The notes beneath the pieces are model-generated. The model saw only the letters and a list, made by a program, of their open reading frames with translations, ran no database searches and had not been told where the DNA came from. Of a DNA stretch of 64,000 nt, positions 1 to 64,000 are shown piece by piece. The stretch spans positions 47,740,001-47,804,000 of the forward strand of contig OX597822.1 of assembly GCA_951406725.2 (NCBI GenBank), in the 5' to 3' direction. The position numbers and the translations under genes are program-made. Numbering within the stretch: the first letter of the stretch is position 1; each line of letters opens with the position of its first letter. This DNA comes from Octopus vulgaris. Its lineage: Eukaryota.

Positions 1-13
1 GCGGTTGATAATA

Positions 14-167
14 ATCCTTTTGTAGGCACAAGGCCTGAAATTTTGGGGGTGGCAGCAGTTAATTACATTGACCCCGAAAGGATGAAAGGCAAAGTCGACC
101 TCGGCGGAATTTAGAGTAAGAACGTAAAGACAGACGAAATACCTCTAAGCATTTTGTCCTGCGTGCT
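14..167 (-). mobile_element. tRNA-derived SINE with Meta/MESC-type central domain (family B), partial copy
   Basis: Reverse complement carries the B-box-like region and GCCTTTCATCCTTTCGGGGTC shared with more than 12 other copies in the window (best copy 31259-31490). Confidence 0.8.
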
Positions 168-189
168 ATTAATTATAATGACTATTATT

Positions 190-743
190 GAGTGTGAGAG
201 CAGTGCATACCATCAAAGTGACAATAGGGTAAAATATACGAAGTCCAGTATACCCATCATGACTACCCATCTGATAAGGGTACACTAGGCACATGCATCA
301 CACCATATGTGCGCGACATGGTGATCTCATATCAAGATAAACAGCACATGACCTTGCAGGTGGGGCCCAGTTAGAATTTTCTTCTGGTCGAGTAGCCCAT
401 CCCGTTCAAAAGGTCCCTGAACAAGGGTTGTTTAAGGATGTTGAATGAAACACATGTTTTTAGAAGTGAATTATTCAAACCCCAAAGAATCCCTCTCAAC
501 ACATGGCTATGATGCTCCCCCACTACTTTTGCTCGTGATCAGAGATGCACATATCGTCAGCCACTAAAGGACATGCTCAACTGGTTACAATCAAAACAAC
601 TGACAAGCAAATCTGCGTTATTGAGCAGAATATTTGCTATAACCCATCTTTTATACCAAGACAAAACAATGTACATAATAACACTTCCTATCAGTTAAGA
701 TCAGAAGCCACGAGAGGCACTGCCTGGTACTCCATCAGGGCAC
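190..743. mobile_element. ~550-bp interspersed repeat of unassigned class inserted in a (TTA)n tract
   Basis: Complex, non-coding block of balanced GC, bounded by (TTA)n-like sequence on both sides. Recalled as a common octopus repeat but single-copy in this window, so unverified. Confidence 0.45.
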
Positions 744-763
744 TTATTATTATTATTATTATT

Positions 764-1715
764 CAGAATCGCACCTCTCCTTCAAAAATGCATTAAAAAA
801 AAAGTTCCGAGTCCTACGTTTTAGATGTCAGAGATTACGAATATGCTTAAAATTTTTTTTAAATTTCACCCCCTCACCCCCAATTTGAAATTTTGATTTT
901 GTTTAAAGAGATTGTTGCAAATTTTCGAACACATGCAAATCCAGACAAAAACATTAAAGTGAAAAGAATTTGCGTTTTACTTGTGTTTACCTTAAATAAT
1001 CGTAAATAATAATTTAATGTAAATTAAATATACACCTCATGGCTAACCACATTGGGGAGGGGGTGTTACTGTAGTTTTATAGCCCCAACACCCCCTCCCC
1101 AATGTGGTTAGCCATGATAAGATGGCTTCTATACTTTACATTATCGAGCGATTACTGTTTCAATCTCATTCTGAGATTTAATTATGCCTAAAATATACAC
1201 CATTTTATGAGAAACAAGCATTAATGTTATAAAGTTTAATAAGGGGCTCAAATTTCATCCTTTCCCCAATTTTGAATTTTGAGCTTTTTCATCCATTTAT
1301 TTCTTTGTCTATTTATCCCTATCTGTTTATTCATATCTATTTGAATTTAAAATTTTGAAAAACGTGGTTACTTGCATATTCGTAATCTCCGTCATCGAAA
1401 ACATCGAAAAAAAAAAAAAAACAAAATCGGAAATGTTTGTTTTTTTTGAGGGAAGGGTGTCTGTGTGTCCGCTGAAGAGGCGGGGTAAAATTTGGGGGAA
1501 GGGGAAGTTAAGGTGGGCATTTTAAATTTGGAAAAGGTGGTTTGAAAAAAATTTCGAAAAAAGTTCAAAATTTTAAATTTTGGGGGATGAAAGGGGAGTG
1601 AAATAAATTTTATTTTTTTAATTTTTGCTTATTCATAATCTCCGACATCTAAAACATAGAAATCCGAAAAAAAAATTTTTTTTAAATACATTTTTCAAGG
1701 AGAGCTGCGATTCTG
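764..1715. mobile_element. Non-autonomous foldback/MITE DNA transposon with ~100-bp imperfect TIRs
   Basis: Left end CAGAATCGCACCTCTCCTTCAAAAATGCATT...TTTTAGATGTCAGAGATTACGAATA matches the reverse complement of the right end TATTCATAATCTCCGACATCTAAAA...AATACATTTTTCAAGGAGAGCTGCGATTCTG. No clean TSD. Confidence 0.8.
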
Positions 1716-1734
1716 CATTTAAACCTCCCCCCCC

Positions 1735-1801
<67 letters not shown>

Positions 1802-2091
1802 TATACTTACATACATACATACATACACAGTGAATGGCTAATGGCTGTCCTGTAGCGTAAAATAGAAATGAAAGGAGTTCAAAGCCAAAATGTGTTTGAC
1901 AAACTCTGCTCTAAAGTGTTACGAGTTGTAACAATTGGTTATTGCTATCACTATGTCTAGGCGCAATCAATACTCCCGCGCGCGCACGCACACATTCCCT
2001 CGTTGTATTAATCCTGAGGGAAGGTAGTTTTCGTATCTTTCGTGGCCCACCAACATTTTTATTGTTCGGTGGGTTGAGAGGAGGGCATGGC

Positions 2092-2131
<40 letters not shown>

Positions 2132-3614
2132 CACTTCTTTCATCCAAACCATCACCAACCACTTTTCGCCGACAAATCCATTCACCTCTATTCCTTCAGA
2201 CAGATATACACATCTATTGTCAGCGGGTGATTCAAAGAAAGAAAACTTAACAAACCGAATATCAGAAGTGGGAGAAAAATAAGAAACAATAAAGCTACAA
2301 TGAAAAGAGTAATATGAATAGACGCCTGGGAGAGTTTTTCTCTTTTTCCCTCACACCTCCCCTTTTATGTTGTTCACTCTCCTCCTCCTCCTCCCTGCTC
2401 TCTTTTTGAACATTTTGTACTTCTCTTTCTTCTCCCTTTTCTGTATTTGCGTGTATGTATGTATGTATATGTGTGTGTGTGTGTATGTAGTCGAGTGTGT
2501 AATTTTCTGCTACTCTATTTTCATGTAGTTTACACTCTCCTCTTCCCACTACTCTTTCTGTCGCTGTATCGTCCACACACAAACACACACCTATATATGT
2601 ATAAGATACGTGTGCCTGAATATTTAATGTTCGTATTGTGTAAGATTTTAGGGGGGAAAACTCTCCTAATTCTACAAGTCTCTTGTGTTTTAAATGTCTG
2701 ACTCTTCTTCTTACACCCTCTAAATATTTTATCTTATCATCTCACGTCTAGATATTCGCTTCTATCCCACTTTTTAAATGTTTTTTTCCTGTAAATTTAC
2801 CCTCCATTTTATTTTTTTTAATTTCCTTTTTTTTTTTTTAATAATGTTATTTCCACATTTAGCTTTTTATAATGTCTATCCTCTGACAAGACAGTAACAA
2901 CCTCCACGTTAGGCTTGGGCAACCTTTTCGAAAAGCGGGCTGCATGACTAAAAAAAAAGTTCAAGGTAACTTTTCGTTATGGAGTGCCACTCGGAAAGTC
3001 CCGCGGGTTACCCGTAATTACTCTACGTTGACGTGCTCGTCCTATAAGAAACAGCAATTAATTCTCTCTCTGAAATTATATATTAGATGATATGATAAAT
3101 TTGAAAGACATTGTCTGAATATGGAAACACTTTTGATCATAGGTCTGTTTGATATGGATTGAGCTGAAGATAAAAACCCTGCAACAGAGAAGTTCTGGGA
3201 GAGATCAGCCATGCCGATCACCACTTGCCATTTCAAATGCTTGTCAGCTCCAATCAAGGAAACCTATAATTGAAAGGGGTTCCTACTCTGATATTACCAA
3301 CCTGTTCCAGATATAGTGTCGAATGTGTCCTGTTTGACTGCTATTTCTAGGCGTCTGAGTAACCACATTGAAGTTTCCTTCGTTGGCTCATCCGTTTTTT
3401 TTTTTTTATCGTTGTTTCCAACGTATTCAGTTTTTAAGGTGAGATATCAAGATTTGACTGCTATGTCGGGAAGGACGATTGAACATGGGAATGTATGAGA
3501 TCATAGGTCTTTTGGATCAATTCTAACCTAGAATTAATAAAAAGAAAGAACAATGATGTAGACGCTGTCCTTTCTTTTTATCAGTTCTAACCTAGAGTTA
3601 ATAATTTCGGGAAT

Positions 3615-3867
3615 TCGTTAACGATGTGCCATACCGTTTCACTCCCCTCACCACACAATTTCAATTTGCTGCTGTCAGTAGTGTTGTCGATTCTGCACTT
3701 CACATAGTTAGTCCTTAACGCTTGTTCTTAAGCTGCGCATGTAAGTACTTCTGTCTCTGTCTTCAGGTCAATCCTCCTCATCCATAGCCACCAGTCTTCT
3801 GTATCTGTATTGGCGTTCATATCCTTTGCAAACTGACCGTGCATTTTCTCTCCTTCCATGCTGTTCC

Positions 3868-3870
<3 letters not shown>
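3615..3870 (-). mobile_element. R4/Dong-clade (RLE) non-LTR retrotransposon fragment abutting a (TAA)n tract
   Basis: Minus-strand translation EKMHGQFAKDM...DWWLWMRRIDLKTETEVLTCAA*EQALRTNYVKCRIDNTTDSSK..LCGEG.ETVWHIV matches the post-RT 'HGQF...LK.ETE...AAQEQAL.T' region and decayed CCHC finger of R4/Dong. Flanked by (AAT)n at 3871-3941, the known Dong target repeat. Confidence 0.8.
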
Positions 3871-3934
<64 letters not shown>

Positions 3935-4120
3935 TATTATTATTTTTTTCAAAAGTTACGGATGTATGTATGTATCTATATTTATAAATCTTTTCCATAC
4001 TCTTTCGATTTTCCTCATCACCAATCCCTTTTTGAATAAGCACCTGGACTTAACATTATAATTTCTCTCTCTCTCTCTTTCTCTCCCCTCCATCTCCGTT
4101 TTTTTTATTTTTACCTCAGC

Positions 4121-4156
4121 CTTTCCTGACAAAGAGCGTAGGCTCGAAACGTCAAG
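4121..4156 (+). ncRNA. Minimal hammerhead ribozyme-like motif (Penelope type), core mutated
   Basis: CTGACAA(A)-GAGC-gtag-GCTC-GAAA-CG-TC: stem II hairpin identical to the copy at 29513 and one base different from 43119. G8 is replaced by A. Confidence 0.6.
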
Positions 4157-4204
4157 TGTTAAACTAATACACTTTGTTGTTCCCTCATCTGTCGCGCGTG
4201 TATG

Positions 4205-4345
4205 GAATGGACGTGTGGCTTAGTGGTTAGGGTGTTGCACTCATGATGTAACATTGTGGTTTCGGATGATACGTTGTGTTCTGGAGCAAAACACCTCATT
4301 TCATGCTGTTCTCGTCCACTCAGCTGGCAAAAATAAGTAATTCCT
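4205..4345 (+). mobile_element. tRNA-derived CORE-type SINE (family C), degenerate
   Basis: A-box TGGCTTAGTGG, then TTGTGTTCTGGAGCAAAACAC...GTCCACTCAGCTGGCAAAAA. Related copies at about 15960-16140, 16215-16410, 48730-48850(-) and 52325-52640. Confidence 0.65.
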
Positions 4346-4430
4346 GTGTCAGTTCTATAGAATAGATCTGGGTCTCACCATGTGCATCGAAAGCAGCAAT
4401 CTGTAATTTCTTCGGTCTGTGGTGGGGTGG

Positions 4431-4484
<54 letters not shown>

Positions 4485-4630
4485 CTGCTCCTTAACTTTT
4501 CAGCTTTCACCTTTTCTTCGAAAAATTTTTTTCAGATTTGTTTTTAAAAAGTTACCATATTTTTTTTAAAATCACAATTTTAGATTTTTAAAATATGAGT
4601 TTAAAAAAGAATTCGTTTATTCTTCTTTTA

Positions 4631-5278
4631 TTCTTTTACTTGTTTCAGTCATTTTAACTGCGGCTATGCTGCAGCACCGCCTTTAGTCGAGCAAATCAAC
4701 CCCAGGACTTATTTTTTGTAAGCCTAGTACTTATTCCATTGGCCTTTTTCGCCGATCCGCTAAGTTACGGGGACGTAAACACACTAGCATCGATTGTCAA
4801 GCGATGCTGGAACACACACACAAGATCTTTACCTTTTTCTTTTGACACCACTAGAAAAAAATCCCATTTTCTGTAGCGGTGTCGTATGAAATTGTCACCC
4901 ATAATTATAACCCTAGTATCGATCTTTGCATTTCAATGTATTTTAGGGTTAGGTTTAGTTGGGGGAAGGGTATCTTTTTTTCTTCGCAAATGTAAATAAA
5001 CTCTATCTGTTTCTTAAACGAGGACATATTCATACAGCACGGTATGTTTTGACTCTAAATGGACGTATTTGATTGGTTAAAATTGCCGAAATGCTCGATT
5101 TTAAAGTGGAAATATGTTACAAACTATAGAATTTTCTCAATAAAGCCAAGAAAAAATGATGTTTTATAAACACATTCTACCAATATACGAAGTTTAAAAG
5201 TGTTTAGTTAACTAGAAATTGTGTTAAAAACTGCCGTTCAAAAGGAAAAGATCCCACACATACATACATACATATGTA

Positions 5279-5315
<37 letters not shown>

Positions 5316-5509
5316 GACGGGCACTTTATTTCACGTTGCCCCAGTTCACTCAGCTGTGAAATGAGTTCACGTTTCCGTCTAACACCAAATCCACTCACAA
5401 GGCTTTGGTCGGCCAGGCATCACAAGGCCAAGGTACCCCGCAGTAGGACTGAACCCGGAACCATGTGGCTGGTAAGCAAGCTACTTACCACACAGCCATT
5501 CTTGCACCT
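4631..5509 (-). mobile_element. tRNA-derived SINE family A, split by a DNA element inserted in its internal (CA)n tract
   Basis: 3' half at 4631-4822 and 5' half at about 5255-5509 match the full-length copy at 43504-43915. Confidence 0.8.
4823..5254. mobile_element. Non-autonomous DNA transposon with short TIRs, nested in a SINE microsatellite
   Basis: Ends GATCTTTACCTTTT ... AAAAGGAAAAGATC, flanked by CACACA on both sides. Internal TTAGGGTTAGGTTTAG telomere-like motif. Confidence 0.65.
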
Positions 5510-6114
5510 AAAATTCCAGAACAAAATCATAACTGAACAATTACAGTGGATGTGGTGGAGTTTAAGCATACACATGCAAATTACGTGTCCCGGCGCACTA
5601 ATTTCCGACTCTATTCTACAGGAATTCATATCTATCTGCCTGTCTGTCCGACCGTCTGTATTTTGAATATACGACTGGATGTCGCTAGTATATTATTTCA
5701 TATTGATTTTTTTTCTTCATGCACATCCTAAGATGTTATTTTTAATGAATTTGTAAACCTGAAGCAATAAATATATACTTAGTATATTACTGATACTTAA
5801 TGTAATCGATGTCTTCGTATCACTTTCACAGTTCGGTTTCCTCTCTGTCCCCCTCCTCCTCTCTCTGTCTCACCCTCTCTCACCTCTCTTTCTGTAGCCC
5901 TCGTCCTCTTGTTTCTAGATAGACACATGGGTGTTTGCTTTCCTCTCCCAACAGATCTTTTTAAAACATATTTGTATGAAAGATGTCTCTTGCCCTTATC
6001 GTGTTAGGTAATTTCGTTTAATCACCCCCTTCTCTATCGCTACCATTTCCCATCATTTTATCTTCTTAAACCTCAATTTTGACTGATCGTTTTTTACTCC
6101 AGCTGTGTCTTTCT

Positions 6115-6273
6115 CTATCTATCTATCTATCTATCTATCTGTCTATCTATCTTATCTATCTATCTATCTGTCTGTCTGTCTGTCTATGTCTGCTGACTGC
6201 CTGTCTGTCTATCTATCTAACTGACTGTCTGTCTGTCTATGTCTGACTGCCTGTCTGTCTATCTATCTATCTG

Positions 6274-6330
<57 letters not shown>

Positions 6331-6331
6331 G

Positions 6332-6362
<31 letters not shown>
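6115..6362. repeat. Compound (CTAT)n/(CTGT)n tetranucleotide microsatellite
   Basis: Direct reading. Confidence 0.95.
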
Positions 6363-6363
<1 letters not shown>

Positions 6364-7175
6364 AAATAAATAAATAAATATCTGTTGTGTATATGTAACG
6401 TATATGTATTTTGTGGTGGCCAGTCAACAGCTGATGAAAGGGAATGCCTCGCTATGCAAATTGTACCCTCCATTGTTGCTAGTATCTCCGCCTCTCATCC
6501 CCCTCCTCCTCTCTCACTTTCTGCTTCTACTTCTCTCTTCCCACTCCCTGCATGTTCCTCCCCCTCTTCTCTCTCTCTTTCATTTTACCACTCCTCTTTC
6601 TCCTCTGATTTCCTTTACGTTCACTTTCTCCAGTTTATACTCCATTTTAACTATTAACCCTTCTATTAACACTTCTTTCTCTCTTGTTTCTTTTTGCGAC
6701 TTTCCCTTCTGATTTTATAAATTACTCCTTTTATCTTTACTTTCTACCGTATGTTAGCTATCTTTTCGGTTAATCCCACTTCGCTCCTTGTCTGTCCACC
6801 TCTCTCTCCTTCCCTCCCTTCCTCGTTCTGTTTCTCGCCCCCGCCCCTATCCCACCTCTCTCACGTACGCTATTAAAAATACTAAGAGTTAATATGAACA
6901 CATTTGTTTCTTGGCGATGGCTGACACCTGCCACTCGCAAAACACATCACCATCATCATATATATGTTGAGCCAAAGGAGCCTTTACGATTTCGCTCCAT
7001 TTGCAAAAAGTAACAGCCAAATCTCCTTCAAATCTTATTCCATCGTCTTTAATAAGGACAGATTGGTTGCGAAACTGGATTGCCTGCGCAGTGGAAAGAT
7101 TGTTGGATGGTCATGGTTAGAAAGCTTTTGATTACAACTCTCTCATCGGGGAGGTTTCGCCTGGGACTAAGCAAC

Positions 7176-7189
7176 AGCTGCTGCTGCTG

Positions 7190-7238
<49 letters not shown>
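7176..7238. repeat. (CTG)n-(CTA)n trinucleotide microsatellite
   Basis: Direct reading. Confidence 0.95.
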
Positions 7239-7642
7239 ACAAAAAGAAGTCACATTTAGAACTTGAGAAAAGTCTTACAGATTTTTACTGTCCCGCTTAC
7301 AGGTTGCGTTTGTAATATGCGAATTGGCTAGTTGATATGTTTTTTCTGAAAATCCTTGCCTTTCCAAATTGTCACTCCAGTATTTACCAACGAAACCAAA
7401 TGCACCAGTTATTGTTGGTATAAATGTGTAATTATAACCTGGGTATAGGAGCTGGAAGCTTCGAAGCAGTTGTCTCTAGTCATCCTCATGTATGTGTGTG
7501 TGTGTTGTGTAAATAATGTATGTGTGTTTATATTTGTACGTACACACATAGAAATTAATACACGATAAACAATACATGAATGCGTGTGTATAGCTTTCTA
7601 TGCATGTATGTATGTATGTATGAACACACACACACACCACAT

Positions 7643-7717
<75 letters not shown>

Positions 7718-7814
7718 CACGGCAAGAAACAAAGGACTAGAATTTAAACGTGAAAACACTTAATCTGGATTTGTCGAATATGAGACAAATAAAATGAAAA
7801 AAAAAACTACCTAC

Positions 7815-7857
<43 letters not shown>

Positions 7858-8068
7858 GTGTGTATGTATATATATATGTGTGTGTGTATGTATATATATG
7901 TGTGTGTGTGTGTGTATGTATATATATATGTGTGTGTGTGTGTATGTATATATATATATGTGTGTGTGTATATATATGTGTGTGTGTGTATATATATATG
8001 TGTGTGTGTGTGTATATATATATATGTGTGTGTGTGTGTGTATGTATATATATATGTGTGTGTGTGTG

Positions 8069-8099
<31 letters not shown>

Positions 8100-8144
8100 A
8101 TGTATATATATGTGTGTGTGTGTGTGTGTATGTATATATATATA

Positions 8145-8175
<31 letters not shown>

Positions 8176-8317
8176 GTGTGTGTATGTATATATATATATA
8201 TGTGTGTGTGTATGTATATATATATGTGTGTGTGTGTGTGTGTATATATATGTGTGTGTGTGTGTGTATATATATATATGTGTGTATGTATATATATATA
8301 TATGTGTGTGTGTGTGT
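7815..8317. repeat. ~500-bp compound (TA)n/(TG)n microsatellite
   Basis: Alternating purine-pyrimidine tract; source of the spurious YI/VC ORFs. Confidence 0.97.
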
Positions 8318-9490
8318 ATTGGTATATTGTATATTATTCTCTGAAAATCACGACTAAATGTTGTGTCTATCTGGTCGTGACTACTGCCACACAATGCATT
8401 GCGACAAAACACTCTGCATTATATGTGAACATTTATTTTTTTTTAGTTTTTAGCATGTTAAGCAACCACGTTGCACACTCGCGAGTGTTTAATTGGGTCG
8501 CATGTATTTCAGTAATGCACATTTGGCTAGCGTTCATGACCTTTTTCAAAACCTCTGAGACTGAAGAGTAAAATGGAAGAGGTTATTTTCAAATTAGAGG
8601 CATTACCCGAATGCTTAGAATACTGTAACCTCCGCTAGAGGGACCTAAAGGCTAGATGGTGGTGTTTATCGGGACGATGGATTAACAATAAACGACTGGG
8701 AAGTTCTTTTAGTCAGTTTAGTGTTGGACTTTTTGTTTTAATTGTTTACGTTTGCTTAGGACAGGGGACTAATGTTTTCATTGCCGAAAAAATGAAAACA
8801 AAGAACGGTGGATAAAGAAAAACAGATGAAACCATCGTTTATAACGGTGAAGTTCGAAGTAGATAAGGCTATAGATAATACATATTAGGTAAAAGAAAGA
8901 AAAAAAAAACATTTTGGGAGGAAGACTCGAAAGTTGTATTATAGTATTTAAAGCGTGAGCGATATGAAAGAAAAAGTGGGGTGTTAAGGAAAAAAACTCT
9001 AATATGATCGGTTGATCAAAACTTTGATGTAGATTGAAATAGATATGGTCTTTAGAGCCAACTGGTGAAAGGAAAAGGCGCGTTTCCATCTTATATCTTT
9101 TCAGTGAATCATATTTTACTCAGCTGGCAAGAGTTAGACTCATTTATCTGTCTGTGTGTCCATCCATCCATCGGTCTCTCTTTCTTCCCAACGACATTGT
9201 TCCAGGTTCAGCCCCATTCCATGACACCTTGAACAAGTGTCTTCTACTATAGCCTCGAACCGACCAAACCCTTCTGGGAGGATTTGCCAGTTGGAAACTG
9301 AATGAAACCCGTTGTGTGTGCTTGACAACTGGTGTTAGTGTGTTTATCCACGTAATTTAGAGGTTCGGCAAGAGACTGATACCAGAGCCATGGGAATAAG
9401 TGCTAGGGATCCATTCATTCAACTAAAAGATCTCCAAGCTGGCGCCCCAGCATGGCCGCAGGCTAATGGCTGAAACAAGTAAAAGGTAAA

Positions 9491-9540
<50 letters not shown>

Positions 9541-9890
9541 TCACCGATTCAGTTTTCAAATATGTAGAGCTAACGTAAAATTGAAGAAAAAGCAAAGCAG
9601 AGGGTGCTGCGCGCGCGCACTCCCCCCTCTCTCTCTCTCTCTCTCACTTACTTATATTGTTTATTCGAGTTGCAGAATTTCAAACGGCATCATGTTGTCA
9701 GTTATGCTTGAATTGAAGTTATGTGGGAAGAATTGAACGAAATATTAATTTGATCATATGTGTGTGTACACCTCCCTCTCTCTCTCTTTTTTAATTTTTC
9801 TCACTTGATTTATTTTTATTTTTGTTTTTTTACTTGCGTTTTACTTTTGGATTTTGATTTCGCTATGGTCTTCTTGTGCGTGTGCATGAG

Positions 9891-9943
<53 letters not shown>

Positions 9944-10409
9944 AAGGACATAAGGGTCATATAAAGGCAATACACGATTTGACATGTCTTGGCGAAAGGG
10001 GTGGGCGAGTAACTTCTCGCATACAACCAAGCAGGCACATAAACTCGTGTTTTGTTAGCTAAGTTCGTGTCAATCCTTTTTAATCCTTGGGATATCGTAA
10101 AACTAAAATGTAATAAATCATGGAAGAGGAAAAAATAGTAACATGTCCGATTATTATTATTCTTTATCCTATTTTCTTTTATTTGTCTTCATTTTATCCT
10201 AAGTAGGAAAAGACGTGTTCTGGGATATTTTATTGCCTTATTTTGGCATCATCGGTGAAGTGTAACCTCACTATTGCTTGTTTGGTTAGTTGCTGGCTTA
10301 TTAACTCCAAGTCAGTTCTGATTGAGATGAGTGTTGATCAAAAGCGTTTCAGTCATGACAATTCTGTATTGGTATGGGGAGAGTGAGAGAGAGGAGGAGG
10401 AGGAGGATA

Positions 10410-10542
10410 GGTGCAGGCGTGGTTGTGTGGTGAGAAGTTTGCTTCGCAGCTACATGGTTCCGGGTTCAGTTTTGCTTCGTGGAACCTTGGACGAGTGTCT
10501 TCTGTAACCTCAGGTTAACCAAAGCCTTGTCCTATGTGTGTA

Positions 10543-10600
<58 letters not shown>

Positions 10601-10931
10601 GTTACGTCTCCGTAACTTAGCAGTTCGGCAAAATAGGCCGACAGAATAAGTACCAAGCTTTAAAAAAGGTACTGATGTCGACTCCCTAGAATAAAATTCA
10701 TCGAGGCGGTGCCCCAGCATGGTCACAGTCGAATGGGTGGAACGAGTAAAAGAAGAAAAAAAATGAAAAGGATAGGCGTATGAGTGACTGTGTGGTAAGT
10801 AGCTTGCTTACAAACCACATGGTTCCGGGTTCAGAACTTGAGCAAGTGTTTTCTACTATAGCCTCGGGCCGACCAAAGCCTTGTGAGTGGATTTGGTAGT
10901 CGGAAACTGAAAGAAGCCCGTCGTATATATG

Positions 10932-10964
<33 letters not shown>

Positions 10965-11125
10965 GTATATGTTTGTGTCTGTGTTTGTCCCCCCAACATC
11001 GCTTGACAACCGATGTTGGTATGTTTACGTCTAGGCTTACAAAGAATAAGTCTTGTGGTCGATTTGCTCGACTAAAGGCAGTGCTCCCGCGTGGCCACAG
11101 TCACATGACTGAAACAAGTAAAAGA
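10410..11125 (+). mobile_element. Two head-to-tail family A SINE copies (about 10410-10755 and 10775-11125)
   Basis: Each has a GGCGT..G.GTGTGGT head, GGTTCCGGGTTCAG B box, internal microsatellite and GGCGGTGC..CAGCATGG..ACAGTC-type tail. Confidence 0.85.
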
Positions 11126-11798
11126 GTAGAGAGATAAGGATAAAAGGATGGGATAGATTTAGCAGCCATTTCTAACAGATGAAGTGTCCTCCGAAAAAAC
11201 TCATGCATCACGTAGCCTCGCAGTAACTTACCGAAATAGCACCGAACGAATGAACCGCTTAGTAAAACATACAGATAGAAATGTATATTTGTTGGCGTAG
11301 AAAAGTAGTTGCTAGGGAAGTAAGATCGATGAATGAAGAGTCAATGTGCAAATAAAAATCAAGGGAGATAATTTATTATCTTGGTGGCCAGCTGGCCATA
11401 AATAATTTATCACATGCCGGGAGGATAGGATTGAAATACTATTTATTACTAAGGAACCGGTGTAGTGAGGAAAATCGTTATTATTAAGAAACCGTTGAAT
11501 GTGATGGAAGCACGGACTGGTGGATAGATTTTCTTCTTTATCTCTACCCCTTTCTTTCCTCCCGTTCTTTTTATATTTGAATTTAGTTTTCGTATTTTCC
11601 CTTTTCAACATAGATAACAGGAAAATCTCACTGCTCAATAATCATTTCGCACATCGTTTCCTTTCGGGCGATTCTCAGATTCTGATGTTCATCTTTCTCC
11701 CTCTCTCACTCTTTCCTACATGTGTGTATAAATGTACGTATGTATGTATAGTTTATGTATTCATGTGTGTGCATATATGTATCTACGTATATATGTGC

Positions 11799-11853
<55 letters not shown>

Positions 11854-12106
11854 TTTTCTTCACAAGCAAACGGTTTCAGGTTCAGTCCCACTGCGTGGCA
11901 CATTGGGCAAGTGTCTTCTACAATAGCCTCGATCCTTGTTTGTGGATTCTGGTAGAAAGAAACTCGTCGTGTGTGTGTGTCTGCCTACTGCCACCGCTTG
12001 ACATCTGATATTGATGTGTTTACGTCCCTGCACACTAGCGGTTCGGCAAATGGAACTAATAAAAATAGGTACCAGGTTTCAAATAAACTTCTGCCCGCTG
12101 CCTAAG

Positions 12107-12248
12107 TTTATATATATATATATATATATACATACATACATACATACATATATATATATACACACACATACATACATACATACATACACACATACACACA
12201 TACATACATATATACAAATATATATATATATACATACATATACACACA

Positions 12249-12306
<58 letters not shown>

Positions 12307-12416
12307 CACACATACATATGTGTGTACATATATATGTATATGTATATATATTTGTGTGTGTGTGTGTATATATACATATATGTGTGTATATATATATATA
12401 TGTATACATGTGTATG

Positions 12417-12510
<94 letters not shown>
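12107..12510. repeat. Compound (TA)/(CA)/(TACA) microsatellite
   Basis: Direct reading. Confidence 0.97.
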
Positions 12511-12512
<2 letters not shown>

Positions 12513-15153
12513 TCTCGTTCATTTGACTGCACCACCTTTAAGAGCTTTAGTTAATTAAATTGACCCCACTCCCCAATACTTTTTACCTCCCCCATTACTG
12601 AATGCCTATGTGCACCCTTTCTTACGCGTCTTTGTTGAGTGTTACTCCCATTTTGGGAGTGTTTACCTCAAGTAATTGACACATATCTATTTACACCAGA
12701 ATGCACCAACACAGGCGCGGGATACACTTTAGCGACATCAAATCGAAGAACGGTCTTCGTCGTGTATTACAATTGAATTCACATGAAATGATGTATTGTT
12801 TATTTTGTAGCAGTGAAACCCTATGAGGGGGAGCACGCATGCAGAATAGTAAGTAAATTTGGGCTCCACAGTAGTTATACATATATTAAGGGCTCCATGA
12901 AAAAATGCTGCTTTGCAAGAAACGGCTGCGTTTCTTTTTCTAAGTGTGATAAGCACAGTGATTTTGGAAGAAATATCAATAAAATTAGTTTTCAAACTTC
13001 GAATGGCTATGGGGTTCTTACCAGAGTAAAATATTAATCAATGTGGTTGGGAAGCAAGCTTCATACCACACAGCCACGCCTACGCCTACCGTATCAACGA
13101 TTCTAGTCTGCCGCCGGAACACTACCGAGCGTCTTAATCTTCCTCAATCATTATCGTTAAATACGTTTTTTAGACTTTATAGCCCAGATCAAAACGTCAT
13201 ATCAGATTAATGTGTGGATCCGGTCCTTGTTGACGGGCCAATGATATTAAACTGATTTTTAGAACGAGGTGAAGAATTAGAGACTACCTCCTTTGCGACG
13301 AGTTGGCCTAGTATTGCAGCATTTACTGGATTTTGCCCATCTTTGAGAATGGCTTTGCGGTTAAGAAGTTCGCTTTGCGCGGCACTATGTACGTGTCTTC
13401 TACTATAAGCCCAGGCCGGCCAGCGAATTTTTTTTTCCTACGAGTGTTCCGGACCCTAGTTTTGAACTCATTTGCATACAACCAATCAGAGCTCAACTAT
13501 CAAACTAAGTTATGGGTGCATAACAAGTAATAAGGTCACTTGGGTTAGGAGTGACCATGCTTCTTTTCTCTTTTAAGAATGCTTGTTGTTCTTGTTTCAA
13601 ACATGGCTTACTTTGTAAAAAAAGTAAGGGGAGAGCGTTGCTAGCACATCACCTTCTACCCACGTTTATCCCATCCTCATCTTTACTATATAGGGCCCTA
13701 ACAAAATCCGATAATAGGTATAGATGCAAATCTAATTACTTGTCTCCTTCTAAAATCAGGCATAACTTGGCGATCGGTCACTTACAACACCATTCTTCGT
13801 CTTGAGTTTACTTGGTAGAGTGTGTTTTTAGCTTGTCAACAAGGTCAAGGTGAGCTCTGATTGGCTGTATGCAAATGAGTTCATTACTGGGCTCCCGGAC
13901 TCTCGTGGGGAAAAAAATTGCGGCCGGCCATTGCCTTGTGAATGGATTTGGTAGGTGAAGGCCTATTGTGTAAGTGTATTTGCATTTGTTCCCCACTCTT
14001 TCCACTCCTCATAACCGGCAATGGTTTGTTTACGTCTCCCTAATTTTCGGCTAAAGGAATCGATAGAATAAGTACCATACTTCAAAATAGAAAAATCATA
14101 AGTACTGGGGTCGTTCGGGTAAAACCCTTCAAGGCACTGCCCCAGCATGTCCGAGTTCAATTGCTGCAACAAACTAACGACATAAGGTAAAAGACTCCAC
14201 CAACAACATTATTCACGTTTACGAGACCAGGATGAGGGGCAGGGCGGGGACAGTTCAGTTTTCTAAATTTGAATTTCATAATTGGATTTTGGGGGTTCGC
14301 TAAGAAAAATCTGGGTTCTTTTGGACGAAGGTCAGACCTGCCTGATCGACAAACCTATGATCAAAAGTAGTCCAGTCGCGACTCTCCTGTCTTTTCTTCT
14401 TCCTCCTTTTATTTTTCTTTCTCTTATGTCCTTATTGAACCACAGTGGAGTGTACTTGAGCAAGATTTGACTGCCATTTTCAGAAATTCGAGCGAGCTTG
14501 CAGAGGCTTCCTGTTTATTCTTCTTGGCTGCGATGGTGACGTTAACGATACTGATGCTGCTTACGACGACGAGACGACGACGACATACGACGACATACGA
14601 CGATGGTGGTGGAGGAGGTTGCGGGGATGGTGGTGGTTGTGGTGATTACGCTGTTTTGCTTTTACTCCCGATCCACAAGTACTTTAATTCACCTAGAAGG
14701 TCGTTGCAGCCAATGGGACGCTTAGAAACCAGGCACCAATATCCTGGATATATATCATAATTTGTGTTCTGCTAGTTGTTGTTGGTAATGATAATCATGA
14801 TACGGTAGGATGTCGAAGTGATGACATATAAGGGTGTTATCGATGATGATGATGATATGAATGTTGTGGTCGTGATGATGGTGGTAGGAGAGAATTCGAC
14901 GTATGAAATATATTGGCGATGACGCTCCTGGTGTTGTATGTATTTATGCTTACGTGTGTGTTTGTGTGCGCGAGCCCGTGCGTGTGTGCGCGCGCAAGCG
15001 ATTAGCTAAATAACACCGAACACAAGATGATAAATCAATTTATATCGATTTCTAAACACCCTCCTTCCTACTTTCCCCCTGAGAGTAGCACGAAAATAAC
15101 TCGATCTGTAGCATTAATGTTCGTATGTAGCTGAACAAACACACCAATGCTTG

Positions 15154-15187
<34 letters not shown>

Positions 15188-15729
15188 TATATATAGTTAT
15201 TAGTGTGCAAACGCTTATGAATACATATCGTGTGTGTGTGTGTGTGTGTAATATATATTCTTGCATATGTATGCATATGAATTTAAATATTCATACATAT
15301 TAATATTTATATAATTATATGCTAAAGTGAGTGAGCGAGAGCAAAAAGGAGAAAGAGTGAGTAAATTTAAGACGTTACCAGACAACAAGGTTTTTTTCTT
15401 CTTTCGTACACTGCTAGTAACACAGTGCTGTGTCCAAAGACGGCACTAACTCGGAAATGATCCAAGTCACCTGGCCGTAACTAGATGGCACAGCTTAGTA
15501 ACAACCCACCTATAAAATTGACCATTGTTTTTGAGCTCTCTACCCCCTCTTCTATAAGCAATATAGATTAAGCAGGGATGGCAAGAGCCAAGGAAACCTA
15601 CTACTTTCATGCTCTCCAACCCGGTAAGTTTTTCCATGCTTTTCTGTACAGCATCGTAGATTATAGGGCTCCCTAATATTCTAGTGAGTTTTCTACGAAT
15701 GTTCACGTACATAGTATTTCAAATTTTTT

Positions 15730-15927
15730 CACCAGGGCAGCTTGGCTGGGGGGGAGGGATGAGTCAATTACATCGACCCAGTAATTAACTGGTACTTATT
15801 TTATCGACCCCGAAAGGATGAAAGGCAAAGTCGACCTCGGCGGAATTTGAACTCAGAGCGTAGCGACAGGCGAAATACCGCTAAGCATTTCGTCCAGCGT
15901 GCTAATGATTCTGCCAGCTCGCCGCCG
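15730..15927 (-). mobile_element. Family B (Meta-domain) SINE, near full length
   Basis: ACTGGTACTTATTTTATCGACCCCGAAAGGATGAAAGGCAAAGTCGACCTCGGCGGAATTTGAACTCAG...GCCAGCTCGCCGCC. Confidence 0.88.
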
Positions 15928-17244
15928 ATGTTTACCTACATATTAATGTGACTGGTTAGAAGGCTCTTGGCTTAGTGGTCATGATCATAAGATTTATGAG
16001 CAATGCTCTTCATTTCACGTTGCCCAAGTCTATTGGGCTGCAAACATGTCCTAGCGAAAGCTGCAATGTTAACCCTGTAACAGAAGGTTGTCCCGTTCAG
16101 TAGTAAGTGTTATAACCTCGGTCACTTACACGCTATGTAAACCAGGTTAATTCTCGACCTTGCGAATCTTTGAGTCATAACAGACAGACCTTGCAGGTCT
16201 GAGTATTGTGCTTACGATCGTTAGTGTTTTCCATCTCCGAAGCGGGTGAGGCGTTGAGTTCTTGAGCAAAACATTTCATTTCACGTTGCTGCGATCCGTT
16301 CAGCAGTGAGTGTGTTCCAGCAATAGCTGGGAAATTAACCCTGCGACCAACCGGCATCCCATTCAGGAATATTCTAGCATCAGTCATTCACACGCCATGG
16401 AAACTGGGTCAGTGTTAGAATATTTGATAAGTGTGATAATTCTGTAAGTACTTGAATTCATTAGTTTCATAATAGAAAGCAGATATCCAAGTTAGGTGCA
16501 GGCTATGTAAAAGGAGACTGTATTGTTGGAATAGTTATATTAATGAAATGAACTTTGAATATTTGCAGCACAGTAGCAAAGCTTTACAAGAAGAAAAAAG
16601 AAAATAGGGAAATAAAATAAAAGTTAAAAAATGATTTAAAAATAATAACTGAAGTTCTTTTTAGAAAGATAATCAATTCTGCCTCAGTGCACAAGCGCAC
16701 ATACATACTTATGGTTTTTCCATGGGCATTTTTTGGCCTGGCAGAATTCATCAGGTTCACTGACCAGCATACGAAACTCTTGAGGCTGAATCAAAGTGTC
16801 ATTAAATAATACGCACGCGCGTGCGTGCGTGTGTGTGTTATATGTATTATACTGAAATACTGAAGTAGCGGCATTCCTTGAGATCTCAGACCTCATGTTT
16901 AGATGGATCAGTACGACAGTGAAGGTTTTTAAGTATAAGGCTCTTCTCAGATGTACGTCGATCGCATCTTTGATTTCCCTTCTTTTATGTTATAGGTCAC
17001 ACAATGATCTTTCTTGAAATCCCTTACTTTTTTTATTTTTAGGTACCGGACATAACATGATAATTTCTTTACATTCTTTTCTATGCACCTGAAGGAAGAA
17101 TATTTGTCTAGCTGTCTCCCTCACACACACACTGTTTTGTAGCAGTTGTTAAACCAGTAATCAATGAATAGGTGTGGATTCGGTACAAAACCATATTCCG
17201 TACATCACGAGTGTGCTTTGTTCCCAAATCTCTCTAATGAATGT

Positions 17245-17630
17245 TATCTTTCTTGTTTCATTCATTGGATTGCGGCCATACTAGGACACCGCCTTCAAAG
17301 GTTTAGTCTAAGAAATCAACTCCAAAGTCTGGTGTTTATTCTGTTGGTCAGTTTTGCCGAACCGCTACCTTACGGGTACGTAAATAACTAACACCTACTG
17401 TCCAGCATTGTGATGGAGGGGGGCAGACGCGCACACACACGCGCACACATATGCACAAATACACACATATATGTATGTATATTTATACGACGGGTTCCAC
17501 GCCGTTTCCCTCTACCGTGTTCACTCACAAGGCATTGGTTGGCCTGAGGCTATGGTAGAAGACAGCTGTGCAAGTTTCCACGCAGTGGACCTACACCCGA
17601 AACCACATGGTTGCAAGGCGAGTTTCTTAA
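17245..17630 (-). mobile_element. Family A SINE, diverged
   Basis: Colinear similarity to the reverse complement of 43504-43915. Confidence 0.75.
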
Positions 17631-17735
17631 TAGTAAACCGTTTGCGCGCGCGTTTCCTCTATGCACGGTCAAACCGCTGGATCAATCTGTACCAAATTTG
17701 GCATGAAAGATTTTTATTACTCTGGGAAGGTTCTA

Positions 17736-17792
<57 letters not shown>

Positions 17793-17853
17793 GTTGTCAT
17801 AGTAAAACTCGGAGTTTCGGATACCGGGGTTGAAGTCTGCTAGATAGCGCTTT

Positions 17854-17924
17854 GTCTTAATAACTGATGAGATGCGTGAGCAGACTTCAGCCCCGGCATC
17901 CGAAACTCTGAGTTTTATTAAAAC
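17854..17924 (+). ncRNA. Type-I hammerhead ribozyme motif in a Penelope-like remnant
   Basis: Stem I GTCTTAATAA/TTATTAAAAC (9 of 10 paired); core CTGATGA 17864-17870; stem II GATGC/GCATC; GAAA 17902-17905; palindromic stem III ACTC-T-GAGT; cleavage triplet GUU. (TA)n tracts on both sides. Confidence 0.8.
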
Positions 17925-18019
17925 AACCAACTAATTGTCACATATTATATTTATAGATAAATTCCTCTAAATTATATAATATCGAGGTCTCATTCATTCA
18001 TTTGTTGTCATATTATTAT

Positions 18020-18079
<60 letters not shown>

Positions 18080-18115
18080 GTAATCCTTTTCCTGAAATTA
18101 AAATGCGCTTCTTAT

Positions 18116-18205
18116 TCGTGGCTCTGATGAAGCTGTATGGTTTTATTCACGCACTCAACTATGAGAACACTGCATCTTATATCAGAAACAGCTGTAAGCC
18201 TATGA
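18116..18205 (+). ncRNA. Minimal type-I hammerhead ribozyme motif (Penelope type)
   Basis: Stem I GGCT/AGCC, extendable with TCGT/ATGA; CTGATGA 18124-18130; weak long stem II; GAAA 18185-18188; palindromic stem III ACAGCTGT; cleavage triplet GUA. Confidence 0.75.
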
Positions 18206-18751
18206 AATTCATAAGATAATCGTTTATTCCTTTATTATCTACTTTTCTTATATATATCTGTGTGTGTGTGTGTGTGTGTTGAGAGAGAGATAGCATGCGA
18301 ACCAGGCGCGCGCTCACACACACACATGTAGCGTATAGGTGCCGTGCAACCAGTTATGGTAAATTAAGCATTCTGGAAACAGAGCAATGTTTATTGATCG
18401 TAGGCAATATGAACTGAAAATGCACTTTAGCATTCTCTGTGTGTGTGTGTTTGTACGTGTGAATGGAAAGCAGGGTGAATTATTATCCATTTTAGTAGCG
18501 AGAAGAGATCAGCAACTTAAATATAATTCACTTTGGGATTTTAAATTCTCATACTGATGGCATTAATGTTGATAATATTACGGGTTTCGGTAGGGGTGCG
18601 GGGGTGGGGTGAAATGAAACATTTCTGACGTAAGAAGGGTGTTAAATCAAGCAATATTTATAACTTCACACACACACACACACACGCGCGCGCGCGCACA
18701 CACATACACAAACACGCACACACATAAAAGGATAAAAGTAGAATTAGGCAA

Positions 18752-18752
18752 A

Positions 18753-18830
<78 letters not shown>

Positions 18831-19210
18831 GAGCGGGTAAAATTGCCGAGATCCATGGACGAGTTCTCTCCAGCGGTCTTTGTCCCTCATCATCGCTACC
18901 ATGTCCTGTGTCTCCCAGAGACCAGTGTCTGTTCTGAGGGCATCAACATATGCCATCCTAGATCTCCCTCTTTTAGTGTGTCTATGCAGGGGCTGCCACA
19001 GGAGCACTGAGTGCAGTATCAACTCTGAATGATTGTGAGCATGTCCAGCTAATCTCAGTCGCCTCTGTGTTATTTCCCAGCTAACTGCTTGGAGGCTCTC
19101 GTTCAGCTCTGAGTTCTTCATCCTCAGTGTATACTGATTAATGTTCATAGCCTTCCTCAGCATTCTCGTATAGCACCCATCCATCATCTGAGTAAGATTC
19201 AGTTGAATTA
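18752..19210 (-). mobile_element. 5'-truncated RTE-clade LINE: C-terminal ORF end plus (AGAC)n/(AGAT)n tail
   Basis: MDGCYTRMLRKAMNI...RRLRLAGHAHNHSEL...LLWQPLHRHTKRGRSRMAYVDALRTDTGL...MRDKDRW is the typical RTE C-terminus. The stop at 18828 is followed directly by a tetranucleotide tail. Confidence 0.88.
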
Positions 19211-19400
19211 TGAACTTAAATTGAGGAACATCAATAGGTGGGAATAATATCCACATACAACAATATTAAGTAAATGTCAAACTTGGCACATAAGTACCGG
19301 CCGAATGATATTCTTGCAGTGTAGACAATTAGACCCAGCTGAGTGGAGAAATCTGCTCTTGAGTCATTCTGACATGTGTATTATGTTAAATGTACTGTTG

Positions 19401-19595
19401 ATTCTTTTACTTGTTTCAGTCATTTGACTGTGGCCATGCTGGAGCACCGCCTTTTAGTCGAGCAAATCGTCCCCAGGGATTATTCTTTGCAAGCCTAGTA
19501 TTTATTCTATCGTACACTTTTGCCGAACCGCTATGCTACGGGTACGTAAACACACCAGCATCAGTTGTCAAGCGATGATGGAAAGATAAACACAA

Positions 19596-19651
<56 letters not shown>

Positions 19652-19980
19652 TTTTATTTCATCTATTTTTATTTCATCTAGTTTCAGCTCGCGAGCTGTG
19701 GCCCTGCTGGCGCACCGCCATTTGGTGTTACTACATAATTTTACTTCTCGAATGCTTTTTAGCAATTGACATTTGGTGCATGAGAGAGTTTGATGCAGCT
19801 GCCCTCATCTGCACCTCCTGGGCTTCTTTCAGTTTCCATCAACCATATCCACTCACAAGGCTTTGGTTGGTCCGAGGCTATAGTAGAACACACTTGCCAA
19901 AGGTTCCACGCAGTAGGACTGAACCCGGAACCATGTAGTTGGTAAGCAAACTTCTTACCACACAGCCACGCTTGTGCCTA
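19401..19980 (-). mobile_element. Family A SINE with nested 3' end of a related LINE/SINE (19651-19820)
   Basis: SINE tail from 19401 and head to 19980. The insert ends GGCGGTGCGCCAGCAGGGCCACAGCTCGCGAGCTGAAACTAGAT(GAAATAAAAATAGAT) on the minus strand. Confidence 0.8.
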
Positions 19981-20204
19981 GACTGTCCATAATATTTACG
20001 AAGGGCAGATTCCGAGACAGGTGAATGAAATATAAATGAAGAACAGTAGAGGTACACCTGTACCTCTATTACTCATATTTTATTCACCTATTATATATAT
20101 AGATATATAGCTACAGAGAGAGAGAGAGAGAGAGAAGTGTGTGTGTGTGTGTGAAGATTGTTTGAAGTGGTGTACGAATTTTGTATATTAGGAAAAAGGA
20201 GGTA

Positions 20205-20430
20205 CAGTAATCCCTCGACTATCGTGGGTGTTACGTTCCAACCCCGCCTTCAGTGATAGGTGAAAGTCCATGAAGTAGAAACTACTGTACTGTATATTTT
20301 TATTATTAGTATTTTTATAATTTGTATATATTTATTTTATCATAAATGCAAAACAACACCACGGAGGAATCGACGTGAGCTTAAATAATAAACCGCGATT
20401 GGTGAACCGCATTATAGCGACGGATTATTT
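20205..20430. mobile_element. Tigger/pogo-like MITE
   Basis: TA|CAGTAATCCCTCGACTATCG ... ATAGCGACGGATTATTT|TA: imperfect TIRs with TA TSD. Confidence 0.75.
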
Positions 20431-20498
20431 TAGTTAGAATTTTTGATAATTATTTATATAGCGCTTTCTGTTTCGGGGAATCAACAGAAATATATATA

Positions 20499-20535
<37 letters not shown>

Positions 20536-20545
20536 ACACACACAT

Positions 20546-20597
<52 letters not shown>

Positions 20598-20688
20598 GAA
20601 AATTTTGCAGCTTTAACATAATCATAGTTCTCTACCTTTGGTATTCGAGTACTATTTCCCCACCTTGTTTTGCACTTATGTGTGTGTA

Positions 20689-20756
<68 letters not shown>

Positions 20757-22694
20757 AGAGAGAGAGAGAGAAGAAAAAACAGCCTCCTGTACAGCATATG
20801 TTACAAGCATATATTTCGAATGTATTATATAACACACACACACAATGTGTAGTAGCCATATTGCGTGTGTACGTGTGTTTGTGTGTGTGTAATAACGTAT
20901 AATGAGCATAGACATTAGCTGACATTATAATGCTTCTAATATACGTCGAAAACCAGGCATTTGCTGCAAGGGAATAGTTGATTGTAATATAATTTGACTG
21001 GTACTTTATTTTATCGACCTCGAAAAGGTGAAAAGGAAAGTCGATTTCGGTGAGATTTGAGCTCAGAGCGTAGAGTGCCGGAAGAAATACCGCTAAAAAT
21101 TTTGTTTCTCGGAGAGAGAGAGAGAGAGATGGGGAGTTGATTTGAGCTGTTGTTACTTGCGAGTAAAATATATTGTTTACTAGGCGTTAGAAATTGTGCT
21201 AAAAATAAAACGGAAGTAGAGAATTATGTGCCTACGAATAAGATTTACGGATTATCTCCCCTCTTACTAAGCATAAGCGGAAATTGGATTCTGTGTGTGT
21301 GTGTGTGTATTGATAGAGAGTGAGAGAGAGAGAGATTCAACGTATGTGTGAAAAGGAGCGTATTAGCGAATTGTAATATGCTGTTGTATTGGTTATTTGT
21401 TGAGCTGAGCTGGATTAGGAGGTTGTTGCTATCTACCCCTCCCCGAGTCAGCCTTGATTGAGCAAACCTATGAGATTCCAGCGGTGACCATCTTGTATTT
21501 ATGCATTAACCGATGTGTTTTCATGGTTTTAAGACAGTAAAGGGTAGTTTTAACGGTTTTTGGCTACTATTTCTAGCCAACGGAGTGATTCAACCCAAAT
21601 TTCTTTCAGAAGGCTCCCGTCATTGTCTCTACGTTCTTACGAATGTTCTTAGGAAAGATATGAACGTCACCAAAGTTTGGTAAATTTCGATTACTTAAAA
21701 GTGGTGTGGCGGTCTTGTGACTGAAGTGTGACAACGATGTAGTGTAGAGGCAAAGAAGCCGGTAGCTTAGCTACCAACGTGATTTCTCCACATTTCTGAT
21801 CATTCTTTTATCTTATTTTACCGACAGTAACAAGGAACTTACATGTTTCTACACGAGACGTGGTCTGACGATCTGCTAGAAATATCACCCAAACGTGTCT
21901 TACATCCACACCGTCTTGAAAAGGGAAGGACATGCACGATAACGTAGTCCTAGGTACATTATGCTTTAAAAAATATAGGTATGGCTGAAGTACCTATCAT
22001 CATATGTCAGTATACACTCAGGGCCTGTAAGTCTTACAGTTGCCGTTGCACCTCTCCTTATAACTATATAAAATAATTTTTTTTAAATTGCTTTATAAAT
22101 GGGCGGAGTTAGAAGTTACACACGGAGGGAGAATACGGCAAGGGGAAGCTGTGATATTCGCACTTTTCCCAAATACTATGAACCTCATAAGAAAGGATCG
22201 AAACCTGTCTTCTATGCCGACTAGTTGCCGAATAAGCTGTTTTGTGTTTTCTATAGCGTTCGCTGCATCCTCCTAGCTACTGGTAGCAGCTTCAGACAGA
22301 TGCATTGCATACATAATTGAAGTATTTGTTGTTATTGTTTTTGGAATAGTAGTAGCAGCAGCAACACACCTAGATATATAACAAAGTATAAGGGGAGTTG
22401 CGTATATCTGGTGATATCACATATGCACTCTAGCAGCAGCAGTGGTGGTGGTTTTTTGCTGTTACCTTTATTGGCCACAAGGGGCCACATTAGAGACAAT
22501 GCGTGTAGAAAACAGAAAAAAATAAACTAGGAATAGGGAATAACGATACAAGAAAAAAAAATTAAGCAACTGAAGGAGAAGTAAAGATGTAGTAGTAGTA
22601 GTAGTATGGAGATGCTAAAACTTTCTGGGTGGAAACATGGACGTTGATTCTCTGGTTGTCATGGAAGAAGTGATTTCGCAGAGAAAGTCAGCAG

Positions 22695-22880
22695 CACTGC
22701 GTCAAGATGATACACCGGAAGTAAACAAAACTACCACATGACTGTGTCATGTGATAGCGAAATCTAGGTCACAGAAACGACGGCTCTTCCATTGTTATTA
22801 CTTCGCCTCCTCTTCCTGCTGCTGCTGTTGCAGAATCCTCGGAATGCGCGCGTTAGCAGCAAGCAAGTGCTTCAGTGAGT
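22695..22880 (+). promoter_or_regulatory. Candidate proximal promoter upstream of first coding exon 23349
   Basis: TGCGTCA (22698), overlapping ETS ACCGGAAGT (22714) and forkhead GTAAACA (22721), inverted pair of M-boxes CACATGAC-tgt-GTCATGTGA (22735-22754), and TCAGTG Inr-like at 22872. Unique, CpG-retaining sequence. Confidence 0.55.
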
Positions 22881-23231
22881 GAGTGACTTAGTGCGCTAGT
22901 GGTTGCGATCGTGATAATGGTGCTGATGACGAAAGTTATGGTGTGATATGATGCGTAGCGGTGTGTTTATCAGAGATAGATAGATGGATGGATGGATGGT
23001 TGGTTGGAGCGTGGGTGTGGGTTGCAGTGGTGGAGTGACTTCAACGTTGTTGCTGTTGCTGATTGTAAGCTCTGTAGGTGCCGGCACCGCCGACATAATT
23101 ACAGCTTTCGATACAACAAATCTCACCTCAGCTGTTCACCATAGCTACACCAGCCAGAGTCTAACATAAATCTATCGTTTTGGAAGTTCTTTTTTTTTTT
23201 CTAATCCCCGGCTCCCCCTGTGTGTGTGTGC

Positions 23232-23271
<40 letters not shown>

Positions 23272-23348
23272 CACTCCTCGACTTCGATTAAGAAAAACAA
23301 CACGGAACAACAATTCCATTCCACATCTTGTGCCTTTCTCTACAAGCG

Positions 23349-23411
23349 ATGGCTGATGTTATGATTCCCTACGGATTCAGACAAACCATGAGGAAGCTTT
23401 GGTACTCCAAG
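23349..23411 (+). CDS. Candidate first coding exon (MADVMIPYGFRQTMRKLWYSK), possibly a RalGDS/RGL-family Ral guanine nucleotide exchange factor
   Basis: Good start context GCGATGG, 21 codons of non-repetitive sequence, phase-0 donor AAG|GTTCGT, promoter motifs upstream. MRKLWYSK resembles the MKLLWQAK N-terminus of vertebrate RGL1 (recalled, not searched). The conserved WGEE exon was not found in the window. Confidence 0.62.
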
Positions 23412-23589
23412 GTTCGTTTCGTTGATTCCTTCAATTGTATCGTTCGTTGTAGTGTCCATTGGGGCGGGGTGGGGTGGCTTAACATTTTATGCGCCGTAGG
23501 TAATTCTGTTTCGTGTACACACCGCGCATGTGTATCTCTAGATTGTAATATGATATATGATATGATATAGTGTAACGTAATATCCACTA

Positions 23590-23673
23590 GATATATATGT
23601 GTGTGTGTGTGTGTGTGTTATATTTGAGACAAATTTTGTGTGTACGTACACACACAATGTATGTATTTGTTTT

Positions 23674-23705
<32 letters not shown>

Positions 23706-23870
23706 CATATATATGTATGTATGTGTGTGTATATATATATATATGTATGTGTGTGTGTGAGTGTATATATATGTGTGTGTATGTATGTATGTGTGTGTAT
23801 ATATATGTGTGTGTGTGTGTATATATATATGTATGTATGTGTGTGTATATATATATATATGTATGTATAT

Positions 23871-23964
<94 letters not shown>

Positions 23965-23987
23965 GTGTGTGTGTGTGTGTATATATA
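23590..23987. repeat. Compound (TA)/(TG)/(TATG) microsatellite
   Basis: Direct reading. Confidence 0.95.
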
Positions 23988-25719
23988 TTAATATTTATTA
24001 ATATTTCACTTGGGCATTGCAATACTAATAACCTTGTGTAAGAACTCAATATACGTAGTGTGGTGAACGAAGCGTCAGTCGAGTTCATGAGATATCCGTT
24101 TATTCCTTTGTCACCTCTCTTATATATTATATCTGATGGTGGTGGAGTTGGTAAGTAAAATGTTAGTTTTTCACTGAACAGTTTTACAAAAGAAATTCAA
24201 ACGGTAGAAAAATTGTTCTATCGTGTTGTCAGGCATGCTATACCTTAAATAGCTGACGCTCGGTATTTTGAAGATTGCGCGCGCAGATTATACACGCGCG
24301 CGCCGCGCGCGCACAAACGTAATCTTCGAATGTTAAGTTTTTGATACTAAACCCACACGTGTATGCAGACAGCTAAATTTACTCTATGCAATCTTTAAGA
24401 AAGAAATGTTTACTCTCAAGTCAGCCTTGATTAAACAGACCTACGATCGAAAGATATTCCATCCATGACCATCCTGTTTTTTTTTTTTTGTTTTGTTTTA
24501 CATTGTAAAATGAACATTTTATTCAATGTAGCTTTCCTTTATCCGGCCTTCATACTAATCGAGCGATCACGTAGAGGCTTTCTCCGTGAGCCTTATCTGT
24601 GATAAATATGAATGATAAGGAAAGATAAATTATAAATACGTATTCAAAAGCAATTATTTTTGTAATGTTTCCGTTAAAAAAATCCATACAGTATATTGTC
24701 TACAGTGGCTACTGCCATGAATTGAACTGACACTGTAGCGGTGACTAATGTTGTATTGTACGTAAATATATCTTTACCACACACAATGTGTGTGTGTGTG
24801 TGTGTGTGTGTGTGTCTATCTGTCTATATTCCACAACGCTTGGTAACCAGTGTTTGTTTTTTTTATGGCCCCGTAAACTAGCGGTTCGGCAAAAGAGACC
24901 GATAGAATAAATACAAGATTTGGTGGGGGAATGTACCGGCGTCAATTTGGTCGACTAAAGGTCGTAAGCCAATGACGAAAACAGTGAAAAATAAGATATA
25001 CATACATACATAATATGTATGCACACATTTTATGTTTCTTCACCCGTGATTTATGAATGACAAATTTCAGTGTCTCCTCCGACGTTTTATCGCTTACGCA
25101 CTTCCCCACAAAAGGCATGATCGTCACTACGTCATCAGCGTCGCCCTCCCTCAGACTTCACTCTAAACCCGTGATTTCGTAGCAGGTGTAAAACAACCGG
25201 AAGCACAAAAGTCAATGTACACCAACTACTTCGGTATTACCTATTGGAAAAAAGCATGAACGTCACAACAACATCATCGTAGAATTTCATTTAAAAATCT
25301 GTAAAAAATATGCTGTATACAGACGATTTCGTTGGGAAAAACTTGGACGCCATCACATCCACTTTGCCCTCTATGTTTCCGTATAGATATCACATTTCTC
25401 TCTGTCGCTTCTTTTTCTTTTTGTTTTGGTAGAGAAGAGGTGTGGCCACCTCTTTCCAACCTATGTCTCCGTCCTCTGTGTCTTGTGTCCGTTGAGCACA
25501 AATATCTTCTAATCCATTCGTTGCTTAATAGTGTTTTAATGTCTTTGTTGAAATCAATGCTTCTGCCCCCCCCCCCCTTTTTTATCTATGGACCCTTTTG
25601 ATTCCTGTTTTGCTCTGCTGTACTCTCATAGTTATTCGATGTTTTAGAGAAACCTTATTGTAATTAAATATTATCAGAAATTGTATTTCAAAAATTGTTA
25701 AAATTTTTTGTATTTTATA

Positions 25720-25809
25720 CAAGTATAAACAATTTATTGGAGATAAATTTTAATAACAAAATCTTGTATGGCTCCCCGAGGGCTATGTGGACCCGGTTGA
25801 GAACCACTG
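25720..25809 (-). mobile_element. hAT (Charlie-like) MITE end fragment
   Basis: GGTTGAGAACCACTG terminus. Its reverse complement matches the start of the copy at 36086 (AAGATTTTGTTATTAA). Confidence 0.6.
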
Positions 25810-26781
25810 GCTGAAATAGACAGCTGACCACTATCGTTTGCAGTATTTTTACATTCTGGCTTGATGCGGTGTGGGTAAGCGCGCAGCAAAATAGTAGTTC
25901 TGTTTTCACTCCATGGGGCCCTGATTATGATTAATGAGCAGTATGGTATAAGAATGTGGTGAGACTGAACTCAAATACTCTGTGTTCGGTGAAGCAATGG
26001 TGGTGTTGGTGGTGGTGGTGGTGGTGCTGCTGCTCCTGATAATTGTTTCTGGCGTAAAATAAAAAGCGGGAGAAAGGAACAATCATAACGAATCCAGCAC
26101 TTGACTGATGCTTTATTTTCTTGAAGGAAGGATGAAAGCCAAAATTTTCTTTAGCGGGATTTGAGCTTAGGACGGAGAGAGCTAGAACAAATACCATAAA
26201 ACATTTTGGCTAACACTCTAACAAGTCTGCCAATCCACCACCCCAGTGATGGTAGTGATGATGATGATGGTTCTTCTTTTTTTGTCAGAGAAATATGATC
26301 AATTAGGGTAATTCTACGTACTATGTTAGTAATTAATCCATTAATCCCACAAACATGGAAGATTAAACCTACAATAATATCAGTAAGTAGAAATTTTAAC
26401 ATTGACCAGTCCATCCGGCTCCCACACTGATGATAACAGTAGGGTTAAAGCTGGAGATAGGAGTCAAAATCTTATATCATTTATCCGAGGGAATGCTATA
26501 TCTGGAGCGTCTAATATTAGGGAGACTAATCAAGTTCTAAAATCCGCCAATTATAACGGGTGACAAGACTATGGGGACAGAAACTTTCTGAGAGTAGTTT
26601 AAGATAGCAGGGTGGGTGGGGGGTCTATTGCTTTAGATAATTCCCAGACTTAACTGATAGTCAATTTTATCAACTCATAAAAGGTAGAATCGATCCCCTC
26701 CACACTGGATTTGAACTCAGTGTGTAAAAAAGATATGTAACTAAATAACTGGCGTACGTGCACCTTCGACCACCGTCTTAC

Positions 26782-26890
26782 CTCAAGCAGCTTGGCCGTC
26801 GCCTCGTTTGATACAAGACAGAAGCAGCAGCTTCTTGGTTTCATTCAGCGAATTTCTGTTGCAATAGTTCGTTGTAATGGTTTTATATTG
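26782..26890 (+). mobile_element. CRE-clade non-LTR retrotransposon C-terminal fragment (frameshifted)
   Basis: LKQLGRRLV*...AAASWF / IQRISVAIVRCNG resembles the 'LGRRL...FL.QR.S.A.QRGNA' end of CRE-type RLE domains. Confidence 0.6.
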
Positions 26891-27919
26891 ATGGTACATA
26901 CACCAGGTTTTTCAGAAAGGCTCAAAAGATCACATAATGTGAACGCAAGACCAAAGGTGAGATTTACGGACGTATTTCGCTCATCTCTAGTATTGGTGCT
27001 CAATGCAGGGTGGACGTTACTGGCCTGTGCTATCGACCTGACTTTAATTTTCATTTCTCCCTAAATAACGCTACTGATTCTGCAGTTTATTGATAATGAC
27101 CAAAAAAGAAAAACAAACATACATATACAAACAAGGAGTCCAACTCCTGGCGGTGACTTGGGGATGCTATAGTGTCATGGGTATTTTATCCTGGTGGAGC
27201 CCATCTACTTCCAGATCTGTACAAGGCAGAGTTGACTTCGACTAGATTTGATCTCGTGATACAGAGAGCCGAAACGAATATATCGTTTGCGGTATTCGAA
27301 TACCGCAAAGAATTCTATCTGATGCTCTCTAACAGTTCTGTCAACTTCCCTTGCAGAATCGATTAAATCACCTCCAGTCTGTATGTTTGTGGGTGCTGAA
27401 ATTTTCAGTCGTTTTATATTTTTTCTCTTTACGTTCGTATTATGTCTGTATACATGTACTACATCCGCACCCATGCGCACATACACACACACACACGGAA
27501 TTGCAGTTGTATGTTTGTGTTTCCGGCCGGGCATGTACAGTCGGTTTCCTTGTCAGCCACCCCTGATTAAAACAACGCACAAAATGCTGGGAAACATAGC
27601 AAACACAGTGTTTCGTCGAGCAGACGACTTATCGTCAGATGCCTATCCCACTAGCAATTAGCATATACCAAGAGTATATTATTAAGGGAATTAAATATTC
27701 GGTATCCTGGTTATCTTTATAATAATCACTACTACATTCTATTATACAACTTTGTGTTTATCATAATATCGAGCGCATGCCATTACCATTATTTTTTAAT
27801 TCTATCGCACAATTTTGTTTTACTTTTTTAAATCATAATTCTGAATATTTGACTAAACGTAGCCTTCACCGTAACATATATTGTAAATATTATATTAGGT
27901 AATAATGAAGTATGGAAAG

Positions 27920-28325
27920 ACCCCCCTCCCCATTTTTTGTCATTCCCCCACCCCCCGAAAGAAAGCCGTTTTCGGATACGGAGGTTCCGGAAAATTGCCA
28001 AAAATCGGCATTGTGAAAATTTCTTCCCTGCCCCTCACCAAATTCTTCAATTTTGATTTTTTTCTCAAACACTAATCCTAAAACCCTAACCCTTAACCCT
28101 ACCCATAACTACAGAAATGTTTTGAAATTTTTGTCCGAATCATGTCCGTATTTTTCCGCATATTTAAAAAAAAAAAATAAAACGGAGATGGGGTGGGGTG
28201 GTAATTTAAAAATGCCGATTCTTGCCAATTTTTTTGCTGATTCGTATTCCCCGTAGCGGAAGGGGGTGGGGTGGGGGGTCGAAAAAAGTTTTTTTTGTGT
28301 GTTTTTTTTTGGGGGGGGGGGGGTG
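27920..28325. mobile_element. MITE-like element with 24-bp internal inverted repeats and telomere-like core
   Basis: GGAAAATTGCCAAAAATCGGCATT (27989-28012) versus AATGCCGATTCTTGCCAATTTTTT (28211-28234). C-rich left and G-rich right flanks; central CCCTAACCCTTAACCCTA. Confidence 0.55.
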
Positions 28326-28579
28326 ACGAGTGAAAGTCTTGTCCGAAGTGTGCGTGTGCGCCATTTGTTTTGAATTATGTATATGTTGTATTTATGGTAG
28401 CTTGTTTTCATAATCCCCCGACATCGGTGGAGCTTGAACTTAGACCAGCGAAGCATTGAACTGGATATAGTCTAGCATCGACTCAGTCACACACACACAC
28501 ACACACACGAGTGGGTGGACAAACGAAAGAGAGTATCACTCAGTACATTCGATGGGAGTTATATTACTTAATAATACCT

Positions 28580-28980
28580 TGAAACGGCTCTATGAAACTT
28601 AAAGTTTCCTCGGCTCCTCGAACGAACCTAACTCTTCAGACTGGTAGAACCGATTGTACTAACCTGATGATTTGGCTTTATTAAATAATATATGATACAA
28701 TTAAGAAGACGAAGTATGGATTTAGCAAATTTTTTATTAATTACCATTGTTTCGGTAACTCTCCGTTTCTAATGCATTGCCCTTAAAAAGTTCCACGTGA
28801 AAAGTTCCGCAATATTTGTGGAAGTCATTCTTCGTTTTCTTGCATTGTATGTTACTCTTCATAAGACACACACTGCTTTTACCAGTAATGTACCTGAAGT
28901 TTCTGCATCAATAGACTTTCTATTTTCCTCAAGGTTTCAATTCGTTATTGTAAATAGCCAAGAGTTGGCTTGAATGCTGC
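28580..28980 (-). mobile_element. Decayed Penelope-like element 3' end (GIY-YIG tail plus two hammerhead-like motifs)
   Basis: Minus-strand LRKIESLLMQKLQ (28932-28894) resembles the GIY-YIG C-terminal 'ESLLI.KL.P'. Followed by ATGAAGA-GTAAC...GTTAC-C-GAAA-CAATGG-TA and CTGAAGA...GAAA-CTTTAAG-TT. Confidence 0.45.
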
Positions 28981-29368
28981 ATTAGATATACGTCAGTTTT
29001 CTACTTTATCACGACCTACAAGTACATCTCATACATATATATCGAATTATGCAATCGAAGCTGCTTTAGAGTAACATTTTTTTTATCTATATAACTTTCT
29101 TAACGTGTATGTATCGTTGACATGCAGAAGCTGCAGTTTTCGCCCTACCGGGAAAAAAAAACCCTTATAGATGTTTTCCCTTAAAAGAAAAGAAACAAGT
29201 CTGAGCTAGGCGAAACGAAATTGCATCTGTCTCTTTCGTGATCACTTCCGAAGTGATTTCGTTTCGCATAACTGTTATATATTGTGTGTGTTTTTTAAAC
29301 ATGATCTGTCTATAATGAGATTTTTCCCGGACGATAAATGTCGCTTTTGACTTTTCAAGTTTACACAT

Positions 29369-29422
<54 letters not shown>

Positions 29423-29607
29423 GGGAGAGTTCACAAAAAAACAAAAGACGAAGACAGGTGGTGTAGAAAACTAACTGATGTATAAGTATAACGCTCAGGA
29501 ATAGAAAAAAATCTTTTACGTTTCGAGCCTACGCTCTACTACAGAAAGGGACAAAAAAACAAGGAGAGAAAAAAATGTGTATAGTGGCTACCGATTTATC
29601 ATGGCGA
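29423..29607 (-). mobile_element. ~190-bp hammerhead-bearing non-autonomous Penelope-like element in (TA)n
   Basis: End-to-end homologous to 43051-43248 (TCGCCATGAT...ACTCTCCC). Hammerhead motif at 29513-29548; (TA)n on both flanks. Confidence 0.8.
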
Positions 29608-30730
29608 CTGATTATATATATATATATATATATAAGGCTATCCTTCGGTATTGGCCTACGACGTCATCCACCCTGTTTTTTTCTTTTCAGCCTAGCCTCT
29701 TTATCATGTCATGAGGGAAAGATGTATGGGTGAATGACGTTGTGTACAAAAAGCGATGGATTGCTTTCCACCACGCACACACACACACCCATGTATGTAT
29801 GTATGCATGCATGCATGCATGCACATAGAGCGCTGGCCTCGTTCAGTTTATATTGCATCATCTTCTCAGCTATTTCACATTTCTGACACGGATCAGAGAT
29901 GAATCTCTGCCTGAAGAAGCCACTAATCTCACCTATGCAACATTCTCAGACAATGTACTACACGTTTATCCCCACAACAAGACCTTGTGAACTGACGTGT
30001 GTAGAATTAGTTGTACTGGCTAAATTACACTTTGAAATTCCTGTCCTAAACGTGAACACAATGTGTTTCAACTGATTTGCGGGGTTTTATCGAGTTATTC
30101 GGTTTTCTTCAGACATTGCCGCGGCTGTTACTGAACGTCTCAAATACGTTGGGCGAGCTATGGAGTATGTAGCAACGGAATGCAATAAAATCGCTGTAAC
30201 ATAGCAACACAATATACTTCGTGTATGTATGTCTATGAGGGTTAATAAAACAAAATATATATTGCTCTACTGAGGACAATTTGTAAAGAAATAACCACTT
30301 ACACACATGGGCAGATGGCAACACACACACACACACGTATGTATGCATGCATATACATTTCCGACAGACATTGATGGTAGTAATACTTAACAGCACAAAA
30401 TACAATTACTGACTACATATGTAGATGTAATAGTAGGCTTAGTATTACATTTAAATACTGACTACAAATATAAGTAGTAGCAGCAGCAGCAGTAGTAGTA
30501 GTAGTAATAGTAGTAGTAGTAGTAACAACAACAACAAAAACCACATATCTGTTGATATGTTAGCAGTACAATACATTTCAGTAATGGTCGCTTGTATCGT
30601 TATAATTGTAGTACAAACTATATTTAAATGCTTCTCGCATGTGTGTGTGTATACATACATACATACATGCATGCATACATACATACATACATACATACAT
30701 GCATTACATACATGCATTACATACATGCAT

Positions 30731-30812
<82 letters not shown>

Positions 30813-30817
30813 CAGTC

Positions 30818-31102
30818 GCAGGCATGTCTATTTGGTTAAGAAGCCTGCATTGCAGCCACTTGGATTCGGGTTCAGTTCTACTGCTCGGCTTCCTTCGGCA
30901 AATTTCTTCTATTCCTGACCAACCAATGCTTTGTAAGTGAATTTGGTAGGCTGAAACTGTAGAAGCCTCTCAGAAATCTGTGCGCGCGCGCGTATTTAGT
31001 GTTTGTCCCACCCTAAAATAATACCAGGTCTTAAAAAAACGTACTGGGGTCGATTTGTTCGACTTAAAGCTCCAAGTGCAAATGAGTGAAACAAGTAAAA
31101 GA
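30818..31102 (+). mobile_element. Family A SINE, diverged and internally deleted
   Basis: Head, GTGAATTTGGTAG..GAAACTG motif and GAAACAAGTAAAAGA tail. Confidence 0.7.
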
Positions 31103-31258
31103 TATGGTACAAAAAACAGTCAATTCACTATATCTGTTGATATAATCGTTAGTAGTCCAACATACAGTGTGAAATAGTACAGACCACATATGCAGAGAAT
31201 GATTGGTGGTGCAAAATTGAAGTAATTCATGAAGCTTTTTAATATGTTGGGACTATAA

Positions 31259-31885
31259 GGCGGCGAGCTGGCAGAAACGTTAGCACGCCGGGCGAAATGC
31301 GTGGCCGTATTTCGTCTGCCGTTACGTTCTGAGTTCAAATTCCGCCGAGGTCGACTTTGCCTTTCATCCTTTCGGGGTCGATAAATTAAGTACCAGTTAC
31401 GCATTGGGGTCGATGTAATCGACTTAATCCGTTTGTCTGTCCTTGTTTGTCCTCTCTGTGTTTAGCCCCTTGTGAGTAGTAAAGAAATAGGTATTTCGTC
31501 TGTTGTTACGTTCTGAGTTCAAATTCTGCCGAGGCCGACTTTGCCTTTCATCCTTTCGGGTCGATTAAATAAATACCAGTTGCGTACTGGGTCGATCTAA
31601 TCAACTGGTCCCTTCCCACCAAAATTTCGGGCCTTGTACATTGAGTAGAAAAGAATATATTGGGACTATACGGCGGCGAGCTGGCAGAGTCGTTAGCACG
31701 CCGGGCAAAAAACCGAGCAGCATTTCGTCCGTCTTTACATTCTGGGTTCAAGTTCCGCCGAGGTCGACTTTGCTTTTCATCTTTCCAAGGTCAGTAAAAT
31801 AAGTACCAGTTGAGCACTGGGGTCGATGTAATCGACTTAACCCCTCTCCAGAACTTGCTGGCCTTGTACCAAAATTTGAAAGCAA
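31259..31885 (+). mobile_element. Cluster of three head-to-tail family B (Meta-domain) SINEs; first copy is young and full length
   Basis: GGCGGCGAGCTGGCAGAAACGTTAG A box, GAGTTCAAATTCC B box and GCCTTTCATCCTTTCGGGGTCGATAAATTAAGTACCAG domain. Copies start at 31259, about 31490 (5'-truncated) and 31671. Confidence 0.9.
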
Positions 31886-32439
31886 TATATTGGTCCAATA
31901 GTTTGTCTGGACATGTTATGAAAAAGGGGTGGGGGTTGTATTTAGGCATGATATCTATATGCTGGGTCTCGGTTATTTCCAAACTGTTGAGGTTTGTATT
32001 GCTGCTTGTGTAATTAGGTTTTTCCGTTTCATATATCAAAGGGCCTGAGGCGTTTCTCTCCGATTTCCATAGTGATGAGTGGGAGAGAGATAAATATGTC
32101 CCTGCGACAAGGGTGACTTCTGTACGAAAATAGCATTGAAAACTAGCGAAACATTCGTCGTTTTCACAATGCTGCGACAAAATAGTATTATTTCATGTTC
32201 TTTCCGAAGTTTGTAAATTCTTATGACCTCAACTAAACACACACACACACACACCGTTATGCGCGCGCGCTATATCATCTGAAAGATTTGCACATGGTGG
32301 AAATCGTTGAGTGATGACTGAGTGAATAAGTAAATGTACTGAGTACATTTGCCCTCATTTGTAATCATCTCTCTCTCTCTCCCTCTCTCTCTCTCCCTCT
32401 GTGTGTGTGTGTGTGTTTGATCGTGATCTCGTCTCGAAA

Positions 32440-32539
32440 TACAAAGCCACAAGCCTTGAACGCGCGCGCGCACACACGCACTCAGTCAAACGCAGTGCAA
32501 GGCGTAAAATTTTGATTCCGTTGTCGAAACCATTTTTGA
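32440..32539 (+). promoter_or_regulatory. Candidate alternative TSS and 5' UTR
   Basis: Initiator consensus TCAGTC at 32482-32487, after (CT)n/(GT)n and (CG)n tracts, about 56 nt upstream of ATG 32540. Confidence 0.5.
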
Positions 32540-32680
32540 ATGTGGTTTTCACCTTATTTACGTGTCGCCTGTCTGTCTCTTGGACATCAAACCCGGCAGC
32601 TGTTTTATAAGAACTATTATGTACTCCTGTCGTCCTGTCTTGGACAGCTGCATGCCGTCCGGACACTGGACAAATATCAG
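32540..32680 (+). CDS. Candidate alternative first coding exon (MWFSPYLRVACLSLGHQTRQLFYKNYYVLLSSCLGQLHAVRTLDKYQ), same gene as 23349 (possible RalGDS/RGL family)
   Basis: 47 open codons of unique sequence from the first ATG after the Inr to a near-consensus donor CAG|GTAAGG, phase 0 like exon 23349-23411. The 'CL..HQTR.L..K' stretch recalls arthropod Rgl N-termini (from memory). Confidence 0.6.
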
Positions 32681-33404
32681 GTAAGGACGGACACTCACAC
32701 ACACACACACACACACATCTTTGTTTCCTCCTCTCTCTCTGATTGTATCACTTTGAGACACAGCAAAATGGTTGTGATGCTGGTGGTGGTGCTGTTGGTG
32801 ATATTGCCGCTGATGGCATTTGTAGTTGAGGTAGCGGTGGTGGTGCTGCTACTGCTGTTTCTGCCGCTGCTGATAGTGATGGTGGTAGTGGCTTTCGTGA
32901 TAGTAGTAGTAGTAGTGGTGGTGGTGGTGGTGTTGAAGATGGTGGCGACTACAAATTAGAATGCTTTGTGAAGGTTAGGTTCAGTTTAGGGAGCTGTGTT
33001 GCCGGAGAAGGGGCTACTTCTCATTATTTATTTAGCTTATATCATTCCTAAACCATCCTACACGTCCAAACCTTTTTTTTTTTTGTTAAAAATTTTTTTT
33101 TTTCATTGTCAACACTGTTAGTGCATCCTGGACAACGTTATGATCAGTGTATGGTACTACTTCAATACATAGGTCTCTAAAAACTAACGCTAACACTGAA
33201 ATTAACCCTAACTCTACGGGACCTCTGTATTTAAGTAGTGCCCAGTATGTTGCTGGTACATTCGGTCTTTCCTTTTTGTCCTGACACAGGATAAAAAGTT
33301 ATTAAAGATCGAACGTGTGACAGTCTTCCTCGTCGCTGTGAGGAAGCTTTGGACTCGTCGATCGTTTGGCCTGCAAGAAATATACAAATCATGCCCATCT
33401 ACCT

Positions 33405-33450
<46 letters not shown>

Positions 33451-34879
33451 CAACAACACATTGGTCAGTGTACAAAATGCGGGGAATGTAACCCTTGAAC
33501 CCTTTTTGTTTAGACATATTCGAGCGGGGGCAGATATGAGGTTTAAGAAAATAACAGCAACAACAACGGCAAAATCTTATTCCCAGTTGGATTTGAACTC
33601 GGGGGAAAAAGGAGAGTAACGCTGCTGTCGTTATTATTGGTAACAAAGTCTTCACGTTCTGAGTTCAAACTCCGCCGAAGTCGACTTTGCCTTTCGGGGT
33701 CGGTAAGTTATGTACCAGTTACGCACTGGGGTCGATGTAATCGATTTAATCCCTTCTCCTCAAATGTCAGTCCATTTGTGCCTATAGTAGACAGAATTAT
33801 TAGTAACAATGTCGTATTTTAAACCTGGTTACTTATTTAGGCGGTGATGGCGGACTAATGCGCGCACACACACTCGCATATATACGTCTATACGACGGGC
33901 TTTCACACAGCTTCCATTTACTAAATTTACACAACAAACCATAATAGAAGAGAGTGCCGCACGTTAGGACCGAACCGGAAACCACGTGGTTGCTAAGCGA
34001 GTTTCTTACCAGCGCCTATCAACAGTTATTACACTCCTCTTTAAGGCGGTAATTGTGTGACCTGCAAGTCATTGGCCTCTTTTCAGCTAACATTACAGCA
34101 TATTTATTGATTAGCTCCTAGACATGTCACACAGTCCCACCAATGTGTGTACATACTCTGATGTCACGTGAACTAGCCGCCTCCATCCTCGCTGCTTATG
34201 TGTTTAATTAGGCCTTGTGCCTCATAAGTAACGTCGGGAGAGACCTGGAGACTAGCAAAGAAACGGGCAGAAGACATTGTGAAATCATTGTTGTGCCTTT
34301 CGAAGAACGGGCCGCATTTTTCGTTAGGCGTGCCATTCGGAAAGTCGTGCGGGCCGCAGTTTGCCCATGAGTGGTTTACACTTTAGTCTATGTCCAAAAA
34401 GGCGACTAAAAGAGGCTGAGGTCGGGTTTCCACTCCAACCTTTTAAAACCCTCATCAGTAACGACTACCCAAACAGACCCGTGGTTTGGAGGGCAGTGCA
34501 AAGATGTCATCCGCCAGCAGTAGGGAATCACCAACAAATGGTGGATGCAGCGGCGTGCTGTTACAGCGCATGTCTCCATACTATAACTGCTCCTTTGATG
34601 TCTGGTTCTTGTAAAGCGTAAGGAGAGAGGTGTAGAAGAGATGACGCATCACTGACGTCTTCCAATGCTCCCATCTGATGGATGAGGGATGGATACACTA
34701 CATACAACAATGCAAAACATGACTGCAGACAGTTCAAGTTTTCTTTTTTTCTGTGTTGGTTACCTACAAAATATGCCCCTATATATGTCTGTAGATGTGT
34801 GCATCCTTTGCTGGGTTCACTTCTCGTAGCAGCAATGTTTTTCTATATTTTTCCATACCATTTGCGTCTAGTTTGTATA

Positions 34880-35095
34880 ACGGTTTCAAATTTTAGCACA
34901 AGATCGACAATTTTAGGGGAGCGGGATAATCGATTAGATCAACCTTAATGCTTAACTGGAACTTATTTTACCGACCCGAAAGGATGAGAGGCAAAGTCGA
35001 TCTCGGCGGAATTCATAACTCAGAACGTAAAGAACCGGAAAAAATGCCACTGAGCATTTTGTTCGATGCGCTAACGATTCTGCCGGCTCATCGCA
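34880..35095 (-). mobile_element. Family B SINE
   Basis: ACTGGAACTTATTTTACCGACCCGAAAGGATGAGAGGCAAAGTCGATCTCGGCGG...TTCTGCCGGCTC. Confidence 0.85.
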
Positions 35096-35175
35096 TTGTC
35101 TGGTTTATATTATTAGTCAGTCGAACGACTGGATGCGAGCCACAGCTGTCAATTTCAGATTATACAGTGTTTTTG

Positions 35176-35216
<41 letters not shown>

Positions 35217-35803
35217 TGTAACTGGAGACCATATTTGCACACTGTGGCATAAATTAATGAACAGTATAGGATGCAGTGTGATTCTTTGGACAAGTTGTAT
35301 TCTCTCCTGCCTTTTCTATGTTTGTACACATGCTGTTAATATTTGATTCCAGATCTGCAGACCTTTTGTCAAGGACACTCTAGTTATGCAATCCTGCTTT
35401 ATTTCCAGAATACATCTGCATGCTCCATTTTTAAGACAGTAAGTTATGGTTTATGGAGATTTTTAGCTGCTATGTTTAGTAAGAATGATGGACCACAGTA
35501 AAGTCATACGTAACTCTTAACTTTCTCGTGGCTTGCACCATTTCTACATTTCAAAATGATTTCTCATACCTCTCCTTTTATCTGAAGACAAAAAATAATA
35601 AAACCATTTAATACACTAGTTGTTGTAGCAATAATTACCTTTGAAATGTACGGCATTTTGGTGCTGTGAGCAATCCAGATATTATGCTGAGCATACAGCA
35701 ATTAGTGAGGTGTCTGATAAATTTATTCATCCCCCCCCTTTCTACTTTGTTTTGTATCATCATGTTTGAAAAGAGGGAAAATTTATTCAAATTTCAAAAG
35801 ATA

Positions 35804-36066
35804 TTGGGTTGGTGCATAATTATTGCGGCTTTTTTTTTTTCAACAAATTTTTTTTTATTCAAAAAAAAAAAAAAATAACAATATCTAACAAAAACATCTT
35901 TAAATGACGGTCTGACCGTCTACCAAGCAAATGGGAAGCAGTAATTTAAGTAGATGGTGAATATGCTCCGGAATAATCATTTAAAGATGTTTTTGTTACA
36001 TGTTGTTATTGTTTTTGTTGAATAAAATTTGTTGAAAAAAGCCGCAATAATTATGCACCAACCCAA
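35804..36066. mobile_element. Mariner (Hsmar1/MADE1-like, cecropia subfamily) MITE
   Basis: TA|TTGGGTTGGTGCATAATTATTGCGGCTTTT ... AAAAGCCGCAATAATTATGCACCAACCCAA|TA: perfect 30-bp termini, inverted similarity extending about 100 bp, TA TSD. Confidence 0.92.
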
Positions 36067-36085
36067 TATAAACAATAGTTGTAGT

Positions 36086-36325
36086 GCAATGATTCTCAAG
36101 GAGAATCCGTATGGCCTTTGGGGTTCCAGAGAAGATTTTGTTATTAATAAATCGGTTCTACTTCTACATCACACGAAATATTTTAACAGTTGTTTATATA
36201 ATTCCTTATCAATATTTAAGAATTAAAAAAAAGAGTGGTGTTTTTTTTAAACATGTAGTGGCTGTGAGGGTCTACCTGCGCAAAATGGGAATTAAAGGGG
36301 TCCGTAGGCAAAAGATGGTTGAAGA
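36086..36325 (+). mobile_element. hAT (Charlie-like) MITE, degenerate
   Basis: CAATGATTCTCAA start and GGGGTCCGTAGGCAAAAGATGGTTGA end; shares sequence with 25720-25809. Confidence 0.55.
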
Positions 36326-36714
36326 GAAAAAAATAGAGCTACAAAAAAAAAAAAAAGAAAAACCTTGATAAAAATGTTTTTCTAAAATTAATAAAGAAAA
36401 AAAAAAAAACGAAGGAATTTGTCTGATAACTCAATACTTTAGAAACAAAGCAAAAAAAAATGTTGATTCTTAGTTCTGTTTGTCTGTAAGATTTTGGTGG
36501 TTAGTAGTGGAACGGAGGCGAGCTAGGTAAACGTGACCTGATCGCAACAGTTGCTATTTCTTTTTTTCTTATCGTTGGGCGGCGTCCATTCCAGCACAGT
36601 GATGTTAATAATACCGCAGGCTACTGCTTTTGTGTATATAATATTAGTGTTTGTCTGGACTGAATTGGAGAGATAAGTGTTTTGATAATATTCTGAGATG
36701 TTGTACATCTTTAG

Positions 36715-36834
36715 GCCTGCTATCTGCTTGCTATGGACGGCGTTTGTCCGGGGAGTGAGGAAGATCGAAGCTCGCTGCAGCAACAAACTTTATGCCGCGT
36801 TTCATTTCATACCGTGTTTGTTTCATTACGTAAG
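36715..36834 (+). CDS. Candidate in-frame exon (ACYLLAMDGVCPGSEEDRSSLQQQTLCRVSFHTVFVSLRK): 120-nt phase 0-0 cassette, or a first exon from ATG 36733
   Basis: Acceptor TACATCTTTAG| and donor AAG|GTCAGT enclose 40 open codons in CpG-retaining unique sequence. Phase-compatible with both upstream exons; no homology evidence. Confidence 0.4.
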
Positions 36835-38570
36835 GTCAGTGGCTCTCTGTTTGAAAAAGGGCAGGACTCCTTCCTTAAATATTTGTGAAATTCTTCCTTT
36901 GTATTTATGGTTTCAGATTTTGGCTGAAGACCAGCTATTTCGAAAGGAGGGTTTGAGTCGATTACATCAACACCAGTGCTCAGCTGGTCTTTACTTTATT
37001 GACTCTGAAGGGATGAAAAGCCAAGTCGACTTCTGAGGGATTTGATCTCAGCGAGTAAAGAAACGGAAAAAATGCTGCTAAGCATTTTGTCCGACGTGCT
37101 AACGATTCACCCCCCCCCCCCCCCAGTCTTCTATCTTTCACCTTTTACTTGTTTCAATCACGAGGCCGCGGCCATGCTGGGGCACCGCCTTAAAGAATTC
37201 TTTTAGACGACTCAGTCGACCCTACTAGTATTCATTTTTGTAAAAGCCTGGTGCTTAGTCTATTGGTCTCTTTATTGAACCGCTAAATTACGGGGACGTA
37301 AACACACCGGTTGTCAAGAGATAGTGGCGGACAAAACAAATTTTATTAACTGTGGCAGTTCATGTGATCCCAATTTCGTTCGTCCCCGCAGGGACGCTTG
37401 TACATTTTTTGTGGTTCATAAAATCTGAAATTTTATTTCAGTACCTGGGTAGGTTAGAGAGAGAGAGGGAGAGGGAGCGATAGAGACGGGGAGGGAGAGA
37501 GAACGCGAGAGACAGGGGAGGGAAGGAGAGAGCGATAGAGACGAAGGGAGAAAGAGGGACAGCGTGAGAGGAAAACGCACGTGCGTATGAAAGTGTCCTA
37601 TTTTAGGGATGGTGTCAATGTCCCTTTTAGACTATAGTTAATAGAAGGGAGGTAACTCCATCGTTATTGTTGCAGGTTTAGGGAGAATAAATAAAATAGG
37701 GCAAAGTGGAAGAAAATCCATGTTTGCTGGAGTTCAATGGATAAGATTATGTTCTGATTTCAAATCCCACGTACTAGGAAGCTGTACACCGCTTCTTATT
37801 GTTTAGCCCTTGGTCCAATGGACCTTTGATCAAAAGTCTTCCAACCATGACAACACCATTTTACTTCAAATATATTTTATTTCCGGCCTTGTGCCTAGAG
37901 TAGAAAAGAATGTATTTTGTCATTTTTATTTTGTTTGTTTGAGGTTATAGTGTGTAATCTAATTGAGATTTTGTTGCCATTTCACAGGCTTTACAGTTTT
38001 TCTAATTTTATGTGGATTTTAAATTATTCTATATTAGCTGATAACAAACATTGCTTCAAAACATGTACTACAAGAGAAATGAGGCAGTCTCTAAGTTCTC
38101 ACTAGATCTGCTAGAAATAGCAGTAAAATTTCCTTCAAATCTATCCTACTGTTTTAGAGACAGGAAAAAAAAAATCAGATATTAAAGATGGCAGTCAAAG
38201 ATAAAAGAGGCGGAATGGTCATGACTAGAACGTCTTTGGTCATTGGTCTTGCTAGACTGGGGTCGACAAGAGGCTAAAAAATGACTACGAAAATATCTGT
38301 TTATATTTCACAGCACATTTTATTAAATATTTTATTTAGTATTAGATAAGCTAACCATTTCTGTTCAGATCTTCCAATGGAACGGGTTTCATTTTTTTAA
38401 AAATACCTATATTCATTCGTTTATCTTTTGAGATGTAGCTGTGTGGTAAAAAGTTTGTTTCCCAACCACATCGTTCCGCGTTCAATTCTACTGCGTGTCG
38501 TTTTGTATTGGGCCGGGCTGACCAAAGCTTTTAGACTAGATTTGGTAAATGAAAACTGAAAGAAGCCCGT

Positions 38571-38622
<52 letters not shown>

Positions 38623-39103
38623 GTATTTGTATCTCATCTCCCCTTGACAACCGGTGGCTCGGCAAAAGTGACTTTAAAGTAAGTACTGGGCCGAATTGTT
38701 CGACTAATACCTTCAAAGTGGTGCCCCAAACAAAGGTCTGAAAAAGTAAAGGAAGATATATATAAAAATATTTCTCTAGTCTCTGAAATTGAACACTGAA
38801 GCAAATAATCTAGTAAACAAACTGAATAAACAGTGGCACGTAATATTTTGATGGTTGGATTGTAGTTAGGGTTGGGGAGGGATGTTTGTAGGACACAGAT
38901 AAAGCAACAACAAACAAATAGAAAAAAAAGCGTAATATGATGTAAACAGCACTATCAGATTCTTTCGGAGTTGTCGATAGAAATTGGCAGTTAGTTAGAA
39001 GGAAGGAAGGAAGTGTTTGAAACATGTTGAAGATATGTCTTAGCGAGGCAGCAGCACTTCTTATTGTTGTCGGTAACGAAAATAGTGCGTTTGTCTCTGT
39101 GTG

Positions 39104-39207
39104 AACAGCTGCTGCAGTTGTTTGGAGAAAGTAGTGCCGCCACTTAACATCTGCTGCAGCTGTTTGAAGAAAATAGTTCTGTCTCCAAACAGCTGCTGCA
39201 GTCGTGT
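39104..39207. repeat. Degenerate 42-bp-period tandem repeat of a palindromic double E-box
   Basis: AACAGCTGCTGCAGTTGTTT (39104), AACATCTGCTGCAGCTGTTT (39146), AACAGCTGCTGCAGTCGTGT (39188). Confidence 0.8.
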
Positions 39208-40261
39208 GTGACCAGTGAACAGCTTGTTATCGACTAAAATGTGTCGATAGCCACCGGAATAATAGATACTGTTGCACTCACTCAACCAAACATTCAGCGA
39301 AAAGAAAAAGTCATTTCGTTTTTCGCAATGCTGTGGTACGAAGTTTGCATCGCAGCCGCATGGTCCCGGTTTCAGTTTCATTGTGTGGTACCTTGGGCAA
39401 GTGTCTTCTATTATAGCCCCGGGCCATCCAAAACCTTGTGAATGGATTTAGTAGATGGAAACCTAAATGAAGCTCGTCTTGTGTTTGTTCCCTCCACAGA
39501 GACACACACACACACACACACACACACACATCACTTGATAAACAGTGTTGGTTTGTTCGGCAAGGGAACGGGGAGTCGATTTGTTCGACTAAACCCTTCA
39601 AGACAGTACCCCAGCATGACCGCTGCCCAATGAGTGTTATAAGTAGGGGCTAAAAGATATTTCAGACAAGTTTCTTTCTCTTTCTTTCCTTCCTTCCTTT
39701 TATTTTTTTTTCCTGCGCCTTCTATGTTACTACAGCAAGAGGTATCTAAACTAGTTCAACTACTTGCTCATTCTGTTTACCTGTCTCGCCTTCCAGAGAG
39801 TTCCTTTGCTACCGTCTCCTCCAATTCTTCTTTTCCAAAAACACAGTCACAACCTTCTAGTATTTCCAACTATTTCTTTCGTGCATATATCGACCTACCT
39901 ACTTTCAAAATCAACATTGATCGCACCAATCTCACCACTCTGATAAAATAAATAAAAATTAAAGAATACACCTCCAGCCATTAAAATAATTACCAAATAA
40001 CCCTCATACCATTCCCGTCAGTCTTATAATTAATTAGGCCCTGTACTTCTAGATACACCAGTATAACTGAAGAAAAGACGGTATGATCACCGTGAGATAC
40101 GCTTTAAATCATATACTTAGCCCCTCATTTGTAGATAGTAACTTCGTCGGCGTTTGAACGTACAGTGTAGAGAAACATTACTGATTGAGTCCAATGATCT
40201 ACCGATTCGGCCACCAGCCGTCTTAGTATTATTTATTCATTTATTTACTATTAATAATACA

Positions 40262-40648
40262 GTTTTCAAATTTTGGCTTAGTGACCTATTCCGGTTGTGA
40301 GGGGTAACCCCAGTGATCAACTGGTATTTTATCGACCCCCTAAAGGAAGAAAGACAAAGTCGACTTCGGCGGAATTTGAGCCCAGGACGTAAAGACTGAC
40401 GAAATGCCGCTAAGTATTTTGCCTGGTGTGGTAAAGGTTCTGCCAGTTCACTGTCATAATAATAATTCAAGGCAGCGAGCTGGCAGAATCGTTAGCACGC
40501 CGGGCGAAATACCGTTACGTTCTGAGTTCAAATTCCGCCGAGGTTGACTTTGACTTTCATCCTTTCGGGGTCGATGTAATCGAATTAATCCCTTTGTCCT
40601 TGTTTGTCCCCCTCTATGTTTAGCCCCCTTGTGGGTAGTAAAGAAATT
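40262..40648. mobile_element. Two family B SINEs in head-to-head (inverted) orientation
   Basis: Minus copy about 40262-40450 and plus copy 40470-40648, separated by about 20 bp. Confidence 0.85.
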
Positions 40649-40989
40649 AATAATAATTCCAAACATAAGCCTGAGACAAGATATTTTGAGAGAAGCGGAG
40701 GGAGAGTTTTTTGTAATTGGATTATTTCCGTTCATGACCGCTACTGTATTTTATCGACCTCAGAAGGACGAAAAACTTAGTCTATTGCAGTACCATCAGG
40801 CATTTTGTTCAGTGCTCTACCGATTCTAATTCATCAATGGCCTTCCTCTCCTACCACAACTACTACAGCTTCTGCTGTAACCAATCGAAGTAGGTCTTTG
40901 ATGGGAAAATTAGTTCCTCCCAATCAGTCTCGGAGTCCCTAAAAATGTCATGATTGCTAACCCCGTCTTACTAAGCTGTTAAAAAAAAG

Positions 40990-41375
40990 TGCAGGCGTAG
41001 CTATGTATTAAGAAATGGTTGCGGGTTCAGTCCCACTGCATGGTACCTTGGCCAAGTGTCTTCTATAGCCTCGAGCCGACCAAAGCCTTGTGAGTAGATT
41101 TGAATATGGAATCGTGTATATATGTATGTATATCTTTGTGTCAGTGTTTGCTCCCCCCTCCCACACACACACACACACACACCGCTTGACAACAGGTGTT
41201 GGCGTGTTTAGTTCCCGTAATCTAGCGGTTCGGCGAAAGAACCCGATAGAATAAGTACTAGATTTTAATAATAAATAAGTACTGGGTTGTTTCATTCGAC
41301 TAAAAAAAAAAGAATGTTCAGGGTGGTGCCCCAGCATGGCCGTAGTCAACTGGCTGAGGCAAGTAGAAGATAAAG
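40990..41375 (+). mobile_element. Family A SINE
   Basis: Colinear with 43504-43915. Confidence 0.85.
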
Positions 41376-41548
41376 ATGTTATATTCATAAGTCAATGGGT
41401 TTAAAATGTGTAGTTTTTAGCGGTTAAAATCCAGCAACAGCGGCAATGAATTCGTAGCGGTAGCTGAAGTTACTGCTGTGCTGATGCTGTTTGTGTAACT
41501 GTAGTTTAGGTAGAGTCAGTTGTACTAGTAGCGTTTATGGTTATTTTG

Positions 41549-42729
41549 AAGACCTATGATCACAGAAATTCCAGCCGTGACCACTTCATATTTTAAGAGT
41601 ATCTTAAACTTTATTACCAATGTGTCTTTAAGAAGAAAAAAAAAACAAAGATGTGATTTGAGGGAGATTTGCTCCTTTCCAACAAATCGAATGGCTGCGT
41701 AGAGGCTTCATCATCGATCTATTATTGATGTTTAAAGTCATCCCTGATCCAGCAGGCCTGTGATTAAAGTGTCCTAACTATGACCATCTCGTCCTATTTT
41801 CAGATAATTTATCCAGGAGTACATTATCCAATATGTTCTTCACTTTTTAAGACATTAAAGCGTGGTTCGAAAGAGACTTTGCTGCTGTTTCCAGCAAGTG
41901 AATTACCCACGTAAAGCTCATTAACAGTGATATTTGTAAGGGTTTTCTTTAGCTCCAATTCAACTCGTTCGCAAAAGTGTTCCATCCATAAAGTCCTGTT
42001 TTTTTCTTCCAGCGCATTCTATGTAGCTTTACATTGCTTAATGCGGCTTTTCTTTTTTTAAGTCAGTAAGATGTGATCTGAGTGACATTTAGCTACTATT
42101 TCTACCAGTAGAGGGACACACGAAAACTCCTAGTTTGGCGCGGTTACCTCAACAAGTGGTAGTAGTGGCAGTAGTTTTAGTAGAGGTTGTAGTTTTCTCT
42201 CTCCCATCCCAATCGGCCATGATCGACAACAATGATCATAGGCGTTCCGGTCGTGACAACCCCATCTGTTGCATATCAAAGACTACATTGTCCTTATATA
42301 TATATATATAATATTTAAGACGGTATGTTATGGAGCCGATGGTGGGTTGGCTGCTGTTTGTAGGAGTTCGACAAACCACATAGAGGTTTCCTCTGTCTCG
42401 GCAGTTAGTGTTAGCATAGCGGTAGCATTTCTTTTTTGTTTTGTACTGAGCCAACCGGCCTATATGCAAAGGCTTTCCGACCGCGACAATCCCGCCTTTC
42501 CTAAGATGGCAGGGGTCTGAGTTGAACCACATTTGGCTGCTATTTCTTTTTCTGTCTACTGTATTTGTGTAGATTCATATGCGTGTATGTGTCAGACTGG
42601 AAAAGTAAACCTTATTATCAAAGGCGCCTCATCCTTGGCTATCCTGTTTGTGTACCTAGGGCTATATTCAGTATTTCCTTCCGTTCTGTTTTTATGAAGG
42701 TGTGGTGAGATTTGGTTGATAAATCTAGC
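41549..42729 (+). repeat. Head-to-tail array of about six highly diverged ~200-bp units of an old dispersed repeat
   Basis: Recurring motifs GACCTATGATCAAAG..TTCCAGCC.TGACCATC, TACATTATCCAATGTGTC and GTGTGATTTGAGGGAGATTTGGCTGCTATTTCTAGC; units begin near 41549, 41730, 41948, 42205, 42445 and 42595. Confidence 0.7.
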
Positions 42730-42963
42730 TTATTGTAGTTGTTTTTGTAGTATTAATAGTCGCATTTAGTAGTACACGTTGCTGTGTGTTAGTAGCAGCA
42801 AAATGGAAAACAACCTTTCTCTTCTCACTCCTCCTTCCATAGTATCTCTTCTTCTGTCGAGAGAGAGGGAAGAGAGGAGGTAGTAACTGCAGTGTGTCGA
42901 TGACGTCTGCGACGACGACGATGGCGATGATGCTTAGCGTAAAATTAGCAGATTTATATTTTA

Positions 42964-43032
<69 letters not shown>

Positions 43033-43050
43033 TGGCGATATATATATATA

Positions 43051-43247
43051 TCGCCATGATAGATCGTTGGCCATTACACACATTTTTTTCTCTCCTTGTT
43101 TTTTTTTTTTCTGTGTCCCTTTCTGTAGAAGAGCGTAGGCCCGAAACGTAAAAGACTTTTTCTATTCCTGGGCGTTATACTAATACATCTGTTTGTTTTG
43201 TATACCACCTGTCTTCGTCTTTTGTTTTCTTTTTCGTAAACTCTCCC

Positions 43248-43248
<1 letters not shown>
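43051..43248 (+). mobile_element. ~190-bp hammerhead-bearing non-autonomous Penelope-like element in (TA)n
   Basis: CTTT-CTGTAGA(A)-GAGC-gtag-GCCC-GAAA-CG-TA-AAAG at 43119-43154. Homologous end to end to 29423-29607(-); (TA)n on both sides; inverted duplication of its 5' 10 nt at 43029-43038. Confidence 0.8.
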
Positions 43249-43308
<60 letters not shown>

Positions 43309-43503
43309 AATGCACACATATTGTATGCATATATGATTTTTCTCTTTCCCAGCTTGGTAGCAAGGTTGTAATGGGAAGCATTTTGGTTTGTTCATCATTC
43401 TTTAAATCTTATGGTCTTGCAAATGTATGTGTGTGTATAATGGACAGGAACAGGAAAGATAATTTTATGAAAATTAAAGTAAATTTTACAAAATTAAAGG
43501 AAA

Positions 43504-43915
43504 GGCGCAGGAGTGGCTGTGTGGTAAGTAGCTAGCTTACCAACCATATGGTTCCGGGTTCAGTCCCACTGCGTGTTAATTTGGGCAAGTGTCTTCAACT
43601 ATAGCCTCGGGCCGACCAAAGCCTTGAGAGTGGATTTGGTAGACGGAAACTGAAAGAAGCCCGTCATATGTGTGTGTGTGTGTGTGCGCGTATATGTTTG
43701 TATGTCTGTGTTTGCCCCCTCCCCCCCAACATCGCTTGACAACCGATGCTAATGTGTTTACGTCCTCGTAACTTAACGGTTCATCAAAAGACACCGATAG
43801 AATAAGTACTAGGCTTCCAAAGAATAAGTCCTGGGGTCGATTTGCTCGACTAAGGCGTTGCTTCAGCATGGCCGCAGTCAAATGACTGAAACAAGTAAAA
43901 GAGCAAAGAGTAAAG
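43504..43915 (+). mobile_element. Full-length tRNA-derived SINE family A (reference copy; about 20 copies or fragments in the window)
   Basis: A box TGGCTGTGTGG, B box GGTTCAGTCCC, TTGGGCAAGT CORE-like start, internal (TG)n and (GTAAAAGA)-type tail. Other copies near 9190, 11850, 13920, 24800, 33890(-), 37140(-), 38430, 39325, 47015, 50960, 54666 and 59955. Confidence 0.92.
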
Positions 43916-44619
43916 CAGTAGTGTATCAAGAGGCGGGGACGAGAATGTGCAGTCCACATCAGGCGACGTTTTTATAAGGACGGCACTTTTGGGGGCTACT
44001 GTGAAATCCTATGTGTATAAGGCTTGAGATTCTTAGGGAGGGCGAAAAGCTCAAGGACTGCTCTGGGCGGAACACACACTCTAACTACACCCTGAGGCAA
44101 GAGGGAGGGGAAACTTCGGCCATAATTCTGTCTTATTGTACCTTATTAGAATAACAGTCTGCTGAAACCTGTTTGAAACGGATGGCAATAGTATTTACAT
44201 ATAGAAAATGACTTGGAAAGATTTTTACACACTAATAAATAACATGCATAATATTTTTTATGTATAGAGGGAAAAACTCAAGTTGCTCACTGGCATGAAC
44301 TCAGAAGAATAAATTAAAAAGTAATGTGCTAAATGGCATGGAAAAAGAATCCTTAATCAACTAAAATTTCCGTCTTATTGAAAAAGAAAAAAATTTAGTA
44401 GTAATTGTTGGCGACTCGCAAGGAAAGGAGGAGATAACTCTTCTTTGTCAGTGTCTATGCGCGCGCCCGCACCGTATCATTGCGTGTGAGTACCTCTCGC
44501 CTAGTTGTATACTCTCAGTGATTAAATATCTTGCTTACATTTTACTTTCTTGAATCATAGCTCTTTTTTTCATCATTAACTTTGAAGCAATGTGTCTAAG
44601 TTCAGAATAAATTTTATTA

Positions 44620-45197
44620 ACCGAATAATCATTAGCCAAATCTACAGAAGTTACCCTCGCCAGGATTTGAACCTAAAGCATAAAGATGGACGAAAAGCTG
44701 ATGAACATTTTGTCCGGCGTGTTAAATATTCTGCTAATTTACGGCCTTTTGCTTCGGGAATACTGGTTTCAAATTTTGGCACAAGGCCGCCATTTTCGGG
44801 AAAAGGTTAAGTCGTTTAAATCGACCTCAGTCTTCAACTGGTACGTTTTAATCGACCCTGAGAGAATAAAAGCCAAAGTCGACTGCTGCGGATTTGAACT
44901 CAGAACGTAAAGACGGATGAAATGCCGCTCAGCATTTTGCCCGGCGTGCTAACAATTCTGCCAGCTCGCCGCCTTATGCTCGCTTGTTGAATATTGGTTT
45001 CATTTTTTTGGCACAAGGCCAACAATTCTGGGGTAGGAGACGAGCCCGATGCTCAGTTGATGCTTATTGTATCAACCCCAAAAAGGTTGAAAGGCAAAGT
45101 CGACCTCGGCAGAATTTGAACTCAGAACGTAAAGACGGACGAAATGCCGCTAAGCATTTCGGCCGGCGTACTAACGATTCTGTCAGCTCGTCACCTT
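44620..45197 (-). mobile_element. Three head-to-tail family B SINEs
   Basis: Heads near 44745, 44975 and 45195, each preceded on the minus strand by a similar linker. Confidence 0.85.
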
Positions 45198-46000
45198 ATG
45201 GCTTGCTTGGTAAATATTGCGAACAGCTTTCTCTACTTTATGTTCCATTTTGAACTCTTACGATAAAATCGCTCGAATTTACTATTTCTTTTTTCTTTAA
45301 TTTGACAACCGAAAATTAAAATAAAAACAAAAAACAAGAAGATTAAATAAAGAGTGAACACTGAATACAAAACTGTTAGCATAAATCAATAAACCGAAAT
45401 CAACATTTCAATCGAGGAACATAGTTAAATATATGTTTGTTCGAAAATAAGCATCAAAGTTTAAAATACCAAAAAACCGAAAGTTTTCTTTTTGTATCAA
45501 ATTAATATGTAATGTTTGTGTGTATACTTATGCTTACATATATGTATGCTTACATATATGTATGTATGCATGCATGTATGCATGCATGCATGCATGTATG
45601 TATGTATGTATATATATAAGATCTACACCCACCATATAAGCTTCCATTGTGAGCAAGTAGTGCTGTTGTTGTTATTGCTGCAGTAGCAATGTTCCTGACA
45701 TACTTGCTGGCGTCCTGTACATGGTAAATTCTCTCAGCTCTCGGAATGAGCGGCGCCCAATCGATACTGTCAGTGGGGTGCTTACTGATTGGAAAAGGAA
45801 TGTACGTTCGGGTTGAGGTGATGTATCGATTTTGTAGGTATTCGTGTTGCTATACAGCACCTCTTCACCACACTGCCTCTCACACATATACACTCACTCA
45901 AACATCCTGATGTTCTGTATTTTGGATAATACATACGTACTTTCGTGTATATTTATATGTGTGGAGTATGTATTTACTTTTTATATATCGGTAAGTTAGT

Positions 46001-46160
46001 GTGGAGGCACAATGGCCTAGTGGTTAGGGCAGCGGACTCGCGGTCGTAGGATCGCGGTTTCGATTCCCGGACTGGACGTTGTGAGTGTTTATTGAGCGAA
46101 AACACCTATACTTCCACGAGGCCCTTGCTGGGGGTGGTGACGAACCCTGCTGTACTCTTT
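46001..46160 (+). mobile_element. tRNA(Arg)-like-head SINE
   Basis: GGAGGCACAATGGCCTAGTGGTTAGGGCAGCGGACTCGCGGTCGTAGGATCGCGGTTTCGATTCCC: A and B boxes, TCG in an anticodon-like position, continuing into a TTGAGCGAAAACAC CORE-like body. Confidence 0.75.
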
Positions 46161-46582
46161 TACTCTTTCTTCCTTTGGTATGTGTAAAATCTCTTCTCTC
46201 TCTCTGTATATTTCTACGTATGTTCGCTTTTAGTACAAAAAGTACTGTTGCCAAAAGATACTCAGTCTCCAGTGAGCCATGCCAGATCACAGTGTCCAAA
46301 CAGCCGCGTCCAATCATTTCACTCCAATCAATCTCTGAAAAAATACAACATAGTGTCACTCTTCATATGTCTCATGTCTTATCAGTCCTCTTGTTACTTA
46401 ACAAACTAAGGCATGTGGGCCGGCTGGAACAATACAGGATATCATTGACACTAGAATGATCGACGGCAGAGTCGGTAGAGCGTCGGACCAAATTAGTAAT
46501 ATTTCTTTACATTCTGAGTTCGAATCTTAACTATGTCCATTTAAACTTACATCGTTCTGGGGTCAGTAGAATATAGTACCGG

Positions 46583-46876
46583 TTATTTACTTAAGCTCAT
46601 CGCTCCCAAAGGAGCAAGGGCTATCGGCGACATTTCTCAACAGGTTTCACTCTGAGCTGTCTTTTGGTTTTGAATTGTCATCAATGCTTCTCTAACTTCG
46701 CTTGTTTCCATGTAGAGGTGTTGGCCCTACGCAAACCCATTTTCACCTCTAGGAAAACGTGATCCATATTAGTGTTGCGTCTATCATTTGACCTGTCCAG
46801 CATGAGAGGCCCAGCCAGGAGTTTACGCTCGGTTTGCATGGCTCTCAGGATCATTGAAACATACAAGCCACCACAC
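46583..46876 (-). mobile_element. Short bipartite RTE-derived non-autonomous element (5' UTR fused to 3' end, Bov-A-like)
   Basis: Minus strand begins GGCTTGTATGTTTCAATGATCCTGAGAGCCATGC...GGGCCTCTCATGCTGGACAGGTCA (RTE/BovB 5' UTR motif) and ends GCCCTTGCTCCTTTGGGAGCGATGAGCTTAAGTAAATAA (RTE-type 3' hairpin and tail). Confidence 0.65.
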
Positions 46877-47399
46877 TTCTAGGACTGAACCTTCTCGTGG
46901 ACAGTGCCAGTACCTTGACGAAACAGTGGCATTCACGAACCTACGTGGTCGCTCAACCCGCTAGAGATAGCAACGAAATTTCTATAATCTCACTGTACTA
47001 TCGTAAATAAAGAAGCTCGATTTGCAACCTTGTGGTTTCGGGTTTAGTCCCATTGTGCAGCACCTTCTACTATAACCCCGGGCCGACCAGTATCATGTGG
47101 GTGGACTTAATAGACAGAAAATGTGCGTGGGAGCCAGTCATATATGCGTGTGCGTTTATGTGTTTGTCCACCACCCCGCTTAACAGCTGGTGTGGGTTTG
47201 TTCAAGGCTCCATAAACTAGCGGTTCGGTTTAAAGAGACAATAGAATAAGCAGTAGACTTTAAAAAGAAAACAAGTGCTGGGAGCTATTTATTTGACAAA
47301 ATCCCTTCAAGGTAGCTACAGTCCAATGGCTGAAACAAGTAAAAGATAAAAAGAAAAAGGCGACACCAACGTCCTCTCAACGATTAGCCAGAGATGAAT

Positions 47400-47656
47400 T
47401 TTAAGATGAGAATATCTGAAATAAACGAAAATACTAAAAATGAACCCGACCGCTCTCAAAAATTAAGCATAAAAAAAAAAACAGGGAAAAATAATCCAGA
47501 ATCCTTGTCTGGTGTCGGATCGGTCCCAAAATGTAATCAGTTACGAGGTCAAACATCCCTGAAAGTTTCATCCGAATCCATCCAGCGGTCCTTGAGATAT
47601 CTTGTCCACAGCCAAACAAACAAACAATATCTCCGCCTTCGCTAAGGTAGAGGTAA
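47400..47656 (+). mobile_element. Helentron/DINE-1-like (HINE) non-autonomous element 3' part
   Basis: AAAGTTTCATCCGAATCCATCCAGCGGT..TTGAGATATC core, (CAAA)n microsatellite and terminal hairpin ATCTCCGCCTT-CGCT-AAGGTAGAGGT-AA. Confidence 0.7.
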
Positions 47657-48006
47657 TAACGATATATAATGGAGGCTTGCTGCGTAATAAATCGTTTGGA
47701 CACATAAATATAATTCGATGTATTGGAATTGTTTTTGTTTAGATTCTGTGCTGCGTTTTGATGCAGAGAACGAAGTTTGTAACCATTGTCTGCATAGATA
47801 CTTAACCTTATTCTCTTGTGATCTAAGCGTCATTTTCTATCTATCTAGCAACAACAAGCTATGGTCTCTTGGTTGAACGACGATGTTAACTGAAGCCTGA
47901 CCAGCACCAATAAGCCAAACAATCTTCAATTCTTCAAACACCGATGTCACTTTTGCAGAAAACTTTGTTGCAGGAGGGAATATTTTCAAGACGTTCCACT
48001 GCGAAA

Positions 48007-48196
<190 letters not shown>

Positions 48197-50364
48197 ATGA
48201 TATTTAGAGAAGGAAGAGTGTGATTATCTCGCTTTCTATTCTATTCCGGACATAGTGTACCTTGGATCACATTATCCAAGGTGTCTTTAAAAAAAAAAAA
48301 AACTTTTGGTAAATTTGACTTCTCCAGCATGTGGCGTGACCACATCAATGGCTTCGTGGTTGGTTCGTATCAGCTAGTTTGCTGTTATAGCTCAGTCTGT
48401 TTGTGTGTGTGTGTACCTGTGTATATGCTCGCGTGCACACACGCACACATACAGATCAAACGATCGCGTATAGTAAACGTGTAAATGTGAACTGTAATTT
48501 ATATGTAGTGTATTACACTAATGCTGTAGCATTAGTGAAATATAAAAGTATTTTGTAGTAGACTATGAAATGTAATACAGTGTATTCGTATTACGCTAAT
48601 TGAAGTGCAATGTAGTGTTTAGTACAAGAGTAACGTAATGTAAATAGTGCATTTTAGTGTATTAAAAAAATAGAAGAAAACATAGTCCACTGGTAGTCGC
48701 GACATCGACCGGGCGCTTTCATTTCTGTCAGCTGAGCGAACTGAACCAGCGTGAAGTACCTGCCCAAGTACACGACGTTCTTTCCCGATCGGAATCGAAC
48801 ACACAAACCTTACGATCGAGGTCTAATTGCCTAACCCGTTGGACCACGCTTTTCCCAGTGTATGTGTAGTCTGGTGCAACATAGTTTAATGTGTATTTAG
48901 TGTAAGTGTGATGGTGTGTAATTTTGCTTAAAATTATGCTGTAGTGTGGCATATAAATAATTCTTTCTACTATTGACACAAGGCCCGAAATTTGCTGGCG
49001 GGTGTGGGGGCGCTAGTTGATTGCATCGACCCTAGTACTCAACTGGTACTTATTTTATCGACGCTGAAAAGGTGAAATGTAATAGTAGATGAACAAAGTA
49101 GTGTAAGAATGCCGTGTTTAAGTGTAATGTAGCATATTACAAAGTACTTATTATGGCTACACTAGAACGGTACACGAGAGATAAGCCTTGATCAAATAGA
49201 CTTATACACAAAGGCGTTCCTGTCATGACCATTTCAGCTTTTTATTTGGGTATACTCTATACAGGACTACAATGTCCAATCGCCTTTTTTTTTCTTTTTT
49301 TTTAAATAATATCCAAGCAGATGTAGCAATCGCATAGGCAGACGTTCCATCGTTGAATCACGCTATCTTTCGATTTGCAGTGTAGCAGAAGAGAAATGTT
49401 GTATGCTATCATTATGAATATCAATCACACTGTAATACGAATTATTAGTTTTCAACTGGCTCAGGTTTCAGGCGAGATCGTTCAGCAATGATCTCTTCTC
49501 GTTTATTGTTATTAAGTCTTTTACTTGTTTCTTTTTCATTTCCATTACTCTCTCCTTCCATATCAAATTCATTTTCTCTTTCTCTCGCTCTTTTCCTTTC
49601 TTTCTCTTTCAAACAATTATTATCGTGCTTTAACATACGTACAGATCTTATTATACACAAGTGTAAACATATACTGCTTACATTGAAAGTCGGTCCCTAA
49701 AATTTGAGGTGAAGGTCCTTTTGCTTCTGAGAAGGGAAAACAAATATATCACATGAATCCTATAATCTTTACCGCCATTTAATAGTTTCATCGTTAAGTG
49801 TGTATATGCGTGCGTGTGTGTGTGTGTAGTGACAGAGTGGGGAAGACGCCGATGTAATGTGTTTTCCAGCGTGAATGTGATGTGGTGGAACGTGTACACG
49901 TGAATGTTGATGTTGGTGTTCGAAAGAATGTTTGCGTTTAATAATGGTGGTGGTGGTGGTGGTGGTAATGATGATGATGGAAAGAGTGTGTGTGTGTGTG
50001 TGATGGTTGAAGTGGTCATCAAGAGACCCACCTTCACGAGCAAAATATTTTCAAGTGTCTGACTCCCTCCTCTTTGTCCTTCTCTGTAATTTCTACTCTT
50101 CCTTTCATAATCCACCGTATACACATCTACAGGCACACAATTTTTCTCTCCCCTCGCCTCTTCCCTCCCTCCAGCCCATCTCCCTCTCCCTACACATTTT
50201 TTAAACTCTGGTTGTTTGATAGCCAGTTTCCTGAAATAATTCTGTGTTTAATGGTCATTAAACACTCTCAGTTTCCCCTTTTTCACATCCTTCCTCTCCT
50301 TTCAACTAAGATCTTAGAGAAATAGCGCACACTGGCCAGTGATATATATTTGAACACTGTCGAC

Positions 50365-50672
50365 CAGTGTTTCTCAACCTTTTTACCCTTGCTTAACCCC
50401 TAAAATAAATTACATGTCTCAAGGAACCCCTGCACAAAAAAATTATATACCATATCTATCTCATATTTTTTCATCGTAGTTCACGTGGTAAATAAATAAA
50501 TATATATATGGGTTTTTTTTTTATAGGTTAGATAGGATAATGTCTATATTACAATAACCAATAATATGTTGTACATGTATAGTGATATTACAATCATGAA
50601 ATTAGCATTAGCTTAACTCATTCTTCCTCGCAGAGCCCTAGGGTTCGGGGGAATCCCGATTGAGAAACGCTG
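50365..50672. mobile_element. hAT (Charlie-like) MITE with 8-bp TSD
   Basis: TIRs CAGTGTTTCTCAAC / ATTGAGAAACGCTG; flanks CTGTCGAC and CCGTAGAC (8 bp, 2 mismatches). Confidence 0.82.
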
Positions 50673-51448
50673 CCGTAGACAAATACGATGTATATCAAAC
50701 ATCATACAACATAAATTTCTGATTTATTAAAATGATCTCGCCTCTGGATATGTGTGATAATAATCAAACGGTAGTTGAGACTGGCGTCAATGAGAAGCAC
50801 TGACCTAGGTGGATGATTACGACTGAATCGTAGGTCGGTTCAGTTAAAAGATGGTAACCTGGGGGTAAACAGCAGCAACAACAACAACAACTATCTCAAC
50901 GGTTCAATGAAGGAATCTCTTCGGCTTGAAAAGGAAACCAGACATTGGATAATCATAGATAGTGCGCGTGTTTTTGTGTCTGTGTTTGCCCCCTCATCCC
51001 CAAACATCACTTGACAACTGGCATTTGTATGTTTACGTCCCCAAAACTTAGCGGTTCGGCAAAAGAGACCGATAGAACTGAGCTTTAAAAAAATAAAGTT
51101 CGTCAAGGCGGTGCTCCAGTATGGCCACAGTCTAATGATTGAAGCAAGTAGAAGATAGAAAATAAAAGATATATCTACCCTTCCCTCGCCCCCCAAAAAA
51201 CCCTAAACAAAAGCAAGTGGGCAAAGCGCATGACATTTAAATACCCGCTCAGACTGACCAAATCGAAGCAGTCGAAGTTCAAGTCTACCTTCTGTTGGTT
51301 CATTCGTCCGCAGGAAAATCACGATCAAGGGTGACAGAGGATTTCAGAGGTTTCTTCAAGCATCCGATCTTGGTTTACAGAAAACTTTGTGGCGTGGAGT
51401 GGGGAGGTACCTTCAACATGTTCCACAGCAAACACGTGCGCGCGTGCA

Positions 51449-51489
<41 letters not shown>

Positions 51490-52703
51490 TGTAAGTTACC
51501 GTATAGAGAGGAGAAGGAAGCCTGTGAGAGTGATGTGTATAAGTCGGTATGTAGAACAAAAATATGAAAATGATAGAATCGTAGGGGTATGGGAACGATA
51601 TGAGACTGTGAATGCGGTAATTCTGTAGTGAAAGGTAGACATGTGGCAGGCTGCAGATACCATATTTGATGACATAAAGGAAGCACTTTTTTCAAAATAT
51701 ATCTCAAACAAATCACCCTGGGTTCTATATGTGAAGTCGGGCCTATATTATATGCTTAATGCACTTTTTTTTTTCTTTGAATATTTGTTGCTGAAAATGG
51801 GGTGTGTCTAATGAGCCCGTGCGGCTTTTAATAGCCATGAAATTCGGTAATTTAGCGGATAGAATAATAGAATACTCATCGTCGAAACTGACGAAGATCT
51901 ATTTCTTTGATATATGTATCGCGGCTGTAGCACTTTAAAATGGGTCTGACTTGAATGAACTTTAGAGAGGGGGAAGAGAGGGTGGGGTCAATAAGGAATC
52001 GATGTCGAAATCATGTTTGACTCCAGGTCGTTGTCCTCGGGTGCAGATATGAAAGGCACAGGATTTCCTCTTGAATCCTATCGTGCCTGTTAATTAAGGT
52101 TGGCGCATCGAAAGTGTCACGATCCCCTTACCTAGGGTACTGAGAACACTACATCGAGTCAACTCTAATCGAAGACGTTTTTGGCACAGCCGTTTGGCGC
52201 TGCCTATTTGGCGTCGCTTATTCGACGCTGACTTATTTGACATCAACCGTTTTAATGTTTCTCTCGTGCTCTCCCTCTCTTTTCTTATATGTGTGAGCAT
52301 CTAGTTTTGTTTGTATGCGTGAGAGCGCGTGACTTAGTGTTTGGGGGTACTCGGTTCACGATTATAAGATCGTTTGGTTCCTAGCAGCACGATGTGTCCT
52401 TGGTTGAGCAAGACACTTTATTTCACGTTGCTGTAGTCAACCCAGCTGGCAAAAATGAATTGTACCTGTATTTGAAAGGGCCAGCCTTATCACATTCTGT
52501 GTCACGCTGAATCTCCCCGAGAACTATGTTAAGTGTACGCGTGTCTGTGGAATGTTCAGCCACTTTCACGCTAATTCCACGAGCAAGCTGTATCGTTTGG
52601 TCGGCTCAAGTAGAACTCTTCTCGTCGTAACCCATGGAATGCTAGTTACGTTTGTATGTATGTGTAATGTTTCCCTCTCACTTTCTATTTGTTTGTATAT
52701 AGT

Positions 52704-52940
52704 TATTTCTTTATTGCCCACGGGTGGGTGGCTAAACACAGAAGGGACAAATAAGGTCAGACAAAGGGATTAAGTCGATTACATCGATCCCAGTGCGTAA
52801 CTGGTACTTATTTAATCGACCCCGAAAGGATGAAAGGCAAAGTCGACCTCGGCGGAATTTGAACTCAGAACGTAGCGGCAGAGGAAATACCGCTAAGCAT
52901 TTCGCCCGGCGTGCTAAAGATTCTGCCAGCTCGCTGCCCT
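52704..52940 (-). mobile_element. Family B SINE, young full-length copy
   Basis: Closely matches the reverse complement of 31259-31490. Confidence 0.9.
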
Positions 52941-53553
52941 TCTGTATGTATATATTACTGTGTGTGCATGTGTATGTTTGCACGCACGCGCGCATGTGTG
53001 TGCCAAAACGTTACTGTCACCAAAACAGATTGAATGTCCAGTCAGTCGTGGAAAATTGTCAGTGTCCAACCAGCTGTGCCAAACGTGTCATCCCGACCGA
53101 AACGCGTCCCGGTCGTAGCAATTCCGTCTTTTGTATATTTAAACCCCCACATTGTCCTATAAGTTGCTGTTATAGCAGCGGTAGTAGTGTTAGTGGTTAT
53201 GGTTTTGCTAGTAATTAATGTGGTGGTAATGTTATCGATCGAGTTATGTGTTGTTTGTTGTTGGGGCTGTGATGTGCTTAGTCCGAAGCCAAACCTCATT
53301 GAGCTAAACCTTTATGATCAAAGACAGTCTAGGGTTACATTGTACTATTATCTCCTTTCTTGTTTCCAGATGGTAGTGGGAGTTGAGGGAGAATTTGCTG
53401 TTATATCTAGCATGTCGATCGAGCGATCACGTAGAAGAGGTTCTTTCTAGGTTCCGATTGTTGTTGTGTGCGGAGTTAACATTTACTATCAGATTCCGTA
53501 GTAACCGTCAGCAGAAACAGCAGTAGCATTGGTGGTGGTGGTGGTGTTGTTGT

Positions 53554-53586
<33 letters not shown>

Positions 53587-54665
53587 AAGAATCAGCAGCA
53601 GTAGTAGTTGTAGTTTGTGACGAATTAGTTCAGCTTTATTTCATCGTATATGTGTTTGTCTCATCTGCGCTCACTCGTGTGTATAAATTCAGATTGTAAT
53701 AAATGTACGCACACAAACATACGTGTGTGTGATTTGGATTTAGTTTGGAAGATCGTGTGTGTGTGTGTGTGCATTTAGGTCAAACGAAGGAAATGTACTT
53801 AAAAACGGTTACCAAATGGATAGGAAGAACTCTCTTCTTCACATATGCTAGGGAGAGTAATTGGTTACTCGCTCTACCAGAATTAACTGCCGAATATGCC
53901 TCTCATTACGCCCTACCGTCCTTGTAAAGCGACAGGACAAACTGAATAACATAGACCTATATACTGAAAATTCGAGGGAATGATGGGCCGGCCATGGTTG
54001 GAATGCTTTTGATCATGAAGTCTACTCATGTCTGACCTGGGGTTTAACACAATACACACCGATCTCGAATTACACACAAACATACAAGCTTGGCACATAC
54101 ATAAGTTTCAAATTTTCTTTCTCTCTCCTTCCCTCTCTCTCTCTCTCTCTCTCTCTTTTTCCCCGTCGCCTACACACACACACACACATACACATCCTAG
54201 GCCTGCTGCTCAGCTTAAGATGAGATTACTGTTTAGTCTCCATGGTGTATAGTATTCGACCAGAAGATTACACGCTACTACGGTTTGCTTGAATAGACAG
54301 TTGTAGACTGGTGACTATGTAATGATGATGGTGGTGATGGTGTGTTTGTGTGTCTGTGTGTATGATTTTTGATAAATAGTATTTAAGAAAAACACACTGC
54401 ATTCGATACAAACACGTAATCGTTCGTAATTTGTAAAGCAATACGAGTAAAATGCCAGCATGCCCAAGGCCTCATATTCCACGCTCGCTCGGTCCGTATA
54501 TCCCATCTCAATGTGTGGAGGATACAGGGCTTGAATGAGTACAAAGCAACTTAAACCTTTGATGACCCGGTATTTTTATTCGTATTGCGCTCTCTCTTTC
54601 TCTCTAATGTGTGTGTGTACTCTCTCTACCTCTCTCTCTCTCTCTCACACACACACAGAAAAAAT

Positions 54666-55041
54666 AGGTGCAGCTGTGGTTCTGTGGTAAGAAGTTTGCC
54701 TCCCAATCACTTGGTCGTGGGTTCAATCCCACTGTGTGGCACATTCGGCAAGTGTCTTTTACTATAGCTTTAGGCTAACCAAAGCCTTGAGTAGATTTTA
54801 TAGACGGAAACTGAAAGAAGTCCGTCGTGTATATACATGTATATAACTGGTTTGTTCCCTCCCACCGCTTGACAACCGGTGCTGGTGTGTTTACATCCCT
54901 GTAACGTAACGGTTCGGCAAAAGAGAACGATAGAATAAGTCTAGGCTTTAAAACAATGTCCTGGGGGTCAATTTTTTCGACCATTATCCTTCAGTAATGT
55001 CCTAGCATGGCCGCAGTAAAATGACTGAAACAAGTAAAAGA
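54666..55041 (+). mobile_element. Family A SINE, full length
   Basis: Colinear with 43504-43915. Confidence 0.87.
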
Positions 55042-55152
55042 TATATATATATATATATATATAAGCGTGAAAGATAGTAGTTTTTTTTTGGCTGCTATTT
55101 CTAAAATTTTCGGTATGTGGTCAAGCAACTTGTTGCTAAACCCTTATTGATA

Positions 55153-55222
<70 letters not shown>

Positions 55223-57819
55223 ACGAATGATTATGGAAAACAAACGCTTTGTTTCATCTTCTCGCGCGAGATTTACGCTACTTCTAACCACTTATGATTA
55301 GTTCGTATATGCAGTATTTATTCCGTTTTTTTTTTTTGTTTTTTTTGCTATTTTTTCTTCTTTAAATTGTGGCGAGCGAAGAACCATCAGGAAGTGAACT
55401 GTGTACTTAGAAATTCTCTCGACAGAATAACTTACAAGGGATTGTAAATAGAGCACTATGTATAAATAGTACACTGTTTAAATAGAGATCTATAGGAAAA
55501 GAGGACTATATAGATATATGGCATTGACTGAATAGAGCACTTTAAAGTATTATTAAATTATATTTATTCCCACGAGAGTATCCGTTAGCGCCCAATTGTC
55601 TGCATGGTTATTTGTTTTTATATTTTTATATTCTACCATTTCGTTTCTTCGGTTGATAGTTTCCTTTCGTTTTCTCTCCTACAAATTTCACGTTATCCTC
55701 TGTCTGAGCGCTTGCTCTGCTAGAAATATCAACCAACTCTTCATAAAATCTCACCCGACTGCCTTAAAAATGAACATGCTGTATAATATGGTCCTGAGTT
55801 CTGTGCACGTAGAAAAAAAGAGGACTGAAATGCTTTGATCTTCAATCATGGTGAGGGTGGAGATGCAGTTAAAGAACAAAACATATAAATAGTGGACGCA
55901 TCGCTTTTAGAGTTCCTTTCCTGCAGTGCCTGCGAAGTGGTACTAAGTATTTTTTTTCTCTATTGTGGTTTATTGAAATTTGCATTCCTATTATTTATTC
56001 ACTAGAAACAAATTGTTTTATAATTACCAATAATTATTCGTCGAGTCCTTGCGTGTGTTATATATACTTCGATGAAGATGACACGAGATGTACCTACTGC
56101 GTTCATGTGACTTTCATTTTCACATAGTGTATGTGTGTGTGTGTGGGGGGGGTACATGCGCCAAAACCGTCATGGTTCTCGATCCTATAACCGACGAGAG
56201 GCTTTTGGTTTTTTTTCATTATTGCCGTTTTATCCGTTTTCCACATCGTCTTACTTTTATTTGCACTCCTATCTCTCGCGCACACACACACACGCGCATG
56301 TATATATGTGTAGAAGGATTGACTGTTATTTCTAGCAAAAAGAACACTCACACACTGGCTTCTTCTTTGCGTATGTGCTGGTGATAGTGGCGGTGGAGAT
56401 GGTCAGCTGATGATAATGGTTGTGGTTTGGCTGGCGGTGGTATTAGTTATTTAGCTCCAGCTGTGGTTATCCACATCTTTTTAGAACCGCCTCGTTCAAT
56501 GTGTTTTATGGTGGAGATGGAAGGGTGGTGCTAGTATTCGTGTGGTGGTGGTGATTATCTAGTGTTGGTATTCACACGTTGGCGAGGGTGGTGGTGATAC
56601 CTTTTGTTAATGTAGTTGTGGTGATTGTTGTTTTACACACACACACACACACCACCACCACACAGTATAGGAGTTGATACAGACTTGAGTTCAAGCAACT
56701 ATAAGAAGCCAGCCTTCCTTGTGTCCTCCTCCTCCTCTTTTCCCTGCCTCCTGCCATTTGTGATTTACAATTGCCATAGAAACGTCGATTATGTTGTTTT
56801 TGTTTTATCTTACACCACACACGGCACTAATCTCCATCTACTGTACTCTCACATAGTCCCCCCTCCCCCCACTATGTCTATCTACACGTTAACTCTCTCC
56901 TTCTTTCTCTCTCTCATTCGAAAGGTACAGCCATAGCAATTATAATAGTGTTGCTGGCATAATTGCTCTATTTAACCATGCGTCTTAAAAGATACTCCAA
57001 AGTATGTAGGTGACCACACGATAAGAATTAAGAATTAAGAAGTGAGAAAAGACACCACAATCTACTGGTCATGATTGTTGCTAAAGCATTCTAAAAATGG
57101 CAGTAGTCAGTCTGCCCTGTCGCGAAATAATTATAGTTTTACTAAAATAACGATTTTGAATAAAGTGTTCACTAGTAGAAGCCGGAAATTTTGTTTTTCC
57201 ATTAAGTCTCTCTCCTTCAGTCAAGCTAATTTCCCGCGTCGTATACATACATGCATACATATTATTATTGTGTGTCAGCCCTAGTGGCCAATAAAAAGAA
57301 TTTAGTATTATTATTATTATTATTATTATTTAAAAAAACAGTTTGATTCGGCCCTAAAGGATTCGTACGCTTATTACGTGTGTATGTGTGTGTAAATGCG
57401 CGCACACATTTTCGTTCATACTTTTTGAGAATCTAGTCGGGTGCTTCGCTATTATACTGTCTTGAAATCATTCTGAGGTTGATTGTGACTGTTTCCATTA
57501 TATTATGGAAACGGCGATTCAGTACAAGCATGTCATATCGTTTCTGCAGAAAGGGTGAACCGGTTTCGAATACCACTGGCAAGTTTTTTTTCTACATCAG
57601 TAACTTGCGTTTGTGCATTTTTATCCTTTATCTTTTAAGGTTGCAGACAAGAATGAACATCGTAACCCCTGCTCACCCATAAGTGTTCTAGATCTAAGCT
57701 AGATTCGCTCATCTTCGACCTGTGACACATAATTATAAAGTGAATAGTTGTTTATAACATTCTGATGGCAAGCAGGTGAAACTTTAAGCCTAAAGCAATT
57801 TTACACACACAAACACACC

Positions 57820-57874
<55 letters not shown>

Positions 57875-57961
57875 CATTACCAGTATACCTAAATCGGTAA
57901 CTTATGTTTTACCTTAGAACAGAATGGAATAAGTAGAGCAAGAACACACACGAAAACGAAG

Positions 57962-58006
57962 TGTCGCTGAAGAGGTCACAGATGTGTGACGAAAGATTTC
58001 CGGACA
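57962..58006 (+). ncRNA. Minimal type-I hammerhead ribozyme motif between microsatellites
   Basis: Stem I TGTC-G/C(G)GACA; core CTGAAGA 57967-57973; stem II GTCACA-gatg-TGTGAC; GAAA 57991-57994; near-palindromic stem III AGATTT; cleavage after C58000. Confidence 0.72.
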
Positions 58007-58064
58007 ATGGACATGAGTTAAAATGATAAAATAAGAAAATAAGAACAGTAATAGTGAAGAAAAA

Positions 58065-58106
58065 ATATATATATATATATTTTATATATATAGTAATAAA
58101 TATAGC

Positions 58107-58149
<43 letters not shown>

Positions 58150-58188
58150 GAATTAATATATATATATATATATATATATAATATAATG

Positions 58189-58225
<37 letters not shown>

Positions 58226-58258
58226 TATATATATATTGTCCATGTTGTATTTTTCTAC

Positions 58259-58350
<92 letters not shown>

Positions 58351-58440
58351 TATATATATATGAGTATATATAATATATATATGATATATATAATATATAT
58401 GCATATATATATATGTGTGTGTGTGTGTAGTGTGTGTGTT
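58065..58440. repeat. Interrupted (TA)n microsatellite block
   Basis: Direct reading. Confidence 0.95.
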
Positions 58441-60517
58441 TATTTGGCAAAAAAAAAATTACCGTCCCGAAATACTTCAATACCTGTTTCAACACACGGT
58501 TTTACACCGGAATCTTGCAAAACGAATTGATAATAGGGAGGAGAGGTTTATATATATGTGAGAGAGAGAGAATGATATGTTGAGATGGATAATTTCCTTT
58601 CTCTTCCTCTTTATCTTTCCCTCGGCAGTCGGTGCTAAAATAATTGAGAGAGAAAAGAGAGAGGTACCCATCATATGTTCAAGAACTAGTTTCAAATCTC
58701 CGCTATATATAGTCTTTTTAACTTCACTAAACATCGCTGTTGCTATTGAAGAAAGCTATGACCAAGAAAACTATAAACATTTTCCGCTTATGGCTTCGAT
58801 TCTCGGTTACGACCGACCCTACGATGTCATTTATTATGAAAATTGTTTTTGCTGTCATAGTTGTTATTTAACTAGGTGTATATACATTGCTAACAAGGCT
58901 TTAGAACATTTTTATTTGAATTTCATTTATTTATTTATTTATTTATTTATTTATTATTATTATTATTTTTTTTTATAAAACCCTGGATAGCTGACAAGTT
59001 TCCGTTCCTGTAGTCCCTTTTCAAAGCCACATTTTCGAACCATCAAGATTGCCGCTAATTTTGCCGTTCGACCTGCTTGAAATGTCAGCCAAGTCTCTTG
59101 TAAATTGCGAATTTACTGTTTCATATATATATATATATATATAATGGATTTGTTACCACAGGAACTTCTTTGATCATTCTTTGAATCTAAACAATATTGT
59201 TTCGTTAATGCGTGTGTATGAACGACACAGGCATTGTTCATTTAGTGCGCGTGTGTCTATACACACACATACACAGCAGTCACGGAGTAAATATATCAAG
59301 CTTATAACGGAGTAGTTTCCTCATTTATTTATATTGCTGATATTATCTAACATTCATATAATTTATTGAATTGTTGATACACGTAAACGAAAAACACTGC
59401 GGTGATTCTGTATTCGGGTGGGTATCGCTAGTTCAAATACTGAAAATAAAATTGCTTTTTTATTTGGGGAGGGATGTGTGGTGGTGTAGCAAATGTGTAG
59501 TAATTAGTATGTGTGTGTGTAATATATGATGTCAGTTTGTACTCGTTTGTGAATACGTGCATATAACTATCCGTGTGTTGTATATGTTGGCAAATGCTGT
59601 TAATGGGTTTGTGTATATCTGTGTAATTTAGATAGAGAGATAAATAGATTAGCGAAAACGGTAGAGCGTCTGATAAAATACTTTTCCATACTTCCATATA
59701 TCCCTTGACGTTCCAGGTTCATACCCAACCGTTCATTTTTCAGCTGTCGTCAGGGCGAGTGTATTTTACCGTAACATTGCTGGGAGTCGGAAATTCTGTG
59801 GTAACACTTCAGGCAGGCCGTTTATGCTTTTGGTTGGTAAAGTAAATCTGTTGCCCGCTTTGGCATAACCACTTGGTTGGTGTCTTTCGATGAGTCCCCT
59901 ATATGTTGCAAGAATTGATGCCGGGTTCCTCGTTTGACGAGATAATGTTCTACCCGGCAAAAGAGACCGATAGAATAAGTACTGGGCTTACAAAGAATAA
60001 GTCCTGGGGTCGATTTGCTCGACTAAAGGCGGTGCTCCAGCATGGCCGCAGTCAAATGACTGAAACAAGTAAAAGAGTAAAAGAGAGTCCCGGAGGCTCT
60101 GAGAAAGTCCCTGAGTGTTTTCTTCCTTCTAAATCGTTAAAATAAAATCGAAATGAGTATATGTCTAATCGACCTCCAAAATCGGTAGCTTTGCGCTTGC
60201 GTTATAAAGATTTATTAATGTCAGTAATGATGGTAGATGGCAAGTTTGTAGTTGCTTTCGTTTACGCTGAGTCCAACCGTACCGATTTCTTTTTTTAGGG
60301 CTGTAAAATAAGCACTTTAATTATACCTCCCTCCATTCTTACAACAAAGACTTTGCTCTAAATGCTTATTGCTACCGAAGACTGTGTTGTTCAATTCGCT
60401 TGTCTCATTCATTTGAATTAATTTAAATCTATTCTACTGCCCACCCCCATCTTACAAATATGTGGTCTTGAGTCTGTATCGCAATCATCATTAATCAACC
60501 TGTTGGTTGTGTGTGTG

Positions 60518-60583
<66 letters not shown>

Positions 60584-60993
60584 AGTCGGATATTAAAACA
60601 TTCTTGGTCGCTAGAAACAGTAACGAAATTTCTGTTCTCTTTTACACTAATGTTCGCGGCCAGGTGGGGCAAGACAGTGACAGCGTTAGTTTGAATAGTT
60701 CCAATGATCTATGTATATATATCAGTCGCGGATTTATAGGCCAGGGGTTAAACAAGACAACAAGACGCAAAACAGAAAATACCGAAGACGTCTCACGCAC
60801 AGACTGCCTCTCACACTATTGCTGATAATGGTGGTGGAGTCGGTGGTGGGTTCGGTGCATTTCGTCGCTCTGTATTTATAGCAATAACGCAATAGTAGTT
60901 ACATATGAATACATGTGTTAAAAAAAGGATCAAGGCTTGCGTGTTTGTACACACACGTTCTTTCTTGAAATGAATATGTATTATGTGTCTGAT

Positions 60994-61345
60994 GTATATA
61001 TATATATATATACACACACATATACATACATATATATGTACACATACATATATATATATACATATATGTATGTATATATACACATACATATATATATACA
61101 TATATGTATGTATATATACACATACATATACATATGTATGTATATATACACATATATACATATATGTATGTATATATACACATATATACATATATGTATG
61201 TATATATACACATACATATATATATACATATATATGTATATATACACGTACATATATATATATATATGTATGTATATATACACATACATATATATATACA
61301 TATATATGTATATATACACGTACATATATATATATATACACGTAC

Positions 61346-61380
<35 letters not shown>

Positions 61381-61486
61381 CGTACATATATATATATATA
61401 TATGTATACACACACATATATATCAGACATAGAATTCTCATACTGTATATATTATATACATAATGAGATTTATATATATATAATAT

Positions 61487-61553
<67 letters not shown>

Positions 61554-61589
61554 TATATATCACATACATATGTATATATATATATATGG

Positions 61590-61626
<37 letters not shown>

Positions 61627-61747
61627 TATATATCACATACATGATATATATATATATATATAATGTATCATATATATGTACACATACATATATATATCAC
61701 ATACATGATATATATATATATATATAATGTATCATATACATGAGATT

Positions 61748-61805
<58 letters not shown>
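60994..61805. repeat. ~800-bp compound TA/CA microsatellite with higher-order 30-60-bp units
   Basis: For example CATATATACATATATGTATGTATATATACA repeated at 30-bp period around 61121-61210, and a ~59-bp unit duplicated at about 61614-61735. Confidence 0.95.
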
Positions 61806-62136
61806 AGATCCTTTAAAATGTTTTATATATATATATGGTATGTGTGTATGTGATATACACTCGTTACAGTAGCAGTTTCTTGCACTTTGAATTGCGAGAA
61901 AAATAATTCAATTTAAGTGAACAGTATTTTCTACACTATGTATTGAGTACTTTCGTTTCAGTCGTAATTTTCAATGCACGCACGCACGCACTCGCGCGCG
62001 TCTGAGATTTAGTCAAGGAGAGGTGTTAGCGTGTTGGTCTGACCCGATTTTAAACGATACGAGGTTTCTAATATGGAGCCGAATCTTACTATTCCCTCCA
62101 CCACCACCACCACCCCCGAGAATAGGAGTTTCCTGA

Positions 62137-62725
62137 GTGGCGCCTCGACTTGCTAGAAATGGCTACTATGTTCTTTTAGTTCTAAAGTAGTAATTAAAAA
62201 ATGTGGGACACATTAAATGATGTGGTTTCTATGCCTAGAAAAATATATGGAAAGACGGTTATTGCTAAAACCCTTGAAATTCTAAATCTGCTCTCTCGGG
62301 ATTAACCTGTGGCTAACAACAGCAACATTAAATTCCGCACTCTTGATGTTGTAGAAATAGCAGTCGATTCTCCGTCAAATAATATCCTACAGCCTACATA
62401 AAGGAAGGACGCATTTATTTGATAATGTAGTGTTTGGGCGAAATAGGATGGTCACAAGCGAATGCTTTTCATGATATATATCTCTGATGGATCAGCACTG
62501 AGTCTAAATAACAGCAAACATGAAATCCTGGCAACTCCGCCAACACTACTCCATCTTTACGAAAGAGAAAGCCTCTTATGCTACTGTCGTTCTACTTACT
62601 TCACTAAAAATAGCAGCCACGTTTCCATCAAATCATTCGTATAGACTTCTTTAGAGAAAGGACTCATTGTATACATAGCTGGTAGGTCTCTAGCCCATGC
62701 CCGACCTGGGGCTAAACAACAGCAA
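62137..62725 (-). repeat. Three head-to-tail units of the old ~200-bp repeat (same family as 41549-42729)
   Basis: On the + strand each unit begins with a TAGAAATAGCAGCC-like motif and ends with an ACCTGGGGCTAAACAACAGCAA-like motif. Confidence 0.65.
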
Positions 62726-64000
62726 TACCCAACAATTACACCATACAAAGAGTGTTTATTCATTCAATGTGGTGTAGTTGTAGTAGTAGTAGTAGTAGTA
62801 GTAGTAGGTCGTCTACCAGTTTATTTGTAGAAGTGGAGCAGCCGAGAGACGTAGGTTGTGGGGGTGATTGTGTTTGTTTATTGGGTCTTTCTAGGTCGTA
62901 AATTTGATTTAGGTTTTCTTGTTTTTGTTGCACTAAGACGAGTCTTTTGTGTATGGATGGAAGCGCGCGCGTATACGTACATTTATATATATATATATTA
63001 TATATATACACACACATATATATTGTGCAGATATGTGTATATATTATACATATATACACATATATTTTATATATATATATACATACATACACATATATAT
63101 ATACATACATATAATGTACAAATATTATACATTGGTATATAAATATACGTGCATGTATGTGTAAATGTGTGTGTATATGTAGAGTTACTAATATCTTTGC
63201 AATCACAGTTAACGCTTTTTACAAACCAAAACAAGGCAACCCTCCTTTTCACATATTTTTGCCGTAAAAGGCCTGACTACTATTGACAGATTGTCAGCTC
63301 TGACAGAGTAAACCAACTTTTACATATAATAGGCACGTCACTTTTTACCCCCTCTTGACAGTAAGTAGTCTTAGTGAAAGTTTGGCTGCTGTTTTTAGCA
63401 GGTCAAATAACCACGTACAGGCTCTCGCCTTGGCCTTCATTATTTGGCTGCTTTGTATTTGTTCACTCCAAGTCGCCTCTGAGCAAACAAACCTGTGATC
63501 GAAAGCGTTCCAAGCCAAACCGTTTCATCTTTTTCTGTATCCGAGGGAGACACATGGTTACTATTTTGAGCATGTCGAGCGACCATGAAGAGGTCATATA
63601 GTAATAGTAGTAGTAGTAGTAGTAGAAGACGACGTCTGTGTGAATGAGTCAGTATTATTAAGTCGACTGACTGGATTTCTGTTGATCAATAAAGCTTTAT
63701 ATAATCGTTTGAAATATAATACAATGGATCACCCCACTGAATTGTGTTGGTTGGTAACGATTTGATATTAAGAGGCATATTTTATCTTTATTAAAACAGC
63801 GTACATTCTGAGTTCAAATTTCGCCGAGATAAACTTCATCTCTTTTGGGGGTCGATAAAATACATTATCGATCAAGTGTTGTGGTTAATGTCATTGAGTT
63901 ACCCACTCCCTTCAGTATTGGTGGATTTGAACTTAATTAAAAACTTTTATTTGTTGTCAAAATGGGTAAAATAAGCACATGAACATAAGCTTTCAGTTTA

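Follow-up and report, generated by a model that had tools for sequence, protein, structure and literature searches.

A lineage of Penelope-like retrotransposons in Octopus vulgaris carries a minimal hammerhead motif with U at core position 6

The 190-bp repeats found twice in the window, by which we mean the whole 64,000-nucleotide stretch of Octopus vulgaris DNA analysed here, are 5'-truncated 3' ends (solo pseudo-LTRs, pLTRs) of an autonomous 4.2-4.5-kb Penelope-like element. Their minimal type I hammerhead motif differs from the canonical CUGANGA core of such hammerheads in having U at position 6 (U6), and this holds throughout the lineage. The kind of element is a known one; the lineage-wide core variant is apparently new, a judgement we regard as provisional. 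Comparison with related sequences shows that U6 is derived and specific to this Penelope-like lineage. We think it somewhat probable that the U6 core is a ribozyme with crippled catalysis which the element retains for its RNA structure, and that the element retrotransposes without efficient self-cleavage. The role of the hammerheads of Penelope-like elements is an open question (PMC8557442, PMC4209133), and this genome offers a natural matched pair, an A6 sister family and a larger, recently active U6 lineage with the same layout and target, which makes the need for cleavage directly testable.

The window contains one copy on each strand, copy A and copy B (Table 1), which are 85% identical over 198 columns (E 3e-60, within-window comparison), are flanked by (TA)n and both terminate in ACTCTCCC. 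The earlier note, made from the sequence alone, had described these two repeats, their flanks, the U at position 6 in both and a hammerhead parse consisting of stem I CUUU/AAAG, the core, stem II GAGC-GUAG-GC(C/U)C, GAAA, CG, U16.1 and A17, all of which holds; with stems I and II, an extra nucleotide 9.1 and a palindromic stem III, the minimal type I layout is complete. Some details need amendment. The string CTGTAG(A/T)A of that note is the 7-nt core plus extra nucleotide 9.1, and its A9U change is private to copy B. The common 5' start TCGCCATGAT is the modal end rather than a fixed one, as 5' ends vary among 90 core-selected copies, and copy B, rightly placed at 29423-29607, starts a few bases earlier and reaches 29611. 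Both copies belong to an older subfamily, whose mean distance from its majority is 8.6%, and are 73-76% alike to the young pLTR; a young open-frame copy has pLTRs 76% identical to copy A. The short TA run at the 3' junction belongs to the element itself, and in full-length copies the 5' UTR comes after it. The small inverted duplicate beside copy A reproduces on a small scale the inverted, 5'-truncated copies that Penelope-like insertions typically have (PMC8557442). A degenerate relative elsewhere in the window may be a remnant of an ancestral A6 state, or a double mutant. Rfam gave no hammerhead among the 150 of 198 window matches listed, nor on copy A alone, and a canonical A6 control was likewise without a match.

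Table 1. Features of the two repeat copies and their surroundings, in window coordinates
Feature	Positions	Strand	Remarks
Copy A	43051..about 43248	+	Solo pseudo-LTR, 5'-truncated 3' end of Penelope-like element; N7=A subfamily
Minimal type I hammerhead motif, copy A	43119..43154	+	From sequence; stem covariation seen among relatives
Copy A stem I	43119-22/43151-54	+	CUUU/AAAG
Copy A core CUGUAGA	43123-29	+	U6 at 43126
Copy A extra A (position 9.1)	43130	+	From sequence
Copy A stem II	43131-42	+	One private mismatch
Copy A GAAA	43143-46	+	From sequence
Copy A palindrome ACGU	43146-49	+	From sequence; position 17 at 43150
10-bp inverted duplicate of the 5' end of copy A	43030..43039	-	From sequence
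(TA)n target tract 5' of copy A	42968..43029		From sequence
(TA)n target tract 3' of copy A	43248..43299		From sequence
Copy B	29423..29611	-	Solo pseudo-LTR, same subfamily as copy A; (TA)n on both sides; from sequence comparison
Copy B hammerhead motif	29513..29548	-	U6 at 29541; private A9U at 29538; stem II intact
Degenerate old relative with the same stem II	4093..4155	+	Core CUGACAA (A6 but G8A)

Longer copies of the repeat, followed upstream, run seamlessly into one frame with reverse transcriptase (DKG, YIDD), a CX4CxxC linker and GIY-YIG, which bears out the suggested link to Penelope. In one full-length locus (L064) the order is a partial pLTR, a short TA run, ~820 nt of 5' UTR, the ORF, a 3' UTR and a second pLTR, the unit measuring 4,199 bp and both of its pLTRs being 88-89% identical to copy A; the 190-mer is the pLTR end of a pLTR-ORF-pLTR unit, in agreement with its first reading as a solo pLTR. 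A protein search of the genome returned 26,152 candidates, and among the 86 that were scored, 83 are free of stops in the 498-residue match and 26 have open frames of at least 1,000 residues. Twelve of these, picked for long frames, are 98.4-99.8% alike over ~3 kb; their frames have 1,104-1,214 residues, with YIDD, DKG and YIGQTGR in one frame in every case, and six of them have both pLTRs, in units of 4,478-4,573 bp with pLTRs 97-99.8% alike. Two long frames submitted to Pfam both gave RVT_1 above the cut-off (E 6e-8 and 2e-7) and GIY-YIG below it (E 0.008). The linker between the two domains reads CSRPRCRTC, which fits the CX2-5CxxC of Neptune/Nematis, and the closest outside relatives, ~55% identical with both domains present, are unnamed or annotated as uncharacterised animal proteins. 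Judged by these features the element is of the linker-bearing (Neptune/Nematis) type and recently active; by inference, its preference for (TA)n would favour Neptune over Nematis (PMC8557442). The intact frames belong to a younger N7=U subfamily, and no intact ORF was present in 20 loci found via the 5' region of the N7=A subfamily. In loci L427-L438 of the youngest subfamily the open frame overruns the usual end of the endonuclease into a pyrimidine-rich 3' UTR, which gives variable Pro/Leu/Ser tails.

To follow position 6 we counted exact pattern matches over the whole genome, with stem II fixed in one set of patterns and left free in another. With stem II fixed there are 15,954 U6 and 184 A6 matches, so that U6 is a trait of the family and not a private mutation; with stem II free the counts are 23,139 and 7,611. 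Reversed-pattern controls gave 0 matches for the fixed patterns and 5-6 for the free ones, and chance is therefore excluded for the U6 motif. The fixed-stem U6 matches comprise 4,992 with A7 and 10,962 with C, G or U at position 7 (U 55, C 29 and G 16 among the first 100 listed), and U6 spans subfamilies with A, C, G and U at that position; a further 114 matches have C6 or G6 with A7. Shifting the register so that A6 comes one base further on does not work where N7 is C, G or U. The genome-wide core is predominantly U6, rather than the canonical CTGANGA that would have made the window copies mere mutants. One practical consequence is that a descriptor search that insists on CUGANGA overlooks three in four of this genome's hammerheads of the present build (23,139 of 30,750 matches).

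The same result was obtained from loci selected in other ways. Loci chosen by UTR or ORF, not by core, have U6 in 25 of 25 motifs, which come from 17 of the 20 loci, and the 12 loci chosen by open frame have it in all 19 motifs, so that young copies show it in each of their two pLTRs. When the genome was searched with copy B, 40 of 2,014 candidates were scored and 30 loci fetched; position 6 is U in 29 of these and C in one, with no A. In the old subfamily, searched with positions 6 and 7 free, the first 100 of 594 matches listed have U6 in 79, C6 in 14, A6 in 6 and G6 in 1. Contigs from four runs list a change at position 7, while at position 6 no change reaching 10% is listed; a second contig comparison, also of four runs (organisms A-D), shows no change at position 6, but none at the known-variable position 7 either, and was set aside. 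Separately, the 14 C6 rows in the old subfamily compare with 2% C6 beside the N7=A subfamily and possibly represent a C6 sub-lineage. Two U6 copies (L381:600-640 and L382) have a different stem II and loop (a UUCG loop, one mismatch) and perhaps represent a further subfamily.

The 184 A6 copies with matched stem II seem mostly to be sporadic mutations, at a frequency of ~1%. This reading is based on a flank tree, in which 30 A6 copies are interleaved among U6 copies, on the identity of position 7, which is shared with the nearest U6 copy in 20 of the 30, and on a frequency like that of ordinary mutation. Position 7 in the first 100 of these A6 matches listed is U 34, A 29, G 24 and C 13. We had considered them as canonical sister subfamilies and dropped this idea in view of the interleaved tree, the shared N7 and the six A6 rows among the 100 listed for the old subfamily.

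Across related elements both stems of the motif covary, with 96% of 152 cells paired and compensatory change in 7 of 8 pairs among 19 informative, hand-picked rows (one row, L373, gave no cells); 0 of 500 shuffles reached the cell value, a count that carries no probability because the rows are related. Stem covariation and the connection to Penelope ORFs, whose joint lack the earlier note had named as a reason to discard its proposal, are thus both found. When the majorities of the subfamilies are compared, N7 and N17 are the sole differences within the 36-nt motif, whereas in the flank downstream of it 82-90% of the aligned columns agree; three of the four groups compared were chosen by motif, which leaves the old group as unbiased, along with the UTR/ORF-chosen loci and the open-frame loci.

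This conservation bears on the idea that the motif is a dead relic with no role as RNA, kept by overlap with DNA promoter elements of the pLTR or by the youth of the subfamilies. The Penelope promoter is internal and lies within the pLTR (PMC2377424), and inside the U6 lineage the stems are invariant and hence show no covariation, both of which would suit a relic. Against it, copies with UTRs just 67-77% alike have the same motif apart from N7 and N17, and the 20 nt that the search pattern left free do not differ between the majority sequences of the old and the N7=A subfamily, even though they include CpG sites; we consider a relic improbable.

The matches with A6 and stem II free are of a different nature. 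Those listed among the 7,611 belong mostly to one homologous sister family, which has the same solo-pLTR build and (TA)n ends as the U6 lineage and differs from it in loop II, of 3 nt with A6 versus 4 nt with U6; by match count the U6 lineage is three times as large. In the sister family, by eye, 5' ends pile up ~75 nt upstream of the core (L352-L380, e.g. L356:1420-1640). As outgroups we took 80 metagenome loci encoding relatives and searched them with a descriptor with positions 6 and 7 free. This gave 26 matches, of which 25, in 20 loci, have A6 and one, of another architecture, has U6. U6 is the derived state, since A6 is kept both in the sister family of the same genome and in 25 of 25 outgroup hammerheads of this build.

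The reading we lean towards, a crippled core kept for its structure, draws in part on folding models. U6 would allow a U4-G5-U6/A15.1-C-G helix, which would lengthen stem II into a rod and make the ACGU palindrome inaccessible for the cleaving dimer. The predicted pairing between position 6 and A15.1 is 0.50-0.98 in all seven U6 cores folded (three of them identical) and 0.00 in ten of ten natural A6 cores; these folds are of 35-36-nt fragments without protein, and in MFE they are better than the open fold by no more than 0.4-2.6 kcal/mol. A change of A6 to C lowers hammerhead cleavage (PMC3088659, PMC7151607), and in an element from anole, hammerhead mutants leave insertion in vitro unimpaired (PMC11167929). 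Several observations weigh against a crippled core. A6C, the sole position 6 change with data at hand, is slow rather than dead, cleaving at 0.33 per min at 10 mM Mg2+ and near normally with Mn2+ (PMC7151607), and the anole hammerhead cleaves only on addition of its protein (PMC11167929). Variation of the motif only at N7 and N17, positions that are free in working hammerheads, next to a flank 82-90% alike, is what would be expected if the RNA still cleaved. In favour of a crippled core, no fewer than 23,139 copies include the part of the core that precedes the cleavage site, so uncleaved RNA served as their template; but solo copies in which the core is whole number in the thousands for the A6 sister family as well, and uncleaved templates are thus not special to U6.

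Several of these points would fit a U6 hammerhead that still cleaves usefully in vivo, as a partial-tandem dimer helped by protein or by another metal, with U6 acting as a brake until protein binds. The retention of both stems and of the other core positions and the clade-wide covariation argue for such activity, as do the protein-assisted cleavage in anole (PMC11167929), the rescue of A6C by Mn2+ or high Mg2+ (PMC7151607) and the occurrence of short tandems that put two hammerheads ~400-500 nt apart. We nevertheless judge this unlikely, though it deserves serious weight: the sister family and every outgroup motif of this build have retained A6, position 6 gives the impression of relaxation and not of tuning (14 of the 100 listed old-subfamily rows have C6), and the palindrome is predicted to be sequestered in the U6 folds. 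More tentatively, the A6U change may have switched the hammerhead off while the rod fold was kept through at least four subfamily radiations, so that Penelope hammerheads would serve protein binding or template structure, or U6 may make cleavage strictly protein-gated; we put this forward as a real possibility that falls short of being probable. If true, this would be natural evidence that such hammerheads are kept to bind protein or to structure the template and not to cleave, or that U6 puts cleavage under strict control of the protein.

Insertion was surveyed in 90 copies from one contig, chosen by the U6-A7 core only, five of them near-duplicates of others. Their 3' end is fixed at the short internal TA run, with a TA-type repeat directly after it in 59 of 90 by a strict pattern; U6 copies in general, like copies A and B, sit in (TA)n, as the earlier note had it. 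The 5' ends range from 2 to ~400 nt upstream of the core, with 44 at 57-70 nt, 34 closer and 12 further; the sample, which required an intact core, gives no view of ends at the cleavage site. In all six young copies with two pLTRs the upstream pLTR extends 500-1,414 nt above the core. Within 800 nt a second direct copy is present in 5 of 90 cases and an inverted one in 4 of 90.

A second 3' end lies ~270 nt downstream of the first, within the 5' UTR, and resembles it in sequence (L132-L159, ~1740-1800 in element orientation). Among the 30 best matches to the 5' UTR, 20 jump from this second end to varied points in the pLTR, 2, both from a single locus, terminate at it in (TA)n, 5 go on in the direction of the ORF and 3 do otherwise. 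The products are short pLTR-UTR-pLTR tandems, with the 5' UTR included and variable junctions, and are a possible route to retrozyme-like arrays.

These ends suggest how the short copies could arise. The protein would nick (TA)n and prime reverse transcription inside its own RNA, at the TA run ~100 nt downstream of the core. Most cDNAs would then come to an end 57-70 nt above the core, at what is probably the RNA 5' end (a start site in the pLTR), to give the 190-bp product, and some would re-prime at the second site ~270 nt further downstream and give the short two-hammerhead tandems. We infer the RNA start near the 5' pile-up, with reverse transcription running off the 5' end, from the positions of the ends; microhomology to (TA)n or a pause of the reverse transcriptase at a small hairpin could also produce the pile-up. 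The anole element has two internal start sites in vitro, with a spacing shorter than here (PMC11167929).

It had also been proposed that the repeat is a separate non-autonomous mini-element, or a retrozyme-like family replicating as a 190-nt unit. The narrow peak in its length, with 44 of 90 copies having 5' ends inside a 14-nt interval, would fit such a unit, as would a summed contig depth that in four runs is ~thousand-fold higher over the pLTR than over the 5' UTR and is not a measure of copy number; these data are contigs, which cannot show ends, strand or circles. The spread of 5' ends and the seamless passage of longer copies into the ORF speak against it, as does the lack of 190-mer arrays, with a second direct copy within 800 nt in 5 of 90 cases. 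The autonomous RT/GIY-YIG partner that was to be sought does exist, and its full-length open-frame copies share the same U6 core, whereas the 190-mers are dispersed monomers of variable 5' length. The proposal is dropped, and an independent retrozyme seems to us extremely improbable.

Most features of the element have precedents. Earlier work describes pLTRs with minimal hammerheads, truncated copies that stand alone and insertion targeted to (TA)n (PMC4209133, PMC8557442, PMC6765202, PMC2377424, bioRxiv 10.64898/2026.07.22.740005). The EN+ Penelope-like elements with a Zn-finger linker, Neptune and Nematis, likewise have a single frame of RT and C-terminal GIY-YIG with a CX2-5CxxC linker, and share with the octopus element pLTRs in partial tandem, extensive truncation at the 5' end, inverted duplicates of that end, a preference for microsatellites and a hammerhead near the 3' end; the octopus element differs from them in its U6 core, and its second 3' end, ~270 nt downstream, contrasts with the 30-40-bp tail of those elements (PMC8557442). 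Many EN+ members also have a spliceosomal intron in the pLTR or 5' UTR. Metazoan Penelope minimal hammerheads have in common with it nucleotide 9.1, G10.1-C11.1, a palindromic CG stem III, a short stem I and mostly solitary occurrence, and our 25 A6 outgroup motifs match a coral example in the supplement of the same paper; the core variant given there is U3-A8, as against U6 in the octopus lineage (PMC4209133). The hammerhead of phage Bcep176 has a natural position 6 change and its cleavage is reduced, but the base is C, in a single example with a full stem III, whereas the octopus lineage has U in tens of thousands of copies of a recently active retrotransposon (PMC3088659, PMC7151607). The non-LTR retrozymes of animals are also short pLTR-derived units with type I hammerheads and many monomers; they form tandem repeats with a complete hammerhead in each consecutive unit, unlike the octopus copies, which are dispersed truncations of a coding element (bioRxiv 10.64898/2026.07.22.740005).

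The apparent novelty of U6 is relative to the sources consulted. A 2017 paper on dimeric Penelope hammerhead variants is reportedly the largest survey of such variants. The U6 core was not found in the literature searched or in the searchable supplements of PMC4209133 and PMC8557442; that survey, or entries in Repbase or Dfam, may already include it. An octopus repeat annotation lists recently active Penelope-like families and, in its available portion, does not mention ribozymes (PMC13282606).

Two further features of the window were observed. A weak match to U2 snRNA at 13163-13345 (+), with 30.7 bits against a gathering score of 46 bits, is perhaps a pseudogene. An abundant short interspersed repeat, putatively a tRNA-derived SINE, adjoins copy A from ~43505 (+) and is also found beside many of the other loci.
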